Assembly: GCA_963774915.1 (NCBI GenBank)
Contig: CAVZGR010000006.1
Location: 13,463 to 77,462, forward strand
Length of the DNA: 64,000 nt
DNA from: an uncultured Acidimicrobiaceae bacterium
GTDB lineage: Bacteria > Actinomycetota > Acidimicrobiia > Acidimicrobiales > RAAP-2
Reading direction: 5' to 3'
Shown: one piece after another, positions 1 to 64,000 of the stretch
How positions within the stretch are numbered: position 1 is the first letter of the stretch
How the letters are laid out: each line of letters opens with the position of its first letter
The notes under the pieces: generated by a model
The model's input: the letters and a program-made list of their open reading frames with translations, nothing else
What the model was told of the DNA's origin: nothing
Database searches by the model: none
Position numbers and translations under genes: made by a program

Positions 1-1299
1 CATAGGACGACCGGCCATCAGCGCTTCGACGGCGGCGAAGGGGAAGCCCTCCGAGATGCTCGACAAGACGGCAATGTCACCCTCGTTGAGCGCCCGACCG
101 ACGTCCGCCGTAGGGCCCTTGAACTCACAGGAGCCACCGAGTTGAAGCTGCTCGGCCAGGGCATAGCAACTCCGGGCGTAGCCCGGATCGCTCTCCGGTC
201 CGTGGATCAACAGGCGGACGCCGTCGATGCGGCCGCGGACGATGGCAAAGGCCCGCAGAAGCGTGTGGATGTCCTTCAAGCGCTCGAGCCGGGCCACGGC
301 CACCAACGTGAGCGGGCCGTTGCCGCTCCCGGCTGGTCGTTCGAGCGGGAAGCGGTCCGGGTCGACGCCGTTCGGCATCGGGTGGATTTTCGATTCCTCG
401 ACTCCGAGTCGTGCCTCCCACGACGCGTTGAAGCGCGCCACCGGGGCTACCAGGTCGGCACAGGAATAGGCCATCGCCACGATGGCCGCATAGAAGTTGG
501 AGAGGAACACTCGGTGGGGGCTGTTGCCTTTGTTGCGACCGAGGGCGAGGAGTCGTTCGCGGTAATAGACACCGTGCTCGGTGAGGAGGAAAGGGACCCC
601 GAATCGCTCGCGTAGGACGACGGCAGGAATGGCACAGAAGGCCGCGGCTGAGGCGTGGACGACGCCGGGCAGTTCCGGCGGATAGTCGAGTGGCGCCAGG
701 TAGCGATAAACCGAACGAGCCATATCGATGGCCTCGTAGGTGGTCAGCTTCCGGTAGAGAGGGTGTGCAGCCAGTGCGTCGCGGAAGAGACGCCACGTCC
801 GGCCGTCCCGCATGGCTACCTTGAGGCTGAAGTGCTCCGAGTACTCAGAGAGGGCGCAGAGGGCGGCTACCAGATCGGCGGGACCTCCCTCGCCCAAGGC
901 CACCGACACCACCAGCTGCGCATAGGCGGGCAGAAACTCCTTGTCGAAGCGCCGGCCGGGCCGGCGTAGCCGGCGGGCGATCCAGCCCGGTCGCGGGTTG
1001 AACTCAGCGTTGTCCTCCGTTCCCCACAGGGGAACCTGGACGACGTGGACCAGGTTGGGCGGGGGCTCGTAGCGGACGGCCATGTTGGTGTTGGCCACGA
1101 CGGAGTAGACGACGTAGCGCTTGTCGGCCAGGCCTGTTACCAGCTGGTGGGCCCACGTGCTGACCCCTCCGGTCACGAAGGGGTAGGTCCCCTCGGTGGT
1201 CAGGAGTACGTCGATGTCGGACGCGACCACAAGGCCTTGCGGCGGTATCGCGGGCTCGTGTCGCGGCGGCGGCTGATCGAACAGGGTGGTTGAAGTCAC
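1..1299 (-). CDS. DUF3492-domain GT4 glycosyltransferase (PelF-like exopolysaccharide glycosyltransferase); C-terminus cut by the window edge
   Basis: Absent from the ORF track because it runs off the 5' edge. Reverse-strand translation from GTG (1299-1297) gives VTSTTLFDQPPP...DIDVLLTTEGTYPFVTGGVSTWAHQLV...LTEHGVYYRERL...NGVDPDRF...SEGFPFAAVEALMAGRP. This is the DUF3492 N-domain plus GT4 C-domain pattern I associate with PelF-type enzymes. The start overlaps the upstream stop as GTGA. Confidence 0.8.
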   Translation of the reverse strand, partial: MTSTTLFDQPPPRHEPAIPPQGLVVASDIDVLLTTEGTYPFVTGGVSTWAHQLVTGLADKRYVVYSVVANTNMAVRYEPPPNLVHVVQVPLWGTEDNAEFNPRPGWIARRLRRPGRRFDKEFLPAYAQLVVSVALGEGGPADLVAALCALSEYSEHFSLKVAMRDGRTWRLFRDALAAHPLYRKLTTYEAIDMARSVYRYLAPLDYPPELPGVVHASAAAFCAIPAVVLRERFGVPFLLTEHGVYYRERLLALGRNKGNSPHRVFLSNFYAAIVAMAYSCADLVAPVARFNASWEARLGVEESKIHPMPNGVDPDRFPLERPAGSGNGPLTLVAVARLERLKDIHTLLRAFAIVRGRIDGVRLLIHGPESDPGYARSCYALAEQLQLGGSCEFKGPTADVGRALNEGDIAVLSSISEGFPFAAVEALMAGRPM

Positions 1300-2145
1300 G
1301 GAGCCCTCAGGCCACGTCGTTGTTGGCCACGCGGTCCCGCCGGCGTCGGCCCCACCCGCTCCTTCGTTCGCGCACCTTCCGCGTCCCGACCGGCCCATCG
1401 GAGTGGATCACCTGGAATTCCGGTGCTCCACTCCGTGGATGGATCGCGCCGATCGGATTCGCGGACATCGGAGAGCCGCTCTTCTGAGGTGGCATCCGGA
1501 GCGGGGGATCGGGGATCGCTGGTCTCAGGTCGACGGAAGGGGATGGCCGTCCCAGCTGCCATCAGATCGTCGTCGGCGCGGAGCACCGACTCGATGGCTT
1601 GGGCCCGACGGAGACCCTTGGTGGCCACATGAAGGTTCTCGACGCTGAGGAAGCACTTGGCCGCCATGACGGCCGCTTCGCGGATGAAGGGCAACGGAGT
1701 CCGTGTGTCTTCGGAGACCCGCAGGTATTCGCGCCCGGCCAATCGCATCCAGTGGTCCGAGCCGTCCACATCGCCCGTTCGTTGGGCAGCCAAGGCCGCC
1801 TGGCGAAAGGCGATGGCGGCGCGTCTGGGGGGCGATGTCCAGGGCTCGTTCGGCCTCCTCGAGGAAGAGCGACTCGGCCCGCGCGAACTCTCCGGCGTTG
1901 AAGGCACCGATGGCTGCCTCGAACAGGGTGGTGTCGCCGTCCTCGATCTCGAGGACGGCGTCGACTTCTTCGGCAGCCTCACGGTCGGCCGGACGGACCA
2001 CCTCGTCGGCCGGCCCCGGGTCGGGCTGAGCGAGGGCCAGTGCCACCGCATAGAGGTCGACCGGGGGTCCTGTCCGGCGGCCCGCCACGACGGAGAGATT
2101 CTCCATGCAATGAAGATCGACCCGACCTGGGGAATCTTGAGACAA
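1296..2145 (-). pseudogene. Helical/TPR-like hypothetical protein upstream of the PelF-like gene, interrupted by one frameshift
   Basis: The N-terminal half reads in the frame of ORF 1525..2145 (...TTLFEAAIGAFNAGEFARAESLFLEEAERALDIAP). It continues seamlessly in the frame of ORF 1296..2174 (RRAAIAFRQAALAAQRTGDVDGSDHWMRLAGREYL...). The switch is at a G6 run (1827-1832). The TGA at 1296-1298 overlaps the GTG of the next gene. Confidence 0.55.
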
Positions 2146-2223
2146 CTGGGCCGTTTGTGCTGCGTAGGGACCATTGAGATGCAGCTCCGAAACCGCAGGT
2201 CACGGCAGTTGAGGCACGGGCCG

Positions 2224-2303
2224 AACTCTTGTGCCCCCCGCCGGCAGCCTGTCGTTACCCACCCGGGCGACGTCAGAAGGGGTCCACTGACCCAACTCTT
2301 GTG
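2224..2303. repeat. Two copies of CC(G/C)AACTCTTGTG 70 nt apart in a divergent intergenic region
   Basis: AACTCTTGTG occurs at 2224-2233 and again at 2294-2303, both preceded by CC(G/C). They lie between the divergent genes starting at 2145 (-) and about 2507 (+). Confidence 0.3.
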
Positions 2304-2506
2304 GTCCTCGTCGGCCAGAAGGGGGGCGGGGAACGGGCTCTCGTTGGCTTGCTGTCAGCCTCATCGTGGGTCGCCGAGCATCCGATCGCTCGAAGGCTGC
2401 GAGGTATCGGTGCCTCGAGGTGCCTCCGTTTCACAGCCCACCTACTGCCTGTTTCGGGGGTCGAGCCCGGGTCGTTACGAAGGGACCAAGTGACTATCGT
2501 TGCGCC

Positions 2507-3385
2507 GTGCGGCGGGCCCGTCAGTTCGTACGAGCCTTTGTCGACGGCGAATTCATCGTGTGGCCTTCCCTGGCTGTTGGCGTGCTCGTGGCCGTCATTT
2601 CGTATTCGGTCGGCAGCAAGCGGGGCGACGTCGAGGTCGACGCGGCACTGGCCAGCCTGACCACATTTCTCTTCGGCGTGCTCCTGGCCTTCACCATTGC
2701 CCGAACCCGCGAGCGACTTGCCACCGTTCAGGATCTGGTTGCCAAGGGGAATGCATCCCTACTCTCGATCCATCAAATCATGGCGATCTTCGATGCCGAA
2801 GACGCGTGCCGGGTTCGCGACCTCATCGACCGCCAACTCACGGAACAAATCGATTTTCGGTTGGTCGATAAGCATCTCTCCACGCCCGCGCACCTCGAAC
2901 TGACCGACGCTGTGTACGCGCTGCACCCGAAGACCCGCCAGGAGGAGACTGCGTACAAGGAGCTCGTAAAACTGAGCATCGACATGAGCGCAGACCGGAC
3001 AGTGATCGAGGCAGTGACCGGTCAGGAGCTCTCGCCGATGGAGTGGAGCGGGCTGCTCCTGTTGCTCTTCCTGCTCATCGCTCTCATCACCGTCTTGCCC
3101 GGCGGAACCGTCTTGGGCGCCCTCGTCTCCGGTGTGCTGTCTGGAACCCTTGTGACCCTGATGATCCTCCTCCGGAAGCTGGATCGCTTGCGATGGCACG
3201 AGCGGGTCAGCATTTGGGAGCCGACCTCCCGCCTCTTTCGGAGTATGGGCCAGGATCCCTACGTTCCTCGTGAGGTGGTCGAAAGCGGACGCTACCGACC
3301 AACAGGTCGTGTACGGGTGGTCGACTATCCGGATCCCTATCCCAACCGGTCGAGGAAGGTCATCACCGTCGAAGACTTCGGCTGA
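2507..3385 (+). CDS. Membrane protein, DUF4239/bestrophin-like (hypothetical)
   Basis: Part of ORF 2366..3385. A GTG at 2507 is in frame, and the upstream part is Arg/Pro-rich and poorly protein-like. There are two N-terminal and two C-terminal hydrophobic helices (WPSLAVGVLVAVISY, LTTFLFGVLLAFTIA, WSGLLLLLFLLIALITVL, LVSGVLSGTLVTLMILL) around a soluble helical core. Confidence 0.55.
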   Translation: MRRARQFVRAFVDGEFIVWPSLAVGVLVAVISYSVGSKRGDVEVDAALASLTTFLFGVLLAFTIARTRERLATVQDLVAKGNASLLSIHQIMAIFDAEDACRVRDLIDRQLTEQIDFRLVDKHLSTPAHLELTDAVYALHPKTRQEETAYKELVKLSIDMSADRTVIEAVTGQELSPMEWSGLLLLLFLLIALITVLPGGTVLGALVSGVLSGTLVTLMILLRKLDRLRWHERVSIWEPTSRLFRSMGQDPYVPREVVESGRYRPTGRVRVVDYPDPYPNRSRKVITVEDFG

Positions 3386-4835
3386 TCGGCTTCGTCGTCA
3401 GCAGGTCCGGTGCCTTCTGGCCCATCAAGGGGACGAGGGGCAGGGCTCCTACATCCGGAGTTCGTCGATTGCCCCGGTTGACGATCGCGTCACGAGCGGC
3501 GAGGACGGCGATCGCGCTCCCTATACAGAGGGGTGGGAGTGCTCCCAGAATGAAGCGCTGGTTGCCGTAGGAAACGGCCACCGTGAGCGTGGCGATCAGG
3601 ACCGGTCCGCCGAGGACGACCAGCGCGGTTCGATTTTTTCGGACGCCAAGGATTCCGATGGCGCCCAGGATCAGGAGCACGAGCGAGACGGGAGTGGAGA
3701 GCTCACCCCAACCGATGCTTCGAGTCTCGACTGCCTCCAAGTGCGCCTCTTGTGTCGGTTTGAAGAGCCCCCAGGCGCGCAGGACCCGGACGGCGGCGAC
3801 CAGTGGAACCCGCGAGGCATTCTGTCGGACGTAGTCGGCACCTTTATGGTCAAGGGCCTTCGCGAACTCCGCCTCACCGTGTGCGTCGAGTTGCGGCGTG
3901 TCCAGGCATCTGAAATCCCAGTAGCCGAGCTCAGGACCACGGTAGGTCGCGCTGCAGTTGGCCCCGGCCACCGTCTTCGCTCCATTTGTCGACAGCACGA
4001 TGGGTGGATTGAACACGACGATGTCGCGAATGATCCACGGAGCGATGACACCGGCTGCGACGACCAGAACGAGTGCAATGGAAGCAAGCCGTCGCGCCAG
4101 ACTCATCGATGGAACAACCAGAATGGCGAGAGGAGCAAGAGCGAGGGCAACCAAGAGTTCCTCGCTGCGAGTGAGGACATCGAGACCAGCCAGGAGCCCG
4201 ACGACAACCCACCGAGAGAGACTCATCGACGACGAGGCCCAGGCGATGGCCAGCAGCATCCCGACTAACAGCGGCACGGACAGGGTCTCGGCCATAGCCG
4301 ACCCGTCGCTGGCAATGAGTGCGGGACAGACGGCGACAAGAGCGGCACCGATCCATCCGACGGCCTCTCGATGGGTGATCCTGCGCCCGAGCAGGCCAGT
4401 CAGCCCGACCGAAAGTCCGCCACAGATCGCCCCCGCTACTTGGTGGCCACGGAACGTTGTCACATCCACCTTGTGCAACCCGGCGATGAAGATCGGGTAC
4501 AGCGGCGGAAAATTGGCCGTCGGCTTGATGGTTCCGTGGGTGAAGAGCAGACCCGGATCTGAGTAACCCTGGTGCCTGGCCAGTTCGCCGCCCACAAATG
4601 AATAGAAGATGGTGTCGAGCCCCTCCTTCAGATGCTCGCCGATCGTGAACGTGTAGATCAGGCGCAGACCGATACCGACGAGAGCGATCGCCGCCAGCGG
4701 GACGAGAAAGTGCAGTTGAGGGCGGTGCGGCCGGTGGTTTTCTGGGTTTCCCCCATTTGCGCCGGTCACACCTGCGGCGGCGTCGCCGCCATCCGACACG
4801 GAGTCGGCTGGGATCAGGACAGGACCTGGACACAC
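3363..4835 (-). CDS. Polytopic membrane glycosyltransferase, GT39/ArnT-PMT-like
   Basis: Intact 490-aa ORF with more than 8 hydrophobic segments. It has the N-terminal loop GGELARHQGYSDPG...FPPLYPIF typical of lipid-carrier-dependent GT-C enzymes, and a large periplasm-like loop near residues 290-360. Confidence 0.6.
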   Translation of the reverse strand: MCPGPVLIPADSVSDGGDAAAGVTGANGGNPENHRPHRPQLHFLVPLAAIALVGIGLRLIYTFTIGEHLKEGLDTIFYSFVGGELARHQGYSDPGLLFTHGTIKPTANFPPLYPIFIAGLHKVDVTTFRGHQVAGAICGGLSVGLTGLLGRRITHREAVGWIGAALVAVCPALIASDGSAMAETLSVPLLVGMLLAIAWASSSMSLSRWVVVGLLAGLDVLTRSEELLVALALAPLAILVVPSMSLARRLASIALVLVVAAGVIAPWIIRDIVVFNPPIVLSTNGAKTVAGANCSATYRGPELGYWDFRCLDTPQLDAHGEAEFAKALDHKGADYVRQNASRVPLVAAVRVLRAWGLFKPTQEAHLEAVETRSIGWGELSTPVSLVLLILGAIGILGVRKNRTALVVLGGPVLIATLTVAVSYGNQRFILGALPPLCIGSAIAVLAARDAIVNRGNRRTPDVGALPLVPLMGQKAPDLLTTKPISRSLRR

Positions 4836-4933
4836 CTTGGCCGCAACATACGCTTCCGGCTCGTCGAACGTGGTAACCCGACGGCCGGGAATCGAGGCGG
4901 TGAAGTGGACCTCTCCTCAGGTGACTGTGCAAT

Positions 4934-4965
4934 TAAATGGTCAGTCAGCTAAATGGTCAGTCAGC
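4934..4965. repeat. Perfect 16-bp tandem duplication TAAATGGTCAGTCAGC x2
   Basis: Read directly: 4934-4949 and 4950-4965 are identical. It sits in an AT-richer island about 100 nt upstream of the GT39-like start (4835, minus strand). Confidence 0.9.
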
Positions 4966-5197
4966 AGAAGTAGCCCGGCCAGCGGATGCAGACCGATATC
5001 GGCTGCATGGCCCCCATGAGGGCGGGAGCTGGTCGTCGTGAGCCAGGAGGTCAGTGAGGATGGCCAGGCCAGGCGCACGGGCGTGAGGGCGATCAAGGTC
5101 CGCCACGGCGTCCTCGCCAGCGGCCCCATACGAGAGGCGATGCCGCTGCCCAACGACCATTTCCCAGACCTACAATCGCTGCGAGAACAGGACTGAC

Positions 5198-5551
5198 ATG
5201 AGCGAGAATGGGCCAGAAATGATGGCGCCAAGAGGGCAAAGAGGGATCGGATGCCTCGCCTCCATTCTTGGCTTGCTTGCCGTTGTCGCCGTCGTGGTGA
5301 CTGCCGTCTTTGCCGGCGTGATTGTCCTCGGTATTTTCGTTGCGATCGCCGTAATCGGGTTGGTCGCCCTCGGGGTCGATCGCCTCCTGTTGGCGATCAG
5401 CCCCAAGCGTCGAGAACGGCGGGCCAAGCTGCAGAGGTCCTTCATCGTCTGGGGGACGGGACGACCGCCGCAATCCGGACCGATTATCGACACGACGGCC
5501 CGACTCGAGCCTCCAGGACGCCAGCCAGGACGGCAGGACTCGCCCGAATAG
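5198..5551 (+). CDS. Small membrane protein (hypothetical)
   Basis: 117-aa ORF with two strong hydrophobic helices (CLASILGLLAVVAVVVTAVFAGVIVLGIFVAIAVIGLVALGV) followed by a basic tail. No family recognised. Confidence 0.5.
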   Translation: MSENGPEMMAPRGQRGIGCLASILGLLAVVAVVVTAVFAGVIVLGIFVAIAVIGLVALGVDRLLLAISPKRRERRAKLQRSFIVWGTGRPPQSGPIIDTTARLEPPGRQPGRQDSPE

Positions 5552-5598
5552 TCAGCGGACGTCCGCGCTGAGCGCTGCGAACACATACCAGTCATGTG

Positions 5599-5620
5599 TG
5601 AACTACATCTTTGTAGTTCA
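5599..5620. promoter_or_regulatory. Perfect 9-bp inverted repeat TGAACTACA-TCTT-TGTAGTTCA, candidate operator of the downstream XRE gene
   Basis: Read directly. It is an AT-rich palindrome 60-80 nt upstream of the probable GTG start (5681) of the HTH gene. Confidence 0.45.
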
Positions 5621-5680
5621 ACAATCAGCGGTGCTCGGGCCTTGTGGGCTGCACACGCCCTGCCGTACCCTGTACAAGCA

Positions 5681-6088
5681 GTGGATACAAGCGAGTACCC
5701 AATTGATTCGACCGACCTCCTGGCCGGCCGAATCCGCGACTATCGGCACAAGCGCGAGATGACCCAGCGCGAACTGGCCGACCAGTTGGGCGTGACCCAG
5801 CAGTCGGTCGCCCGATGGGAGCAGGGTTCTCCGCCGAGGCGGTACATGCTCCGGGTGATCGAATCCCTGCTCGAAGAGGATGACGGGGACGATCAGCGGT
5901 CGGACCTCGCCGACATCATCGGCATCCGTCCACCGGCTCCTCGACCTGTGCAGCCGAAGGATATGGCCAGCGCTCGGGACGTCTACATCCGTGGCTGCCT
6001 GAAGCTTCTCGAGCGAGGCGAACGACTACCGAATCGAGTGCTTCTGCTGTTGGCTGACGAGCTCGGTTGGGGCGCCGACGAGAGCTGA
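5681..6088 (+). CDS. XRE-family helix-turn-helix transcriptional regulator
   Basis: HTH_3-type motif REMTQRELADQLGVTQQSVARWEQG. The ORF is open from 5594, but that start would bury the palindrome inside the coding sequence. GTG 5681 is in frame. Confidence 0.75.
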   Translation: MDTSEYPIDSTDLLAGRIRDYRHKREMTQRELADQLGVTQQSVARWEQGSPPRRYMLRVIESLLEEDDGDDQRSDLADIIGIRPPAPRPVQPKDMASARDVYIRGCLKLLERGERLPNRVLLLLADELGWGADES

Positions 6089-6260
6089 CGACGCCGCCCG
6101 AGTGGCGCAAATGCGGGCTCTCTGAGCCTGGGCTGAGCGGGTCCAACTCCTCCAGTCAGGCTCGGAACGATGGTCATTGCCCGCTCGGCTCTGAACTTTC
6201 CCCGCTGGCTTCGCTCATGCGACCATGGCTCCTTGCTCCCAGATCCGAGAGGAACCAACG

Positions 6261-6925
6261 ATGAGCGGTCTGCTCCTAGCCGATGAACGAGAAGCCGTAG
6301 CCAGCGCGAGCCGCCATTTGGCCAAGGAGGGACTGGTCATCGGGACGGCCGGGAACATCTCTGCCCGCAATGGTGACCACGTCGCCGTTACCCCCACTGG
6401 GGCGGACCTGGGCACGGTGACCGCCGAGATGGTGACCGTCATTGATCTGGACGGCAATGTCGTGGACGGCGATCTCGCTCCCACATCCGAGGTTCCGCTT
6501 CACACCGGCATCTATCGGGGCACCAACGCCCTGGCCATCACCCATGCCCACGCGATGGCGTCGACCGCGCTGTCGTGCACCCATGACGAGCTGCCACCCC
6601 TGCACTACAGCTGCTTGAGCTTGGGAGGAGCCCCCGGACCGCCGCCTACGCCACCTTCGGGTCGCAGGAGCTGGCCGACAACGTGATCAAAGCGCTCGAG
6701 GGGCGCAACGCAGCCATGATGCAGAACCATGGTTCGGTGGCTTATGGAAGCACCATGGATCAGGCGGTCGAGCGTCTCGAGCTTCTCGAGTGGCTAGCTG
6801 AGCTGTACTGGCGGTCGGCCACGCTTGGAACACCGAAGGTGCTGACCGACAAGGACTTCGAAGCGATCATCGTGGCGGCCATGGAACGCGGCTACGGATC
6901 CGTAAAGAAGGTCGACAAGAGTTAG
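6261..6925 (+). pseudogene. Class II aldolase/adducin-family protein (L-fuculose-phosphate-aldolase-like), one frameshift
   Basis: The N-part (ORF 6225..6686) has GTAGNISARNGDHVAVTPTG...EVPLHTGIY...ITHAHAMASTAL. The C-part (ORF 6683..6925 and upstream in that frame) reads TAAYATFGSQELADNVIKALEGRNAAMMQNHGSVAYG. The frames switch at a C5 run (6641-6645). ATG 6261 is preceded by GAGAGGAA. Confidence 0.8.
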
Positions 6926-7101
6926 TTCGCGTCATCGCTGCCGCGGCAACGTACGTCCTCACCGTTTCTCCATTGCTAGTCTGCCGGCGTGGTCCTTGCC
7001 GCCGTTGTCGGAGCCGGAAGGGGCGATGACCGGTCGGTCGGGGGTGCGGTCCTGGATTGAAATTCTGAAGATGTCGGTTGGCTTTGAGGGGGGGACATGA
7101 A

Positions 7102-8163
7102 ATGCGGGTGAGAAGTCGCCGATCGATCGCCAGGCTGTCCCTCGGAGTCGCCATCGCCCTTGGGATGACGACCATCGCGGTGAGTCTGGCCGCCGCGGCT
7201 CCATCCGCCGCCGCGACTTCATCCACTGGTCTCAAGCCCATGTCCGGTGCGTACGTCTTCTCGTTCCGGTTCGACAACAGGCTCCGGGACTACCGCCTCC
7301 ATGTCCCCCCCGCCGCGGCAAGCGGAAAGCCACTCCCGCTCGTGCTCAATCTCCACGGAGCCACGCAGAACGGTCAGCTCGAGGAGGTGGTCACCTCGGG
7401 TATGGACGCGAATGCCGATGCCAACGGGTACCTGGTGGTGTATCCCGATGGCACGAGAATCTCAAAGGTCCTGACGCCGGATCCCGTCGCCAAGAACGCT
7501 CAGTATGGCTGGAACGCTGGTGCGTGTTGCGGGTTACCCGTGACCAAGAAGATCAATGACGTCGGCTTTCTCCTGAAGGTCATTGCCGATGTGGCCAAGC
7601 GAACGCCGGTCAATCTGCGTCGGGTGTACATGACGGGGATCTCCAACGGCGGAATGATGGCCTACGCCATGGCTGCCGAGGCCTCCAATCACATCGCCGC
7701 CATCGCTTCCATCTCGGGTCAAGTCGAGTTGCCGCACATCCATCCCAGTCGGCCCGTGCCAACGATGGAGTTCCACAGCGTCAACGATCCGATCGCCATG
7801 TGGGACGGCGTACCGAACCGTAATCCGACGCTTCGCTTCACCGTCCTCCAAGGCATCCATCAGTGGGTTGTGGCCGACCACTGTCGAAGCAATCCGCACG
7901 TCGCTCCGACCATTGTCGGGGCCCCGGGGAGCATCTCGGCGGGGGAGACGGCCACCGAGATCACCTATCACTCTTGTGCCGATGGGACGGAGGTCGTGCT
8001 GTGGAAACTGACCGGGTCGGGACACGTATGGCCGGGGAGCACGCTCAATACCGGCCCGAAGAGCTCCTGGTTGTTGGCCGGTGTCGGCCGGGGGACGGTG
8101 CTGGTGAACGCAGATGAGCTGATGTGGCAGTTCTTCGAGCGCTATCAGCTACCCAAATCCTGA
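7102..8163 (+). CDS. Secreted PHB-depolymerase-family esterase (LpqC-like)
   Basis: Signal peptide MRVRSRRSIARLSLGVAIALGMTTIAVSLAAAAPSAAA. Motifs LNLHGATQNG, YLVVYPDG, WNAGACCG, INDVGFL, and the nucleophile elbow GISNGGMMAY. Confidence 0.75.
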   Translation: MRVRSRRSIARLSLGVAIALGMTTIAVSLAAAAPSAAATSSTGLKPMSGAYVFSFRFDNRLRDYRLHVPPAAASGKPLPLVLNLHGATQNGQLEEVVTSGMDANADANGYLVVYPDGTRISKVLTPDPVAKNAQYGWNAGACCGLPVTKKINDVGFLLKVIADVAKRTPVNLRRVYMTGISNGGMMAYAMAAEASNHIAAIASISGQVELPHIHPSRPVPTMEFHSVNDPIAMWDGVPNRNPTLRFTVLQGIHQWVVADHCRSNPHVAPTIVGAPGSISAGETATEITYHSCADGTEVVLWKLTGSGHVWPGSTLNTGPKSSWLLAGVGRGTVLVNADELMWQFFERYQLPKS

Positions 8164-8258
8164 GCGGCTCATCCGAAAGGTCGCGGTGCTTGACGACTGC
8201 GGCGCGGCAGAAGGGACTCGACCAGGGCTGAAGGTCAGACGCGGGCCGCGGTCGAGGG

Positions 8259-8825
8259 TCAGTCGCCCCGACCACCGTGACATGTGGTCGGTGGGGTAAA
8301 GAGCGCCGTCGCATCGACCGGCTCGGTCGACGAGGGGTTGAGGATCACGGTGGCGTGCTGCGTCCACTGGTCCTCACAGTCGAGCAGTGCCTTCTTCTCC
8401 GGCTGCTTCTTGGAGTTCGCGTCGCCACCCATCCACAGGTCGACGTGGTTCTTGTTGACACCACCGCATGGGTCGCACTGGTCCTCGTGAATGAAGTACT
8501 TCTTCAGAAACGGGACGTAGATGATCTGGCACCAAGGCCCCTTGAGGTCGATGGGCTCGGCGAAGGTGACCGGATTGGCGTAGGTACCTACGCCGCCCGC
8601 CTCTTGGTGGATGCACGGATGGGCGATGGCAGGGCCCGGCGGGGAGTTGTCCACCCACCCGTAGAAGGTCACCCAGTCGGTGACCGAGCTGGAACCCGAC
8701 GCCGCCGTGGCCGTGGCTGCGCTGGATGGGACGCCAACGGCCAGGGCAACGGTCAATGCCACGAGTCCTCCGAACACGGAAATTCGCCGAGTGAGTCTCA
8801 CGGTTGGCCCCTTTCCGGTTGGCAC
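8259..8825 (-). CDS. Secreted cysteine-rich protein, possibly double-psi beta-barrel (3D/RlpA-like) fold
   Basis: Signal peptide (ISVFGGLVALTVALAVGVPSSAA). The mature part reads VTFYGWVDNSPPGPAIAHP...GGVGTYANPVTFA...EDQCDPCGG..HVDLWMGG and contains 6 Cys. The fold assignment is a guess from these motifs. Confidence 0.5.
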   Translation of the reverse strand: MPTGKGPTVRLTRRISVFGGLVALTVALAVGVPSSAATATAASGSSSVTDWVTFYGWVDNSPPGPAIAHPCIHQEAGGVGTYANPVTFAEPIDLKGPWCQIIYVPFLKKYFIHEDQCDPCGGVNKNHVDLWMGGDANSKKQPEKKALLDCEDQWTQHATVILNPSSTEPVDATALFTPPTTCHGGRGD

Positions 8826-8917
8826 CGGTTACTCCGAGGAGGTCGAAGCGAACGCTTGAGCGTACCTCTCAGCTACCCGTCGCTTCCTCCCGCGATGCAA
8901 CGATGCAGACCCGCCGC

Positions 8918-10126
8918 TCAACTCGGAGGGGCCACCAGCCCGTTGGCGCGGGCGACAGCGCCGAACCATGACGCACTGGGCTTTGCCTCTCGAGCGAACG
9001 TCGTCGGATCCACGCGGTGGAGGCCGAACTTGGGAGTGAATCCGAGGGACCACTCGAAGTTGTCGAGCAAGCTCCACACGAAGTACCCGCGTATGTCGAC
9101 GCCGTCGTTGAGTGCGCGCCGTACCCCGCGTAAGACCTCGGCGATGTAGGTGATGCGCTCGCTGTCGTCGTCGGTGGCGATCCCGCTCTCGGTCAGGAGA
9201 ATCGGAATGCCAGTGATGGCCGCAGCCCTTCTGGCGCAATGCTCGACTCCCTGGGGCCAGTACTCGTAGCCCATCTGGGTGACCGGTACGTCAGGGTCAT
9301 TGGGAGCTTGGCCTTCCGGGCCGAAGTGCACTCGCGAATAGCACTGCACCCCGATGAAGTCGTCACCCTCGGTGGCTCGCATGAACCGGTCCTCGAGGAC
9401 CTCTTGGGCCGCTTCGAGGATGGCCTCCCCGCCCGGGTCCGCCACCATCTCGTCCATCGACAAGGTGAGGCCGACGGGCATGTCGCCGGGCCCCGACCGC
9501 AGGGCGTCCACGGCCAAGCGGTGGGCTCGGGCCATGACATCGTTCACGGCCAGGTGACGGACAAAATCATCCTTCACCCCGGGCGGCGACGATCCGAGGC
9601 CGTAACCCATGACACCCAGGAGATTGATCTCGTTGATCGTGCACGCCCATCCGATGAGATCGCCGAAATGAGCACCGGCCCGAGAGACGAAGCGGGCGAA
9701 GAGCTCGGGCGCGTCGGCCGCCTCCCAACCGCCGCGGTCGGTGAGCCAGGTCGGGGTCGTGAAGTGGTGGAAGGTGACGACCGGAGCGATGCCCCGTTCA
9801 TGACATGCCGCGCACATGCGCCGGTAATGATCGAGCGCAGCCAGCGAGAATTCGCCTTCGGCGGGCTCGATCCGGCTCCATTCGAGCGAGAACCGGTAGG
9901 CGCCGAGCCCCATGTTGGCGACCAGCTCGACGTCCTCGGGCCACCGGTGAAACGAATCGCAGGCGTCGCCGCTCGATTCAGCACAACCGGAATCCGGGTT
10001 GTGCTCCCAGGCCCACCAATCATTGTTGACGTTGCCTCCCTCGATCTGGTGAGCGGCAGTGGCCGTTCCCCACAGGAAGCCGTCGGGGAACGTGATCTCT
10101 GGGGTCGCAGTCTGGTCGTTGGCCAT
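8918..10126 (-). CDS. GH1 beta-glucosidase
   Basis: FPDGFLWGTATAAHQIEGG, YRFSLEWSRIEP, the acid/base region TINEINL (NE) and the nucleophile region ILLTESGIA (E). ATG at 10126 gives about 402 aa; the longer ORF extension is Pro/Arg-rich. Confidence 0.9.
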   Translation of the reverse strand: MANDQTATPEITFPDGFLWGTATAAHQIEGGNVNNDWWAWEHNPDSGCAESSGDACDSFHRWPEDVELVANMGLGAYRFSLEWSRIEPAEGEFSLAALDHYRRMCAACHERGIAPVVTFHHFTTPTWLTDRGGWEAADAPELFARFVSRAGAHFGDLIGWACTINEINLLGVMGYGLGSSPPGVKDDFVRHLAVNDVMARAHRLAVDALRSGPGDMPVGLTLSMDEMVADPGGEAILEAAQEVLEDRFMRATEGDDFIGVQCYSRVHFGPEGQAPNDPDVPVTQMGYEYWPQGVEHCARRAAAITGIPILLTESGIATDDDSERITYIAEVLRGVRRALNDGVDIRGYFVWSLLDNFEWSLGFTPKFGLHRVDPTTFAREAKPSASWFGAVARANGLVAPPS

Positions 10127-10191
10127 GGCCGATGACTGTATCCAGGGACAGAGGTGGGCGGAGCCGCGATGAGGTCGCTCACCCGCTGAGG

Positions 10192-11748
10192 TCAGTGACG
10201 GGGTGAATCGCTGGGAAGGCGGAGGGCGAGGACCTCGCTCGGGTGGCTGCTGGTGATGGGGATGACCACGAGGTCGTCGGAGATGGCCATCCATCCGTTC
10301 ACGCCACCGGGGAGGGCACGTTCCATGACGATCCGCCCGTTGGAGCGATTGATGGCCACCAAGGTCCCTTGGTACGTGGCTGTCACGACCAGGTCGTTCA
10401 CCACGGTCGCCCCACCCGTCGGGTCCCCGGGCACCTTGGTGCTCCAGACGACCTTGCCCGTGGTTGCGTTGATGGCCACGACGTCCCCGGGGAAGGAGCC
10501 GAGCTTGCCGCCGAAGTAGGCAGTGCGGTTCGGGTAGAGCGTGTCGGGAGCATTCAGGGTGGCGGCGTAGACCATTCCGTTTGCCGATGCAGGAGGGGTG
10601 AGGACGCCGCCGTATGTACCGGGCAGCACCATCGTGGGGCCGGAGATCGCCGTGAGCTCACCGTTGCGGTGCATCCCCACCGCGGTCCGCCACAGAAGTC
10701 GGCCCGACGTCGGGTCATACCCGAGCACGAATCCGCTCTTTCCCGTGCCGACGATCACTTGACGCGACGACGGCCCCGGGATGTCGACGATCATCGTGTG
10801 GACGAAGTCCCGGTCGAAGATGTCGTGGGCCGTTGCCTGGTGAAACCAAACCAGCCGCCCCGTCCGGAGGTCGAGAGCCAGCGTCGAATCGGTGTAGAGA
10901 TTCGTTCCCGGCCGGCTCGAGCCGTTCGGGAACTGGGCGGTGCCCGGGAAGGGCGCGGGGTTGGCCGTTCCCCAATAGACCCGGTTGGCCGTCACATCGA
11001 TCGACGGTGGGTACCAGGATCCGCCACCGGAGTTGACGGCGGGGTTGCTCCAGATGTCGGGCGACTTGACCGTATCGAAGGACCAATCGATCGCCCCCGT
11101 GGACGCGTCGAGCGCGAACAGCCAGCCGCGGTCGCCGCCTTTGTAGATGCCGCCCACGCTCACCGGGACCGTCGCCGCGAAGACTCGACCGTCCGCCACC
11201 GTGGGTTGGATGTCCACGCCTTCGGTGGGCGTCGTGGTCAGGCGACGGGACCAAACCGGGGACCCGTCCTCGGCCCGGAGCGCGACGACCCCGTTCCCCG
11301 TCGCCGCGAACACCTTCCCCCATCCGACGGCCACTCCGTCAGGCCCGATGGAGAAGCCCAACGGCTTGCTCCGCCAGAGGACGCGGCCGCTCGAGCGGTC
11401 GATCGAGACCACCGAGCCGTTGTCGTCTTCGACGTAGATCCGGGCTCCAAGAATGATCGGGACGGTGGTGAGCTCACCGGTCATCGGAACTGTCCAGGAC
11501 GGAGCAAGCCGCGAGACCGATTGCGCGTCGATGGGCGATGGACCGGCGTCTCGGGTGTTGTCGAAGTCGTGGCCCGGAAGCGGCCACTGGTCGGCCCCGG
11601 CTGACGCCACCTCCGGTGGGGCGCCCGCGTAGGAATGGTTCGAGGTAGCTGGGAGTGCCGAGGTGGACGCGCCCGAGGTACACCCGGCCAGACAGATGGC
11701 GACCAGCCCAGTAGCGATGACGGCCAACCGAGTCCAGCTTCCTCTCAT
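10192..11748 (-). CDS. PQQ-like (BamB-type) beta-propeller repeat lipoprotein
   Basis: Lipobox LVAICLAGCTS. Repeated G.V.A.D..TG...W motifs run throughout (DRSSGRVLWRS, AEDGSPVWSR, DASTGAIDWSF, DLRTGRLVWF, DPTSGRLLWR, NATTGKVVWS, NRSNGRIVME). Confidence 0.8.
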   Translation of the reverse strand: MRGSWTRLAVIATGLVAICLAGCTSGASTSALPATSNHSYAGAPPEVASAGADQWPLPGHDFDNTRDAGPSPIDAQSVSRLAPSWTVPMTGELTTVPIILGARIYVEDDNGSVVSIDRSSGRVLWRSKPLGFSIGPDGVAVGWGKVFAATGNGVVALRAEDGSPVWSRRLTTTPTEGVDIQPTVADGRVFAATVPVSVGGIYKGGDRGWLFALDASTGAIDWSFDTVKSPDIWSNPAVNSGGGSWYPPSIDVTANRVYWGTANPAPFPGTAQFPNGSSRPGTNLYTDSTLALDLRTGRLVWFHQATAHDIFDRDFVHTMIVDIPGPSSRQVIVGTGKSGFVLGYDPTSGRLLWRTAVGMHRNGELTAISGPTMVLPGTYGGVLTPPASANGMVYAATLNAPDTLYPNRTAYFGGKLGSFPGDVVAINATTGKVVWSTKVPGDPTGGATVVNDLVVTATYQGTLVAINRSNGRIVMERALPGGVNGWMAISDDLVVIPITSSHPSEVLALRLPSDSPRH

Positions 11749-11979
11749 GGCAGCAACCTAGATCGAGTGCTCGAGACGGCGTGTGGTTGCAATTGCCGTC
11801 CGCTATGTCCGTGGCGAAGACCCGATGGCTTCAATGACCGATCCTGCCCTCTCGAGAAGCGTCCCGGCCTACGACAGTCGATGGTTGGGGGGACCAGCCG
11901 ACGAACGGGTGGCGGCCTAACATCACGGCGTCCGCCAGCCAAATGTGAGTCAGACGTGAGCTCCTCCTCCAACAGAAGC

Positions 11980-13452
11980 ATGCCGGCAATGTTCGGGTTG
12001 TTTGCGGTCGTCGTTCTCGTTGCTGCCGCCTGCGGCAGCAATCAGGGCTCGACGAGCGGTGCGGCGCAGCCGGGCACCATCTCGGCTCCTCCGACGGCGA
12101 CCTACCCGGCGGAAGCGACCCTGTACGGCCCCATCACCGTGGGCCACATCGTCGAACCGCTCTCGGGCTTGCCGCTCGACCTCGGCGCACATGGTTACGT
12201 CCAGCAGGAGTTCTTCGCATCGGGCAAGGCGACTGCCTTCACGGCGACCTCGGCACCGAGCGACGGCAATTGGACGATCGCACCAACCAGCACGGCTCCG
12301 TATCGGACGAGGATCTTGGTGCGCCGACCGACCGATCCGGCCCGGTTCAACGGCACGGTGGTCGTCGAATGGATGAACGTCTCGGCCGGAGAGTCGGCTC
12401 CTGATTGGGACTATCTCAATCCCGAGCTCATGAACGACGGGTACGCCTATGTGGGGGTGTCCGCCCAGGCCCTGGCCGTCGACGGTGGCGCGCCAATCCT
12501 CGGCTCCCTGTCGGCCGCAGCCAGCGGCGGCCTGGTCCACGAGGAGCCGGCCCGCTACTGGACCCTCCATCACCCCGGTGATCAATACGCCCTCGACATG
12601 TTCGCCCAGATCGGGAGGGCGCTGCAGACAGCCAAAGGATCAGAGGTCCTCGGAGGGCTCCATCCCCGGCATGTGGTGGCGGTGGGTGAGTCACAGTCCG
12701 CCTTCTACCTCACGACCTTCGCCGACGCGCTGCAACCGGTCACCAACGCCTTCGACGGGATCTTCATTCACAGTCGAGGCGGTACCGGCGCATCCCTGAG
12801 CGGCTCGTCCATCACCGCCTCGAACCAGGGCCCGAGTGGCCTGCGGATCCGAACCGACCTCCACGTTCCCGTCTTCATGTTCGAGACGCAGACCGACCTC
12901 ATCGAGCTGGGCTACGCCGCCGCTCAGCAGTCCAATACCGATCGCATCCGCACCTGGGAGGTGGCCGGTACGTCACACGCCGACGCCTATCTCGTCGGCT
13001 CCGCGGCCGGAATTCTCGGCTGTACCACCCCCATCAACGACGGCCCGCAACACGTCGTCGTGCAGGCCGCTTTCGCCGCCTTCAATCGCTGGGTGGACGA
13101 TGGGACTCCGCCACCCTCGCCTCCCCCGTTCCGATTGACCAGCGCGACGCCGGCGGTCTTGGCCTTGGACAGCCACGGCAACGTCATCGGCGGTGTCCGG
13201 ACTCCCGCCGTCGACACCCCCGTCTCGACCCTCAGCGGGGCAGCACCGCCCGGGGCGAGCGCGATCTGCTCGTTGTTCGGGTCAGCAGTCGCCTTCAGCC
13301 CGACCACCTTGGCCAGCCTCTACCACGACAAGAGCGGCTACCTGGCCGCCTACAAGGTCAGCTTGGACCGCGCCATCAAGGGCGGCTATGTCTTGGCCGC
13401 CGACCGAAGCTCGCTCCTCGCGCAAGCCGAAAAGGTGCAGTTCCCTTCCTGA
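11980..13452 (+). CDS. Alpha/beta-hydrolase-domain lipoprotein (hypothetical hydrolase)
   Basis: ATG 11980 gives MPAMFGLFAVVVLVAAACGS (lipobox). The conserved core is YRTRILVRRP..FNGTVVVEWMNVSAG...DW and VVAVGESQSAFYL (nucleophile-like GxSxS). The upstream ORF extension is not protein-like. Confidence 0.7.
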   Translation: MPAMFGLFAVVVLVAAACGSNQGSTSGAAQPGTISAPPTATYPAEATLYGPITVGHIVEPLSGLPLDLGAHGYVQQEFFASGKATAFTATSAPSDGNWTIAPTSTAPYRTRILVRRPTDPARFNGTVVVEWMNVSAGESAPDWDYLNPELMNDGYAYVGVSAQALAVDGGAPILGSLSAAASGGLVHEEPARYWTLHHPGDQYALDMFAQIGRALQTAKGSEVLGGLHPRHVVAVGESQSAFYLTTFADALQPVTNAFDGIFIHSRGGTGASLSGSSITASNQGPSGLRIRTDLHVPVFMFETQTDLIELGYAAAQQSNTDRIRTWEVAGTSHADAYLVGSAAGILGCTTPINDGPQHVVVQAAFAAFNRWVDDGTPPPSPPPFRLTSATPAVLALDSHGNVIGGVRTPAVDTPVSTLSGAAPPGASAICSLFGSAVAFSPTTLASLYHDKSGYLAAYKVSLDRAIKGGYVLAADRSSLLAQAEKVQFPS

Positions 13453-13516
13453 CCGGCTCCAGGCTCCGCTTGGTCGCTCGGAGGTCCGCGCTGGCGAAGC
13501 CCTTGGGCGCCAGGCG

Positions 13517-14820
13517 TCAGAAGGCCGTGCCACTCCTCGGTGATGGGCGGGTCACCAGCAGCGCGTCGGCCCGGGCCAGGCCGGATGTCCGCAACTCCTC
13601 GACGCGCCCGCCGGCTGCCAGCAGCGAGGCCGGGAACCCACCCATGTACAGGGAGCCGAGAGCGGCCAGGCCCATGCGCAGGTCGGCGTCTTCGCCGCGT
13701 ACGGGCTCGCCGGCATGAGGCGCCCTCCGGCCCGGCCTCGAGCACCCAGCGGCCTGGCGCCGGGTCGGCCTCCCCTTCGGGCGACGGCGGGTGGCAGGAC
13801 ATCGAGAACCAGGCGCCCCTCACCGCTATAGCCCCGAGCCTCGAATGCCGTGGCCGTGTCCAGGATCCGCACGTAGAGCCGGTCCTCGACGTTGACCGTC
13901 CGCAATTGTCGCGGGTCGGACAACCGCCAACGGATGGGCTCGTCCACCGCGCCGCGCTCGGTAGTTGACCTGGCCCACCAGATCGAGGTCGAACACGAAT
14001 CGCCAGAGGCCGGCTTCGACCTCGGGCGTGTTGCCGCGAAGGTCGTCGACGGAGATGGCGGTTCGCTCCGCGTGGAACATGTTCGCCTCGGAGACAGCTC
14101 GGTAGAGGACATACCCGTCGTCACAGACCGCATGGAAACGGGCGGCGGACCCATGCCGGTGGTGCGGGGGGTCGTTGAGCATCTGGGCCCAGTAACCGGA
14201 GCTCCGGCTCGGCCTCCCCGGCCCGGGTCCTCCGCTGGCGGTCGAAGAGGTCGGGGAGGACCTTGGCCGCCTCGTCCTTGTCCACCAGGTCGAGGTCGAG
14301 GTCGGGGGCCGGCACGGCGAAGGCCGACGCTCGGCTGTCGATGGCGTACTCGACGAGATTGGCGGCCAGGCCGTATCCGAATCTCCCGTAGATGAGCGAC
14401 TCCGACGCTTCAAGCCCGGCGATGGCCTCGCCCCGTTGGCGGGCATCGTCGTGCATGGCCGTCATCAGCTGGCGCAGGAATCCGCGCCGCCGGTGGGTCG
14501 GGTGCACCCCGACGGCGCTGACGCCCGCCATGGGGATGGTCGGACAGGGCTGACCCGGTGGGGCTGGCAGCGTGACGTCCATGCTGAAGATGCAGGCGTT
14601 GCCGGCAAAACGGTCCCCGGTGTCGACCACCCATGCCCGATCCAACTCGGCCTTGGTCTGCCAGACGTTCTCGTCGCCCGACTTGATCGGGGTCACCGGC
14701 AAAGGGATCGAGGAACGGGATCATCACCGATCGCCGGAACTCGAGGCCCTCCTCTGGCCGGATCCTTCGTACGACGGGGTCCATGCCGCCAGTCTGCCCA
14801 TCCGGCGTCGGGGCCGTCAT
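13517..14820 (-). pseudogene. Eis-like GNAT N-acetyltransferase, about 5 frameshifts
   Basis: Collinear pieces lie in five frames: RRIRPEEGLEFRRSVMIPFLDP / VTPIKSGDENVWQTKAELDRAWVV...VHPTHRRRGFLRQLM...IYGRFGYG / YWAQMLNDPPHHRHGS...YVLYRAV...FDLDLVGQVNYR / ERGAVDEPIRWRLSDPRQLRTVNVEDRLYVRILD / PSPEGEADPAPGRWVLEAGPEGASC / DADLRMGLAALGSLYMGGFPASLLAAGGRVEEL...F*. The switches are near 14698, 14220, 13970, 13790 and 13710. Confidence 0.8.
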
Positions 14821-14919
14821 CTCGGATCGATCGAGTCCATTTCTCGCCGCGGTGCGGTGTCTTCGTCGGCCAGCGACAGGCCGGGTTCTTCGAGCTCCGG
14901 CCGTCTGGTCACGCCAGCG

Positions 14920-15540
14920 CTAGATACCCAGACGAGCCGATCGAAGCTGAGCCACGAGCGCCGGGTCCCCGTCGATGTCGACTCTGGCCGCGGACTGGCG
15001 GCCTGATCCGAACAGGGTCTGCTCCCCTGGGTCACCTCGGATCTCGAGGCGTGGCCCGGACCCCTTGATCTTCGGCTCGCGACCCTGGGCGACGAGCTCG
15101 ATGGTCGCCGAGACCTTTTTCGCCATTCCTCCCGCTCCCACCCGGGCCCAGAGGGCGTCGGCCATCTCGCTCGAGAGGGGTCGCACGTCCCAGTCCGGCT
15201 GCGCGCGACGCACGTCTTCGACATGGATGAAGAATTCCACGGTGTTCATGGGAGCGTCGAACGGGCGAAGGAGCAGTGGCGGGCCGCGACGCACGGATGC
15301 GATGAGCTGGTCCCAAGGAATCCGGTCGCGAATCGACCGACGAACCTTGTCGGTGTGGGCGGCGAGGGGCGCCCACACGAGCCCGGGGCCGCTGTCTGCT
15401 CGCCGCTCGCGGGCCACCAGGTGGGCCGCCAGATCGGCAGTGACCCATCCATCACAGAGGGTCGGGGCTGCGGGGCCGAGCTCGACGAACAGGTCGCAGA
15501 GGGTGGCCCGCTCCTGCTGGGCAAGGTCCGAAGCGGCCAC
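14920..15540 (-). CDS. TIGR03085/DinB-like mycothiol-dependent-enzyme-family protein
   Basis: GTG 15540 gives VAASDLAQQERATLCDLFVELGPAAPTLCDGWVTADLAAHLVARE..., the maleylpyruvate-isomerase-N/DinB_2 pattern. About 206 aa, as expected for this family. Confidence 0.65.
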   Translation of the reverse strand: MAASDLAQQERATLCDLFVELGPAAPTLCDGWVTADLAAHLVARERRADSGPGLVWAPLAAHTDKVRRSIRDRIPWDQLIASVRRGPPLLLRPFDAPMNTVEFFIHVEDVRRAQPDWDVRPLSSEMADALWARVGAGGMAKKVSATIELVAQGREPKIKGSGPRLEIRGDPGEQTLFGSGRQSAARVDIDGDPALVAQLRSARLGI

Positions 15541-15563
15541 CGGCCGAATCCTAGGTCCGCCCT

Positions 15564-16762
15564 TCAGCTCGTGAAGCGAGCTGCGTCCTCCGATCCGGAC
15601 GTGGCATTCCCGGCGCTGTAGGAGTGGGCGCCCGCGCCGGCCAGCTGGCCACCGTCGACGATGAGGTACTCCTGACGGATGGGCCGCTCCTCCAAGAAGC
15701 ACTCGAGGATCTCCCGCGTCCCGGCCGCGTAGCGGGCTTGGGCCGACAGCGACGTCCCCGAGATGTGCGGGGTCATGCCGTGATGGGGCATCGTTCGCCA
15801 CGGGTGGTCCTTCGGCGGTGGCTGAGGGAACCAGACGTCCCCGGCATAGCCGGCCAGCTGACCGGACTCGAGCGCTCGCACGACCGCGTCCCGGTCGCAG
15901 ATCTTGCCGCGAGCGGTGTTGACGAGGTACGCGCCGCGCTTCATGGTCGAGATCAGCTGGTCGTCGAAGAGTCCCTCCGTCTCCGGGTAGAGGGGCGCGT
16001 TGATGGTGACGACGTCGAGGTTCGGCACCATGGCCGCCGTCGTCTCGTGGAAGGTCAGGTCAGCTCTTGCTCGATGTCCGGTGACAGGCGGTGCCGATCG
16101 GTGTAGTGCAGCTCGACGTCGAAGGGCTTGAGACGCCGGAGGACAGCCAGTCCGATCCGGCCGGCGGCGACCGTTCCCACTTTCATGCCTTCGAGGTCGT
16201 AGGAGCGCTCGACGCAGTCGGCGATGTTCCAGCCACCCCGCACGACCCACCCGTAGGAGGGGATGTAGTTGCGCACAAGGGCCAGGATCATCATGAGGAC
16301 GTGCTCGGAGACGCTGATCGAGTTGGAGTAGCGTGACCTCGGCGACCGTGATCCCGCGGTCGATGGCCGCTTGCAGGTCGACGTGGTCCGACCCGATTCC
16401 GGCCGTGATGGCGAGCTTCAGGTTCTGGGCGCTGGCCATCCGCTCGGCCGTGAGGTAGGCCGGCCAGAACGGCTGGGAGATCACCACGTCGGCGTCGACC
16501 AGCTCGCGGTCGAAGACCGAGTCGGCTCCGTCCTTGTCCGAGGTCACGACGAAGGTATGACCCGCCTCCTCGAGGAAGCGCCGAAGCCGAGCTCACCGGA
16601 GACGCTGCCGAGCAGCTGCCCGGGGGTGAAGTCGATGGCCTGCGGTGAGGGAGTCGTCTGACCGCCGGGGTAGGAGCTGATCCGAGGGAGGTCGTCTCTC
16701 GGATAGGTCTCCGGGTATCCGTCGATCGGGTCGTCATAGAGCACGCACAGCACCTTCGCCAT
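15564..16762 (-). pseudogene. fdh: NAD-dependent formate dehydrogenase, 3 frameshifts
   Basis: Four collinear pieces match the FDH sequence I recall from Mycobacterium vaccae: MAKVLCVLYDDPIDGYP...FTPGQLLGSVSGELG / LRRFLEEAGHTFVVTSDKDG...ISQPFWPAYLT...TAGIGSDHVDLQAA / YSNSISVSEHVLMMILALVRNY...GTVAAGRIGLAVLRRL / ...NTARGKICDRDAVVRALESGQLAGYAGDVWFPQP...HISGTSLSAQARY. The switches are near 16560, 16310 and 16060. Confidence 0.9.
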
Positions 16763-16858
16763 CGGAGCTCTCCCTTCTTGCCGGCATCGACCGCCGTCTC
16801 CGAGCTGATCGACAGCGAATCTACCGGGGCGATCGAGTGATGGCCGGGGTCGAGCAGG

Positions 16859-17449
16859 TCAGCGCGGATCGCGTCGCATGAACCAGTTGGGTGCCGAGAG
16901 GATCGGTACCTCGTCGGCCACCTCGAACCCGAGACCGATGTAGAAGCGGACGTTCTCCGGCTTGTCGGTCTCCAACCAGGCCACCCGTCCGAGGGTGTCG
17001 AACTCCTCGCACAGGAAGGACATGGCTGTCCTTCCCATCCCCATGCCCTGGAATCCGGGCTCGACGCCGACCGGCCCGACGTGCCAATGGGGCTCGGCCA
17101 GATCATGGTCGGCTAAGACCGAGCCCAGGTGGAGGAAGCGCTCGGCGTCGCTCGCCCCGGGGTCCGGTGGGTCAAGGGCCCTGAGCTCAGATGGAATCAT
17201 CGATGCGATGCAGTGGTCGGGCCGCTCCGCCGCGGCCACGGCCAGCACGCACTCACCTCGTCGGACCCCCGATACCCGTGACGCGGCCAACATCTGGCCG
17301 AACGCGCTGTAACACATCTCGAGCCGAACGAGGGGATCGTCGGAGACAGCCAGGGACGTCGGGTTGTCCCGCAAGGCCCGTGCCGCGACGCCCGCCGCTT
17401 GCGATGTTTGGTCGGCGCCGCTCAGCCATGTCGCTTCGAAGACCGTCAT
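16859..17449 (-). CDS. GNAT-family N-acetyltransferase
   Basis: Intact 196-aa ORF. Acetyl-CoA motif VGVEPGFQGMGMGRTAM and C-terminal FYIGLGFEV. Confidence 0.7.
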   Translation of the reverse strand: MTVFEATWLSGADQTSQAAGVAARALRDNPTSLAVSDDPLVRLEMCYSAFGQMLAASRVSGVRRGECVLAVAAAERPDHCIASMIPSELRALDPPDPGASDAERFLHLGSVLADHDLAEPHWHVGPVGVEPGFQGMGMGRTAMSFLCEEFDTLGRVAWLETDKPENVRFYIGLGFEVADEVPILSAPNWFMRRDPR

Positions 17450-17523
17450 GTCGTGGTCTTAGCAGACCGTCGAACGGGCCCGCCGCACGATGCCCACCCA
17501 TTCGATTCCCAAGCGGCGACGGC

Positions 17524-18069
17524 TCAAGCGGTGCCGGTCACGGGATCGGTCCGTTCGAGGACGGCCGTGAAGCCGACATAGGTCCAGATGAGTCGGTCGC
17601 CGTGGCGGTGACGGGTCACCTCGATGCCGGGAAGGCCGACCGGGCGGAGCACGTGGACGCCGTCTTCGTAGGTGGCGACCACCGTGATGGGTGTCGTCTT
17701 GTCGAGCTCAGCCACGTCGTGCACGCCGTGGGCTTCGGTCCCGTCGCAGCGCATGTCGTGGACGACGCCGCCGGCGGTGACCACCAGCCGGTCACCGCCC
17801 TGCTCGATGCGTTGGACGTGGCCGCGGGCGGGATGGTCGGCCACTGCCGTGCCGTCGACCAGAACCGACACCACTTGCCACGTTCCGCGAAGGTCGGGTG
17901 CGCCGGCCACGAGCGGCTCCGTGCAGGCGGCCAGGACGGGAGGCGGCATGGTCTCGCCGTAGCCGCCCGGCGGGGTGTGGGCGACGGGGATGTCCGCAGC
18001 CCGTGCCAACCGGTCGGGCTTGCGGGGGCTCTGATCGTGCGTGGCTCGTTCCCTTTCTGGGATGGTCAA
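17524..18069 (-). CDS. Hypothetical protein (beta-rich, lipocalin-like guess)
   Basis: Intact ORF with high GC3. The start is uncertain: TTG 18069 overlaps the upstream stop as TTGA, or ATG 17949 could be used. No family recognised. Confidence 0.45.
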   Translation of the reverse strand: MTIPERERATHDQSPRKPDRLARAADIPVAHTPPGGYGETMPPPVLAACTEPLVAGAPDLRGTWQVVSVLVDGTAVADHPARGHVQRIEQGGDRLVVTAGGVVHDMRCDGTEAHGVHDVAELDKTTPITVVATYEDGVHVLRPVGLPGIEVTRHRHGDRLIWTYVGFTAVLERTDPVTGTA

Positions 18070-19437
18070 CGGGCTTCCGGTAGCAGCACGTTCGGGTTGA
18101 GGATTCCGGCTGGGTCGAGCGCCGACTTGATGGCTCGGAAGGCCTCGATCTCGGACGGCGTGCGGGACAGATGGAGGAAGCTGCGCTTGGCCGTCCCGAT
18201 GCCGTGCTCGGCGCTGATGCTCCCACCGAGCTCGGACACGAGACCGAAGACGGCCGCGTCCACCCCATCGTCATCAGGGTCCACGCCGGTCACGTTGACG
18301 TGGATGTTGCCGTCACCGAGATGACCGAACAACCAGGTCCGCGCACCCGGCGCCGTTGCTTCCACCACCGACGGCACGGCTCCGATGAATCCCGCCATCT
18401 CGACGGCCGGAAGCGTGACGTCCAGCTTGTGGGGCGGACCGAGCGAGTTGATGGCCTCCGTGTGGCCTTCGCGCAAGCCGCCACAGCTCGGCTCGTCGCG
18501 ACGGCTCGGTGGCCACCAACACCTCTGCCACCCCAACGACGTCGGCGGTGACGGCCGAGAGGGCTTCGGTCGGGTCGGTGCGGTCGGCCACCTCGACCAA
18601 CAAGTAGGCCGCGTGAGCGGCGGCGAAGGGTGATCGAAGCCCGGTGATCGAGCAGACCAGTTCGAGCCCCGGCTCGAGGAACATCTCGCAGGCTTCGAGG
18701 GTGGTGAGCGACTGCCGGTAGAGGCCGGCGGCGGACACGGCTCCGGCCACGGACGCGAATGCGGCCAGGGCGACGGTGCGGTACGGGAGGGTCGGCACCA
18801 GTCGCAGTCGGGCCGAGGTGATCACGGCCAAGGTTCCCTCGCTGCCGCACAGCAGGCTGGGTAGGTGGTAGCCCGTGTTGTCCTTGATGAGGCCGCCCAG
18901 GTGGGACACGACCGCACCCGTCCCGAAAACGGCCTCGACGCCGACGACCTGTGCCCTCGTATCGCCGTAGCGGATCATGTGCATGCCCCCGGCATTGGTG
19001 GCCACGGTGCCGCCGACGGTGGCCGAATCACGGCTGCCGAGATCGACGCCGTAGGACCAGCCGGCAGACGCCGCCGCTCGTCGGACCTGGCCGATGGTGA
19101 CGCCGGCCCCGGCCGTCAGCTGGCCGGCCAACGGCTCGACGGGATCGAGCCGTTGCAACCCTCGAAGGCTGAGCACGACTTCGCCGCCGAGGGGCACTCC
19201 ACCCCCGACGAGCCCGGTGTTGCCGCCCTGAGGGACGAGTGCCACACCGAGGTCACGGCATGTCTCGACGATGGCCGCGACCTCTTCCGTCGAGCCCGGC
19301 CGCACGACGGCCGGGCTCTGGCCGACGAACCGGCCCGTCCAGTCCGTCGTGTAGGAGGCAACCACCTCGGGGTCGACGATGACGTGGGAGCCGGCAGCCT
19401 TGCCGAGCAGGTCGAGAACCTCGGTCGCTGCTCTCAT
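18066..19437 (-). pseudogene. FAD-binding oxidoreductase (GlcD / D-lactate dehydrogenase-like), one frameshift
   Basis: ATG 19437 gives MRAATEVLDLL...VVRPGSTEEVAAIVETC...VPQGGNTGLVGG...DNTGYHLPSLLCGSEGTLAVIT.... The protein shifts near 18475 (AELWRL | REGHTEAINSLG) and continues to GHLGDGNIHVN...ISAEHGIGTAK...LDPAGILNP. Confidence 0.85.
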
Positions 19438-19532
19438 CGCGACCACTCTGCCCCATTGAGGGTGCGGTCGGTCATCCGGAACCCGACGCCGATCGCTCGA
19501 TGGCGCGATCGGCTGTCGTGTCGTGCCCCGCT

Positions 19533-20174
19533 TTAGACAGCGACGGCCACGCCCAGTTGGTCCGTCGCACCGTCGGTCGTTGGCGCGGATCCGGCACCGT
19601 TGGTTGCGCTGCGAGCCGACGCGGCCTCGGGCTCCGATGTCGCCCCCACGCACTTCGCGCAGGTGTCCTGCGGGACGATGCCGAAGCGCATGAGGGTCGG
19701 GAACATCTTGCAGGCCAGGCACACCCCGGCCGCCGACTCGAGGGTGGCGGCCACCCCGAGGGCGGCGAGGAGGCCATAGGCCAGCCGTTTGCGGCCGAAC
19801 CCGTAATAGAGCAGTAGTGACGAGCCGGACAGGGCGAGGCCCATGCCCTGAGCCAAGCGCTTGGGCGGTCCGGGCGAGAAGCGGTGGTGGACGCGGAGTC
19901 GCGGGGTCACGACCCGGGTGGCGATCTGTCCGAGAGGACTGAGCTTCGGTCCGGTCAGGACCCGGGCCGCGAACCCGTAGGTCAGGGGGAAGAGGATCCA
20001 CGGCTGATCGAACGCGATGGTGGCCGTGACCATCGACACCACGCCGCCGGCCACGACCCGGGCCGAGGTCTCGTTGACCGGATGAGGGAAGCCGAAAAGG
20101 CTCGAGTCGGACGAGCCAGGTGCGCCACTCTCGGAGTCCGAGGTCCGGGTGCCGAGCTCGTTGTCCCTGGCCAT
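19533..20174 (-). CDS. DUF4395-domain membrane protein
   Basis: FPHPVNETSARVVAGGVV..., four hydrophobic segments and C-terminal CLACKMF...CAKC, the pattern I associate with DUF4395. Confidence 0.6.
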   Translation of the reverse strand: MARDNELGTRTSDSESGAPGSSDSSLFGFPHPVNETSARVVAGGVVSMVTATIAFDQPWILFPLTYGFAARVLTGPKLSPLGQIATRVVTPRLRVHHRFSPGPPKRLAQGMGLALSGSSLLLYYGFGRKRLAYGLLAALGVAATLESAAGVCLACKMFPTLMRFGIVPQDTCAKCVGATSEPEAASARSATNGAGSAPTTDGATDQLGVAVAV

Positions 20175-20300
20175 GGGCTGTCCTCCCAACCGCTGCTCCT
20201 CGCAGGCAAAAACCTGACCAAGCCCATCCTATTTGTTGGCTCCGGGAGAACCGCCCGTCCGGCTCGATCAGGCGCGAGTGCCGCTCGATGAGCGGCTGGC

Positions 20301-21473
20301 CTAGGACCGAGAGGGCGTGGCCGAGGTGGTGGGCCGAGCCGCGGCACTCGACGCCGGCTCCCATCGAGCCTCGAGGCCACCCAGGTGCCAGACGGCCATG
20401 GCCACCACCCACGTCACCACGAACAGCCCGACGATGGCGAACCCGGCGGAGTTGATGTTGAAATCACCCATGGCGGCCCAGAAGGAGCCGCGGAGGCCGA
20501 ACTCGGATCCGAAAAGGCTGAGCAACTCGATGGAGCCGATGAAGAAGGCCATGGCCACCGAGAGCCCGGTGATGACCAAGTTGTAATAGACCTTGCGCAC
20601 CGGCTTGGAGAAGGCCCAGCCGTAGGCGAAGTTCATGAAGCACCCGTCGAGGGTGTCGAACAGGCTCATGCCGGCGGCAAAGAGGAAGGGCAGGCTGAGG
20701 ATGGCCCAGAAGGGCAGCCCGCGGCTCACGGCGGTGCCCGACAGCACGAGTAAGGCGACCTCGGTGGCCGTGTCGAAACCCAGGCCGAAGAGAAGGCCGA
20801 CCGGGTACATCTTCCAGGGCCGGTCGACCCGCCGGGCCAGAGGTCCGAAGAACCGGTTCATGAGGCCACGTTGCTGCAGCTGTCGCTCGAGCTCGTCCTC
20901 GTCGAATCGCCCGCGCCGCAGGTCGCGGAAGACCTTGGCGATCGACACCAGGATGACGATGTTGAGGCCGGCGATGAGATAGAGGAAGGCGCCCGACACC
21001 GACGTGCCGATGATCCCGGTCACGTTGTGAAGCGTTGAGCCGCCGTTGCGCACCTGGCCGTCGAGCGCCCGGATGCCGAAATTGAGCAGGACGGCCAGAG
21101 CGAAGACGACCGTCGAGTGCCCGAGGGAGAACCAGAAGCCCACGCTGGTCGGGCGTTTTCCCTCGGCCATGAGCTTTCGTGTCGTGTTGTCGATGGCCGA
21201 GATGTGATCGGCGTCGAAGGCATGACGCATACCCAGGGTCAAGGCCAAGAGACCGGTACCGACACCGAACACGGCCGTCCCCGACAGCCGGTAATGGTGG
21301 GGGACGGCGGCCAGAAGAAGGACGAAGCCGAGGACGAACAGCCCGGTGACGGTCACGGCCATGCCGGACAGGCCGGCCCATTCCCCCGGTCGCAGACGGG
21401 CCGGTGACGACCGGGACGATGGCGGCGAGGAACGCGTCACACGTCGGGCCGGCCCGGTGCCGTCGGAGAGCAC
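20301..21473 (-). CDS. HoxN/HupN/NixA-family nickel/cobalt transporter (NiCoT)
   Basis: NiCoT signature RHAFDADHISAIDN, then FSLGHSTVV, LGFDTATEV and 8 TM segments. The start could instead be ATG 21362. Confidence 0.9.
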   Translation of the reverse strand: MLSDGTGPARRVTRSSPPSSRSSPARLRPGEWAGLSGMAVTVTGLFVLGFVLLLAAVPHHYRLSGTAVFGVGTGLLALTLGMRHAFDADHISAIDNTTRKLMAEGKRPTSVGFWFSLGHSTVVFALAVLLNFGIRALDGQVRNGGSTLHNVTGIIGTSVSGAFLYLIAGLNIVILVSIAKVFRDLRRGRFDEDELERQLQQRGLMNRFFGPLARRVDRPWKMYPVGLLFGLGFDTATEVALLVLSGTAVSRGLPFWAILSLPFLFAAGMSLFDTLDGCFMNFAYGWAFSKPVRKVYYNLVITGLSVAMAFFIGSIELLSLFGSEFGLRGSFWAAMGDFNINSAGFAIVGLFVVTWVVAMAVWHLGGLEARWEPASSAAARPTTSATPSRS

Positions 21474-21492
21474 GTTGCCTACTGTGGTCTAA

Positions 21493-21509
21493 ATGCGAAC
21501 TGATTGCAA
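21493..21509. promoter_or_regulatory. Candidate Nur box ATGCGA-N5-TTGCAA
   Basis: Lies in the NiCoT/Fur-like divergent region. The right half matches 6/6 and the left half 4/6 of the Nur-box consensus TTGCAA-N5-TTGCAA, which I am quoting from memory of the Streptomyces work. Confidence 0.4.
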
Positions 21510-21552
21510 GTACGGGGTCTATGCAGGAAGGACCCGGCGGTATCGTGGGCAC

Positions 21553-22044
21553 GTGAGCAGGGCGGCTGGCGTGACCAGTTCGCAGGTCGGCGGCGAGCGC
21601 GAGGTGGCAGCCGCCCCGACCCCGGCCCTCACCTCGGTCGAGGAGGTGCTCGACCTCCTACGGGCCCGGGGCGGCCGGGTTACCTCGTCTCGGCGGATCC
21701 TGCTCGAGGTGCTCTTCGAGGCCACCGACCACTTGAGCGTGGAGGATCTGGCCACGGCCGTGCAGGCCCGGGCCCCCGATGTGCACGTGTCGACCATCTA
21801 TCGCAACGTCGAAGACCTCGAGCGACTGGGGGTCGTTGCCCACTCGCACCTCGGGCACGGTCCCGCTACCTACCAACTGGCGTCGCTGGCCCACGCCCAC
21901 TTCGTGTGCGAGTCGTGCGGGGCTCGCATCGAGGCGCCCGATGTCATGTTCCGCGGCCTGGCCCGGGCGGCCAAGTCCGACCTCGGCTTCTCGATCGACC
22001 CGCGCCACTTCGCCATCCTCGGGCGTTGCGCCGACTGCAGCTGA
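21553..22044 (+). CDS. nur: Fur-family metalloregulator, Nur-like (nickel-responsive)
   Basis: VSTIYRNVEDLERLGVVAHSHLGHGPATYQLA...HAHFVCESCG...HFAILGRCADCS closely parallels the S. coelicolor Nur sequence as I recall it (HAHLGHGAPTYHLA...HLVCRDC...HFAIFGRCESCS). It is divergent from the NiCoT gene. GTG 21553 is the preferred start; the ORF is open from 21493. Confidence 0.8.
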   Translation: MSRAAGVTSSQVGGEREVAAAPTPALTSVEEVLDLLRARGGRVTSSRRILLEVLFEATDHLSVEDLATAVQARAPDVHVSTIYRNVEDLERLGVVAHSHLGHGPATYQLASLAHAHFVCESCGARIEAPDVMFRGLARAAKSDLGFSIDPRHFAILGRCADCS

Positions 22045-22084
22045 AGCCTGCGGTGGCAGTGCCCGACGCCGCACCGCCCGCCAC

Positions 22085-22699
22085 TCAAGCGAAGATGGTC
22101 GCCCACCCCTCGTCGTAAGGGGCCACGAAGGTGGTCGTCAGACGCATGGAACGGAGGAGCCACCTCCCGTCGACGCGCTCATACTCGTCATCCTCGGTGC
22201 CGCACATCAAAACGTCGCGTCCGTCCGCCGTCCGGCATGGGCTGAGCAGCTCCCATCGACCGCGAGCGCGACCATCCTCGTCGTGGTCGACCTCGATGCG
22301 CGGTGAGGTGAAGAGGTGGCGGGCAAAGACGAGCGTCGTGTCGCGCAGTCGTTCGGCGATGGCCGCCCGGCCCACGGCGCGGCCCAAGGCCGGGCCTCCG
22401 TCCCATACGCCGTCCTCGGTGAACAGTCGGGCCACTCCGTCGGCCACCGCCGCCAACTCCTCGGCCGGGACGACCGCGCCTTTGCGGTATCGCCGATCGA
22501 CCAGCTCCGCGTAGCGGGCCTTGAGCGCCTGGATGGCAAGCACGCCCTCGGCTCGTTCGAGACGGTTTCGAAGATCGGAGAGCTCGGCGGCCAGCTCTTC
22601 AGGAGCCGTCACCGCGCTCTCTCGTTCGTCGCCTGCGCTCGTGGCATTGTCCGTCCGCGTCCGTGCCGATGTCGGTCCCCTGCCGTCCAGTATGGCCAA
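22085..22699 (-). CDS. SnoaL-like / NTF2-fold protein
   Basis: IQALKARYAELVD...LFTEDGVWDGG...GRAAI...F..HLFTSPRIEV.....G.W.L pattern of SnoaL_4-type proteins. The ORF is intact. Confidence 0.6.
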   Translation of the reverse strand: MAILDGRGPTSARTRTDNATSAGDERESAVTAPEELAAELSDLRNRLERAEGVLAIQALKARYAELVDRRYRKGAVVPAEELAAVADGVARLFTEDGVWDGGPALGRAVGRAAIAERLRDTTLVFARHLFTSPRIEVDHDEDGRARGRWELLSPCRTADGRDVLMCGTEDDEYERVDGRWLLRSMRLTTTFVAPYDEGWATIFA

Positions 22700-22773
22700 C
22701 GCCGGGGCCCATGCTCCTGGCCCGCGCTACCTGGACGGCACCTCCCGGCTGTCGGATCCGGCCGTCGGTCCTC

Positions 22774-24135
22774 TCAGTAGCCGGCGCAGCCGTCCTGGTC
22801 GGGTGCGGCGAAGGGACCACCCAGATAGGCCGCGGCGAAGGCCACCGCCACTCGGATCTGTTGCAGGGGGGTGGCGTCGGCCGCGTCAGCCGGAAAGCCG
22901 AAGGTGTTGAACTCGTCCCAGTTGGTACGCGTGAACCCGAGCCCGCCGGCGAACTCACCGGCCTCGACGTTCCACCGTCCACCTTCCTCGCAGAGGTTGA
23001 CTCGTTCCCAGGCGCTGATCTGGGCGGCGGTGAGGCCGTAGTCGTCGGCGGCCGAGGTGTCGACGACCGCTGCGGCAACCGTGCTGTTGGCCAGCGAGCC
23101 GAAGTAACCGTCACCACCGAAGGCGAACGCGCCGCCATCAGAGGAGATGGCCAGGTAGCCGTCGGAGGAGGAGTCGAGGGCGATCATCGGCTTGTTGAGC
23201 GGGACGGCACCGGCCGATCCCAGGAAGGACGCGCCGCCGTAGGTGAACACGCCCCCGTTGGTCAAGAGCAGGCGGTAGCCGGACCCGTCGGCACCGATGG
23301 CTGCCGTTGGCAGTCCGTTGGTCCCGCCCGCGTAACCGGCCTGGCCGAAAGCGAACACCGACCCGTCGGCGGCCGCCTCCCAGTAGCCAAGGCCTCCGGC
23401 TGCCGGGGCCAGGCCCACGATCGGGCTTCCCGGCGACAGGCCGACCGCCGATCCGAAGTAGTGCGCATCACCGAAAGCGAAGACGCCGCCGTCGGCGGCC
23501 ACGATCCAGTAACCATGACCGTCGGGGGTGGGCTCGAGTCCGACCACCGGTTGGGCCAAATCGAGCCCGCCGGTCGACCCGTAGAACCCGGCGTCGCCGA
23601 AGGCGAAGACGCCACCGTCACTGGCCACCAACCAATAGCCGTTGCCGTTCGGCGTCGACGCGATGGCCACGATGGGCCGGTCCAACGGCAGCGAGGCCGT
23701 CGACCCGTAGTACTGGGCGTCGCCGAAGGTGAAGATGCCGCCGTCGGATCCGACCATCCAATAGCCGTTGCCCGACGGGGTGGCGGCCACGTCCACCACC
23801 GGAGCCTTGAGAACGAGTCCCCGGCCGGTCGGCCACGATGTTGGCGCCTGTCCGGGAGTGGCGGCGACGGCGGAGCCGACCGACAACGAGATGATGGCCG
23901 CAGCCCCAAGAAGTGCGACGAGAAGGCTTCCGCGCTTCGAGGCGACGGTTGCCGTACATGGGGTCGTCGGGCGCGGGGCCCGGTCGGTGATCGGCGGCAG
24001 TGTGTTGAGAGCGGGTACGTCGAAGTACAGAGCGAGCCATGAATGGCAAGGGGTGACCTTTCCGTGGTCGGTCGGCACGGCCGAAGGCGGCGATACCGAC
24101 GTTCTTCTGGTTGGGAGGACCCCACGTCTGCGCAT
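22774..24135 (-). CDS. Secreted six-repeat (GYW..DGG.F.FGDA.Y.GS) protein with a C-terminal Rpf-like transglycosylase domain
   Basis: Signal-like segment RGSLLVALLGAAAIISLSVGSAVAA. Six ~40-aa repeats follow (NGYWMVGSDGGIFTFGDAQYYGS, NGYWLVASDGGVFAFGDAGFYGS, HGYWIVAADGGVFAFGDAHYFGS and so on). The C-terminus reads WERVNLCEEGGRWNVEAGEFAGGLGFTRTNWDEF...QQIRVA...DGC, resembling the Rpf core W..CESGG.W...G.YGGLQF...TW. The start is uncertain (ATG 24135 or GTG 24078). Confidence 0.8.
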   Translation of the reverse strand: MRRRGVLPTRRTSVSPPSAVPTDHGKVTPCHSWLALYFDVPALNTLPPITDRAPRPTTPCTATVASKRGSLLVALLGAAAIISLSVGSAVAATPGQAPTSWPTGRGLVLKAPVVDVAATPSGNGYWMVGSDGGIFTFGDAQYYGSTASLPLDRPIVAIASTPNGNGYWLVASDGGVFAFGDAGFYGSTGGLDLAQPVVGLEPTPDGHGYWIVAADGGVFAFGDAHYFGSAVGLSPGSPIVGLAPAAGGLGYWEAAADGSVFAFGQAGYAGGTNGLPTAAIGADGSGYRLLLTNGGVFTYGGASFLGSAGAVPLNKPMIALDSSSDGYLAISSDGGAFAFGGDGYFGSLANSTVAAAVVDTSAADDYGLTAAQISAWERVNLCEEGGRWNVEAGEFAGGLGFTRTNWDEFNTFGFPADAADATPLQQIRVAVAFAAAYLGGPFAAPDQDGCAGY

Positions 24136-24411
24136 TCAAAACCCCAGCCGAGCACCGGGAAGGGTGTGACGGCCTGGCTATGAGAGCCGGGTGTGCTAGC
24201 GGGTTCTTACGTCCGTCAAGTGGTGGTTACGTTGAGCAATCCCCATTGGTGGTTGTGAGCGGTGCAGGTGCGTCGGCGCCAATCGTGAGCGGCGGCCGTC
24301 GGCGAAGTGCCTGCGAAGCCCGGCAAGATAGCGGTGCGGCCTGCGGCCCGTGAAATCGAGCTTTGCATTTGGTCACGCAGAGTGACCTGGGGATAAGTGG
24401 TATGACCCTGG

Positions 24412-25044
24412 TCAGAGAGTTGCGGCCAGTTCAAGCGCGGCCGCTGAAAAACCTCGACGGGGAGTGATGATCTCGTCGATCAGGCCGTACTTCTTGGCTT
24501 CTTCGGGCGTCATGAAATTGTCGCGATCAATGTCGGATTCGACTTGTTCGACGGAGCGGCCGCTGTGATGAGCGATGATCTCGGCCATCCGGCGCGTGGT
24601 GGCGAGAACTTCGCGCAGTTGGATCTCCATGTCCCGCGGTGCACCGCGCGCTCCGGCGGACCCCTGATGAATCATGATCCGGCAGTTGGGCAGTGCGAGC
24701 CGCTTGCCCGGCGCGCCGCCGGCCAGGATCATGGCCGCGGCCGACATTCCCATGCCCACGCAGATGGTGGACACCTCGGGTCGTACATGTTGCATCACGT
24801 CGTAGATGGCCATGCCGGCATAACCCATGCCGCCCGGCGAGTTGATGTACAGCGAGATGTCCTTGTCCGGATCCTGGGCCTCGAGGAAGAGCATCTGACT
24901 CACGATGAGGTTGGCGATCTGGTCGTCGACCTCCTGGCCCAAAAAGACGATGCGCTCGCGCAGCAGGAGCGAATAGATGTCGAAGGCGCGGTCGCCCCGC
25001 GGCGACTCCTGGACAACCGTCGGGATAAGCGACGCAGCGACCAC
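24412..25044 (-). CDS. clpP: ATP-dependent Clp protease proteolytic subunit ClpP (catalytic triad intact)
   Basis: [32 protein letters not shown]...YINSPGG...[16 protein letters not shown] (Ser), RIMIHQG (His), [13 protein letters not shown] (Asp). The GTG 25044 start is preceded by AAGGAGG (25056-25050) with a 5-nt spacer; the ORF is open to 25161. Confidence 0.9.
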
Positions 25045-25099
25045 GGTGACCTCCTTGGCCTCGGAACGCTCGACGGCGGGCGCCGTCATCGCTTTCATG

Positions 25100-25119
25100 A
25101 TATCTCGAATATGAGATAT
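25100..25119. promoter_or_regulatory. AT-rich perfect inverted repeat ATATCTC-N6-GAGATAT in the clpP / XRE divergent region
   Basis: Read directly. It overlaps a TATAGT hexamer (25117-25122) that could be a -10 for the plus-strand XRE gene, and lies 56-75 nt upstream of the clpP GTG. Confidence 0.4.
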
Positions 25120-25211
25120 AGTGACCGAGCCGTGGTGCAGCCAGCGAACGTCCGAACGCACCGTGATCCCGAGAGGCGCGCCGGGTCGGGCGCCGTTCGC
25201 CCGCGACCCCG

Positions 25212-25496
25212 GTGGCGCCGGTCATGAGCGGGCGCCGTCATGAAAGCGTGTTTCCTGGCTTTCGCGAGATGGCCGAGCGGCGGCGAGCGCTGAGTGCCGA
25301 GCTCACCGAGCGCCGTCGAGCGCTCGGACTGTCGCAGACCGAGGTGGCGGCACGCATGGGGACGTCCCAGTCGGCGGTGGCCCGTCTCGAATCGGGCTCC
25401 GGCGATGTCCGGCTGTCCACGGTCGAGCGCTACGCGGCTGCCGTCGGCCGGTCGCTCGACTGGTCGTTGAGCGCAAACAAAGGTGAAGCCCGATGA
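25212..25496 (+). CDS. XRE-family HTH regulator (ClgR/PopR-like by context)
   Basis: HTH motif [25 protein letters not shown]. The start is uncertain (GTG 25212, ATG 25224 or ATG 25269). The stop overlaps the next start as ATGA (25493-25496). Confidence 0.75.
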
Positions 25497-26113
25497 GCAT
25501 CGGTTGGCCCGGCGGCTCCGGTGGTGACGACGGGACCACCGAGTTTCGTCGGTCGTTGCGTGACCATCTCTTCGAGCGGCGGGTGGTGGTGGTGACCGGA
25601 CGGCTGGACCACGAAGTGGGCGGGCGGGCGGCCATCGAGCTCATGACCCTCGACGCCGATGGCGACGAGCCGATCCGCCTCCAGTTGAGCTGCTCCGACG
25701 GCGACCTCGATGCCGCGCTGTCACTCATGGACGTAGTGGAGCTGGTCGGCGTTCCCGTCGAGGCGCTCTGCATCGGTTGCGTCGGCGGCGCAGCCATCGG
25801 GGTCCTGGCCGTTGCCGATCGCCGTTTGGCCACGGTGACCACCAGCCTGCTGTTGCGCGACCCCGGCGACTCCTTCACCGGGTCCGCCCATGACCAGCAA
25901 CGGTGGGCGCAACATCGGGCCGACCGGTGGCGGACCTTCTGCGAACGGGTGTCCGGCTTCACCCACCGATCGTTCGACGAGGTCGAGGCCGACTTCGAGC
26001 GCGGACGTTTCCTCAGTGCCGCCGAGGCCATCGACTACGGTTTGATCGACGAGATCGCGCAGCAGACCTCGGCAGAGCGGCGCGGCCGTCTCGGCTTTCG
26101 TCCGGTCGGGTGA
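25493..26113 (+). CDS. ClpP-family paralogue lacking the Ser-His-Asp triad (ClpR-like, presumably non-catalytic)
   Basis: Collinear with ClpP: ERRVVVVTGRLD..., LSCSDGDLDAALSLMDVVELVGVPVEALCIGCVGGAAIGVL (Ser position is Gly), LLLRDP (His position is Arg), FERGRFLSAAEAIDYGLIDEI (Asp position is Gly). An SD-like AGGTGA lies 8 nt upstream of the ATG. Confidence 0.8.
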   Translation: MSIGWPGGSGGDDGTTEFRRSLRDHLFERRVVVVTGRLDHEVGGRAAIELMTLDADGDEPIRLQLSCSDGDLDAALSLMDVVELVGVPVEALCIGCVGGAAIGVLAVADRRLATVTTSLLLRDPGDSFTGSAHDQQRWAQHRADRWRTFCERVSGFTHRSFDEVEADFERGRFLSAAEAIDYGLIDEIAQQTSAERRGRLGFRPVG

Positions 26114-26245
26114 CCGCCATCTCGACGTAGCCGGGCGAGCGTCGCTCCGTGTGGACCGGCCGGGGATCCGCTCTCGGACCGGCGCCCACGCACCATCATG
26201 GACGGGGCCGTAAGGATCGGCCCCGGACGAACGGTAGGACCGACG

Positions 26246-27242
26246 ATGAGTGACACGTCCCAGGGTCCCGGTTGGTGGCTCGCCTCCGACGGCAAGTGGT
26301 ACTCACCCGAGCAGGCACCCGGCTACGAGCCGGCATCGGTCCCCGCCACTGCCCCGAGCACCATGCCCCAGCCGGGCGCGCTGCCGACCACGGGAACGCT
26401 CCCTCCGACGGCGCCGGTGGTAGCGAGCAGCTCCGGCCCGTCGACCGGCACGCTGCCGCCGACGGCCTACCCGCCACCCGGGGGTGCTCCACCGGCTGGC
26501 TACCCACCCGGTGGTGCTCCACCGGCTGGCTACCCACCTGGCACGTATCCGCCCGGGTCGTATCCGCCCGGCCCCGGCTACGCCTACCCGGGGCGGGCCA
26601 AGACGAGCGGGTTGGCCATTGCCGCTTTCGTCCTCTCGCTGCTCTGGATCTTCGGCCTCGGGTCGCTCCTCGCCGTCATCTTCGGCATCATCGCCCTCGT
26701 CACCATCAGCCGATCGCATGGGACGCGGCGCGGCCGCGGCTGGGCCATCGCCGGGCTCGTGATCGGTGCACTCGGGCTCATCCTCACCGTTGCCGTCTCG
26801 TTGGCCGTCAAGAACGCGGTCGCTGGCCACGACCTACCCCTACGGGCAGACCGTCTCGACCGACGATGGGATCACCGGCTTCACCAGTGTCACCGTGTAC
26901 TCGGTCACGACCGGGCTGCACGGACAGCAGACGTCGGGCGCCCTGCCCGGCACGTTCGCGGCGGCCAACGTACAGGTGTGTGTGGGCTCGGCCGGCATGC
27001 CCGATGTCAACGAGCACCTCGTCTTCTTCCTCCTCAAGACGTCGGGTGGCGACCTGCTGCCCGCCGAGCCCGAAGTCACCACCCAGTCACCCAACCTGTG
27101 GCATTCCGCGGTGAACTGGCCCGCCAATCAGTGCCAGCGGGGGTACGTGAGCTTCTTGGTCCCGTCCGGGGAGACGCCACAGGGTGTCCGCTACAACGGC
27201 GACATCCTCCATCCCATCGAATGGACGCCCTCGGGCAATTGA
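26246..27242 (+). pseudogene. GYF_2 / DUF4190 membrane protein with DUF4352-like C-domain, one frameshift
   Basis: N-terminus SQGPGWWLASDGKWYSPEQ, a Pro/Gly/Tyr-rich linker, then DUF4190-type helices (GLAIAAFVLSLLWIFGLGSLLAVIFGIIALV, GWAIAGLVIGALGLILTVAV). The frame switches near 26820. It continues TTYPYGQTVSTDDGITGFTSVTVYSV...QCQRGYVSFLVPSGE. Confidence 0.7.
26483..26542 (+). repeat. 30-bp tandem repeat (2 copies, 28/30 identical) encoding GAPPAGYPPG
   Basis: GGTGCTCCACCGGCTGGCTACCCACC(C/T)GG(T/C) at 26483-26512 and 26513-26542. Confidence 0.85.
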
Positions 27243-27414
27243 CGGGGACCTGGCCGCACCGGTTCGGTGCGGCTCGGGTGACTGTCATCATTGAGGGTGA
27301 CGGTCGCCGGCGGCCGTCGTTGATCCGAGGTGGCATGAGCGCACGCAACCGGCAAGGGGTGGTCCTGCTCCCTCGTCGCCAGATGACCTCCCTGGGCGCG
27401 TCACGGTTGGCGTC

Positions 27415-28146
27415 GTGACCGTCTATCTGGTCGGTGCCGGGCCCGGTCATCCCGGCCTGCTCACCGTGCGAGCCGCCGAGCTGCTGGCCTCGGCCGACGT
27501 GGTGGTCCACGACCGACTCATCAGCGAGGAGGTGCTGGACCTCGTGCCCGCCGGTTGCCAGCAAATCGATGTCGGCAAGGCCGCCGGCTGGTCACCCATC
27601 ACGCAAGAAGAGATCAATGCTCTGCTCGTCGAGCACGGGCGCAGCGGACGAGAGGTGGTGCGGCTCAAGGGGGGCGACCCCTACGTCTTCGGACGGGGTG
27701 GCGAGGAGGCCGCCGCCCTCCTCCAGGCGCAGGTTCCCTTCGAGGTCGTGCCCGGAGTGTCGGCTGCGTTGGCTGCTCCGGCCGCGGCCGGTATCCCGGT
27801 CACCATGCGTCATCGGGCCCTGTCCTTCACGGTGGTCACCGGTCACGAGGACGAGACGGGGCCGGGCGGAGTCGACTGGGAGGGATTGGCTCGAACCGGC
27901 ACCACGCTCGTGATCCTCATGGGTGCCTCTCGGATGGGGACGATCGCCCGACGACTGATGGCCGGCGGATTGGCCCCGACGACACCCGTGACCGCGGTGC
28001 GGTGGGCGACCACCTGCCATCAGGAGGTCGTGCGCACCGACCTGGCTTCGGTAGAGAAGGTGGAGCTCGAATCGCCGACCACCGTGGTGGTGGGGGCGGT
28101 GGCCGACCTCGACCTGCGGTCGCTCCCCGAAGGCGGGCACGGCTAG
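27415..28146 (+). CDS. cobA: Uroporphyrinogen-III C-methyltransferase (SUMT)
   Basis: VYLVGAGPGHPGLLTVRA..L..ADVVVHDRL, VVRLKGGDPYVFGRGGEE, VPGVSAALAAPAAAGIPVT. The start codon is GTG. Confidence 0.9.
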   Translation: MTVYLVGAGPGHPGLLTVRAAELLASADVVVHDRLISEEVLDLVPAGCQQIDVGKAAGWSPITQEEINALLVEHGRSGREVVRLKGGDPYVFGRGGEEAAALLQAQVPFEVVPGVSAALAAPAAAGIPVTMRHRALSFTVVTGHEDETGPGGVDWEGLARTGTTLVILMGASRMGTIARRLMAGGLAPTTPVTAVRWATTCHQEVVRTDLASVEKVELESPTTVVVGAVADLDLRSLPEGGHG

Positions 28147-28157
28147 GGCCGGTCTCG

Positions 28158-29126
28158 TCAGCCCGGCGTCCGTTGCCCCTCGCGACGGTGGGGCTCGGAG
28201 TGGTCCCAGTCACCGAGCAGCGTGCGCAGCGCGGTGAGCAGGATGAGCGGCTGGTCGAGCATGGCGTGGTGACCGGCTTCGGGTAGCACGATGACCGGGG
28301 CAACCCGACCGAGGGCCTCGTACATCGAACGACCGATGTCGGCGGTCACAAGGCCGTGCTCCGAGCGAAGGAGGGCGAAGCGGCAGCGCACCTTGGAGAG
28401 GTAGGGGAGGGCCACGCTGCGGATGCCGCCGCCGAACTGGGCGAAGATGCCGCGGTCGAACTTCCACTGCCAGCCATCCTCCACCGGGCGGACGGAGTGG
28501 CGGGCCACGTGGTCGATCACGTAGTCGAGGTAATTGTCCTGGGCGGGCACGGTGCGGAAGTGGGCGATGGCGTCGGCCAACGTCGAATATCGCCGCGGGC
28601 GTCCGAAGGCCCGGCGCAATTGGTAGGCGCCGATTTCGGGGTCGGGTTCGGTGACCGGCGAGTCGCACACGATGGCGCCGCTCACCGCGTCCTCGTGGAG
28701 GGCGGCGGTGGCGATGGTCACGAAGCCGCCCATGCTGTGCCCGATGATCACCGGGCGTCCCGTCATCTCCCCGGCGGCCGCGACCGCCACCACCTCGTCG
28801 GTCCACTGCTCGAGCGAGTAGCTCGACCGGTGGCCGCTGTCGCCGTGACCGGACAGGTCGAGGGCCACCACCCGGAACTCGTCGCTGAAGGTGGCGGCCA
28901 CATGGGTCCACCAGTGGGCGTGGGCGCCACCGCCGTGCACGAAGACGAGGCCCCGCGCCCCGGCCGGCCCGAAGGCCAATGCATGGACGGGGCAGCCACC
29001 CACGTCCACCTCGAACTCGGTGGCCGGCACGGCCAGGGCCCGGTGGAACCAGGCCGGCGCCTCGGGCGGCGGGGGGTCGCGCTCGAGGTCGATCGCCGGG
29101 TCGGTCACGCCCTCCGATCTGAGCAC
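28158..29126 (-). CDS. Alpha/beta hydrolase
   Basis: LVFVHGGGAHAHWW, LDLSGHGDS, nucleophile elbow IIGHSMGG, and C-terminal PEAGHHAMLDQP. Confidence 0.8.
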   Translation of the reverse strand: MLRSEGVTDPAIDLERDPPPPEAPAWFHRALAVPATEFEVDVGGCPVHALAFGPAGARGLVFVHGGGAHAHWWTHVAATFSDEFRVVALDLSGHGDSGHRSSYSLEQWTDEVVAVAAAGEMTGRPVIIGHSMGGFVTIATAALHEDAVSGAIVCDSPVTEPDPEIGAYQLRRAFGRPRRYSTLADAIAHFRTVPAQDNYLDYVIDHVARHSVRPVEDGWQWKFDRGIFAQFGGGIRSVALPYLSKVRCRFALLRSEHGLVTADIGRSMYEALGRVAPVIVLPEAGHHAMLDQPLILLTALRTLLGDWDHSEPHRREGQRTPG

Positions 29127-29167
29127 ACCTGCGCCCGAGGTGGCCCACCGGTACCATCGGCGGCCCG

Positions 29168-29891
29168 ATGACCGGCCGCGTCGTCTTTGTCTGCGCTATG
29201 CCCATGGAGATGGCGCCGCTCCGGCGGCGGCTCTCGCTGCGGACCGGTGATTCCCGCCCGCCGCAGCTGTTCGACGGCGTGCTCGACGGCAAGCCGATCG
29301 CCGCGGTCACGACCGGCATGGGGCCGGCTCTGGCCCGGCGGGGGCTCGACCGGCTCTTCGAGACGGTCGACGTCGAGCGGGTGGTGGTCGTGGGCATCAC
29401 CGGGGCGGTCGACGACATCACGCCGATCGGCACCGTCATCCTCCCCGAGAAGGTGGTCGACGGGTCGACGGGCACCGCCTATCACCCGCATCCACTCGGC
29501 GGCGGTGACCATGCCGGCATCATGTGGACGACCGACGAGCTCATCACCGACCTCGAACGGATCGCATCGTTGCGCGGCTCAGGGAGTGGTTTCCCTCGAC
29601 ATGGAGACGGCCGCCATCGGTGCGGCGTGTGACGACCGCGGGCTTCCGTGGTCGGTGGTGCGGGTGATCAGCGACCGGGCCAGCGACGGATCGGTCGACC
29701 AGGAGCTCTTCGCCATGAGCAACCAGGACGGCACTCCCAATCCGCGTGCCGTGTTCTCGTATGTGGCGCGGCACCCCAACCGGCTTCCGAGGCTGGCCCG
29801 CATGGGCCGCCGGGTTCGGTTGGCCACCCACCTGGCCGCCGACCGGGCCGTCGACGCCGTGCGCCAGCAGTGGCGGACCGACGAGCCATGA
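29168..29891 (+). pseudogene. Nucleoside phosphorylase-family protein (MTA/SAH-nucleosidase-like), one frameshift
   Basis: The N-part is VVFVCAMPMEMAPL...TTGMGPALA...VVVGITGAV. The frame switches near 29570 (ERIASL | AAQGVVSLDMETAAIGAAC...VVRVISD). The stop overlaps the next ATG as ATGA. Confidence 0.7.
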
Positions 29892-31542
29892 GCTCCACCA
29901 CCCCGACGAGCGCTCCGCGCACGGCGGCCGAGCTCGTGGCCTCGCGGGTCGGGGACCCGGGCGGCGGCATCATCTTCGAAGGGCGACGCTGGTCATGGGA
30001 CGAGGCGACGGCGGCCATGACCGAGTACGCCGGTTGGCTGGCCACCTACACCGAGGGCCGAATCCCCCATGTGGGCGTCCTGCTCGACAACGTCCCCGAG
30101 TTCCTCTTTGTGCTCGGCGGCGGCTTCCTCGGGGGGACGGTCACCGTCGGCCTCAATTCGACACGGCGGGGGACTGAGCTGGCCCGCGACATCGCCCATG
30201 TGGACTGCGCCGTGGTCGTGACCGATGCCGAACATCGACCGCTCCTCGACGGGCTCGACCTCGGCGGCATTCCCGTGGTCGATGTGAACGAGCGCCCTTC
30301 GGGTCCGGCGTCTCCGCCGCCGACGCGGGCCCGACCGGCGGCCGACGACCTGGCGCTCTTGCTGTTCACGGCCGGCTCGACCGGGACGCCCAAGGCCGTG
30401 CGGGTGACCCAGGGCCGGTTGGCCCGTTCGGGCCGCGGGGCCGGGTTCAGCGCCTCCGACGTCTTCTATTGCGCCATGCCGCTCTTCCACGGCAACGCCC
30501 TCTTCTCGAGCGTGCTGCCGGCCATGGGCACGGGGGCGACGGTGGTGTTGCGCCGCCGATTTTCGGCGTCGGCCACCATGCCGGAGATCCGGGCCACGGG
30601 CACGACGTTCTTCGCCACCATCGGCCGAGCCCTCTCCTTTGTCCTGGCCACGCCACCCGACCCGGCCGACCGCGACCACCGTCTCAAGGTGGTGCTCGCC
30701 CCCGAGTCGTCGGTTGCCGACATGGAGAGCTTCGAGCGTCGCTTCGGGGTACCCGTCATCGCCGGCTATGGCTCGAGCGAGAACGCAGTGATCTTCGTTC
30801 CCAAGCCCGGGTTGCCACGCGAGGCTCTCGGGGTGCCGCTCCGCGGCCTCGACGTGGCCGTGGTGGCGGTCGAGACCGGTGAGGAATGCGAGCGGGCCCG
30901 CTTCGACGGGAAGGGCCGCATGCTCAACGCCGCCGCGGCCACCGGCGAGATCGTGGGTCGGAACGCCCTCGGCTACTTCGAGGGCTACTACAACAACGCC
31001 GATGCCGAAGCGGCCCGGGCCCGCAACGGTTGGTACTGGACCGGGGACCTCGGTTACCGCGACGAGGACGGCGTCTTCTACTTCGCCGGTCGCAACGTCG
31101 ACTGGCTGCGGGTGGACGGTGAGAACTTCGCCGCCGCCCCGCTCGAGCGCCTTCTCGTCCGCTACCCAGCGGCCACCGGCGTGGCCGTGGTCGGTGTACC
31201 CGACGAGCGCACGGTCGACGACCAGGTGATGGCCGTCCTCGAGATGCCCGATCCCGCCTCCTTCGACCCGGCCGACTTCGACACCTTCCTCGATGCGCAG
31301 CCCGACCTCGGGACGAAGTGGTCGCCACGCTACGTGCGGCTGGTCGATGCGCTTCCGGTCGGTGCCACCAACAAGATCGACAAGCGATCACTTCGAGCCG
31401 ACAGCTGGCGGGCCGACGGCCCGGTCTTCTGGCGCCCGGTCCGAGGTCAGCCGCTCCGCCCCCTTACCACCGACGACGTCGAGCCGAGCTCGAGCGGTCG
31501 TTCGCCGAGCACCGCGGCCCGGCCTCCTCGGCCGAGCGATGA
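29888..31542 (+). pseudogene. Acyl-CoA synthetase / AMP-dependent ligase (FadD-like), C-terminal frameshift
   Basis: AMP-binding motifs LLFTAGSTGTPKAV, GYGSSEN, WYWTGDLGYRDEDGVFYFAGR, and NKIDKR. Near 31478 the natural continuation (A)ELERSFAEHRGPASSAER* lies in the +1 frame. In the uninterrupted frame the ORF runs on to 32137 across the next gene, producing the artefactual 829-aa ORF. Confidence 0.85.
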
Positions 31543-31607
31543 GTTTTGGGTAGGAGACCCGTCACATCGATCGACGCAACCGACGGTGCCAAACGAAAGG
31601 AGCGAGC

Positions 31608-31994
31608 GTGCCGCAGATCACACAAGTAGGCAGGGTGCTCGTCCCGGTGGAGGACCAGGACGAAGCCATTGCCTTCTACACCGAGAAGCTCGGCTTCACC
31701 CTGGCCTCGGACATCCCCTTCGGCGAGGGTTCGCGCTGGGTCGAGGTCGCCTCACCCGGCGGTACGACCAATTTGGCGCTCGTGCCGCCTCAGGGCCAGT
31801 TCACCGCGGGTCGCATGACCGGCATCGGCCTCGTGTCGTCGGATCCTCGGGCCGATTACGCCGAGCTCAAGGCGAACGGGGTCGACGTCGACGACGAGAT
31901 CATGGGCGGCGAGGGCGGCGTGCCGCTTCTGTTCTTCTTCCGGGACAACAACGGCAACCAGCTGCTTCTGGCCGAGGACCGCCAGGAAGGCTGA
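31608..31994 (+). CDS. VOC-family (glyoxalase/bleomycin-resistance fold) protein
   Basis: VLVPVEDQDEAIAFYTEKLGF...RWVEV...FFFRDNNGNQLLL. The start codon is GTG. Confidence 0.8.
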   Translation: MPQITQVGRVLVPVEDQDEAIAFYTEKLGFTLASDIPFGEGSRWVEVASPGGTTNLALVPPQGQFTAGRMTGIGLVSSDPRADYAELKANGVDVDDEIMGGEGGVPLLFFFRDNNGNQLLLAEDRQEG

Positions 31995-32013
31995 GCACCG
32001 GACCGGTCCGGGG

Positions 32014-33099
32014 TCACATCACGACGACGGAGCGCAGCACCTCGCCTCGTTGCATGCGGCCGAAGGCCTCCTCGACGTCGTCGATGCCGATGGTCTCGGT
32101 GACGAACCGGTCGAGGTCGAGGCGACCCTGCAGATAGAGGTCCACGAGCATCGGGAAGTCGCGGGACGGAAGGCAGTCGCCGTACCAGCTGGGCGCAAGC
32201 CGTCCGCCCCGCCCGAAGAACTCGATCATGGGCAGGTCGATGCGCATGTCGGGGGTGGGCACTCCTACCTGCACGAGGGTGCCGGCCAGGTCCCGAGCGA
32301 AGAAGGCCTGTTCCATGACCGACGGGTGCCCGACGGCCTCGATGCAGACGTCGGCCCCGTTGCCAGCGGTGAGCTCGCGAATGCGGACGACCGGATCGAC
32401 GGTCGAGGCGTCGACCACATGGGTGGCGCCGAACTGGAGGGCCGGCTCGAGCTTCCGGGCATCGAGGTCGACGGCGATGATGGTCGACGCCCCGACCAGT
32501 CGTGCCCCGGCGATGGCCGCGCAGCCCACCCCACCGCAGCCGAAGACGGCCACCGAGTCGCCAACGCCGACCTCACCGGTGTTCATGGCCGCTCCCAAGC
32601 CGGCCATCACCCCGCATCCGAGGAGACCGACCGCTTCGGGCCGAGCCGACGGGTCGACCTTGGTGCACTGCCCGGCGGCCACCAGCGTCTTCTCGGCAAA
32701 GGCGCCGATGCCGAGGGCGGGGCTGAGCGGCCTGCCATCGGCCAGGGTCATGGGCTGGGTGGCGTTGTGGGTGTCGAAGCAGTACCAGGGCCGGCCCCGG
32801 CGACACGCCCGGCATTCGCCGCACACTGCCCGCCAGTTGAGGACGACGAAGTCGCCGGGGGCGAGCGAAGTGACGTCGGGCCCCACCGCCTCGACCCTCC
32901 CGGCCGCCTCATGACCGAGGAGGAAGGGGAAGTCGTCGTTGATCCCACCCTCGCGGTAGTGCAGGTCGGTGTGGCATACGCCGCAAGCCTGGACGTCGAC
33001 CACCGCCTCACCCGGTCCCGGGTCGGGGACGATCACCGTGGTCACAGCGACCGGCTCCCCCTTGGCCATGGCCACGACTCCTCGGACCTCAGCTGCCAT
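32014..33099 (-). CDS. Zn-dependent class III alcohol dehydrogenase, S-(hydroxymethyl)mycothiol dehydrogenase-like
   Basis: ATG 33099 gives [17 protein letters not shown]...[12 protein letters not shown]...[17 protein letters not shown]...[15 protein letters not shown]...[12 protein letters not shown]. The upstream ORF extension overlaps the HAD gene and is not protein-like. Confidence 0.85.
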
Positions 33100-33817
33100 C
33101 AGCGTGCTCCTTGTCGGATCGGGAACGGGGACCGACGGGAGGTCGGACGCCCCTTGGGGTCCCACCATCATCCTTCCGACCAACGGGTGGGGGCACGAGG
33201 ACCCCGAGACGGACGAGCTCCTGCCTGGCCTCCTCCGGGCCCCGGACCCGGGCGGCCTGCATGCCGACCGATCGGGCGCCGTCGACGTTGAGCTGACTGT
33301 CGTCGAGCAGCACGATCCGCTCGGCAGGCACGCCCAGCGCGCCCACGACATGCTCGAAGATGGCGGCATCCGGCTTCACCATTCCCAACCGATAGGAGAG
33401 GAACACCGTCTCGAAGAGGTCGTCCAAGCCCCATCGTTCGAAACAGGACTCCCAGTGCGGCGCGTTGGTATTGCTCAAGCAGGCCACCACACGCGCCTCG
33501 GAGGTGTCCGCCACCAGTTGGGCGGCGCCTTCGAACAGCGATCGAGGCCAGCCCATGAACGACTCGAGGAAGGCATCGGTCCCGACCGGTAGGTCCCAGT
33601 CGGCGATGACTCCAGCGGCGAATTCTTCGGCGCTGCAGCCGCCCGATTCGAACTGACGCACCCATCGGCACTCGAGCCAACGCCGCATGACGTCGTCGCC
33701 GTCATCGATCTCGGACAGGCGTCGCATGTCCTCGACACCACGCAGCTCGACGAGCACGCCGCCGAGGTCGAAGAGCACGACATCGATCGGCGGGTCGTCC
33801 TCAGGCCATGGAGGCAA
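33089..33817 (-). CDS. HAD-superfamily hydrolase
   Basis: Motif [12 protein letters not shown], motif II ACLSNTN, motif III/IV MVKPD...[17 protein letters not shown] at 33817 is the nearest in-frame start; start uncertain. Confidence 0.7.
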
Positions 33818-35158
33818 CGATCTCCTCGATGAGGGCAGCCGTCGTGTCCGGATGGAGCAAGGCCAGCCGGCCGACGGGCTCTCCCTCCCAGATGGTGGGG
33901 GCGGCGAAGGCCACTTGGTCGGCAAGCAGTCGGCTCGACCACGACTCGTAGTCGGACCACTCCCATCCGCGCCGCCGGTAGAGGACGATCGAGAGATCGG
34001 GCCGACGGATGAGATCGAGGTGGGGCGCGTCGTCGATGATGTCGGCGGTCTGTTGGGTCATGGCCAGCACCGCCTCGATGGCGTCGCAGTAGGCGTCGGT
34101 GCCGTTGGTGGCCAATGAGAACCAGAGCGGTAGCCCCCGCGCCCGTCGAGTGAGGTGATAGGCGTAATCGCTCGGATTCCACTCCTCGGACTCGTGGATG
34201 ACGTCGAGGTACGCGGCGTCCTGGGTGTGGATGGCCTTGGCCAGGTTCGGCTGCCGGTAGATGAGCCCGGCGCAGTCGAACGGGGCGAACAGCCATTTGT
34301 GGGGGTCGACGACGAAGGAGTCGGCCCGCTCGATGCCTCGGAACCGATGGCGGACCGAAGGGGCGAAGAGGGCGGCCGCCCCGTAGGCGCCGTCGACGTG
34401 AAACCAGAGTGAGCGTTCACTGGCGACGTCGGCCACGCCGGAGAGGTCGTCGATGAGGCCGGCATTGGTGGTGCCCGCCGTCGCCACCACCCCGACCACG
34501 TCGGCGCCGGCATGGTGCCGGTCGATGGCCTGCGCCAAGCCGGTCCCGGTGAGGCGATGGTCGTCACAGGGAACGAGGAGGGCCTCGACGCCCAGCACCC
34601 GCAGGGCTTTGCCCACCGAGGAGTGGGCCTCCTCGCTGATGGCCACGAGCGGCCGGTCGGGAGCGGTCCCGCCCCGGCGGTAGGCGGCCGTGTCGCGGGC
34701 CACCATGAGCGCCGAGAGGTTCCCGGCCGAACCACCCGAGACGAAACAGCCGCCCGCGCTCGTCGGGAGGCCGGCAACTTGGGCCAGGACGCAAGGGCCT
34801 GGTTTTCGGCGGCCACCGCCCCGGCCGCCTCCATCCACGACGTCGCCTGTAGCGACGAGCAGGCCACCACCATGTCGAAGAGCAGCGCCGCCTTGGTGGG
34901 CGCGGCCGGGATGAAGGACAGGAATCGCGGGCTGTCGCAGGAGACAACGGCAGTGGCCAGGTGATGGTCGAAGACCTCCATGACCCGCTTGGGGTCCGTG
35001 CCCTCGGCGTTGATGAGGCCGTCGAGCACAGCCTCGAGCGACGACGCCTTGGTCCCGCCGAAATCGAGAGGAACGGGATCGAGGGAGAGTCGCCACCGGC
35101 AGTAATCGAAGATGAGCTCGGTCAGCTTCTCGTCGTAGACGAACATCGGGTTGCCCAT
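33801..35158 (-). pseudogene. Group II PLP-dependent (aromatic-amino-acid/glutamate-type) decarboxylase, one frameshift
   Basis: The N-part is MGNPMFVYDEKL...SPRFLSFIPAAPTKAALLFDMVV...AVAAENQAL. The frame switches near 34795. It continues VLAQVAGLPTSAGGCFVSGGSAGNLSALMVARD...VVATAGTTNAG.IDD...FHVDGAYG...SFVVDPHKWLF (PLP lysine). Confidence 0.85.
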
Positions 35159-35242
35159 GGACAGCTCCACCTCCTGGGCCCATGTTCGCAGATGACCCGG
35201 CGAGCACCACCCACGGGCCACCTTCCACGGCCCGATAGGGGT

Positions 35243-35859
35243 TCAGCCGCCGGCCGGGTGCTCCACCGATGAGGACCGGTGCACCGAGACGGCGTAGTCA
35301 CCACCACGGAACGGGTCGCCGGCCCACGTGGCCGAGCGCTCCGGCAAGAACGAGACCGGCGGCGCGGCAGTGCTCGTCGTAGTCCTCGAGCGTGTAGCCG
35401 CGATCGAGCTGGAACCCGCTGACGAGCAGTCCGTCGGCGCGCCAGATGTCGCGCGCACCCGGCCACCAGTGGCCCCCGGTTGGCCGGCGGCGTGAACAGT
35501 GGGACGTTGCCAGCCATGACCACCACGTCGAAGGTGCGTCCGAGGTCGAGGACGGCCACGTCCCCGAGGTACCAGTCGAGGTCGGGGGCGAGCTCGCGGG
35601 CAGTGGCCACCATCGAAGCGTCGACATCGACGCCGGCGACGTCGATCCCGCGCCGGGCGAGCTCGCGGGCCACCCGTCCCGTGCCACAACCGGCATCGAG
35701 GACGGAGCCGGGCCCGAGTGCGACCACGAAGTCGGCCTCGCCGTGCACGTCGACACCGGAAGCGGCCAGGCGGTCGAAGCGCTCCTGGTACTCCTGGCCG
35801 GACCACTGCCGGCCGGAGCCGACACCGCAGTCCGGCCGGCCGTCGCCGCTCACGCGCAT
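35243..35859 (-). pseudogene. Class I SAM-dependent methyltransferase, 2 frameshifts
   Basis: Motif I VLDAGCGTGRVARELARRGIDVAGVD, then DVVVMAGNV. The frames switch near 35440 (...GCARHL | ADGLLVSGFQLDRGYTLEDYDEHCRAAGLVLA) and near 35340 (| ERSATWAGDPFRGGDYAVSVHR). Confidence 0.75.
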
Positions 35860-36914
35860 CCGGTGGGAGGGAAGAGCGAGAGCTGTGGCACGTCGACTCC
35901 GGCCAGCGGCTCGTACCCGGGGAGCCGCGACATGGGCGTGTCGAGGTAGACCTTGGCCTCTGGCGGCTGGGCGAAGCGCCCATGGCTCCAGCGGATCTCC
36001 ACGTGCCCGTCCACCGACCCGGTGGTCCCGTCGGACCGGTGCCGGTAGACGGCGGACCAGTCGACCCTCGGCTGACCGGCCTCGGCCGGCACCACCGAGA
36101 ACGCGGTGAGCTCGAACTGGTGGCGCCATTCCCATGGGTCGGCGATGCGAAACCGCGCCGGCCGGTTGCTGCGCCGGTCCTGACCGAGCACGAAGTACGG
36201 GGCGCTGCCGATCCGGAGCAGCCGCCAGAGCATGGTCTCGGCTGCGGTGCCGGTCGCCTCGAGGTGGTGCTGCCAGCGCTCGGCGGACGACCGGGCCACC
36301 GTTCGGCACAGCCGCCGGTAGGCCTCACGCGAGGCTTCGTCGGGGTAGGCCCGCCCGGTGAGGGCTCGCTGCAGTATCTGCAGCTGGTCCTTGGCGCATT
36401 CCGAGTGCCGGTCGGGAAGGCCCACAAGACCGGTGGCGGCCACACAGGCTCGGTAGAGCTCGGCCAGCTCGACGGGCGCGCTTACCTCGTACCAGTCGGT
36501 CCGGTCCCAGCTGGCCGTCGGTGAGAGCAGCCCCTCGAACAGTCGGCCGGGCGACGCGTTGGCCAGGATGTCCGACTCGTACTTGCAACTCACCAGATAG
36601 ACGTGGTCGATGCGCAGGTCGATGGGTGCGACCTCGTCGCCGGGCGGTCGACGTCCTCCCGTCCATTCGATGCCCATGGGCGGTCGGCGCCGGAGGGCGT
36701 CGGGAGCCTCGAGGAAAGCCCGGCCGTTGGCGAAGGACTGGCCCAGCTCCGAGCTCAACCGACCGCTGCGGCAGATGGCATCGAGGTCGGACCAGACGCG
36801 TTCGCCGATGTGGAGCGTTGCCGGCCGGGCGGTGATGGCGGCCCGCGCATCGGGGAACGCCAACATGCCGAGGGCGGTGCCGAGCTCGGTCACCGTCGTC
36901 CGGTCGTCAGGCAC
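35850..36914 (-). CDS. Hypothetical 354-aa protein; candidate PD-(D/E)xK-type endonuclease partner of the adjacent DNA methyltransferase
   Basis: Intact, high-GC3 ORF, the last gene of the MTase cluster. It contains APIDLRIDHVYLVSCKYESD (a PD...(S)xK-like spacing). No family recognised, so the functional call is inference from context only. Confidence 0.45.
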   Translation of the reverse strand: MPDDRTTVTELGTALGMLAFPDARAAITARPATLHIGERVWSDLDAICRSGRLSSELGQSFANGRAFLEAPDALRRRPPMGIEWTGGRRPPGDEVAPIDLRIDHVYLVSCKYESDILANASPGRLFEGLLSPTASWDRTDWYEVSAPVELAELYRACVAATGLVGLPDRHSECAKDQLQILQRALTGRAYPDEASREAYRRLCRTVARSSAERWQHHLEATGTAAETMLWRLLRIGSAPYFVLGQDRRSNRPARFRIADPWEWRHQFELTAFSVVPAEAGQPRVDWSAVYRHRSDGTTGSVDGHVEIRWSHGRFAQPPEAKVYLDTPMSRLPGYEPLAGVDVPQLSLFPPTGCA

Positions 36915-36970
36915 CGGGGTGGACGCTCCCTGTGGTCGTCGATTTCCCGAACACTCGCAGAGCGGTCAGC

Positions 36971-37417
36971 TCAGCCCCGTCCACTCGTGCGCGGCCGACG
37001 CGCCGAGCGAACGCCGGCGTGGCCGGCCAGTCGCTCGCTGTCCGTCGGGTCGAACAGCACGACGACGTCACGAATGGGTCCGTCGCCGTCTGTGCCCGCG
37101 GCGGTGGCGAGCGCACGAAGCGTCGGTGAACCGGGCTGCGGTGCATCGGTCGTGAGGAGCACGAGCGGACCGAGGTCGCTTCGCTCGCCGTGCCGGCGCG
37201 CCTCGTGCAGGACGGCGGCTTTGCCCAGCGCCCGCCACACCACGTCGGGGCGCCGTAGCCCCGGCCGCGTCGCCGAGAAGGCGCCGCACAATTCGAACAG
37301 CCAGAAGGCGCCGTCCGCATCCCGGGCCCGGAAGTCGACGGAAAGTCCGAGGTTGCGCACGGCCACCCCGGCCTCGATGTCGCAGAACCCGCAAGCCTCG
37401 AGGATGGCCCGGGCCAC
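36971..37417 (-). CDS. Hypothetical small protein (~148 aa) between the DNA MTase and the 354-aa orphan; possibly a frameshift-separated C-terminal domain of the MTase
   Basis: The well-behaved reading is ...ALDVARAILEACGFCDIEAGVAVRNLGLSVDFRARDADGAFWLFELCGAFSATRPGLRRPDVVWRALGKAAVL...VLLTTDAP.... The same frame stays protein-like (REGERRRKAAKAKGRPRAAAGSAVDLRAATELRDGG) up to about 37570, overlapping the low-complexity tail of the MTase ORF. GTG 37417 is the first start downstream of the MTase stop. Confidence 0.45.
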   Translation of the reverse strand: MARAILEACGFCDIEAGVAVRNLGLSVDFRARDADGAFWLFELCGAFSATRPGLRRPDVVWRALGKAAVLHEARRHGERSDLGPLVLLTTDAPQPGSPTLRALATAAGTDGDGPIRDVVVLFDPTDSERLAGHAGVRSARRPRTSGRG

Positions 37418-37439
37418 ATCGAGGGCCTTGGCCCCGCCG

Positions 37440-38510
37440 TCACGCAGCTCGGTGGCCGCCCGGAGATCGACGGCGGAACCCGCCGCCGCACGAGGACGCC
37501 CCTTCGCCTTGGCTGCCTTGCGTCGGCGCTCGCCCTCGCGAGGGTGCGCCCGTCGCCCGTTCACGCAGGCGGGCCCGTTCTTCGGCGACGCGCTCACGAG
37601 CCCGCACCACGTAGCCCTCGTCGGTGTCGAAGCCCACGAAGTGCCGCTCGGTGCGCACGGCGGCGACGGCCGTCGTGCCCGAGCCCATGAAGGGGTCGTA
37701 CACGAGGTCACCGCGGTACGTGTAGAGCTCGATCAGCCGGCGGGGCAGCTCGACGGGGAAGGGAGCCGGATGGCCGACCCGGCTGGCTGACTCGGATGGG
37801 ATGTCCCAGAGGTCGAGGGTGGCGTCCACGAACTCGTCCTTGGTCACGGTGGCTTCGGCCGGGAGGCCGGCGGCGCGTCGGTCGGTCGCCCCGAGGGCAC
37901 GGTCGAACCGACCTTTGGAGGCGATGACCACTCGTTCGGTGATGTCGCGCAAGACGGGATTGGCCGGTCGCTGGTAGGTGCCCCAGGCGCACGATCCACC
38001 GGCCGCGTGTCCCTTCTGCCAGATGATCTCGCCTCGCATGAGGAACCCGAGGCGTTCGAGGATGTCGATGGTGTCCCGTGAGAGGGAGCGGTAGGGCTTG
38101 CGGCCGAGGTTGGCGACGTTGACGGCGATGCGACCACCCGGCTCGAGCTTCTCGAAGCAGCGGCGGAACACGTCGTGCAGCATTCCGAGATAGGCGGCGT
38201 AGTCGGCCGGTACGTGCCCGACGCCCAGCACTGCTTCGTACTCCTTGCCGGCGAAGTAGGGCGGCGAGGTCACGACCAGGGCGACCGAACCGTCGGCGAT
38301 GCGTCCGTGGCTGTCGGGATCGCGGGCGTCACCGACCCAGATCTCGTCGCGCGCCGCTGCCGGGGTGATCCGCGAATCATCCGACAGCCGGGGCGGGGTG
38401 AAGCGTGCGTAGAAGGTGGAGGCGTCGTGCGCCTCACGGCGACTGACCCCGAAGGCGGAGGTGGCGGTGGGACGCCGCCGCGAGGGACGGACCGGCTCGA
38501 CGTTGCTCAC
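37440..38510 (-). CDS. Beta-class DNA amino-methyltransferase (N4-cytosine type suggested by the SPPY motif)
   Basis: Motif IV ALVVTSPPYFAG precedes motif I VYDPFMGSGTTAVAA, which is the beta-class order. A typical ParB-less N4/N6 MTase core follows (EPGGRIAVNVANL, IIWQK, HPAPFPVELPRRLI). The last ~40 codons are Arg/Gly/Ser low complexity, so the true C-terminus is doubtful. Confidence 0.85.
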   Translation of the reverse strand: MSNVEPVRPSRRRPTATSAFGVSRREAHDASTFYARFTPPRLSDDSRITPAAARDEIWVGDARDPDSHGRIADGSVALVVTSPPYFAGKEYEAVLGVGHVPADYAAYLGMLHDVFRRCFEKLEPGGRIAVNVANLGRKPYRSLSRDTIDILERLGFLMRGEIIWQKGHAAGGSCAWGTYQRPANPVLRDITERVVIASKGRFDRALGATDRRAAGLPAEATVTKDEFVDATLDLWDIPSESASRVGHPAPFPVELPRRLIELYTYRGDLVYDPFMGSGTTAVAAVRTERHFVGFDTDEGYVVRARERVAEERARLRERATGAPSRGRAPTQGSQGEGASSCGGGFRRRSPGGHRAA

Positions 38511-38693
38511 GTGGGTCCGGCCGTGGCCGGCCGGCCGAGAGTCTGACCCTGGGGCATGACCGGGATCCTAGGGAAAGGCGGTGACAACGGCCGGATCACA
38601 CCTGTCCGTCCATGACCCAGACGCTATCGGCGGGTGGCTTCTGCCGCGAGGGATGTCACGCTCGCCCGGCCCCGCCGGACCTGGGCGCGCCGG

Positions 38694-39991
38694 TCAGGAG
38701 GCGTCGAGCCGCTCGCTCACCGCTTCGCCGGCCATGACGCAATGGCCGAGCGAGGCGCAGCTGACCGCGGCCACCGGCTGGGGCACGGCGACGGTGGCGG
38801 TGTGCTTCCAGGGACTGCCGTTTCCGGTCAGCACGACGAGGCCGGCCTCCGGCGCGGTGGCGACCGAGGTGCCGACGGTCGCGCACGATCCGGCCGTCGG
38901 GCAGGAGACGTCGGTGAAGGAGGCCGCGGTGGCCGGCACCCGCTCGACGGTCCAGCTCGAGCCCCCGTTGGTGGTGGTGAGGATGAGACCACGTCCGGAC
39001 CGCGTGGCGTTGACCGTGGTGGAGGTGGTCCCGACGACCGTGCAGTCGAATCCGGCAACACCCGGGAGGGTGTGGTCGTGGTCGGCGGTACGACGGTGGT
39101 GGTCGTTGTCGGCGCCGTCGTGGCGGCCGACGGTGCGCCCGGTGCCGACACCGTCGTCGTGGTCGCACCCGGCGCAACGGTTGTGGAGGTTGCCCCGAAC
39201 GGCAAGGAACTGGACGATTTGACCGCGCTCGAGCAGGTCAACCCGTTGAGCGTGCCCGTGCCGGGCGGGAGCGGCACCCCCGTCCAGGTGGTGCCGAAGT
39301 TCGTCGTGTAGGCGACCGAACCGGCGATGTTGTCGACGCCGATGGTGTTCGCGCCCGTCACCCAGCAGTCCTCGTCATCGGCACAGGAGATGTCGGTGGC
39401 ATCCGACGTGCCCGGCGGCAGGAGACCCACGGTTTGCCACGTGCCATCCGGCTGCAAGGCGACGGCGACGGCACCGGTGGGGCCGCTGGCCACGGCCAGG
39501 CAGCGGCCGCTCGGCCGGCAGGTCACCGCCGTGACGTCCGTCGTGCCGGCAATGGGCGGTGGACCACCCCACACCCGCCCACCATCGCTGGTGACGAGGG
39601 CCACACCCTCCATGCCGAGCGCCGTGGTGGTCTCGCCAACGGCCACGCAGTGGGTGGCGTCACGGCAGGAGATCGACGACAGGTAGCCGATCGTGATCGG
39701 GATGCCGTCTGACGTCCAGGTCGCCCCCCCGTTCTTGGTGGCCAGAATGACCGCGCCGAGGGCGTTGCCGCCGCCTCCCTCCGTCGATCCCGTCGCCCAG
39801 CAGGACGATGTCGTCGGACAGCTGACCGAGCTGATGGAGTTGACCGTCAACGGCAGGTCGACCGAGTTGAAGGAACCGACCCAGGGCGTGGCGGTGGCGA
39901 TGAGGCCGATGGGTGGGGCCGAGTCGTGTTGACCGATCGAGCTGCAGGCGGTGGTCGACAGCACCACCACCACGGCCACCGGAACGGTCAA
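38694..39991 (-). pseudogene. Lipoprotein with Ycf48/BNR-like beta-propeller repeats carrying paired cysteines, one frameshift in the Thr/Pro linker
   Basis: N-terminus VVVVLSTTACSS. Repeats include ISSVSCPTTSSCWATG...ATKNGGATWT, LSSISCRDATHCVAVG...TSDGGRVW, VTAVTCRPSGRCLAVA and DISCADDEDCWVTG...TTNFGTTWT, followed by a T/P-rich linker. The frame switches near 39070. It continues FDCTVVGTTS...TTTNGGSSWT...FTDVSCPTAGSCATVG...VSCASLGHCVMAGE*. Confidence 0.7.
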
Positions 39992-40079
39992 GCTCCTCCA
40001 TCGGACACCGCCCGACGCAGAGCCGCGCCAGTCGGATCCCGTACCGCCCCGCCGTCGGCACCCGATCAGATCCCTGTGG

Positions 40080-40810
40080 TCAGCGGACCTTGATGACCAC
40101 GGTGTGGGCCGCCTTGTCGTGGAAGCCCTGCTTCCGACTGTCCCAAAGCGGGGAGAGGCCGGCGACGATGGTGTAGAGGCCGGCGAGCAGGCCGAGCACG
40201 GGAATCCAGATCAGGATGAGCCCGGGCTCGAGGACCAGGATGCGAAGGGCCGCTCGTTGGGGTCCGATGGCGCCTCCCGACGTCTCGTCCCGGACGGCGA
40301 TGCCGAAGACCATCTGACCCAAGGTTTGGCCGTTCGCTCGCTGCCGTTCAGGAAGGCGAAGTAGGCGATGTCGACGACGGTGAAGATAAGGCTGATGATG
40401 ACGACCCCGGCCACCAGGTGCGGTGCCGACCAGCGAACTGTTGTCGTGGCGGACGAAGACGGCGATGAGGATCGTAGGGCAGGATGCCGAGAATGATGCC
40501 GTCGAGGAAGATGGCGCCGAAGCGGAGCCACCAGCCGGAGAGCGGACGCCCTTGGTTGTCGACCGGCTGTGGGGCGGGGCCGTAGGTATACGGCGAGGCA
40601 GGCCCGGGAGGTGGAGCGGGGGAACCGTATCCGGAGCCGGGCGGGGCAGGAGCGGTCGATCCATAGGCCGGGCGGCGCTGGCGGGTTGCCGCCCAGAGGT
40701 GGTGCCGGCGGAGGCGGGGCGGGGGGTGCCGGCGGTGGCGGTGGCGGCGGTGCGGCTGGGACCGTGAGCTCGTCGTCGGGTCCGTCGCTGGGCGGTGTGA
40801 CGTCGGTCAC
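40080..40810 (-). pseudogene. RDD-family membrane protein with Pro-rich N-terminus, 4 frameshifts
   Basis: The path through three frames is VTDVTPPSDGPDDELTVPAAPPPPPPPAPP... / YGSTAPAPPGSGYGSPAPPPGP...GRPLSGWWLRFGAIFLDGIILGIL / PTILIAVFVRHDNSSLVG / APHLVAGVVIISLIFTVVDIAYFAFLNGSER / GQTLGQMVFGIAVRDE...LSPLWDSRKQGFHDKAAHTVVIKVR*. The switches are near 40675, 40475, 40425 and 40330. Confidence 0.75.
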
Positions 40811-41012
40811 CGGTCGGACCCCTCGGATCGTGGGCCTCGGGCGGCAGCAGAACGGTCAAAAACCATGGTCAGGACAGATCTTGCCACGTCGACGCCTGCC
40901 GGGCTGCGATGATGCCGAGCGCCGGCTGCGGCCGTCTACCGTGGCTGGGTGGCCCCCTCCGCCTCGTCGTGCTGACCCGGCCGCAGCCGTACGCGAGACC
41001 ACGCCGACCGAT

Positions 41013-42186
41013 ATGAACCTTGTCGACCTCGTCGTCATCGTCCTTCTCATCTTGTCGGCCATCCATGGCCTCCGGCTGGGCGCCATCGTCCAGATCCTCT
41101 CCTACGGCGGTTTCCTCGTCGGCCTCTTCCTTGGTGCGCTGTTGGCGTCGGTGACCGTCCACAACGTGAACGGCCAGACCGCCCGCACGCTCGTCTCGCT
41201 CGGAACCATGCTCGGTGTGGCTGTCTTCCTGGCCACCATCGGGAGGGTGGTGGGCACCGTGGCCTTCCACCGGGTCCACCGCGGCGTACTCGGGTCCGGT
41301 CGACTCCGGGCTCGGCGTCGTGGTCGCGCTGGTGGCCACTCTGTTGGCCGCCTGGCTGGTGGCCAACACCTTGGTCAACAGCTCCTCCTTGGCTCTCAAC
41401 TCGGCCATCTCGCAGTCCCGCATACTGCGGGCCGTCGACAACGTGCTCCCGGCTCCGCCGTCTGTCTTCTCCCGCGTGCAGAGCTTCCTGTCCGCCGAGG
41501 GTTTCCCGCCGGTGTTCGCCCAGCTGGCGCCGGCCTCGGCCGGGCCGGTGTCGCTGCCCGGGAACGCTGAATTGCAAGCTGCCGCGAACCGAGCCGGGCC
41601 TTCGACGGTCAAGATCGTGGGGGTCGGGTGCGGCCAGATCCAAGAGGGATCCGGGTTCGTCGTCGCACCCGGCGAGGTGGTGACCAACGCGCACGTGGTG
41701 GCCGGCATCGCCCGCCCGCAAGTGGAAGACGATGCCGGCTTCCACCCGACCACCGTCGTCTATTTCAACCCGTCCTTCGACCTCGCCGTCCTCCGGGTCA
41801 GCGGACTGACGGAATCGCCGCTCGTCCTCGACCCCGACGGCGTCGGCCGCGGGACCGAGGCCGCCGTCCTCGGCTATCCCGGCGGCGGGCCGTTCACGGC
41901 TGATCCCGCCGGCGTCATGGCCCAGTTCGAGGCCGAGGGTCGCGACATCTACGGGCAGGGGCTCACCGTGCGGAGCGTCTACGAGATCCAGGCCGTCGTG
42001 CGCCCCGGTAACTCCGGCGGCCCACTGGTCGAGCCGGACGGCCAGGTCATCGGCGTGGTCTTCTCCCGCTCCACCACCGACGCCACCATCGGTTACGCGT
42101 TGGCTTCTCCCGGTGTGCTGTCCCGGGTGCAATCGATCGGCGGCTCGGACCGGGCTACCGGGACAGGGGCCTGCATCGCCGATTGA
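41013..42186 (+). pseudogene. CvpA-domain / trypsin-like serine protease (MarP-like), one frameshift
   Basis: The N-terminal CvpA-type TM region is MNLVDLVVIVLLILSAIHGLRLG.... The frame switches near 41297. It continues PVDSGLGVVVALVATLLAAWL, then the protease domain GSGFVVAPGEVVTNAHVV (His), FDLAVLRV (Asp), GNSGGPLV (Ser). Confidence 0.8.
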
Positions 42187-42295
42187 CGGCGGTGGCGCTC
42201 GTCGGCTGCCGGCCGAGCCAGCCCTGCTCTCATTGGCTAGTGGCCGTGTACCGATTGTCGACGTCGGAGCGGCCGGAGGCGACTAGACAAGAACC

Positions 42296-44653
42296 ATGGC
42301 GCTCCCCATCGAGGACTACGGCATCATCGGCGACCTGCACACGGCCGCGCTCGTGGGGCGGGACGGCTCCATCGACTGGCTGTGCCTGCCGCGATTCGAC
42401 TCGGGGGCTTGTTTCGCCAAGCTCCTCGGTGACGAGTCCAACGGATACTGGAAGATCGCGCCGAAGGGTGCCGGCCCCGCTCAACACCGCCACTACCGGG
42501 GCGACACGTTGGTCCTCGAGACCGAGTTCACCACCGACGAAGGCACGGTCCGCATCGTCGACTGCATGCCCATCCGCCAGCAGCACCCCGAGGTCATCCG
42601 TGTGGTCGAGGGCGTCATGGGCAAGGTCACGATGGTCATGGAGCTGGTCATGCGCTTCGACTACGGCCAAGTCGTCCCGTGGGTCCGTCGGCTCGACGGA
42701 CTGATCACGGCCACGGCCGGCCCCGACGCCCTCTCGCTGTTCACCCCGGTCGAGACGCAGGGGCGCGATCTATCGACGATCGCCGAGTTCACGGTGTCCG
42801 AGGGGCAACGACGGCAGTTCTCACTCAGCTGGTTCCCGGCCAACGAGGAACCGCCTCGGCCCATCGACGCCACCTATGCCGTCCGGGACACCGAGCTCTG
42901 GTGGACCGACTGGTCGGCGCAGTGTACGTATACCGGCGAGCACAAAGACGCGGTCATGCGCTCCCTCATCACCTTGAAGGCGCTGACCTACGCCCCGACG
43001 GGCGGGATCGTGGCCGCCGCCACCACCTCGTTACCCGAGACGCTCGGCGGCGTGCGCAACTGGGACTACCGCTTCTGCTGGCTACGCGATGCCACGCTCA
43101 CGCTCGAGTCGCTCATGCGCGGCGGGTACTACGAGGAAGCCATGGATTGGCGCAACTGGCTGCTGCGAGCGGCGGCCGGCGATCCTTCCCAGCTTCAGAT
43201 CATGTACGGCGCCGGTGGCGAGCGACGGCTCGACGAGTGGGAGGTCGACTGGCTACCCGGTTACGAGAACTCGACGCCCGTACGCATCGGCAACGCGGCT
43301 GCCGGGCAGTTCCAGCTCGACGTGTACGGCGAGCTCATGTCCGCCCTCTACGAGTCGTGTCATCCGGCCAATACCTCCGACGAGTCGGCATGGGAGTTCC
43401 AGTCCTCCTTGATGGGCTTCTTGGAGTCCGGGTGGCGAGAGCCCGATGACGGGATTTGGGAAGTTCGCGGGCCGAGACGGCACTTCACTCACTCGAAGGT
43501 CATGGCCTGGGTGGCGATGGACCGAGCCATCAAGTCCATCGAGCAGTATCACGTCGAGGGTCCGATCGATCGTTGGCGCAAGATTCGCCAGGAGATCTTC
43601 GATCAGGTCTGCAATGAGGGCTTCAATGTCGACAAGGGTTCGTTCACCCAGTACTACGGGTCGGACAACCTCGACGCCAGCCTGCTCATGATCCCGCTCG
43701 TCGGGTTCCTACCGGCTCACGACGCGAGGATGCGGGGCACCATCGAGGCCATCGAGCGCGAGCTTCTGCAGGGCGGGTTCGTCCTCCGCTACAACACCGA
43801 CGAGGCCGCCCAGGTCGACGGTCTCGCCGGACGAGAAGGCGCCTTCCTCGCTTGCTCCTTCTGGCTCAGCGACTGCCTTTCCTTGCTCGGCCGAGATCAT
43901 GACGCCCGGCAGATGCTCGATCGCCTCATCGGACTGCGCAACGACCTCGGTCTACTATCCGAGGAGTACGACCCAGTGGCCGGCCGCCTCGTCGGCAACT
44001 TCCCACAGGCTTTCTCGCACGTCTCGCTGGTCAACTCGGCGTCGAAGCACGGCGGCCACGAGAAGCCCTCCTCCGACCGCATGGTGCTGGGCCTGGCTAG
44101 TCAGTCGTTCCGTCGCAACCGGCCCGGCGTGCCGGGAAAGCACATGACCAACGAAGCGGCGCGCTCCATGCTCACCCGCCTCGTGGAGCACCGCGACCGG
44201 ACCAAGGACGATGACGTGGCCCACGTCTTGCGGCGGGCCGTGAACGCCACCGAAGCCGTGCCCGGCAGTGATGGGGCGACGTCCGATCCCGGCGCCAAGA
44301 CCGGTTCCTCGGCCAAGAAGACGGCCGCGGCCAAGGACGGGTCGAAGAGGCGAGCGGCGCCGACGCGGAAGAAGGCGGCTACGTCGACCAAGGCGGCCAG
44401 ATCGGCCAAATCGGCCAAATCGGCCAAGGCCGCCAAGGCCACCGCGAGCAGGAGGTCAGCCACGCCGGCGCGAAAGGCGCAGGCCCCCGCGGCCCGCAAA
44501 GGTGGTCGTACGTCGACCAAGTCGGCAGCCACCGCAAAAGCGTCCGGTGTCACGAAGGCAGCCGGCGTCACCAAGGCAGCCGGAGCGAAGACCGGCGTCC
44601 GCGCCAAAAAGAGCGCCACCACCACGACGGCGGCACGCTCGCGGCGCTCGTGA
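42296..44653 (+). CDS. GH15 glycoside hydrolase (glucoamylase/trehalase-type) with a ~120-aa Lys/Ala/Thr-rich basic C-terminal tail
   Basis: IEDYGIIGDLHTAALVGRDGSIDWLCLPRFDS, SLPETLGGVRNWDYRFCWLRDA, DGIWEVRG, FPQAFSHVSLV. The tail reads ...AKKTAAAKDGSKRRAAPTRKKAATSTKAARSAKSAKSAKAAKA...GVTKAAGVTKAAGAKTGVRAKK.... Confidence 0.85.
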   Translation: MALPIEDYGIIGDLHTAALVGRDGSIDWLCLPRFDSGACFAKLLGDESNGYWKIAPKGAGPAQHRHYRGDTLVLETEFTTDEGTVRIVDCMPIRQQHPEVIRVVEGVMGKVTMVMELVMRFDYGQVVPWVRRLDGLITATAGPDALSLFTPVETQGRDLSTIAEFTVSEGQRRQFSLSWFPANEEPPRPIDATYAVRDTELWWTDWSAQCTYTGEHKDAVMRSLITLKALTYAPTGGIVAAATTSLPETLGGVRNWDYRFCWLRDATLTLESLMRGGYYEEAMDWRNWLLRAAAGDPSQLQIMYGAGGERRLDEWEVDWLPGYENSTPVRIGNAAAGQFQLDVYGELMSALYESCHPANTSDESAWEFQSSLMGFLESGWREPDDGIWEVRGPRRHFTHSKVMAWVAMDRAIKSIEQYHVEGPIDRWRKIRQEIFDQVCNEGFNVDKGSFTQYYGSDNLDASLLMIPLVGFLPAHDARMRGTIEAIERELLQGGFVLRYNTDEAAQVDGLAGREGAFLACSFWLSDCLSLLGRDHDARQMLDRLIGLRNDLGLLSEEYDPVAGRLVGNFPQAFSHVSLVNSASKHGGHEKPSSDRMVLGLASQSFRRNRPGVPGKHMTNEAARSMLTRLVEHRDRTKDDDVAHVLRRAVNATEAVPGSDGATSDPGAKTGSSAKKTAAAKDGSKRRAAPTRKKAATSTKAARSAKSAKSAKAAKATASRRSATPARKAQAPAARKGGRTSTKSAATAKASGVTKAAGVTKAAGAKTGVRAKKSATTTTAARSRRS
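44399..44443 (+). repeat. 9-bp tandem repeats (A[GA]ATCGGCC x3, then AAGGCCRCC x2) encoding SAKSAKSAKAAKA
   Basis: Read directly within the GH15 tail. A further 18-bp repeat encodes GVTKAA x2 near 44540-44580. Confidence 0.8.
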
Positions 44654-45630
44654 CCGCTCCGCACCCGAACCACCATCACGAGGAGCCACTCGGTCGTCGC
44701 GGCGGGACCCGGGTAGCCGACGGCGTGATCGAGATCGACACGATGCTCGGGGGTTGGCAGAAGGTGACCGCCGGCTACCTGATCGAGGGTGACGCGCCCG
44801 TCCTCATCGAGACCGGAAGCCAGAGCTCCGTGCCCGTGCTCCTCGACGAGCTGGCTGGCCTCGGGGTGGCCGCCGACGAGCTGGCCGGGGTCGTCGTCAC
44901 CCACATCCACCTCGACCATGCCGGCGGCGTCGGTGACGTAGCCCGGGCCTTTCCCCGGGCCACCGTCTACGTGCATGCCAAGGGAGCGCGCCACCTGGCC
45001 GACCCGACCCGGCTGGTGGAGTCGGCGGCACGCGTCTACGGGCCCTTGCTCGACTCCCTCTACGGCCGCCTCGACCCCACGCCGGCCGAGCGCATCCATG
45101 TCCTCGACGACGGCGAGGAAGTTCGGGTCGCCCCCGACCGGGTGCTGGTGGCCGTCGACTCCCCCGGACATGCCAAGCACCACCTCGGGCTGCACGATTC
45201 GAGGAGCGGTCTCCTTTTCGCCGGAGACGCGGTGGGCGTCAAGCTGCCCGATGCCGGCGTCCTGCGACCCTCGACCCCACCCCCCGACTTCGACCTCGAC
45301 CAGGCACTGCACTCATTGGAGCGGTTCGCCGCCCGCCAGCCCACCGCTCTGGCCCTCGCCCACTACGGCGTGATCGCCGAGCCGGCCGAGCTGCTGGCCG
45401 AGGCGGCCGAACGACTCCGGCAATGGGCCGAGGTGGCGGAGACCGCCTTCCGGCAGGGGCTCGACATCGCCGATGCTCTGGCCGCGGCCTTCGCCTCGGA
45501 CATCGAAGGAGTCCCCGCCGAGCATCGCGAGAAGCTCGAGGTCATGAACGGCGTGCACTCGAACGCCGCCGGCTTTCACCGCTGGCTCTCGACCAGAGAT
45601 GCGGGGCCGGCTCAGTCCTCCACCGGGTAG
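44650..45630 (+). CDS. MBL-fold metallo-hydrolase
   Basis: VVTHIHLDHAGGVGD motif, and later SPGHAKHHL. The GTG start overlaps the GH15 stop as GTGA. Confidence 0.85.
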   Translation: MTAPHPNHHHEEPLGRRGGTRVADGVIEIDTMLGGWQKVTAGYLIEGDAPVLIETGSQSSVPVLLDELAGLGVAADELAGVVVTHIHLDHAGGVGDVARAFPRATVYVHAKGARHLADPTRLVESAARVYGPLLDSLYGRLDPTPAERIHVLDDGEEVRVAPDRVLVAVDSPGHAKHHLGLHDSRSGLLFAGDAVGVKLPDAGVLRPSTPPPDFDLDQALHSLERFAARQPTALALAHYGVIAEPAELLAEAAERLRQWAEVAETAFRQGLDIADALAAAFASDIEGVPAEHREKLEVMNGVHSNAAGFHRWLSTRDAGPAQSSTG

Positions 45631-47261
45631 ACGTCGCGGGCGTAGTCGTCCACCCGGTTCGGGGGTAGGCGTAGCCGCAGGGCGACGAAGTAGACGATGA
45701 GGCTCCAGACCGCCACCACCACCAGGTCCCAGTAGAAGGGGATGACGTTCCGGCCGCCGTCGAACTGGCCGAGGTACGAGATGAGGGCCATGCCGGCCAG
45801 GTAGGGCCACAGCCAGATGGCTGCCGCCCAGTCCATGGGTGGCTTGATCGGATTGGCGTTCGTGAAGCGCGAGATGCCCATGAGCACGTAGCCGAGGATC
45901 ACGGCCACGTAGAGCTTCCAGTCGGTCTCCCATCCGCTCCAGTAGATGATCCAGTTGGCCGCGATGAAAGAAGCCGGGGCCCAGAACCATGCCGCTCGCA
46001 ACCGGAACGGCCGTGGCAAGTCGGGCTTTTGATGGCGCATGGCGCCGAGGGCGAGTGGCGCTCCCGCGTACATGAGCACGGTGGCCGAGGTGATGAAGCC
46101 GACCAGTCTCTGCCATCCGGGGAAGGGCAGGAACAGAAGGAGGCCGACCAAGAAGGCGAAGATCAGCCCGTAGTAGGGAACCTGGGTCCGCTTGGTCGTC
46201 TTCTCGAACAAGGCGGGCACCTGACCGTTCTTGCTCATCCCGTAGGTGAGCCGGCTGCTCGTCGTGGTGTAGACGAGACCGGTGCCGATCGGAGCGATGA
46301 TGGCGTCGGCGTAGAGGATGTAGGCCAGCCATCCGAGGCCGAGTATCTTGGCCAACCCGGCGAAGGGGCCGAAGTCGCCGGCATAGTTCACGTCGTGCCA
46401 ACCGTGGTCCAGCGCGCCGTGCGGTAGTGCGGCGATGAACACGATCTGCAGCAGTAGGTAGATCGCCGCGCCGATGAGCATCGACCCGATGACGGCCCGC
46501 GGGATGTCGCGTTGCGGGTTGCGACTCTCACCTCCGAGTTGGACGGCCTGTTCGAAGCCAACGAGGGAGAACACGGCTCCGCCCAGGCTCACGGCCTCGA
46601 GCACCCCCCGCGAGCCGTAGGGGGCGAAGCCGTGACTGGTGAAGTTGCTGCCATGGAAGTGGGTGAGCAACAAGACGACGATGGTGAGGGTGGGGATCGT
46701 TACTTTCCACGCCGTGATGGCGTTGTTGGCCTGGAGCAGCCGACGGATGCCGTAGAGGTTCAAGATCGTGAAGAGAGCCATGAGTGCGACGGCCACCAGG
46801 TAACCCCAGCCGGTCAGCACCACGGTCCCGCCCGTCTTGTGGGCCAGGCCAGGCACGTAGTTGGCCGAGTACTGGATGGCCGCCTCGACCTCGATGGGCG
46901 CCGTCCCCGCCGCCTGCAGCCAGCTGAACCAGCCGAACGAGGCGCCGGCCAGGTTGCCGAAGGCGTAGTGAGGGAACCGGGCCGTCCCGCCGGTGACGGG
47001 GAACAGTCCGCCGAGCTCGGCATGGACGAGGGCGAGGAGGATCACGGCCACCGAACCGATGAGCCAGGCGATGACCGCAGCCGGGCCGCCGATGGTGGAG
47101 ACAGCCAGCGCGCTGAGTAGCCATCCCGAGCCGATGATCGAACCTTCGGAGGTGAACAAGAGGCCGAGGAAGCCAGCGTCTCGTTTGAGCCCGTCGGACT
47201 GCACGCCACCCTTGACGGTTGCCACCGGAGGCCCGGGGGGTCCGGCCACGCTCTCCGACAT
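45612..47261 (-). CDS. APC-superfamily amino acid permease
   Basis: About 12 TM segments. N-terminal GLLFTSEGSIIGSGWL motif. ATG 47261 (MSESVAG...) is preferred over the longer ORF. Confidence 0.85.
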   Translation of the reverse strand: MSESVAGPPGPPVATVKGGVQSDGLKRDAGFLGLLFTSEGSIIGSGWLLSALAVSTIGGPAAVIAWLIGSVAVILLALVHAELGGLFPVTGGTARFPHYAFGNLAGASFGWFSWLQAAGTAPIEVEAAIQYSANYVPGLAHKTGGTVVLTGWGYLVAVALMALFTILNLYGIRRLLQANNAITAWKVTIPTLTIVVLLLTHFHGSNFTSHGFAPYGSRGVLEAVSLGGAVFSLVGFEQAVQLGGESRNPQRDIPRAVIGSMLIGAAIYLLLQIVFIAALPHGALDHGWHDVNYAGDFGPFAGLAKILGLGWLAYILYADAIIAPIGTGLVYTTTSSRLTYGMSKNGQVPALFEKTTKRTQVPYYGLIFAFLVGLLLFLPFPGWQRLVGFITSATVLMYAGAPLALGAMRHQKPDLPRPFRLRAAWFWAPASFIAANWIIYWSGWETDWKLYVAVILGYVLMGISRFTNANPIKPPMDWAAAIWLWPYLAGMALISYLGQFDGGRNVIPFYWDLVVVAVWSLIVYFVALRLRLPPNRVDDYARDVYPVED

Positions 47262-47409
47262 CACGCCTCCCACCTGTGGCAAGGCTCTGGCAGGGTTTCG
47301 AGCTCTCGGTATCCCCTGCGGAACCGTCCCACCTCGTCGTCCGCTGCGCGGCAGCATAGAGGAGCCCCTCTCGGATTAGCTTGATCGGCGAGATGCGCCA
47401 TGGACACCG

Positions 47410-48810
47410 ATGGCGGGGTCCGGTCCTGCCGACATTGCTCGTGCGATGCCGCGGCATCGGAAGAGATGTGCAGCCGTGAGCATCTCGCTCGTCTCGGGTT
47501 GGCTACCTGTTGTCGGGCAGGTGGTGGCTCTCGTCGCGCTGGTCGTGGCCGTGGACTGGCGGTCGGGCCGCCGTCGGTCCGGCCTCGGACGCCTCGGACG
47601 GCGGACGGGGCGCTGGCGCCGACAGCTGCTCATCGGGATTCCCGTGGCCGCCGTCGTGACCGTGGCGGTGGCTCTGGTGCTCGAGCTCGGTTCGCTCGTC
47701 CCCGACGACTTCCCTCCGCTCGCCTATGTCTGGGGGTTCGTCTTCGTCCTTTCGCTGTGCGTCCTCGTGACCGGGTGGACGGACGAGCGGTGGGTGCGCC
47801 ACGTCGCCGCCATCGTGGCCGTGGTCCTCACCGCCGCCGCCTCGCTGGGCACGGTCAACGCCCGGGCCGACTCCTTTCCCACCGTTGGGCGCCTGTTGGC
47901 CGACGACCCCGAGCAGGTGGTGGACACGCCGCAACTGCAGCAGATGCGGGCGGAGACGGCGAAGACCGGGCATCTACCTGCAGAGGGCGTGGTCATCCCC
48001 GAGACCATCCCGGCCACCGTCTCCCACTTCGACACCCGGACGGCGTACGTCTACCTACCACCGGCATGGTTCGCCAAGGTGACGCCCAACTTGCCAACGC
48101 TCGTCCTGCTGCCCGGTGAGCCGGGCAGCGCCAGCGACTGGTCGAGCGACGGGGACGCCGACGAGACGGCCGACACCTTCGCCAGTGCCCATCACGGTGT
48201 CGCCCCCATCATCGTGATGCCCGATCCCAACGGAGTGAACACGATCGACTCGGAGTGCGTGAACTCACACTTCGGCAACGCCGAGACGTATCTCGTGAAA
48301 GACGTGCCCGCCTTTGCCCGTGACCGGTTCAACGCGTCGCGTGCCCCTGGATCACTGGCCATCGCCGGCCTCTCCGCCGGCGGCACCTGCTCGATCATGT
48401 TGGCCCTGACCAATCCCACGCTCTACCCGACCTTCGCCACCTTTTCCGGCTTCGCCTCGCCGCAGTACCAAGAGGACACCGAGGCCGACACCATCAGCAT
48501 CCTCTTCGGAGGATCGCGGGATGCCTTCGACGCCCACGATCCGTCACAGCTGCTCATGACCAACCACTACAGCGGCCTGGCTGGGTGGTTCGAGGTCGGG
48601 AACGAGGACACGGAACCGCTGGAAGCTGCGCACGCCCTGCAGCCGGCTGCCCTCAAGGCAGGCATCGCCACCTGCATCTTGGTTCGGCCCGGCAACCACG
48701 ATTTCGATCTCTGGACCGAGGCTCTGCGCGACGCATTCCCTTGGCTCTCCTGGCGTCTCGGGCTCATCCCCGAACCGGCGACCGAGCCGGCAAAGTGCAC
48801 GTCACCCTGA
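47410..48810 (+). CDS. Membrane-anchored esterase-family (esterase D / mycolyltransferase-like) alpha/beta hydrolase
   Basis: Four N-terminal TM helices. Then AYVYLPPAWF, LLPGEPGSASDW, GNAETYL, nucleophile elbow AIAGLSAGG, and C-terminal FPWLSWRLGL. The start is uncertain. Confidence 0.75.
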   Translation: MAGSGPADIARAMPRHRKRCAAVSISLVSGWLPVVGQVVALVALVVAVDWRSGRRRSGLGRLGRRTGRWRRQLLIGIPVAAVVTVAVALVLELGSLVPDDFPPLAYVWGFVFVLSLCVLVTGWTDERWVRHVAAIVAVVLTAAASLGTVNARADSFPTVGRLLADDPEQVVDTPQLQQMRAETAKTGHLPAEGVVIPETIPATVSHFDTRTAYVYLPPAWFAKVTPNLPTLVLLPGEPGSASDWSSDGDADETADTFASAHHGVAPIIVMPDPNGVNTIDSECVNSHFGNAETYLVKDVPAFARDRFNASRAPGSLAIAGLSAGGTCSIMLALTNPTLYPTFATFSGFASPQYQEDTEADTISILFGGSRDAFDAHDPSQLLMTNHYSGLAGWFEVGNEDTEPLEAAHALQPAALKAGIATCILVRPGNHDFDLWTEALRDAFPWLSWRLGLIPEPATEPAKCTSP

Positions 48811-48900
48811 TCGGCCCATCGGCTGCCAGCATGGGGGCATGGCGGTGCACGGCAACCTCCACCGGCCGGCCGCGGGTGATCCGAGGCCCGCTCGCGAGCC

Positions 48901-49848
48901 ATGAGCCGGCCGCTCAGCCTTCTCTTCGCCCTCCTCGGCGGGTTCAGCCAGGCCCTGACCTCGGTCCTCCAACGCCTGGCCAACGTGGGCGACGAGCACA
49001 AGAGCAAACGGTCGGGGTGGGAGACGACCAAATATCTCGTACGCCAGCCGATGTGGTTGGTCGGCATGGCCACCATGGGTGGCACCTTCGTGTTCACCGC
49101 GGTGGCCCTCTATCTCGGAGAGTTGGCCACCGTCCAGCCAATCCTCGTCACCGAGCTCATCTTCACGTTGGCCCTCCGCGCCCTGTGGCTGCACGACCGC
49201 GTCAGCGCTCGCACATGGGTGGCCGCGGGTCTGTTGTGCGCCGGTCTGGCCGGCTTCCTCATCGCCGCCCACCCGAGGGAGGGGATCGGCCGCCCGTCCC
49301 TCGGCGGGTGGGTCGTCGCTCTCTCGAGCCGAGGCCTCCTCATTCTCGTCCTGGTCATGCTGGCCCGGTGGGGATCGCCGGCCAGGAAGGCCGCCCTGCT
49401 CGGCGCGGCCGCCGGACTCATGTGGGCCATCGATGCCGCAGTGGTCAAGACGGCCACCGAGATCCTCGGCCAAGAGGGCATCGTGCGCCTCTTCCTCCAC
49501 TGGCCGGTCTACGGCGTGGTGGTGACCGGGGTGCTCGGCACCGTGCTCCTCGAAGCCGCCTTCTCGGCCGGGCCGCTGTCCGCCTCGCAGTCGACACTGC
49601 TCATCGTCGACCCGTTGGCGAGCATCGCCATCGGCGTCGAGCTCTTCCACGAAAAGCTCAACAGCTCACCAGGGGCCATCACCGCCCAGGTCGTCTGCCT
49701 GGCGGGAATGTTCGTCGGCGTCGTCCTGCTCTCTCTTTGGGCGCCGCCGTCGATGTCGGCTCGGCCCAAGCGTTCCGTCCGACCGGTTCCGGTGGGTAAC
49801 GCGGCGTCGGCGTCGGCCAGCCCGCCCGCCATCGCCGAAACGCCGTAG
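48901..49848 (+). CDS. DMT-superfamily (EamA-like) transporter
   Basis: About 9-10 hydrophobic helices in two similar halves. Intact 315-aa ORF. Confidence 0.65.
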   Translation: MSRPLSLLFALLGGFSQALTSVLQRLANVGDEHKSKRSGWETTKYLVRQPMWLVGMATMGGTFVFTAVALYLGELATVQPILVTELIFTLALRALWLHDRVSARTWVAAGLLCAGLAGFLIAAHPREGIGRPSLGGWVVALSSRGLLILVLVMLARWGSPARKAALLGAAAGLMWAIDAAVVKTATEILGQEGIVRLFLHWPVYGVVVTGVLGTVLLEAAFSAGPLSASQSTLLIVDPLASIAIGVELFHEKLNSSPGAITAQVVCLAGMFVGVVLLSLWAPPSMSARPKRSVRPVPVGNAASASASPPAIAETP

Positions 49849-49866
49849 GGCCAGCAGCCGAAAGAG

Positions 49867-49939
49867 TGCGCCCCGGGGGACTCGAACCACCCAACCTGCA
49901 GGTTAAGAGCCTGCTGCTCTACCGTTGAGCTAGGGGCGC
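49867..49939 (-). tRNA. tRNA-Lys (anticodon CUU)
   Basis: Hand-folded from the reverse strand: acceptor GCGCCCC/GGGGCGC, U8 A9, D arm GCTC-AACGGTA-GAGC, anticodon arm GCAGG-CTCTTAA-CCTGC, T arm GGTGG-TTCGAGT-CCCCC, discriminator A, no encoded CCA. My fold leaves one U-C mismatch in the T stem and a 6-nt variable loop. Confidence 0.85.
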
Positions 49940-50043
49940 CCGGGCAGCATAAGGGGGGGTCCACGGACCGTCAACGATCTGCGCCCCGCCTGGCCGATGA
50001 GCATTGCGGTGTGGTGGGCGCCGATGGTCGATGGGCGACCCGC

Positions 50044-51361
50044 TCAGTGCACGGGCGGATCGCAGTGGGCCGGCACCGAGGTCGGCTTCGGCGTGAGTCC
50101 GAGCTGCCAGGACATCCATGGCAATGAGTCTTTGAAGGCCTCGGACCAGAACAGGAAGTTGTGCGAGCCCGGCGGCAGGGTGAGACAGACCTGTCGGAAC
50201 CCGGCGTCCTTGGCCGCGGCCGCGAGTTGCTGGGAGGCCTGCACCGACGGGGTGTCGCTGCTGCCGGCCGAGAACCATCCGGCGAGCGACGGGTACTTCT
50301 GACCGTCGGTCAGCAGGTGGATCGGGTTGTGGGCCTCGTAGACGTCCTTCGAACCCCCATAGAGCGTCTGGATGGTCTGCTGCTCGTTGTCATCGAGGTA
50401 GGTGGGTGAAGGGAAACCCGAATAATCAGCGAAGGTCGAGTAGATCTTGGGATTGCGAAGGCTGAGCATGCTGGCGCACACCCCGCCGTCGGAAAGGCCG
50501 GCGATGGCCCAGCTCCGGGCGCCGGGCGCGGCGTCGAACTCTGAGACCATGTAGTTGATGACGTCCGACCGTGAGGTACGTCTCGGCGTTTCCGAGCGTC
50601 GTGTTCGAGCACTCGGTGTCCTGCACCGACCCGTTGTTGTCGGGGATCACCAGGATGGGTGACAAGCCGTTGTGATGGGTGGAGAAGTCGGTGGAGGTGC
50701 TGTCGGCGAAACCGGCCCGGGTCCAGTCCGACGGTGAGCCGGGGATGCCGGCGATGAGCTCGATCACTGGCAAGGAGGGCTCGGGGCTCTTGAACCAGGC
50801 CGGTGGCAGGTAGACGTAGGCCTGTCCGGTCTGGAACTTGGAATGGGTCGGTGGGATGGTCACGATGATGGTGCTGCCGTGGGATGGCAGCTTTCCGGTC
50901 CGGCGGGCCTGGTCGCGGATCTGCTGCAGTCCGGGCAGGTCGGTGAAGTTGGCCGCGTTCTTCCCGAACAAGCGAGCCAGCGTCGGGTAGTAGTCGTAGG
51001 TCTGGTTGATGACCGTAAAGGCGGCGATCACGCAGAACACCACGGCGATGACCGAGAAGGTTCGCAGCAGCCAGTGGGCCCGAGTCCATCCGAGGATGAA
51101 GACGACCACCGAGTACCAGATGAGCCAGGCCCAGAGGTAGAAGGTCCGCGGGAACTGATCGGGGACCAGCTTGAAGAAATGGATGGCCAGCGCGGTGAGC
51201 ACGGTGAGCACGAAGCTGATCGGGATCCCGAGGGGCAGCTGCCATTTCCAGGCGCCGTCCACCCATCCGACCGACAGAACCACCGACACCAGCGCCACGA
51301 TGATCACCGTCAACGGGAACCATCCGGTGATGATGCTGAAGTTAATGGCGAAAGTTCCCAT
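50044..51361 (-). pseudogene. Paralogue of the 47410..48810 membrane-anchored esterase, one frameshift
   Basis: Same architecture and motifs (AYVYLPPAWF, IAGIPGSPSDW, GNAETYL | DVINYMVSEF..., AIAGLSDGG, LPWMSWQLGL). The frame switches near 50574. Confidence 0.75.
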
Positions 51362-51501
51362 GGTGCGGTTGCCTAAGATACAGCGGCATCCCCGCGAGAA
51401 CGGGCTTCATCTGGCTGTCGCCGGACCCGGGTCGATCGCAGCAGGGGCTGAAGCAGTAGGGGCTGAACAGGCGGTGACCAAGTGATGGTGAGATCCGGGT
51501 T

Positions 51502-53032
51502 TTGAGCAACGACCCCGCGCCGAATGACAATGAGAATGAGGAGGTGCTGACGCTCCGAGCCTCGATGCGCTGAGCGCCGAGCGCCGCAAGAAGCGCGATG
51601 AGCTCGCCGCCGAGGGCGTCGACGTCTACCCCGTCCGCTATGACCGGTCGGACACCGCCGCCGAGATGCAGGAGCGCTACGGCGATCTCGAGCCCGACGC
51701 CAAGACGGCGCGTCGGCGCGAATGGCCGGCCGGGTCATGGCCATGCGCGGCCACGGCAAGCTGTCCTTCGCCACCCTGACCGACGTGACCGGGTCGATCC
51801 AGCTCATCATGCAGGTGTCGGTCCTTTCCGACCGGTCGAAGGAGGTGCTCTCCCATCTCGATCTCGGGGACTGGGTGGGCGCCGAGGGAGAAGTCATCAC
51901 CAGTCGGCGCGGCGAGCTGTCGGTGGACGTGGCCGAGCTCACCCTCCTCTCGAAGGCGCTGCGGCCACCGCCCGACAAGTGGCACGGGTTGAGTTCCACC
52001 GACACCCGCTACCGCCAGCGCGAGGTCGACCTCATGGCCAACCCCGAGAGCCGGCGGACGTTCGACATCCGGTTCAAGACCGTCTCGTCATTGCGACGGG
52101 TGCTCGACGAGGAGCAGTTCGTCGAGGTCGAGACGCCCATCCTGCAACCGCAGGCCGGAGGGGCCCTGGCCCGTCCATTCTTCACCCACTCGAACGCGCT
52201 CGACATCGACCTCAGCCTGCGCATCGCCCCTGAGCTCTACTTGAAGCGCCTGGTGGTGGGCGGTTACGAGCGGGTCTTCGAGATCGCCCGCAACTTCCGC
52301 AACGAGGGGATCGACACCCGCCACAGCCCGGAGTTCACGGCCCTCGAGGCCTACCGGGCCTTTGGCGACGTCAACGATGGGATGGACCTCACGGAACGGC
52401 TCATCGTGGTCGCGGCCCAGACGGCCACCGGCCGATTGAATTTCGAGGTGGGCGGACGACAGATCGATCTCACGCCGCCCTGGCCGCGGCGTGACCTGCT
52501 CGACTGGGTCGAGGAGGTGGTTGGCACCCGGCTCCATCCGAACGATCCCGTCGAGAGCGTCCGGTCACAGTGCAGTCAGCAGGATGTCGAGTTCCTGCCC
52601 GAGTGGGGATCGGGAAAGCTCATCTTCGAGATCTACGACAATGTCATCCTCCCGACTGTCGTCGATCCCGTCTTCGTGGTCGGCTTTCCCATCGAGGTCT
52701 CGCCCCTCGCCCGTCGCACGGCCAACGACCCGACCCTCGCCGACCGGTTCGAGCTCTGCATCGACGGTCGCGAGTTTGCCAACGGCTACAGCGAGCTCAA
52801 CATCCCTGAAGAGCAGGAGGAACGCTTCGTCGGCGAGGCCAAAGCCGTGGCCCGGGGCGACCTCGAGGCCCACCCGGCCGACGTTGCCTTCATCCGGGCC
52901 CTCGAGTACGGGCTCCCGCCAACCTCAGGTATCGGCATCGGCGTCGATCGCCTGGCCATGCTGCTGGCCGAGGTCGAGGCCATCCGCGACGTGATCCTCT
53001 TCCCCATGATGCGGCCCGAGGCCTCGCCGTGA
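51502..53032 (+). pseudogene. lysS: Class II lysine--tRNA ligase, 2 N-terminal frameshifts
   Basis: The body (ORF 51722..53032) has AGRVMAMRGHGKLSFATL.D..G.IQ, LRPPPDKWHGL.D...RYRQR, FVEVETPILQ, RIAPELYLKRLVVGG, FRNEGI..RHSPEFT..E, GNGYSELN and GIGIGVDRL. The upstream part (M)SNDPAPNDNENEEVLTLRA | LDALSAERRKKRDELAAEGVDVYPVRYD...DAKT | GASARMAGRV needs shifts near 51558 and 51700. The TTG 51502 start is tentative. Confidence 0.85.
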
Positions 53033-56000
53033 CCACGGAGGCCGACCGCCCGACGACCGATGCCACCACCACCACGAACAGCGCCACCACGACCACCGTC
53101 ACAACCACCGTCACGCCCACCGAGTTGACCGACACGGAGCTCGCCGACGAGTCGACCGTCAACGCGGATCTCTCCAACCTGGCCGGGGCTATCTCCGCCG
53201 AGGAGCACCCGAAGTTCCTCATCGACGCCCACATCGAGGTCGAGCTGCCCAAGGGGAGCCACACGATGCTGGTCAGTGACCTCCATCTGCCCGTCGTGGC
53301 CACCGACAACTCGACCGCCGTGGCCAACGACATCGCCCGGGCCCTGCACGAGTGGTCGGGGCCCGGCGCCTTCATCATCGCCGGCGACGGGTTCGAGATG
53401 CTGGCCGGCCCTCCCGACGTGGGCCGCATCCTCGACGCCCATCCGCAATTCACCGCCGCCGTCGCCGAATTCGCGGCCGGCGACGATCATTCGGTCGTCG
53501 TCCTGTCCGGCAACCACGACGGTCAGCTGGCCTGGGACGGCGACTCGGTGGGGGTGCTCGAGCAGCGCATCGGAGCGAGCCACTTCGCTCTCATCTGTGA
53601 CCTCGTCATCGACACCGACCACGGCGCCCAGCGCGTGCGGGTCGTCCACGGTAACCAGTCCGACCCCTACAACACCTTCGAGGATCCCTGGTCGCCGGTT
53701 GACACTCCCATGGGCCACCACATCGTGCGCGATCTCTTGCCGGAGCTCGAGTCCCGCCAGTCACCCGGCTCGCTACTCGAGAACGTGCAGAGCCTGGACG
53801 GGGACATCGCCGACTTCATCGGTTCGCGGCTCTTCTACCGCAAGCTCGTCGGCAAGCTCTGGCTTCTGGCCGTGCCCTTCGTCGCCATTCTCCTGCTCCG
53901 CGTGTTGTCGTTCTTCCCTGGTATTGGCCATCTGCTGCACCAACACACGGCCCGTTGGCTCATCGGCTTCGGCATTCTGGTGGTGCTCATGGTCATCGTG
54001 GCCGGCGTGGCCGCTGGTGCAACCCTGTTGCGGGTCAACCGTTCCCTTCGAGAAACGGCGGTGTCTGCCCGCTCGGATCCACACACCCACAACGCCCCGG
54101 CGCGGGCCGAGGCCGGTCGCCTCGTGACCGAAGGATTCGCCGGCATGATCTCCGGTCACACTCACGAGCCCGAGTTGTCGGTGGTGGGCGACGGCTTCTA
54201 CGCCAACACCGGCAGCGGCACCACCTCGGTCACCGGTCGCCGCTCCCGGTTCCGCCTTCCCCAACCCTTCCTGCCCGTCGAGCGCTTCTCCTATGTCGAA
54301 CTGCACGGCGGTGTGGTCCTCGAGGTCAAGCTGTGGCTGCGCGACATCCCGCTACGGAGCCCGGTCCTGCTCGAGCGAGTGGCGCTGGCTCGGGACGAGA
54401 ATGACACGACCGCCATCTCTGTGGTCGCCGCTCTCCCCGAAGGCCCGACCTGGCCCCTTGACCGGATGGTCCTCGACCGCTGGGTGCATCGCCGTCGCAT
54501 ACGTCGCTTCGCCGCTTGGGCCATGTTCGCCGCCGGCGTCCTCAACGTCGTCTTCGCCATCCTGTGGCACCTGACCGGTAGCCGTTCGGTTGACCAATGG
54601 CTGCCCTTCGGGGTCCACCCGCTGACCGTCACCGAGGCCGTCGTCGCCGGTCTCGCACTCTGCGGTCTGGCCGTCGGGGTGCGCCGCGGCCTGCGGCCGG
54701 CTTGGGTGGCCGCCATCGCCGTCCTCCTCATTACCTCGACGGACCGCTTGGTCACGGGCCACTCGGCCAAAGGGTCGGCCATCGCCCTCGTCTTCACCCT
54801 GTGGCTGCTCCTCGAGCACGAGCAATTCCGAGTATTCCCCGACGGAGTGTCCCGCTTTTACATGTGGCTGGCGGCGGCGGGCCTCGTGATCGTGGCCGCG
54901 GCGGCCGGAATCGGCGTCCTCTTCCAAAACGGGCAACGGCAGGACTTCAACTTCGTCTTCATCGTGCTCGTGATCATCGTCCTGCTGATCCTCCTCGTGT
55001 CCCGACCCAGCCGCGAGTCACGACGTGCCGGTGCCGCCCGGGCCGAGGCCTTCGCCCGGGCTCGGGGGATCATCGATGCCTACGGCGGCGACACACTCGA
55101 CTACTTCGCGCTGCGGGACGACAAGACGTGGTTCTTCACCGGCGGCTCGTTCGCCGCCTACAGCATCATCAACGGGGTCATGCTCATCTCACCCGACCCC
55201 ATCGGGCCGCCCGAAGACCGGGTCGAGGTCTGGTCCGACGTGATGGACTTCGCCCAGTCGCACAACTGGACGCCGTCGGTGCTGGCCGCCTCCAAGTCCT
55301 GGCTGCCCATCTACCGAGCGGCCGGGCTGGTCGACCACTACATCGGGGACGAGGCCATCGTCGACTGCACGACCTTCACCCTCCAGGGCAAGTCGATGAA
55401 GTCATTGCGTGGAGCGCACAACCGGATCAAGAAGGAGGGCTGTCGGGTCGAGTGCTTCGACGACATGAGTGCCGTCCCCGATGAACTGCGTCGTCAGCTG
55501 CTCGAGCTCATGACCGAGACCCGCCAGGGCGAGGCCGAACGCGGCTACTCGATGACGCTCAGCCGTATCTTCGACCCGAGGGACACCGGGCTCCTGCTCG
55601 CCGTGTGCCTCGGGTCGGATGGGCGGCCGCTCGCCTTCAACCAGTACGTCCCGGCCAGCGAGGTCAACGGGTACTCGCTCGACCTCATGCGCCGTACCAG
55701 TGACGAGAGCGCGCCGAACGGGCTGACCGACTTCGTGATCATCGAGACCATCGCCTGGATGGCCGAGCGCGGACTTCGCGGCCTCGGCCTCAACTTCGCC
55801 ACCATGCGGGCAGTGGTGGCCGGCGAGACGGAGGGTGGCCCGTGGATGTCCCTCGAGCGTTCCGTACTCCACCACTTCAGCGACACCATGCAGATCGAGT
55901 CGCTCTGGCTGTTCAACAAGAAGTACGACCCGTGGTGGAACCCTCGTTACGTGGTCACCGGTCCCTACCTGCCGCTCGCCCGCAGCGGTCTGGCCATCGC

Positions 56001-56079
56001 CCGGGCCGAGTCGGTCTCCGAGCTGCCCGTCATCGGGCCGTTGCTCAAGCGCAAGGAACCGGCGACGACCAGCGACTGA
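53029..56079 (+). CDS. Fusion protein: N-terminal calcineurin-like metallophosphoesterase + TM region + C-terminal aminoacyl-phosphatidylglycerol synthase (MprF C-domain/DUF2156)
   Basis: Intact 1016-aa ORF whose GTG overlaps the lysS stop as GTGA. MPE motifs are SDLHLP, AGDGFEM, LSGNHD, VVHGNQSD and SGHTHEP. Hydrophobic blocks span residues ~270-340 and ~500-640. The C-terminal ~330 aa read YGGDTLDYFALRDDK.WFF..., ...GYSLDLMRR...APNGLTDF, LGLNFA, FNKKYDP.W.PRY, typical of Lys-PG synthase domains. Confidence 0.85.
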   Translation: MTTEADRPTTDATTTTNSATTTTVTTTVTPTELTDTELADESTVNADLSNLAGAISAEEHPKFLIDAHIEVELPKGSHTMLVSDLHLPVVATDNSTAVANDIARALHEWSGPGAFIIAGDGFEMLAGPPDVGRILDAHPQFTAAVAEFAAGDDHSVVVLSGNHDGQLAWDGDSVGVLEQRIGASHFALICDLVIDTDHGAQRVRVVHGNQSDPYNTFEDPWSPVDTPMGHHIVRDLLPELESRQSPGSLLENVQSLDGDIADFIGSRLFYRKLVGKLWLLAVPFVAILLLRVLSFFPGIGHLLHQHTARWLIGFGILVVLMVIVAGVAAGATLLRVNRSLRETAVSARSDPHTHNAPARAEAGRLVTEGFAGMISGHTHEPELSVVGDGFYANTGSGTTSVTGRRSRFRLPQPFLPVERFSYVELHGGVVLEVKLWLRDIPLRSPVLLERVALARDENDTTAISVVAALPEGPTWPLDRMVLDRWVHRRRIRRFAAWAMFAAGVLNVVFAILWHLTGSRSVDQWLPFGVHPLTVTEAVVAGLALCGLAVGVRRGLRPAWVAAIAVLLITSTDRLVTGHSAKGSAIALVFTLWLLLEHEQFRVFPDGVSRFYMWLAAAGLVIVAAAAGIGVLFQNGQRQDFNFVFIVLVIIVLLILLVSRPSRESRRAGAARAEAFARARGIIDAYGGDTLDYFALRDDKTWFFTGGSFAAYSIINGVMLISPDPIGPPEDRVEVWSDVMDFAQSHNWTPSVLAASKSWLPIYRAAGLVDHYIGDEAIVDCTTFTLQGKSMKSLRGAHNRIKKEGCRVECFDDMSAVPDELRRQLLELMTETRQGEAERGYSMTLSRIFDPRDTGLLLAVCLGSDGRPLAFNQYVPASEVNGYSLDLMRRTSDESAPNGLTDFVIIETIAWMAERGLRGLGLNFATMRAVVAGETEGGPWMSLERSVLHHFSDTMQIESLWLFNKKYDPWWNPRYVVTGPYLPLARSGLAIARAESVSELPVIGPLLKRKEPATTSD

Positions 56080-56162
56080 TGGCTCGCGCCGGCGGCATCG
56101 CGCACCGACCGCCTCGCTGAGCTAAAGTTTGTGCTTCCGAGCAAGGAAGCGAGGTGGTCCGC

Positions 56163-56285
56163 ATGGCAGGCATGGCATTTTGCAGCGTGAACGGGATCAC
56201 TCGCGCCTTCGACCCGCAGTGTGGCGCTCTCGCCGCCCGGGTCCCGGCCGGCGAGTTGCCGGCCCTCGGGGCGCTCACGCACTGA
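56163..56285 (+). CDS. Possible unannotated 40-aa small ORF upstream of the ABC exporter
   Basis: The ATG is preceded by GAGGTGG with a 5-nt spacer. It translates to MAGMAFCSVNGITRAFDPQCGALAARVPAGELPALGALTH*. 34/40 codons end in G/C, like the real genes here. It is below the ORF-track length cut-off. No homology evidence. Confidence 0.3.
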   Translation: MAGMAFCSVNGITRAFDPQCGALAARVPAGELPALGALTH

Positions 56286-56431
56286 CCTTCCGTCAGAGCC
56301 CCGCCCCCATCGGCCATCCCGGCCGCCCCCTGCGCTGATCCGGTCAGCCGACCGTTCCGCTCACTCGGGCTGCCTGGGTCCTGTGCCCGCCCCCGCCCGC
56401 ATTCCACCGCCATGCCCTCGGAGCAATTCTC

Positions 56432-58232
56432 ATGGACAATCGCACACTCTTCCCACCGGCCCCGATCCGTGCCACCTTCGCCTACTGCTGGCGACAGATG
56501 CGGCCCGACCGCGTCCCATTTTCCGCGGCCTGGGCGGGCATTGCCCTCAGCACCCTGGCCAATGCCGTGGCCGCCCCCCTCATCTTTGCCACCCTGCTGG
56601 GTCGGATCGCCACCTTGCAGGGGCGCTCCGCTCACTGGTCGAGCTTCAGCGGACTGATCATCGCCTACGCCGTCGTCCTCGTGACCTCGACCCTCATTTC
56701 GCCGCGCCGCGGGCTGGCTCAATTGGGGAGCGACGATTCGGTCCTTCGCCCGGGCCATCACCAACGGCTACGACCACCTCATCGAGCTGAGCCACCGCTG
56801 GCACACCGACCGGCCCTCCGGCGAGGTCATCTCGTCCCTCGAAACCTTCTCGTGGGCCTTCGTCGAGGTCATCGACATGGTCACCTGGGGTCTGCTCCGG
56901 GTGGCCGTGACCGTCCTCGGGGCCATCGTCGTGCTCGCCATCTTCGCCTGGCCGGTGGCCGTGATCCTCGCCATCCTGGCTGTCGTCTTCGGCGGCGTCC
57001 TCTGGCGCCGTATGGCCAAGGTGGTCGCGGCCGAGCAGGAATTCTCCGACACCCACTCACAGGCGACCGGGGTCATTGCCGACACCGTCGCCAATCTCAC
57101 CACCGTGCGCACCCAGGCCACCGAGGAGCGGGAGAAGTCGCACGTGGCCGACGTGGTGGCTGCTTCGGTCCGAGCCGACCTGCGGGCTCGCCGGGTGTTC
57201 TCGGCCACGCGCCTACAGATGGAGTCGTCGATGGCCGTCCTCAACTGGGCCGCCATCGTCATCGGATTGGTGCTGGCCCTCCACCACGTGGTGGCGGCTT
57301 CCGCCATCTACCTGGTGCTGTTCTACGCCACCTATGTGGGCAACTCGCTCGAGGAGTCCTTCGAGTACGTGCGCGTCATCTCGCGGGCGCTCGGGCGCTG
57401 CGCCAAGTTCGTCGGCATCGCCGAGACCGAGCCGGAGATCCGCGACGCCCCCGTCGCCCCCGACCTGTGGGTGACCGACGGCCGTCTCGAGTTCCGCGAC
57501 GTGCACTTCTCGTACCGACCCGACGCACCCCTGTTCCGCGGGCTCGACGTGCGCATCGAGCCCGGTGAGCACGTGGGACTGGTCGGCTCTTCGGGATCGG
57601 GCAAGACGACCCTGACCAAGCTCATCCTGCGGTTCATGGACATCGAGGGGGGCGCCATCCTGCTCGACGGCCAGGACAACGCCGCGGTCACCCAGCGCTC
57701 GCTGCGTGACCACATCTCCTACGTCCCACAAGACCCCCAGATGCTGCACCGGACCATCGCCGAGAACATCTGCTACGGCGTGCCCGGGCTCGACCGCCCC
57801 GACATGGACCTCGTCGGCGAAGTGGGCCGGGCCGCCCACGTCGAGGAGTTCGTGCGCACCCTTCCCGACGGCTACGACACGGTGGTCGGGGAGCGCGGGC
57901 TCAAGCTCTCGGGTGGCCAGCGTCAGCGGGTGGCCATCGCCCAGGCCATGGCCAAGGCCGCGCCGTACCTCATCCTCGACGAGGCCACCTCCGCCCTCGA
58001 CTCGGAGTCGGAGTCCCTCGTCCAAGAGGCGCTGTGGCGGCTCATGGAGGGCTCGACCGCGCTCGTCGTGGCCCATCGGTTGGCCACCATCGCCCGGTTG
58101 GACCGCATTCTCGTCCTCGAACGCGGCGGTGTGGTCGAGGAGGGCACTCACGCCGACCTACTGACCTCCTCCGACGCCGGCGTCTACCGCCGGTTGTGGG
58201 AGCACCAGTCGGGTGGGTTTCTGGCCGCGTGA
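56432..58232 (+). pseudogene. ABC exporter, fused permease/ATPase (MsbA/ABCB-type), one frameshift in the first TM helices
   Basis: The N-part is MDNRTLF...AVAAPLIFATLLGRI...LIIAYAVVLVTSTLI. The frame switches near 56700. It continues ...IRSFARAITNGYDHLIELSHRWHTDRPSGEVISS...; Walker A GSSGSGKTT, signature LSGGQRQRVAIA, Walker B YLILDEATSALD. Confidence 0.85.
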
Positions 58233-58363
58233 TGGGGATGTGGCGTCGAGGCTGCGTGCATGGGTCGAGGAGGAGAGGTAGACAGACGTCTCGGTCGTCG
58301 TCGACCAGCACCGGTGGTGTCGCAAGCTGCCGCGACGGTCGTTCAACGGAGAAGGGAGATCCC

Positions 58364-59056
58364 ATGACCGTCGAGATGACCCGGCTGACCAAGGAGTCCG
58401 ACGACTACGTCGCCGCCCGCGACGAGCTGCGGAAATCCGAGGTCGCGCTCATGGAGTTGGGCGAGCGGGTGGCCGCTCAACGCCGGCAGCTTCCGGCGGG
58501 TCCGGTCGTGGAGGACTACGTCTTCGAGGAAGGCCCGGTCGACCTCGGTGCCGGGGAGGAGCCCATCCGCCAGGTTCGCCTCAGTGAGCTGTTCAACGGC
58601 GTAGGCCGCCCGCTCATCGTGTACCACTTCATGTACGGCAAGGCCCAGACCTCGGCCTGCCCCATGTGCACGATGTGGATCGACGGCTACAACGGCATCG
58701 TCGATCACGTGACGCAGAACGCCGACTTCGTGATCGTTGCCGCGGCCGACGTCCCGACCTTGCGGGGCTATGCCCGAGGCCGCGGTTGGGACCGCCTCCG
58801 GCTGTTGAGCGCGGGCTCGAGCACGTTCAAGTACGACCTCAAGAGCGAGGACGAGGACGGCAACCAGGACTCGACCGTCTCGGTCTTCACCCGGGACCCG
58901 GACGGCAGCGTCCGCCACCGCTACACCGCTCACCCGTGGATGTCGGAGGAGATCCGGGAGCGGGGTATCGACCTCCTGTCGCCGGTCTGGAACCTCCTCG
59001 ACCTCACGCCAGAGGGTCGCGACAACTGGTATCCGTCGCTGAGCTACCCGAGCTGA
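58364..59056 (+). CDS. DUF899-family thioredoxin-fold protein
   Basis: The ATG is preceded by GGAGAAGGGAG. YVAARDELRKSEVALMEL...LPAG..VEDYVF.E..., LIVYHFMYG.....CPMCTMWIDGYNG, YTAHPWM. Confidence 0.8.
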   Translation: MTVEMTRLTKESDDYVAARDELRKSEVALMELGERVAAQRRQLPAGPVVEDYVFEEGPVDLGAGEEPIRQVRLSELFNGVGRPLIVYHFMYGKAQTSACPMCTMWIDGYNGIVDHVTQNADFVIVAAADVPTLRGYARGRGWDRLRLLSAGSSTFKYDLKSEDEDGNQDSTVSVFTRDPDGSVRHRYTAHPWMSEEIRERGIDLLSPVWNLLDLTPEGRDNWYPSLSYPS

Positions 59057-59703
59057 GCGTCTGGCGAACGGCCTCGGGCCGCGAACGCGGCCTGACGGCC
59101 GCCGGGTCGGCCCGGGCTTGCCGGCACCGGAACCGGGGCCGGTCCGCGTCGCCAGCTGCCGCCGTCGACGAACCGCCAGTTGGCGGTGGCGAAGAAGCGC
59201 CGGGGATCGTCGTGCAGCATGAGGAGCAGGTTGGCCCACACGTCGGCCTCGGGCATCGGATGTCGCTCGGGCTCCAACGGAACGACACACAAGAGAAGCT
59301 CCCGCCCCGACGGTCGCGGCCGGAAGTGCAACTGGTAGAGCCGGCCGAGGCGCACCGAGCCAGCCGGTGTCGACACCCAGAAGCAACGGTCGCGCCGCCA
59401 CTCCTCGAGCTGCTGTGGGGACAGCAGCGATTCCAAGAGGGCGCCGGCTTTGGCTTCGGCCACCCGCGTCGGCGTCCGATGTGCGTGTCCGGGCGGTGCC
59501 GGTCGTGCGGGCGCTCGAGTCGGTGGGGGTGCCGCGGAAAGTTGGGGTGGCTCGTCCCCGTCGAGGTACCAGGAGAGGGCTCGCACCCCGGGGTGGCCCA
59601 CGGCGCCCATGACGACGACCATCTCGCCGTCATGGGTGCCACCGACGATCTGTACGAGCGTGCGGCCGGGCCCCAGCTCCTCGAGCACGGCGACGCTCGG
59701 CAC
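59044..59703 (-). CDS. Hypothetical 220-aa protein (small N-domain, Pro-rich linker, conserved-looking C-domain), second gene of the SOS-box operon
   Basis: The GTG at 59703 lies 2 nt after the TAG of the upstream gene. The reading is good: ...LVQIVGGTHDGEMVVVMGAVGHPG...LLESLLSPQQLEEWRRDRCFWVSTPAGSVRLGRLYQLHF...LLCVVPLEPERHPMPEADVWANLLLMLHDDPRRFFATANW. No family name recalled. Confidence 0.6.
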   Translation of the reverse strand: MPSVAVLEELGPGRTLVQIVGGTHDGEMVVVMGAVGHPGVRALSWYLDGDEPPQLSAAPPPTRAPARPAPPGHAHRTPTRVAEAKAGALLESLLSPQQLEEWRRDRCFWVSTPAGSVRLGRLYQLHFRPRPSGRELLLCVVPLEPERHPMPEADVWANLLLMLHDDPRRFFATANWRFVDGGSWRRGPAPVPVPASPGRPGGRQAAFAARGRSPDAQLG

Positions 59704-59705
59704 GG

Positions 59706-59936
59706 CTACCCGCCGGCGATGGGGCGGACCCAGATGATCTCTTCGAGACCCGGGTCGAAGGTCGTGATCCGCTCGGCGTCCTCCGCCGTCGCCCCGGAGG
59801 TGCGGGCGAAGGGGATCCGGCGCTCGGCCGACAGCCGGACGAACAGCTCCTCGGCTTCCCGCACCGCTGCCTGGTCGTCGATCTCCCAGTCCACGAGCGT
59901 GTCGCCCGTCGAGTCGAGAATTCGCATGGTGCCCAT
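59706..59936 (-). CDS. Hypothetical 76-aa protein, first gene of the SOS-box operon
   Basis: ATG 59936 is preceded by AAAGGAG with a 6-nt spacer. It translates to MGTMRILDSTGDTLVDWEIDDQAAVREAEELFVRLSAERRIPFARTSGATAEDAERITTFDPGLEEIIWVRPIAGG*. Confidence 0.7.
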   Translation of the reverse strand: MGTMRILDSTGDTLVDWEIDDQAAVREAEELFVRLSAERRIPFARTSGATAEDAERITTFDPGLEEIIWVRPIAGG

Positions 59937-59973
59937 GTGGGGCTCCTTTCGGGTCGGTCCCACGCACCGTCTA

Positions 59974-59989
59974 TCGAACATGTGTTCGG
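59974..59989. promoter_or_regulatory. Candidate LexA (SOS) box TCGAAC-ATGT-GTTCGG
   Basis: Matches 11/12 positions of the mycobacterial/actinobacterial SOS-box consensus TCGAAC-N4-GTTCGA. It lies between the divergent starts at 59936 (-) and 60063 (+). Confidence 0.55.
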
Positions 59990-60062
59990 CTGTGGAGCGC
60001 AAGGGGCAAATCCTGGGGATTTCCGAGCGGCGCGGTCTTGGCTCTGCTCGGGAGGCCATCTG

Positions 60063-61320
60063 ATGTCCCTCTGGCGTCACCGCGACTTCCGTCGGCTGTG
60101 GGGCGGCGAGACGGTGAGCGAGCTCGGCAGCCAGGTCAGCCTGCTGGCCATCCCCCTCCTGGCCGTGCGGATCCTGCACGCCAGCCCCTTCGAGATGGGA
60201 GTGCTCACCGCCGCGTCGACGGCCGCCTTCTTGGTGGTGGGGCTACCGACCGGCGTGTGGGTCGACCGCCTGTCCCACCGCTCCGTGATGATCGCGGCCG
60301 ACCTCGGCCGCCTGCTGGCCATGGGGAGCATCCCTGTCGCCTATGCCCTGGGATCGCTCGGGTTGCCCCAGCTCTACGCGGTCGCCCTCGCCGCCGGCGT
60401 GTTCACCGTCTTCTTCGATGTGGCCTACCAGTCGTACCTTCCGACCCTGGTCGGGTTCGAAGCGGTGACCGAGGGCAACGCCAAGCTCAGCACCAGCGCC
60501 CAGGTCGCGCAGGTGGCGGGTCCGAGCGTGGCCGGCGGGCTCGTGCAGGCCTTCGGGAGCGCGGTTGCCGTGACGGCGGATGCCGTGAGCTTCGCCTTCT
60601 CGGCCGTGGCCATCACCGCCATCCGGTCGCGGACGCCGCCCCTCCATGTGCCAGAGCACAGGGGGATGCGCCGAGAGATCGCCGAAGGCCTCCGGTTCGT
60701 GTGGGGTCACCGGCTGTTGCGGGCCATCGCGGCGACGACCGCCACCTCCAATTTCTTCGGGGGCATCGTGGCCGCCATCGAGATCGTGTTCCTGGTGCGG
60801 GTGGTGCACGTCGAGCCGGCGGTCATCGGCCTGATCCTGGCCTGCGCCGGCGCGGGCGGCGTGCTCGGAGCCGTCAACGCCGCCCGGATTGCCGCCTGGA
60901 TCGGGGGCGCCCGGGCCACCATCGTGGGCATCGCCTGCACCGCGAGCATGCTGCTTCTGCCGCTCAGCACGACCTGCGTCCGCACCCTGGCTCTTCTCCA
61001 TTGGCTGGTTCATCTCCGGCTTCGGCGCCGTCCTCTACAACGTCAACCAGGTGAGCTTTCGCCAGCGACTCTGTCCACCCGCCCTCCTTGGTCGCATGAA
61101 CGCGACCATGCGCTTCATCGTCTGGGGGGTCCTGCCCTTCGGCGCCCTCATCGGCGGGGTGCTCGGACAGAAGGTCGGCCTCCGGCCGACCCTCTGGGTG
61201 GGCGCCGTGGGCGGGGTGTCGGCCATCGGATGGCTCCTCGCCTCGCCCCTTGTCGGGCTGCGCGATTTCCCGACAGAGCCACCCACCACACCATCAGCGG
61301 AGGAGGGCTCGCCGGCATGA
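60063..61320 (+). pseudogene. MFS transporter (EntS/MFS_3-like), one frameshift
   Basis: MSLWRHRDFRRLWGGETVSELGSQVS.LA.PLLAV, VDRLSHR. The frame switches near 60970 (MLLLPLS | ...ASAPWLFSIGWFISGFGAVLYNVNQVSFRQ...GRMNATMRF). Confidence 0.8.
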
Positions 61321-61406
61321 CGGGGCGACGGGTGACGTGACGGGGTCACCGGGGTAACGGGCCGCAGCCGGGCGACGCCCTGGCCTGCGCTGGTTACAGT
61401 CCAACC

Positions 61407-62282
61407 ATGCCTACCGTTCACGCCAACGGAATCGACCTTTGCTACGAGACCATCGGGTCGGGTGATCCACTCCTGCTGGTGCACGGCCTCGGTGGCCAGC
61501 TGATCGACTGGCCCGATGGTTTTTGCCAGGAGCTGAGCGGCCGGGGCTTCGCAGTGACCCGCTACGACAACCGCGACGCCGGCCTCTCCACCAAGTTCGG
61601 CGACAAGCCAGCGGCGGACTTCGTGGCCATCCTCGGTGGCGACCTGTCGACGGCGCCCTATCGAGTGGCCGACATGGCCGCCGACGCGGCCGGTCTCATC
61701 GAGGCGTTGGGTCTGGCTCCCGCCCATGTGGTCGGCGTGTCCATGGGCGGGATGATCGTGCAGCAGCTGGCCATCGACCGTCCCGATCTCGTGCGGAGCC
61801 TGTGCTCGATCATGTCCACGACCGGAGACCCATTGGTCGGCCGTCCGTCCGATGCGGCCATGCAGGTCCTCCTCACCCCACCGCCGACGGAACGCGAGGC
61901 CTACTGCGATCGTGAGGTCGAGACCTGGAAGATCATCGGGTCGCCGGGATTCCCCTTCGACGAGGCGGAGACCCGACGCCGGGCCGCGGCCTCCTTCGAT
62001 CGATCGTTCTACCCGGAGGGTACGGCTCGCCAGCTGGCGGCCATCATGGCCTCACCCGACCGCACCGACGCTCTGGGCTCGGTGCGTGCCCCGGCGCTCG
62101 TGATCCACGGAGAAGACGACGCCCTCATCAACGTGAGCGGCGGTCGTGCGACGGCGGCGGCCCTTCCCGAACCCGAGCTCCTTCTCATCCCGGGCATGGG
62201 CCACAGCCTTCCGCCCGAGGTGTGGGACCGAGTGGTGGACGCCATCGCCGCCAACGCCACCCGGGCCACGGCCGCCGCCTGA
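61407..62282 (+). CDS. Alpha/beta hydrolase
   Basis: PLLLVHGLGGQ, nucleophile elbow VVGVSMGGMIV, ALVIHGEDDALI, PGMGHSLP. Confidence 0.85.
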   Translation: MPTVHANGIDLCYETIGSGDPLLLVHGLGGQLIDWPDGFCQELSGRGFAVTRYDNRDAGLSTKFGDKPAADFVAILGGDLSTAPYRVADMAADAAGLIEALGLAPAHVVGVSMGGMIVQQLAIDRPDLVRSLCSIMSTTGDPLVGRPSDAAMQVLLTPPPTEREAYCDREVETWKIIGSPGFPFDEAETRRRAAASFDRSFYPEGTARQLAAIMASPDRTDALGSVRAPALVIHGEDDALINVSGGRATAAALPEPELLLIPGMGHSLPPEVWDRVVDAIAANATRATAAA

Positions 62283-62370
62283 GGCGCGCCAAGAACCAAC
62301 GCCGCAACCGGCTCGATCGGCTTCGGCTCTCGCCAGGTCGCCGGTTCGGCCCGGGCGTACGCTTCTCGAT

Positions 62371-62895
62371 ATGAGCGACACGTCGTCATTGGCGGGCTTG
62401 CAGGGTGCCGACCGACAGGCGGCCGCCGTCCGGCGCAAGGAACTCGCCGACCGCTACCTCACGTCACGAGGTGACCGCTCGGCCTCCTCGGCTCGCGGCG
62501 TCCACCACGTTGCTCTACTCGTGGCCGACGTCGAGCGAACGATCAACTTCTATCAGGGCATCCTCGAGTTCCCGCTCACCGAGATCTTCGAGAACCGCGA
62601 CTACGGCGGCTCGACCCATTTCTTCTTCGACATCGGGAACGGCAACGCGTTGGCCTTCTTCGACCTCCCAGGGCTTGACCTCGCTCCCTATGAGGAGGTC
62701 CTCGGTGGGTTGCACCACCTGGCCATCTCCGTCGAACCCGAACGCTGGGAGCGGCTGCGGTCGAATCTCGACGAGTCCGGAATCCCGTACCAGCATGTCG
62801 ATGGGTCCTCCCTCTACTTTCGAGACCCGGACGCGGCGCGCCTCGAGCTCATCAGCGATCCGCTCGGCGAGATGTACGGCTCGCCGGTCGTCTGA
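62371..62895 (+). CDS. VOC-family (glyoxalase-fold) protein
   Basis: ATG 62371. GVHHVALLVADVERTINFYQGILEF, HFFFDIG, LHHLAISV, LYFRDPDAARLELI. Confidence 0.8.
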   Translation: MSDTSSLAGLQGADRQAAAVRRKELADRYLTSRGDRSASSARGVHHVALLVADVERTINFYQGILEFPLTEIFENRDYGGSTHFFFDIGNGNALAFFDLPGLDLAPYEEVLGGLHHLAISVEPERWERLRSNLDESGIPYQHVDGSSLYFRDPDAARLELISDPLGEMYGSPVV

Positions 62896-62996
62896 CCGCC
62901 CGTCATCTCCGGCGTCTGACGCACTCAGGTGGGGAAGCTCGACCCGGGCTGACCCTTCTGAACGGGATCCATCCACCTCGGGCACGTTCTGATTCG

Positions 62997-63473
62997 TCAC
63001 GAAACGGCGTTGGCCACATAGGGACGAAGTTGGGCCCGGAGGTCGCCGGTCGTGTCCAAACGGTAGAGCGGACTGTTTCCCTCGGCGATCAGATTCCGAA
63101 TCGTGGCGACGGTTCGCACGTCCATTGGACCCGAGCGGAGGCGATCGATGACGGCTCGAAGCTCCGCGTGGGCGGCACGTACCGCTTGTCGGTTGACCGG
63201 GACCCGCAGGCGGGCAGGGCTCGACGGGTCGGCCGCGGCGACGATCCGCTCGAGGGCGTCCGCCAGGCGGGCTCCCTCCGAAGGCTGGGTGAGCACCTGG
63301 GCACGGAGGGCCAAGGGGACGCTCCCTTCGGGTGAGGCGCCCTGGGCCAGCTCACGATCGAGGTGTGAGGCGTTCATCCGGGTCTGCACACGTTCGAACC
63401 ATCCGACCCGATGAACTGCCAGGACTCCACCATCTTCCAGAATCACGACCATCTGCGCTCCTCTCGTCTTCAT
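62997..63473 (-). CDS. Hypothetical protein (158 aa, helical)
   Basis: Intact ORF divergent from the CGNR/ABATE gene. No family recognised. Confidence 0.5.
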   Translation of the reverse strand: MKTRGAQMVVILEDGGVLAVHRVGWFERVQTRMNASHLDRELAQGASPEGSVPLALRAQVLTQPSEGARLADALERIVAAADPSSPARLRVPVNRQAVRAAHAELRAVIDRLRSGPMDVRTVATIRNLIAEGNSPLYRLDTTGDLRAQLRPYVANAVS

Positions 63474-63502
63474 GGATCCGCCACTTCACCGGGGGGTTTA
63501 TC

Positions 63503-63515
63503 GGTAGTGACTACC
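63503..63515. promoter_or_regulatory. 13-bp perfect palindrome GGTAGT-G-ACTACC in an AT-rich divergent intergenic region
   Basis: Read directly, between the starts at 63473 (-) and 63590 (+). GGTCA/GGTAC half-sites recur downstream. Confidence 0.25.
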
Positions 63516-63589
63516 AAAGCAACTATAGAGGTCATGAACAGACCAGTCAAATCAGTTTGAAGGTCACTAGGTACACTGAGGAGATGACC

Positions 63590-64000
63590 ATGCCATCGTG
63601 GGTTCCCGCCGACGAGACCAAGCCGGCCCCGATGCCCGCCCTGTTGGTGCAGTCATTCGTGAACACGTGGGAGGGCGACTCGGACATCGACATCCTCGGC
63701 GAGAACGCCTCCGCCCGTGACTGGCTGACCGAAACCGGACTCTTGAGGGTGGGGGCGAGGCTGACCGACGAGGACCTCAACCTGGCTCGGGGCTTACGGG
63801 AGAGCATCCGATCCCTGTTGGTCCACAACGGCGGTGGTCCTCCGCCGACGGCGGCCGAACTGGCGGCCTTGCGCACCGTGGCCCGCGGCAGTTGGATCCA
63901 ACCGGCGATCTCCTCGGAGGGTGCAGTGGACCTCGAGCTCGAAGGCAGTGGCGACGGCTTGGCCTTGGGCCGACTGCTTGTCATCATCCGCGACGCGCAG
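63590..64000 (+). CDS. ABATE-domain / CGNR zinc-finger family protein, N-terminal part (runs off the 3' edge)
   Basis: Not in the ORF track because there is no stop in the window. GAGGAG lies 6 nt upstream of ATG 63590. It translates to MPSWVPADETKPAPMPALLVQSFVNTWEGDSDIDILGENASARDWLTETGLL...LNLARGLRESIRSLL, the N-terminal pattern of ABATE/CGNR proteins. Confidence 0.6.
   Translation, partial: MPSWVPADETKPAPMPALLVQSFVNTWEGDSDIDILGENASARDWLTETGLLRVGARLTDEDLNLARGLRESIRSLLVHNGGGPPPTAAELAALRTVARGSWIQPAISSEGAVDLELEGSGDGLALGRLLVIIRDAQ

Follow-up and report, generated by a model that had tools for sequence, protein, structure and literature searches.

In a window of 64 000 nt (the whole stretch of DNA that was analyzed) we investigated a locus at which a clpP gene encoding an apparently live protease is transcribed divergently from a bicistron composed of a small XRE-family regulator gene and a gene for a triad-less ClpP paralogue, which we call R (Table 1). 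The initial annotation had described the same arrangement, a ClpP facing an XRE gene that is coupled to a ClpP without catalytic triad, and its sequence statements were confirmed from the sequence: the minus-strand ClpP has the AAGGAGG-N5-GTG start and, by alignment, keeps Ser, His and Asp in all three catalytic contexts, and the stop codon of the XRE gene overlaps the start codon of the 206-aa protein as ATGA. The divergent region, estimated at ~170–220 bp in the initial annotation, measures 167–179 bp between the live clpP and the XRE gene. One correction concerns the start of the regulator, which is most likely ATG 25224.

Table 1. Positions of the genes, predicted signals and protein segments at the clpP/regulator/R locus (numbering of the window)
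Feature	Position	Strand	Evidence
Live clpP, 210 aa	24412..25044	-	PF00574 E = 2.7e-76; NCBIfam PRK00277 above cut-off
Shine–Dalgarno sequence AAGGAGG, 5 nt ahead of the clpP GTG start	25050..25056	-	Read from sequence
Palindrome ATATCTC-GAATAT-GAGATAT, predicted shared operator / divergent -10 region	25100..25119		Family consensus TATCTCA-N4-TGAGATA(AT)
TATAGT, -10-like hexamer for the HTH operon (putative promoter)	25117..25122	+	
XRE-family regulator, 90 aa, probable ATG start	25224..25496	+	HTH_3 E = 1.5e-13
Invariant N-terminal peptide of the regulator	25233..25262	+	41-sequence alignment
Recognition-helix segment of the regulator	25362..25391	+	Invariant across family
ATGA stop/start overlap, regulator to R	25493..25496	+	Read from sequence
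R, triad-less ClpP paralogue, 206 aa	25493..26113	+	PF00574 E = 1.6e-23
Flexible C-terminal tail of R, ending RRGRLGFRPVG	26057..26110	+	LGF codons 26090-26098

The same three-gene layout recurs in 79 of 80 related genome loci and in 62 metagenome loci, and since the gene order, the stop/start overlap and the palindrome all recur across these loci, they are not due to chance. The pairing of the HTH gene with the paralogue, whose conservation had been left in question by the initial annotation, is thus retained and not lost in the relatives, and together with the divergent live clpP it is kept across the order. All three genes are under purifying selection, as follows from dN/dS values of 0.07 for the live clpP, 0.14 for the regulator and 0.21 for R. 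The module is single-copy, syntenic and vertically conserved next to clpP across the order, it is flanked by housekeeping genes, and no mobile-element neighbours were found at the locus. Its carriers are uncultured soil Acidimicrobiia (Actinomycetota), and the complete MAG chromosomes OY970164.1, OY969891.1 and OY970387.1 are among them; for cultured Acidimicrobiaceae the literature lists a tig-clpP-clpX copy and one further clpP. The search with the regulator returned 7895 matches at E <= 1e-5, a threshold that also lets in generic XRE proteins, and the 120 regulator homologues among the matches listed are all at least 71% identical. A link to defence systems was considered and rejected, because PADLOC gave no match for either ClpP and generic HTH matches only for the regulator. 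A Walker-A regular expression detected no Clp ATPase genes in the window, and no known RNA from Rfam was matched in the region 24000-26500. In the full-text literature that we searched, neither the module nor an LGF-tailed ClpP paralogue is described, in agreement with the earlier remark that a bicistron of an HTH gene and a dead ClpP opposite a live clpP is not known to have been described.

In the live ClpP (P) both the Ser-His-Asp triad and the hydrophobic docking pocket are intact and the residues of the N-terminal axial loops are normal; its closest PDB relatives are the ClpPs of S. aureus, B. subtilis and E. coli (E about 1e-71). Triad and pocket residues are kept in 72 of 72 live ClpP orthologues, which for the pocket comprises Y62, L23, L48, F/Y49, I90, L114 and I189 at all 72 loci. 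It is of the canonical single-ClpP type, the kind that works as a homo-tetradecamer.

R is 27% identical to the live ClpP. For placing its triad positions we used a MAFFT alignment with E. coli ClpP (S97/H122/D171) and phmmer alignments to PDB ClpPs, and we found G99 (25787-25789), R122 (25856-25858) and G171 (26003-26005) where ClpP has Ser, His and Asp, so that the three substitutions read from the sequence beforehand were confirmed by both kinds of alignment. The AlphaFold (AF2) model of R has a pLDDT of 90.7, it reaches a Foldseek TM of 0.88–0.92 against ClpP structures and superposes on them with 1.2–1.9 Å over about 175 residues, and the ClpP alpha/beta fold, handle included, is thus predicted with confidence for R. 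The collinearity with ClpP that had been proposed for the 206-aa protein is therefore borne out by the profile match as well as by the superposition, and neither the profile nor the structural alignment restored Ser, His or Asp at the catalytic positions. Close relatives with an ordinary triad-bearing copy at this locus, which the initial annotation had envisaged, were not observed: none of about 390 R relatives (268 database proteins and 121 locus translations) retains the triad, with 0/120 among the close homologues, 0/147 among the family representatives and 0/121 among the locus translations. R is also without the oxyanion-loop motif, its docking pocket positions are polar and variable (Y60 to T/H/E/R/Q, Y62 to Q/R/H and F49 to T), its N-terminus is short, non-conserved and disordered, and the axial loops are degenerate. 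The handle region is well conserved and modelled as extended, with G130 and A132 of the handle strand conserved, and the equivalents of the inter-ring sensor residues E169/R170 of E. coli are not conserved. The best NCBIfam matches of R are generic ClpP subfamilies, all below cut-off, which score better than the ClpR models. Tail-less R-family relatives in other phyla occur without HTH and without an adjacent clpP. N-terminal extensions of 40–77 aa in some family representatives were inspected as possible fused HTH domains and turned out to be Pro-rich low-complexity sequence instead.

From these data it can be judged whether R is a decaying duplicate on its way to becoming a pseudogene, or whether it arose from sequencing or indel errors. 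Indel errors do exist elsewhere in the window and in related long-read MAGs. However, the ORF of R is intact and full-length, its dN/dS is that of a selected gene, the same substitutions recur family-wide alongside the new conserved motifs GxVGGPAxG, GR[FY]L and a Φ-G-F tail, 316 representative clusters match the R profile at E <= 1e-30, and the fold prediction is confident. This reading is already refuted by the conservation data, and we assign it practically no probability.

The C-terminal tail of R (pLDDT about 60) contains the tripeptide LGF, which matches the ClpP-docking motif (L/I/V)-G-(F/L) of Clp ATPases as defined in the literature (PMC8745299, PMC4416901). In actinobacterial ClpX and ClpC1 the docking tripeptide reads LGF as well (PMC8745299, PMC4416901). 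ClpX and ClpC put the Φ-G-F peptide into the hydrophobic pockets of ClpP. We observed Φ-G-F within the final 14 residues of 75 of 81 locus copies and of 105 database homologues. The tail consensus of the HTH-linked clade is P-Φ-G-F-R-P-x-R-COOH, in which G and F are invariant and the linker in front is of variable length. The Φ position is occupied by I, M, L or V, and Met, found in 28/75, falls outside the published L/I/V set. One variant of the module (L201) has neither the tail nor the stop/start overlap, and the tail is therefore not obligatory. The combination of an LGF tail with a degenerate pocket in R itself points to a direct binding of the live ClpP, as far as this can be predicted from sequence.

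The regulator matches HTH_31 in addition to HTH_3, and its AF2 model has a pLDDT of 81.6. Because its homologues begin with M-x-E-R-R-H-x-x-V-F-P-G-F, the start is more likely ATG 25224 than GTG 25212, and a start of the HTH gene at ATG 25269 was rejected because the conserved RRHxxVFPGF peptide sits upstream of it. In the alignment of 41 sequences we counted 37 invariant columns, and the regulator is far more conserved than R. R4, H6, F10, P11, G12 and F13 of the N-terminus are invariant, and residues 1–12 have no secondary structure in the model (pLDDT about 54), which makes this peptide a candidate partner-binding or degron motif. The closest PDB relatives are the 434 repressor (434 cI) and HigA2/3, and the antitoxins HigA, MqsA and Y4mF are among the PDB and NCBIfam relatives; in sequence, the regulator thus resembles the 434-repressor/HigA type and not ClgR/PopR. 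About 75 of 79 loci have an RTGA (4-nt) or ATGnnTGA (8-nt) overlap between regulator and R with an internal GGAGGA, and from the ATGA overlap we predict that the two genes are translationally coupled.

The AT-rich repeat between the divergent genes is a conserved 18-bp palindrome, TATCTCA-N4-TGAGATA, that overlaps both predicted divergent -10 regions. The inverted repeat ATATCTC-N6-GAGATAT and the overlapping TATAGT hexamer had been described in the initial annotation, and both were located in the sequence. The palindrome is found once per locus in 78 of 81 loci, its bases are near-invariant, and no second operator copy exists in the window or within ±6 kb at 80 loci. When exact matches in high-GC metagenome sequences were regarded, 62 of 63 lay at the module, and the remaining one preceded a paralogous XRE gene whose product shares the recognition helix; this paralogue (TSQSAVVRIE) bears the palindrome at its own start. 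A wider regulon was not detected, as outside the module the strict pattern matched the metagenomes at this XRE paralogue and, by chance, at 17 low-GC sites. The right half-site is TGAGATAAT in most relatives, where it forms an extended -10 element about 8 nt ahead of the HTH start codon, and this spacing implies a putative leaderless mRNA for the HTH operon. A generic sigma-70 scan yielded no full -35/-10 match, and a terminator scan was also empty. A site placed over the -10 regions has the geometry expected of a repressor, and both the conservation of the repeat and its location across the two -10 regions lend strong support to the proposal that it serves auto- or co-regulation. The conservation of the palindrome could also partly reflect two back-to-back extended -10 elements and not a repressor site.

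We tentatively favour the explanation that the locus is a three-gene ClpP control module in which R would bind the live ClpP via its tail and the regulator would act as a repressor, which suggests an undescribed way of controlling ClpP. The canonical clpP is divergent from the bicistron of repressor and R. Because a single 18-bp palindrome covers the -10 regions of clpP and of the bicistron alike, a repressor dimer bound to it would shut off clpP and its own operon together, and by such a joint shut-off P, R and the repressor would stay co-regulated. In R the triad, the oxyanion-loop motif, the axial loops and the ATPase-docking pocket are lost, the handle and the ring fold are kept, and the Φ-G-F tail has been gained. 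As the most likely mechanism, the tails of R would be placed in the intact pockets of the live ClpP, with R acting as a seven-fold cap or inside a mixed assembly; in both forms R would rival the ATPases or stand in for them and so alter gating or activity. More speculatively, the state of the P–R complex might be reported back to the repressor, an idea we base on the 1:1 coupled synthesis and on the invariant disordered N-terminal peptide of the repressor. The target of R may be the adjacent ClpP or a second, tig-clpX-linked ClpP like the one of cultured Acidimicrobiaceae. What speaks against tail docking is the conserved extended handle of R, which fits a stacked P7:R7 or R14 barrel equally well, and in a stacked barrel the tail would be unable to reach the distal face of P. 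A more specific form of the favoured explanation, which we regard as rather unlikely, is that an R heptamer caps the live ClpP face-on with its seven LGF tails filling the seven ATPase pockets, and that the repressor reads this docking. R would then be an ATP-independent, symmetry-matched cap built from ClpP itself, which would either open the pore like ADEP or exclude ClpX and ClpC; the co-translated repressor would sense free versus docked R through its invariant N-terminal peptide, and this partner-switch would tune clpP transcription to pocket occupancy.

R could alternatively be a ClpR-like structural subunit that forms a stacked P7:R7 barrel or mixed rings with the live ClpP, as in the cyanobacterial ClpP3/R or in the ClpP1P2 of Listeria, Pseudomonas, Mtb and Streptomyces. 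The active sites would then be halved and ATPase docking would be limited to the P face, the HTH protein would be only a local repressor, and the role of the Φ-G-F tail would be unrelated or secondary. The confident ClpP fold and the extended handle with its conserved G130/A132 argue for this assembly, as does the common operator of P and R, which is expected of subunits in one complex; moreover, R without docking pocket and axial loops is like the non-docking ring of Mtb/Streptomyces ClpP1P2, and since tail-less family members exist, the fold functions without a tail. On the other hand, such an assembly leaves unexplained why an invariant terminal Φ-G-F-R-P-x-R on a variable linker co-occurs with the clpP/HTH context, it is difficult to reconcile with the loss of the inter-ring sensor residues in R, and the live ClpP is of the homo-tetradecamer type. 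We consider a purely structural role possible but less likely.

Two further explanations place the weight on the regulator. R might mainly be a sensor or co-regulator in complex with the HTH protein, modulating its DNA binding, for example with the HTH N-terminal peptide held in the vestigial substrate cleft of R, and might not be stably present in ClpP complexes. The conserved 1:1 translational coupling, the invariant disordered peptide on the HTH protein and the much higher conservation of this protein compared to R are consistent with such a role; however, family members in other phyla have no HTH at all, and the LGF tail and the contrasting pockets of the two paralogues indicate ClpP as the partner. 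Natural HTH–ClpP fusions, which appear at three loci (L038, L064 and L075) and might be taken as evidence of an interaction, are assembly frameshift artefacts. A sensor without lasting contact to ClpP is improbable to us. We find it still harder to believe that the two genes are a toxin–antitoxin-like pair, in which a HigA-like antitoxin and repressor would neutralise a dominant-negative ClpP mimic that poisons ClpP once the labile antitoxin is degraded. Type II toxin–antitoxin loci do have a similar gene order, a similar overlap and a palindromic operator at their promoter, and antitoxins are among the relatives of the regulator. Yet the locus is single-copy, syntenic and vertically conserved beside clpP across the order under purifying selection, mobile-element neighbours and PADLOC matches for either ClpP are absent, and the operator covers the clpP promoter too; R has a ClpP fold and not that of a known toxin family, and a patchy, mobile distribution was not found.

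To our knowledge, non-catalytic ClpP subunits are textbook matter for cyanobacteria and plastids only, and the regulation of actinobacterial clp genes is understood via the ClgR/PopR activators. The module of soil Acidimicrobiia is a bacterial solution that is independent of these systems and widespread; it combines a dedicated putative repressor, a shared operator and a pseudo-protease whose tail looks like a copy of the peptide with which the unfoldases dock. If the tail binds the hydrophobic pockets of ClpP, R would be a protein that does by nature what ADEP-type modulators do to ClpP, and it would be the first known ring that binds ClpP independently of an ATPase, which bears on the control of ClpP gating and on ClpP as an antibiotic target. 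By analogy, the tail of R may also be compared with the HbYX/GQYL tails at the C-terminus of proteasome activators that work without ATP.

Among known systems, R can be compared with ClpR, which is a ClpP paralogue without catalytic function in cyanobacteria, plastids and apicoplasts. ClpR is alike in that it has the ClpP fold, has lost the Ser-His-Asp triad and is selected alongside and co-expressed with an active ClpP (PMC7966870, PMC4673316). In contrast to ClpR, R is found in non-photosynthetic Acidimicrobiia, has no specific sequence affinity to ClpR models, lies divergent from clpP in an HTH operon and not in a clpP3-clpR operon, is coupled translationally to a repressor, and has the Φ-G-F tail and a degenerate docking pocket. 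ClgR and PopR are XRE-family activators of clp genes in actinobacteria (PMC9765437, PMC5352834, PMC2905415). Their box is GC-rich, WNNWMGCYNNNRGCGWWS, and their C-terminus carries an Ala/Val degron (for the degron, PMC5352834). The comparison with ClgR/PopR drawn in the initial annotation stands as an analogy, as in both cases a small XRE-family protein is dedicated to clpP genes and the regulator gene, like popR, adjoins the clpP genes under control. It fails as membership, because neither the regulator nor its operator is of the ClgR type: even with 1 mismatch allowed, WNNWMGCYNNNRGCGWWS was not found between the two genes (25045-25223), no ClgR structure is among the PDB matches at E <= 0.01, and an Ala-Ala or Val-Ala C-terminus is absent. 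The regulator is instead 434 repressor/HigA-like with an AT-rich TATCTCA-N4-TGAGATA site over -10 regions, and it has an invariant N-terminal peptide and an ...IEHE or ...GEAR end where ClgR/PopR have the Ala/Val degron. The asymmetric ClpP1P2 of Mtb, Streptomyces, Listeria and P. aeruginosa (PMC4416901, PMC9765437, PMC12451819) are similar to P and R in that two paralogues share labour and one ring is without a usable ATPase pocket. Unlike R, both ClpP1P2 paralogues keep the triad, or nearly so, their genes share an operon or lie apart, with no regulator coupled to them, and none of their tails bears an ATPase-like docking tripeptide. The tail of R comes closest to the (L/I/V)-G-(F/L) docking loops that ClpX, ClpA and ClpC have and that ADEPs mimic. 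In the ATPases, too, a short hydrophobic-Gly-aromatic peptide is present on a flexible segment of a ring-forming protein; there the motif lies in a loop of a hexameric AAA+ unfoldase, whereas in R it is found at the C-terminus of a ClpP fold that is presumably seven-fold and whose docking is predicted.

The arrangement proposed in the initial annotation was recovered from the sequence: the triad-bearing ClpP (live ClpP) with its start, the stop/start overlap between the XRE regulator gene and the following ORF, and the inverted repeat with its overlapping hexamer were all there as claimed. The regulator start was judged from homologues, which favored the ATG over the first possible GTG, and the gap between clpP and the XRE gene is about 170 bp. 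Live ClpP is a canonical ClpP (Pfam E = 2.7e-76; NCBIfam PRK00277 cut-off exceeded), while the triad-less protein (dead ClpP) is a divergent family member below all NCBIfam cut-offs; the two are 27% identical.

Features of the clpP–regulator locus (window positions)
Feature	Position	Strand	Remarks
Live ClpP, 210 aa	24412-25044	minus	GTG start, AAGGAGG-N5 upstream
Inverted repeat ATATCTC-N6-GAGATAT	25100-25119		overlapped by TATAGT
XRE regulator gene, 90 aa	start ATG 25224, TGA within 25493-25496	plus	start set by homologues
ATGA overlap, regulator TGA and dead-ClpP ATG	25493-25496	plus	
Dead ClpP, 206 aa	25493-26113	plus	Pfam CLP_protease member, E = 1.6e-23
LGF codons in dead-ClpP tail RRGRLGFRPVG	26090-26098	plus	

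The dead ClpP had been described as a ClpP homologue with Ser, His and Asp exchanged for Gly, Arg and Gly, and both parts of this description hold. An AlphaFold model (pLDDT 90.7, pTM 0.83, built from 39 homologues) superposes on ClpP crystal structures at 1.2–1.9 Å across about 175 residues, and G99, R122 and G171 fall at E. coli S97, H122 and D171 both in phmmer comparison with solved ClpPs and when E. coli ClpP is aligned by MAFFT. Since alignments and superposition agree, the triad loss is no alignment artefact but real. None of the best 120 of 149 homologues from a word-indexed search keeps the triad, so that no triad-bearing ClpP2 replaces the dead copy among them; the Ser position is almost invariably Gly (motif GxVGGPAxG), the Asp position is Gly (motif GR[F/Y]L) and the His position varies. 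Among 1.84 billion representatives searched by profile, 316 clusters matched at E ≤ 1e-30, with no full triad in the best 147. Compared with ClpP, the fold is kept, including the ring and handle core with handle-strand G130/A132, but not the oxyanion loop (INSPGG swapped for LxLDCxDGxL), the N-terminal axial hairpin (residues 1–12 are disordered and unconserved) or the hydrophobic pocket. The ATPase/ADEP pocket positions are polar and variable (Y60 to T/H/E/R/Q, Y62 to Q/R/H and F49 to T, E. coli numbering), and the equivalents of F112, L114 and L189 are small or polar.

A scan with one genome per GTDB species yielded 242 loci, the best 80 of which are all from Acidimicrobiales or Acidimicrobiaceae MAGs. 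The order live clpP (minus), 100–260 bp gap, XRE gene (plus) and dead ClpP gene (plus) was observed in 79 of these 80, the pairing surmised from the window thus recurring in its relatives, and the remaining locus (L019) is cut by a contig end. Identity to the window proteins is 76–94% for live ClpP, 60–89% for the regulator and 39–87% for dead ClpP. With the closest relative, L001, as reference, the dN/dS values are 0.07, 0.14 and 0.21 in the same order, which shows purifying selection on every one of these genes. The idea that dead ClpP is a pseudogene is refuted by the order in 79 of the best 80 loci and by its dN/dS; the module is conserved and this is not a decaying copy. The regulator and dead ClpP genes overlap in about 75 of 79 loci, as RTGA or ATGnnTGA, with GGAGGA inside the 3' end of the regulator gene. 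A regulator search gave 7895 matches at E ≤ 1e-5, a threshold that also admits generic XRE proteins; among the best 120, identity is never below 71%. In several long-read MAGs (L038, L064, L075, L005, L021, L034, L045 and L062) clpP, HTH or dead-ClpP genes are frameshifted; apparent HTH–ClpP fusions and pseudogenes there were dismissed, as other frames reveal single-base assembly indels. The module is also present in MAGs labelled 'Actinobacteria bacterium' and 'Ca. Dormibacteria', the latter another phylum (L200/L201:3217-4898; GC 0.67, regulator 77% identical). There, dead ClpP keeps the His, has no terminal Φ-G-F (Φ, hydrophobic) and starts 29 nt past the HTH gene without overlap. Horizontal transfer, mis-binning or an earlier state of the module could lie behind this.

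When the intergenic regions are aligned, a single 18-bp palindrome, TATCTCA-N4-TGAGATA, stands out as near-invariant; its usual longer form is (A/G)TTATCTCA-N4-TGAGATAAT. Each locus has one copy, with no second one within ±6 kb, and the 64-kb window likewise contains just one. At most loci the right half-site TGAGATAAT is an extended -10 element (TGn + GATAAT) ending about 8 nt 5' of the regulator start codon without a Shine–Dalgarno sequence, which implies a leaderless mRNA; in the window's subclade the leader is about 100 nt instead. The mirrored left half is correctly positioned as the clpP -10 and is followed by a short SD-containing leader. An exact-pattern metagenome scan gave 114 stretches, and among the 80 inspected we found 62 modules, 17 pieces of unrelated low-GC DNA (GC 0.28–0.47) and one different XRE gene, with no wider regulon at this stringency. 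In that last case (L130:200-500, metagenome contig Ga0209511_1106315) the palindrome ATTATCTCATATATGAGATAAG lies 6 nt before the ATG of a gene for an HTH–MurA/EPSP-like fusion, whose recognition helix TSQSAVVRIE nearly equals the invariant helix of the module regulator. The palindrome/helix pairing is therefore common to a paralogous regulator family, which independently supports the palindrome as the regulator's operator. Because the site covers both -10 regions and the best PDB relatives are 434 repressor and HigA antitoxins, we infer that the regulator represses both divergent promoters. That the bicistron is a toxin–antitoxin-like pair is unlikely.

Of the proposed comparison with ClgR/PopR, the adjacency of an XRE regulator to clpP stands, but the regulator itself is neither. 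ClgR and PopR act as activators: their binding site is a GC-rich box, WNNWMGCYNNNRGCGWWS, and their degradation depends on an Ala/Val tag at the C-terminus (PMC2905415, PMC5352834, PMC9765437). This box was not found between the clpP and regulator genes, no ClgR structure is among the PDB matches, and the regulator ends in ...GEAR or ...IEHE. Across the whole window a degenerate box pattern (up to 1 mismatch) gave 35 matches, with 11.6 expected by shuffling; as all matches near the locus lie within coding sequence, the codon composition of GC-rich genes, and not genuine sites, probably accounts for the excess. The N-terminal peptide of the regulator is invariant at R4, H6, F10, P11, G12 and F13 and is predicted by AlphaFold to be unstructured, followed by a long helix and the HTH, as is typical of short linear interaction or degron motifs.

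The tail of dead ClpP in the HTH-linked clade has a linker of variable length and composition and a fixed end, P-Φ-G-F-R-P-x-R-COOH. Of 81 loci, 75 carry Φ-G-F, as do 105 database sequences; across the 75 tails G and F never vary, and Φ is I (30), M (28), L (11), V (5) or F (1). The tail matches the (L/I/V)-G-(F/L) tripeptide that docks Clp ATPases into hydrophobic pockets of ClpP, LGF in actinobacterial ClpX and ClpC1 (PMC8745299, PMC4416901). Live ClpP retains the triad, Y62, L23, L48, F/Y49, I90, L114, I189 and a canonical N-terminus in 72 of 72 loci, and is closer to the single-copy ClpPs of S. aureus, B. subtilis and E. coli than to actinobacterial ClpP1/ClpP2. Tail-less family members are shorter (176–195 aa, e.g. 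in Methylomirabilota) and, in the four contexts inspected, stand alone, with no HTH or clpP gene beside them; the tail, the regulator and the proximity of clpP thus occur as a set, with one exception (L201, HTH present and tail absent). Live ClpP carries its own conserved extension past ...IDDII (24412-24468, minus, and orthologues in L001-L080), PRRG(L/V)xAP...L(E/Q)(A/V)A(x)(A/G)-COOH, whose Ala-rich end is reminiscent of Clp degrons, among them ssrA and the APVVSLAVA of ClgR, and which could be a propeptide or autoregulatory tag.

These features suggest that the LGF tails of dead ClpP insert into the intact pockets of live ClpP, where docking would compete with or mimic that of the ATPases and alter gating. 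More speculatively, 1:1 coupled synthesis and the N-terminal peptide of the regulator might tie the assembly state of the two proteins to repression. The main competing reading is that dead ClpP serves simply as a ClpR-like partner in a stacked or mixed ring with ClpP; the well-kept handle fits this equally well, but the C-terminal tail is then left unaccounted for.

In the tail-less clade and one HTH-linked module, the dead ClpP gene overlaps, stop to start, a luciferase-like monooxygenase or PNPOx-like gene (L205:2710-4133, L206:2475-4105, L081:5001-5986); both families are typically flavin- or F420-dependent. In the window the ORF 3' of dead ClpP (26198-27418, plus) has a Pro-rich start, a DUF4190 membrane domain and then implausible Arg-rich sequence, with a protein-like ORF overlapping it in a different frame (26766-27242, plus); a frameshift or an indel like those noted initially may explain the pattern. 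The gene downstream of clpP (22774-24135, minus) encodes a secreted protein of 453 aa that contains numerous 'GYW...DGG(V/I)F.FG' repeats and, at the C-terminus, a transglycosylase-like domain of the Rpf type (PF06737, E = 1.9e-9); homologues of this protein occur within a few kb of the module at several loci, without fixed position.

Taken together, the initial observation was confirmed as a whole and its interpretation supported as far as tested. In the supplement to PMC10490939, cultured Acidimicrobiaceae have one clpP between tig and clpX and another elsewhere; the module clpP may therefore be an accessory copy, which would bring it closer to Streptomyces clpP3P4/popR. The full-text literature searched, with most subscription journals outside its coverage, holds no description of the module or of an LGF-tailed ClpP paralogue. 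A non-catalytic ClpP paralogue and an XRE regulator of clp genes are known elements; the putative dedicated operator shared with a live clpP, the translational coupling of regulator and pseudo-protease and the ATPase-like C-terminal docking tripeptide are nowhere described together in that literature.

Follow-up and report, generated by a model that had tools for sequence, protein, structure and literature searches.

A conserved methyltransferase-P354 gene pair of Acidimicrobiales as a probable Type II restriction-modification module

We analyzed a stretch of 64,000 nucleotides from an uncultured Acidimicrobiaceae bacterium (the window) and found that, as judged by comparison with related loci, a locus first described as three genes consists of two. 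They encode a methyltransferase with a fused C-terminal domain (CTD) and P354, a 354-aa protein of an unnamed family that is probably the restriction enzyme of this methyltransferase. Our favored explanation, to which we assign a probability of roughly 0.58, is a chromosomally fixed Type II restriction-modification (R-M) pair, in which both minus-strand genes would be co-transcribed as one module. The product of the first gene (about 512 aa) would methylate the chromosome at a specific DNA sequence, and P354, as the cognate endonuclease, would cut this sequence wherever it lacks the methylation. The CTD may serve as a noncatalytic or noncanonical DNA-binding or partner-binding domain. The positions of the features are collected in Table 1.

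Table 1. Features of the methyltransferase-P354 locus, with positions counted from the first nucleotide of the window
Feature	Position	Strand	Evidence
Methyltransferase gene, part 1 (frame A, aa 1-330)	37521..38510	-	PF01555, PADLOC MTase_II, PDB 2zie, L001 orthologue
356-aa ORF, GTG start at 38510	37440..38510	-	
Motif IV, TSPPYF (aa 81-86)	38253-38270	-	
Motif I, DPFMGSGTT (aa 272-280)	37671-37697	-	
Frameshift site in Lys/Ala/Pro-rich linker	37515..37535	-	tblastn of L001 protein, DNA alignment
Spurious out-of-frame tail of the methyltransferase ORF (QGSQGEGASSCGGGFRRRSPGGHRAA, then stop)	37440..37520	-	No orthologue counterpart
Methyltransferase gene, part 2 (frame B, 182 aa + stop): linker and CTD	36971..37519	-	Fusion in relatives, AF2, Foldseek
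CTD conserved element D(RARD)		-	
CTD conserved element WLF-E-L-C-G	37283-37339	-	
CTD conserved element RPGLRR	37250-37267	-	
CTD conserved element LLTTD	37145-37159	-	
P354, intact 354-aa gene, candidate restriction endonuclease	35850..36914	-	Homologues, pairing, PADLOC matches
P354 conserved block E83-W		-	
P354 conserved block P97-x-D99...S109-C-K111	36570-36626	-	
P354 conserved block AGQPRVDW	36057-36080	-	
P354 conserved block GHVEIRWSHGRF..PEAKVYLD	35940-36008	-	

Gene structure of the locus

All sequence features named in the initial annotation were found in place. Its suspicion that the methyltransferase and the following small ORF form a single polypeptide, divided by an indel between 37440 and 37600, was borne out. 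The methyltransferase and the CTD form one ORF of 475 to 536 aa in 62 of 73 related loci, and the orthologues that accompany P354 proteins of 89% and 68% identity are single genes of 499 to 533 aa. In the window, part 1 ends in the beginning of the linker (...GRAPT), and a +1 shift near 37520 divides the gene. The simplest form of this shift is one extra C at about 37520 in gacgCaagg, which leads from frame A to frame B. A tblastn search with the intact 531-aa protein of L001 gave two segments, residues 1 to 333 at 38510-37518 (frame -3) and residues 312 to 531 at 37618-36974 (frame -1). When the DNA was aligned, the window was 38 nt (6 + 32) shorter than L001 and L002 within the repeat-like linker. 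Conceptual joining of the two halves yields 512 aa.

The next frame (36971..37711) contains REGERRRKAAKAKGRPR...VDFRARDADGAFWLFELCG, the Lys/Ala-rich reading that had been preferred in the initial annotation over the Arg/Gly/Ser tail of the methyltransferase ORF. The tail has a counterpart in no orthologue, and it is in frame B that these bases align with the orthologues. On this alignment, the tail is out-of-frame sequence that is not expected in the real protein. Relative to L001, 6 of 11 neighboring genes in the window are frameshifted (CvpA/trypsin, RDD-like, BNR-like, the methyltransferase, a small SAM-methyltransferase, and a PLP decarboxylase). Since so many neighbors carry similar shifts, the indel near 37520 is most likely an assembly or sequencing error.

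The small ORF is thus the methyltransferase's own C-terminal domain, which reduces the proposed three components to two genes. The description of the cluster as an island was not upheld either: its GC content (0.71 to 0.725) is near that of the flanks (about 0.70), and the synteny of the flanking genes is shared by dozens of Acidimicrobiales species. There is no recombinase near the module, as had been noted before, and no tRNA; the sole tRNA of the window lies at 49866.

The methyltransferase and its C-terminal domain

The methyltransferase matches the Pfam family N6_N4_Mtase well above its threshold (PF01555; E = 8.9e-34, 117.8 bits versus a cut-off of 26.7, aa 76-302). It also matches the PADLOC profile MTase_II PDLC03350 (E = 1.9e-84, aa 10-314), and its identity to the first 327 aa of the L001 orthologue (531 aa in total) is 93%. 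The nearest solved methyltransferase is Thermus thermophilus TTHA0409 (PDB 2zie; E = 5.8e-31), which likewise contains TSPPY and is labeled merely "putative modification methylase." Motif IV precedes motif I, and by this circularly permuted order the protein is a beta-class N6-adenine/N4-cytosine enzyme, in agreement with the initial annotation. Enzymes that form m4C usually have the SPPY motif, and JGI annotations of the relatives describe them as adenine-specific. SPPY is insufficient to decide between m4C and m6A, and the predicted product is either of the two. Membership in the CcrM family was rejected, the score against its profile (NCBIfam NF050803) being 49.7 bits versus an equivalog cut-off of 830.

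A basic, Lys/Ala-rich linker (KAAKAKGRPR...) precedes the CTD, which comprises about 150 aa. The AF2 model of the CTD (pLDDT 86.4) has an alpha-beta-beta-beta-alpha-beta topology, with helices at residues 5-19 and 67-85 and strands at 22-30, 35-42, 48-53, and 95-99. In Foldseek, its best match was the NucS/EndoMS nuclease (2vld and 5gke; E = 5.6e-3, a marginal value; probability 1.0/0.99; TMq about 0.42). SfsA, R2 endonuclease, Card1, LmuA, EcoO109I, Bse634I, BstEII, and SgrAI were also matched, and all meaningful matches were PD-(D/E)xK nucleases. As modeled, the CTD has the PD-(D/E)xK core fold, at Foldseek E-values that are marginal even for the best match.

The small ORF had been proposed to be nuclease-like. 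The restriction-endonuclease-like fold agrees with that proposal, but the catalytic lysine is absent throughout the family. In the alignment, D43 is invariant, position 52 is E or D, and the position of the lysine is occupied by C, S, or A in 26 of 26 sequences, so that we rejected a canonical D...(D/E)-x-K nuclease. The CTD shares with NucS/EndoMS, SfsA, EcoO109I, Bse634I, SgrAI, and BstEII the core topology, the invariant Asp, and the conserved Glu/Asp, the two acidic residues being located on the beta2-beta3 hairpin. It differs from NucS/EndoMS and the other PD-(D/E)xK nucleases by the replaced lysine and by an Asp-to-Glu spacing of only 9 residues, and from NucS/EndoMS also by the absence of the NucS N-terminal domain and of a PCNA-binding motif.

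The alphaproteobacterial, cell-cycle-regulated CcrM offers an analogy for the role of the CTD. Its C-terminal domain binds DNA nonspecifically and holds the nontarget strand in trans (PMC6787082), and by analogy the CTD may bind DNA or a partner. CcrM, too, is a beta-class methyltransferase followed by a linker and a C-terminal domain and is inherited vertically within its clade. However, CcrM is an orphan that has no restriction endonuclease (REase) partner, and its C-terminal domain is SAND/PWWP-like rather than PD-(D/E)xK.

P354 and its pairing with methyltransferases

P354 has more than 2,883 homologues, all "hypothetical" and none with a Pfam domain, which form 497 clusters at 50% identity and occur in at least 597 GTDB species. 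As the initial annotation had it, the gene is an intact ORF that could not be assigned to any family: no match was found in Pfam, NCBIfam, PDB sequences, or, by Foldseek, PDB folds, although the AF2 model is confident (pLDDT 86.7). Among 38 diverse members, 26 weakly matched the PADLOC profile REase_II PDLC03456, whose 387 positions represent Type II restriction enzymes clustered from REBASE, through the C-terminal motif HVEIRWSHG...PEAK. The PADLOC search that had been suggested for the cluster gave a match for the methyltransferase and weak matches for these P354 relatives; P354 of the window did not itself reach E < 1 against this profile. The best match among the members (E = 2.6e-6) covers about 105 residues and is collinear at the C terminus. 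The family and the profile have a similar overall length, a collinear C-terminal region, and the E-x-R-W-x-H-G...P-E-x-K motif in common. They differ in that the similarity is weak and in most members spans only the motif of about 25 residues, the N-terminal two thirds showing no detectable similarity.

The initial annotation had pointed to a PD...SxK-like motif, and P354 does contain PIDLRIDHVYLVSCKYESD. P97, D99, S109, and K111 show conservation of 90% or more and lie on short strands (100-102 and 106-109). However, the motif is not kept in the methyltransferase-paired relative of L090, which has H/R-C-N at these positions. The motif common to P354, the REase profile, and a phage-borne relative is the C-terminal E306...E319-x-K321. 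The predicted catalytic center of P354 is most likely this invariant E306...E319-x-K321, together with R308 and H311, and not the N-terminal PD...SxK. The L088 homologue, the sole one seen in a foreign context with no methyltransferase, carries E306Q and E319A. The phage-borne relative is a P354-like C-terminal fragment (AGQPEV...EVRWSHGKF..PESKLY) located 16 nt upstream of a C5-cytosine methyltransferase, so that the same module is paired there with a different class of methyltransferase.

P354 lies directly downstream of the orthologous methyltransferase in 69 of 80 Acidimicrobiales species, on the same strand and either 24 to 27 nt apart or with an overlap of 8 to 11 nt. In the window, its GTG start is 56 nt downstream of the methyltransferase stop. 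The pairing recurs, with or without the CTD, in five unrelated contexts. P354 is paired with a methyltransferase plus CTD in L089, with a 290-aa methyltransferase beside a type I R-M system in L090, with a 314-aa methyltransferase in L091, and with a 316-aa methyltransferase between two GATase paralogues in L092; on the P0238 contig, it overlaps an upstream 314-aa gene that has no annotation. REases typically diverge faster than their methyltransferases. In all five comparisons made, P354 diverged faster than the methyltransferase (identities of 93 versus 89%, 77 versus 68%, 63 versus 44%, 65 versus 36%, and 47 versus 33% for methyltransferase versus P354).

At its fixed position between housekeeping genes, P354 retains 52 to 89% identity across at least 69 species, and the module diverges at rates similar to those of its housekeeping neighbors. 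The module was absent from plasmid and phage collections, and no mobile-element signatures were found around it. By these comparisons, the pair is inherited vertically and chromosomally fixed across many Acidimicrobiales. Such vertical inheritance in a core neighborhood, with neighbor-like divergence and no plasmid or phage copies, is atypical for R-M systems. System-specific palindrome avoidance was looked for and not found.

In the remaining 11 of the 80 species, P354 is intact and has every conserved residue, but there is no methyltransferase within 6 kb; 8 of the 11 retain the same synteny. These species comprise a five-species clade, a three-species clade, and three single species. The methyltransferase-less state is old, because it is found in the two clades. 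Synteny of the orphan genes in genomes that lack the methyltransferase had been named beforehand as evidence against an R-M module, and it was found in part, for P354 in the species just described. The presence of P354 with no methyltransferase nearby is difficult to explain for an active REase, unless a methyltransferase is encoded elsewhere in those genomes.

Known systems and alternative explanations

The locus resembles orthodox Type II R-M systems with beta-class methyltransferases (PvuII, RsrI, and MboII) in the order of motif IV (SPPY) and motif I, in the tightly spaced, co-oriented partner of REase-like size behind the methyltransferase, in the movement of the pair as a unit between genomic contexts, and in the faster evolution of the partner. 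It differs from them in that the partner has no recognized REase family or solved-structure match, the methyltransferase bears an extra nuclease-fold domain, the pair is inherited vertically in a core neighborhood of many species, and the putative REase survives in whole clades with no adjacent methyltransferase. Fused Type IIB/IIC/IIG systems (BcgI and MmeI) likewise carry a nuclease fold and a methyltransferase on a single polypeptide, and a second protein is encoded next to it. There, an N-terminal, catalytically intact nuclease domain is combined with a gamma-class methyltransferase, whose specificity domains are attached or separate. We rejected such an enzyme here, where a beta-class methyltransferase precedes a degenerate nuclease fold that lacks the lysine; moreover, related systems work without the CTD. 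Dam and MutH provide a further analogy, and only that, as a methyltransferase and a REase-derived partner kept vertically in a clade. They are, however, unlinked and tied to MutS/MutL, and no such link was seen here.

A descendant of an R-M system that has been domesticated for a chromosomal role is an alternative, though an unlikely one. P354 would then read or nick hemimethylated, methylated, or unmethylated sites in the manner of MutH and Dam, or act in epigenetic regulation, and the CTD would aid DNA handling. This would fit the clade-wide vertical inheritance between housekeeping genes, the neighbor-like conservation of P354, the lack of mobile-element signatures and of plasmid or phage copies, and the fact that, once the adjacent methyltransferase had been lost, P354 survived several speciations with every invariant residue in place. 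The best structural neighbor of the CTD, NucS/EndoMS, is a mismatch-repair nuclease, but the likeness (TM 0.42, E = 5.6e-3) is at the level of the generic fold. In unrelated contexts, one of them beside a type I R-M system, the pair is also found on its own as a two-gene cassette, which is classical R-M behavior. Furthermore, P354 is found in about 600 species overall, which is far from universal, and the window shows no link between the module and genes for repair or replication.

We regard it as very unlikely that P354 acts as an accessory methyltransferase subunit, for instance in recognizing the target, in regulation, or in binding to methylated DNA, and that the CTD supplies whatever nuclease activity the module has. 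In favor of this reading, P354 matches no nuclease family or fold, a demonstrable nuclease fold is confined to the CTD, and the two genes are tightly coupled in translation. However, the CTD lacks the catalytic lysine, and relatives that pair P354 with methyltransferases of 290 to 316 aa and no CTD would be left with a module devoid of any nuclease. Beta-class Type II methyltransferases have their own target-recognition region, and a C5 methyltransferase partner on a phage contig would be unexpected for a beta-class specificity subunit, as would the matches to the REase_II profile. Least credible, and indeed highly improbable, is a true three-component defense system in which the small nuclease (ORF2) is translated separately from the methyltransferase and P354 and the frameshift is genuine and possibly regulatory. 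Stand-alone CTD proteins of 230 to 238 aa do adjoin ligA in another lineage (clusters of 22 to 29 member sequences), and many database entries with the CTD are short. Most of these short entries, however, come from contigs of 1 to 3 kb or from indel-bearing long-read MAGs such as L002; the fusion is a single ORF in most loci, frameshifts also riddle unrelated housekeeping genes of the window, and the sole in-frame start past the shift (GTG at DVAR) would delete the domain's first helix.

The Type II R-M reading of the initial annotation thus remains the best available one, given the recurrence of the pair in unrelated contexts and the weak REase-profile matches, with the 11 species that have no adjacent methyltransferase standing against it. 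The analysis shows the gene structure, the fusion, the folds of the domains, the conservation of the pairing, and the vertical inheritance; the nuclease activity of P354, its dependence on methylation, and the role of the CTD are predictions. A bolder proposal, which we hold to be distinctly unlikely, is that an R-M pair was domesticated early in one lineage of the Acidimicrobiales, that P354 founds an uncharacterized nuclease fold with no PDB neighbor and has a chromosomal role such as methylation-guided nicking, repair, or regulation, and that the methyltransferase recruited an inactivated NucS-like fold as a DNA clamp. If true, such an early domestication would explain why whole clades keep P354 fully conserved after the loss of the adjacent methyltransferase.

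Methyltransferase gene and its reading frame

The window has a high GC content (about 0.69), with 0.71 to 0.725 in the region of interest versus about 0.70 in its flanks. The initial annotation had placed ORFs between positions 35850 and 38510, and we found three there, all on the minus strand (see the table below). The 356-aa ORF is a beta-class amino-methyltransferase (MT). As that annotation had noted, its motifs follow the beta-class order, with TSPPYF (aa 81 to 86) before DPFMGSGTT (aa 272 to 280). It matched PF01555 in Pfam (E = 8.9e-34) and MTase_II PDLC03350 in PADLOC (E = 1.9e-84, spanning aa 10 to 314), and its closest solved structure, T. thermophilus TTHA0409 (2zie; E = 5.8e-31), also carries TSPPY. 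When the three ORFs were scanned against Pfam, NCBIfam, and PADLOC, MT alone was matched; the second frame and the 354-aa ORF (P354) gave no match.

Coordinates of features in the window and in comparison loci
Feature	Sequence	Position	Strand	Remark
356-aa ORF (MT)	Window	38510..37440	-	First of three ORFs
Second frame	Window	Open 37711 to 36971	-	Overlaps 356-aa ORF
P354, 354-aa ORF	Window	36914..35850	-	
Residues 1-333 of intact 531-aa L001 protein	Window	38510-37518		tblastn, frame -3
Residues 312-531 of intact 531-aa L001 protein	Window	37618-36974		tblastn, frame -1
Frame breaks in window genes	Window	~41292, ~40330-40670, ~39135, ~37520, ~35438, ~35339, ~34780		tblastn versus L001
Small class I SAM-methyltransferase (Methyltransf_25/11)	Window	35249-35847	-	Immediately downstream of P354
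tRNA-Lys(CTT)	Window	49866-49939	-	Sole RNA gene found in window
1-nt insertion within C-terminal domain of MT	L002/L008	~5606-5680		
Stand-alone C-terminal domain protein	L006	5001-5693		Directly downstream of ligA
Stand-alone C-terminal domain protein	L007	5001-5717		Directly downstream of ligA
NspV-like restriction endonuclease gene (PF27258) and gene for 490-aa protein	L006	5853-8100		490-aa protein without Pfam match
P354 homologue	L088	983-1999		36% identity
P354-like C-terminal fragment, then 415-aa C5-cytosine methyltransferase	L094	88-1680 and 2000-3103		Second C5 methyltransferase on opposite strand

The closest relatives of P354, at 89% (L001 to L003) and 68% (L004 and L005) identity, have the same gene neighbors as the window. 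Upstream, all share GH15, CvpA-trypsin, RDD, and BNR-like proteins; downstream, they share a small SAM-methyltransferase, a PLP decarboxylase, HAD, and ADH. In each of these relatives a single gene of 499 to 533 aa precedes P354, and its translation runs from the MT domain through a linker into the sequence of the window's second frame. The corresponding linker of the window, which is Ala/Lys/Pro rich and repeat-like, was 38 nt (6 + 32) shorter in the DNA alignment. By tblastn, the intact L001 protein aligned to the window in two frames, and the simplest repair, deletion of one base at about 37520 (gacgCaagg), gives a 512-aa protein. Both parts also lie in a single ORF of 475 to 536 aa in 62 of the 73 related loci that carry them. 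MT and the small ORF are therefore almost certainly one gene, as the initial annotation had suspected when it proposed a polypeptide split by an indel. Its other proposal, a separate small nuclease-like protein as a third component, does not hold, since this sequence is the C terminus of MT itself in the relatives.

We then compared the surrounding genes with their L001 orthologues by tblastn. Frame breaks were present in 6 of 11 genes around the locus, namely, those for CvpA/trypsin, the RDD-like protein (two breaks), the BNR-like protein, MT, the small SAM-methyltransferase (two breaks), and the PLP decarboxylase. P354, HAD, ADH, glyoxalase, and the AMP-binding gene were unbroken. Such a density of indels in housekeeping genes favors assembly error over pseudogenization, and the split of MT is most likely an artifact. 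Similar indel trouble was seen in several related long-read MAG contigs, such as L002/L008, which belongs to the reference MAG of the closest species (MFD03399.bin.1.129). There, the insertion garbles the last ~130 residues of the annotated 533-aa MT, and the sister assembly L001 is intact. For annotation, the split MT and several neighboring "pseudogenes" of the window are thus most likely assembly indels, and ORF-based annotation of so indel-rich an assembly yields many false pseudogenes and split genes.

A nuclease-like fold at the C terminus of the methyltransferase

The ~150-aa C-terminal domain of MT (CTD) is conserved across its family in an invariant Asp (RARD), W-x-F-(E/D)-x-(C/S/A)-G, RPGLRR, and LLTTD. 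Its AF2 model (pLDDT 86.4, pTM 0.82) has an alpha-beta-beta-beta-alpha-beta core, and all meaningful Foldseek matches were PD-(D/E)xK nucleases. The top matches were NucS/EndoMS (2vld and 5gke; E = 5.6e-3 and 1.6e-2; probability 1.0 and 0.99; TMq about 0.42), followed by SfsA, R2 endonuclease, Card1, EcoO109I, AF1548, LmuA, Bse634I, BstEII, and SgrAI. The nuclease-like character given to the small ORF in the initial annotation is thus borne out at the level of the fold but not of the active site: the (D/E)xK lysine is never present, which makes canonical catalysis unlikely. To our knowledge, fusion to a lysine-less nuclease fold has not been described for beta-class enzymes. We infer by analogy that the CTD may bind DNA or a partner; a parallel is offered by CcrM's C-terminal domain, which holds the non-target strand in trans (PMC6787082). 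The module does not require the CTD, since P354 of more distant relatives pairs with MTs of 290 to 316 aa that lack it.

When the CTD was used as a query, singly and as a profile, the searches gave, among the matches listed, only short fragments and MT-linked entries and no new domain context; these matches are apparently skewed to short proteins, as known 500-aa fusions are missing from them. Kinship between the P354 and CTD families was also considered and rejected, as hhalign found no relationship (probability 0.1). A stand-alone CTD protein of 230 to 238 aa occurs in two loci (L006 and L007), with a full MT-CTD gene nearby on the opposite strand. Its N terminus is a decayed remnant of the MT C terminus (FDTDAGYVALAEE...), as though a partial duplication had left the nuclease-fold domain on its own. 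Clusters of the stand-alone form contain 22 to 29 member sequences. In L006, a locus without P354, the NspV-like gene and the 490-aa gene sit between the stand-alone CTD and MT-CTD.

Family, fold, and conserved residues of P354

P354 has more than 2,883 homologues, every one annotated as hypothetical and none with a Pfam domain. At 50% identity they fall into at least 497 clusters, almost all of 330 to 360 aa, and they occur in at least 597 GTDB species; the best 80 all come from Acidimicrobiales MAGs. The AF2 model was confident (pLDDT 86.7, pTM 0.81) and consists of a helical bundle at the N terminus, a small beta region (82 to 120), a helical middle, and a seven-stranded C-terminal sheet (240 to 336). 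Against the PDB, neither phmmer and profile searches of its sequences (none below E = 0.09) nor Foldseek searches of the model (none below E = 0.05) identified a relative. Foldseek searches of BFVD returned three significant matches only (A0A7D7JQW9, A0A8D9C8Y9, and A0A1J0F9H5; E = 3e-6 to 6e-5; probability 1.0), all uncharacterized phage proteins and hence uninformative on function. One, a 331-aa protein, matched the model over its full length with a TM score of about 0.5. The P354 fold therefore exists in phages, despite the absence of any tblastn match to P354 in the plasmid and phage collections.

Conserved residues of P354 fall into two clusters: E83-W, P97-x-D99, D103, and S109-C-K111 (cluster 1) and Q281-P, E306-x-R308-W-x-H311, and E319-A-K321 (cluster 2). 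The region of cluster 2 is common to 26 of 38 diverse members and the PADLOC profile REase_II PDLC03456, with the best match (E = 2.6e-6) aligning residues 221 to 329 of family member P0227 with positions 272 to 375 of 387. A phage contig fragment located 16 nt upstream of a C5-cytosine methyltransferase has a cluster 2-like AGQPEV...EVRWSHGKF..PESKLY. Moreover, an MT-paired relative (L090) has lost S109 and K111 and kept E306, R308, H311, E319, and K321, and the only homologue found in a foreign context without MT (L088) carries E306Q and E319A. Because of these patterns, we favor cluster 2 (E306...K321) over cluster 1 as the putative active site. The PD...SxK motif highlighted in the initial annotation does belong to a conserved cluster, but to the less favored one.

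The L088 homologue lies on a 3.3-kb contig of 49% GC with short co-oriented ORFs and no visible MT. The arrangement on L094, a low-GC IMG/VR viral contig, indicates that the P354 C-terminal module is paired with m5C methyltransferases too.

Pairing, inheritance, and possible domestication

MT-CTD was directly upstream of P354 on the same strand in 69 of 80 Acidimicrobiales species, usually with a gap of 24 to 27 nt or an overlap of 8 to 11 nt. The pair was found again in unrelated neighborhoods (P354 identity to the window in parentheses): MT-CTD, a 104-aa ORF, and then P354 in L089 (71% GC; 36%); a 290-aa MT and P354 adjoining a type I R-M system in L090 (33%); a 314-aa MT and P354 in L091 (36%); a 316-aa MT and P354 flanked by two GATase paralogues in L092 (34%); a 314-aa gene overlapping P354 on the P0238 contig (36%); and MT-CTD divergent from a P354 homologue near ligA in L007 (44%). 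MT was always better conserved than P354 (93 versus 89%, 77 versus 68%, 63 versus 44%, 65 versus 36%, and 47 versus 33% identity). A two-gene unit that stays constant across changing surroundings, with a faster-evolving second gene, is the classical signature of Type II R-M systems, and the MT-P354 pair is like them in both respects. P354 is very probably a functional partner of MT, and we regard it as a candidate Type II restriction endonuclease (probability, about 0.55 to 0.6).

In relatives, there is a 4-nt overlap between the start of the small SAM-methyltransferase and the stop of P354. The gene occurs at most syntenic loci, some MT-less ones among them. It was rejected as a module member, and probably lies outside the module, because it is absent from one MT-less clade (that of L048) and from all distant contexts.

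An active restriction endonuclease is not expected to outlive its methyltransferase. Intact P354 with no MT within 6 kb was nonetheless found in 11 of the 80 species. Eight of these have the usual flanks, with the BNR-like gene abutting P354 and MT cleanly absent; in the other three, P354 is solitary and surrounded by thiolase, TauD, AMP-binding, and DUF72 genes. The MT-less sequences grouped in an NJ tree as one five-species clade, one three-species clade, and three singles, and all 11 species kept every conserved P354 residue. Either an MT of the same specificity is encoded elsewhere in these genomes, which is possible because MT has a second, ligA-linked position in L006 and L007, or P354 is not lethal alone. 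We therefore keep alive the alternative that the module is a domesticated descendant of an R-M system. Besides the MT-less species, this alternative is favored by vertical inheritance of the module in a core neighborhood, by a P354 divergence rate similar to that of its neighbors, and by absence from the plasmid and phage collections. The idea of a mobile island (the initial annotation spoke of an island) was rejected given the unremarkable GC content, the conserved synteny, and the lack of a nearby tRNA or recombinase, the last as that annotation had itself observed. The tRNA-Lys(CTT) gene is 11 kb from the module, with no integrase seen between them.

We examined the window and pooled related loci (about 0.83 Mb) for palindrome avoidance, comparing loci that have MT with loci that lack it, and saw only generic depletion of CTAG and CGCGCG. 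As both sets share it, no target site can be inferred. In the whole window, CGCGCG is strongly underrepresented (5 observed, 23 expected) and CTAG has an observed/expected ratio of 0.23; the same depletion in related loci with and without MT means that neither is attributable to the module. A literature search on R-M systems of Acidimicrobiales returned nothing specific.

The R-M architecture of this locus is ordinary. What is unusual is an uncharacterized endonuclease-like family with a modeled fold lacking a solved relative, the fusion of MT to a predicted degenerate nuclease fold, and vertical inheritance over a long term. Should P354 prove to be an endonuclease, a large unnamed restriction endonuclease family would be added to those known, one whose probable catalytic motif (E...ExK plus an invariant R and H) lends itself to a direct test. 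Clade-wide vertical inheritance, together with the clades that lack MT, makes the module a useful case for studying the fixation or domestication of R-M systems in uncultured soil Actinomycetota.
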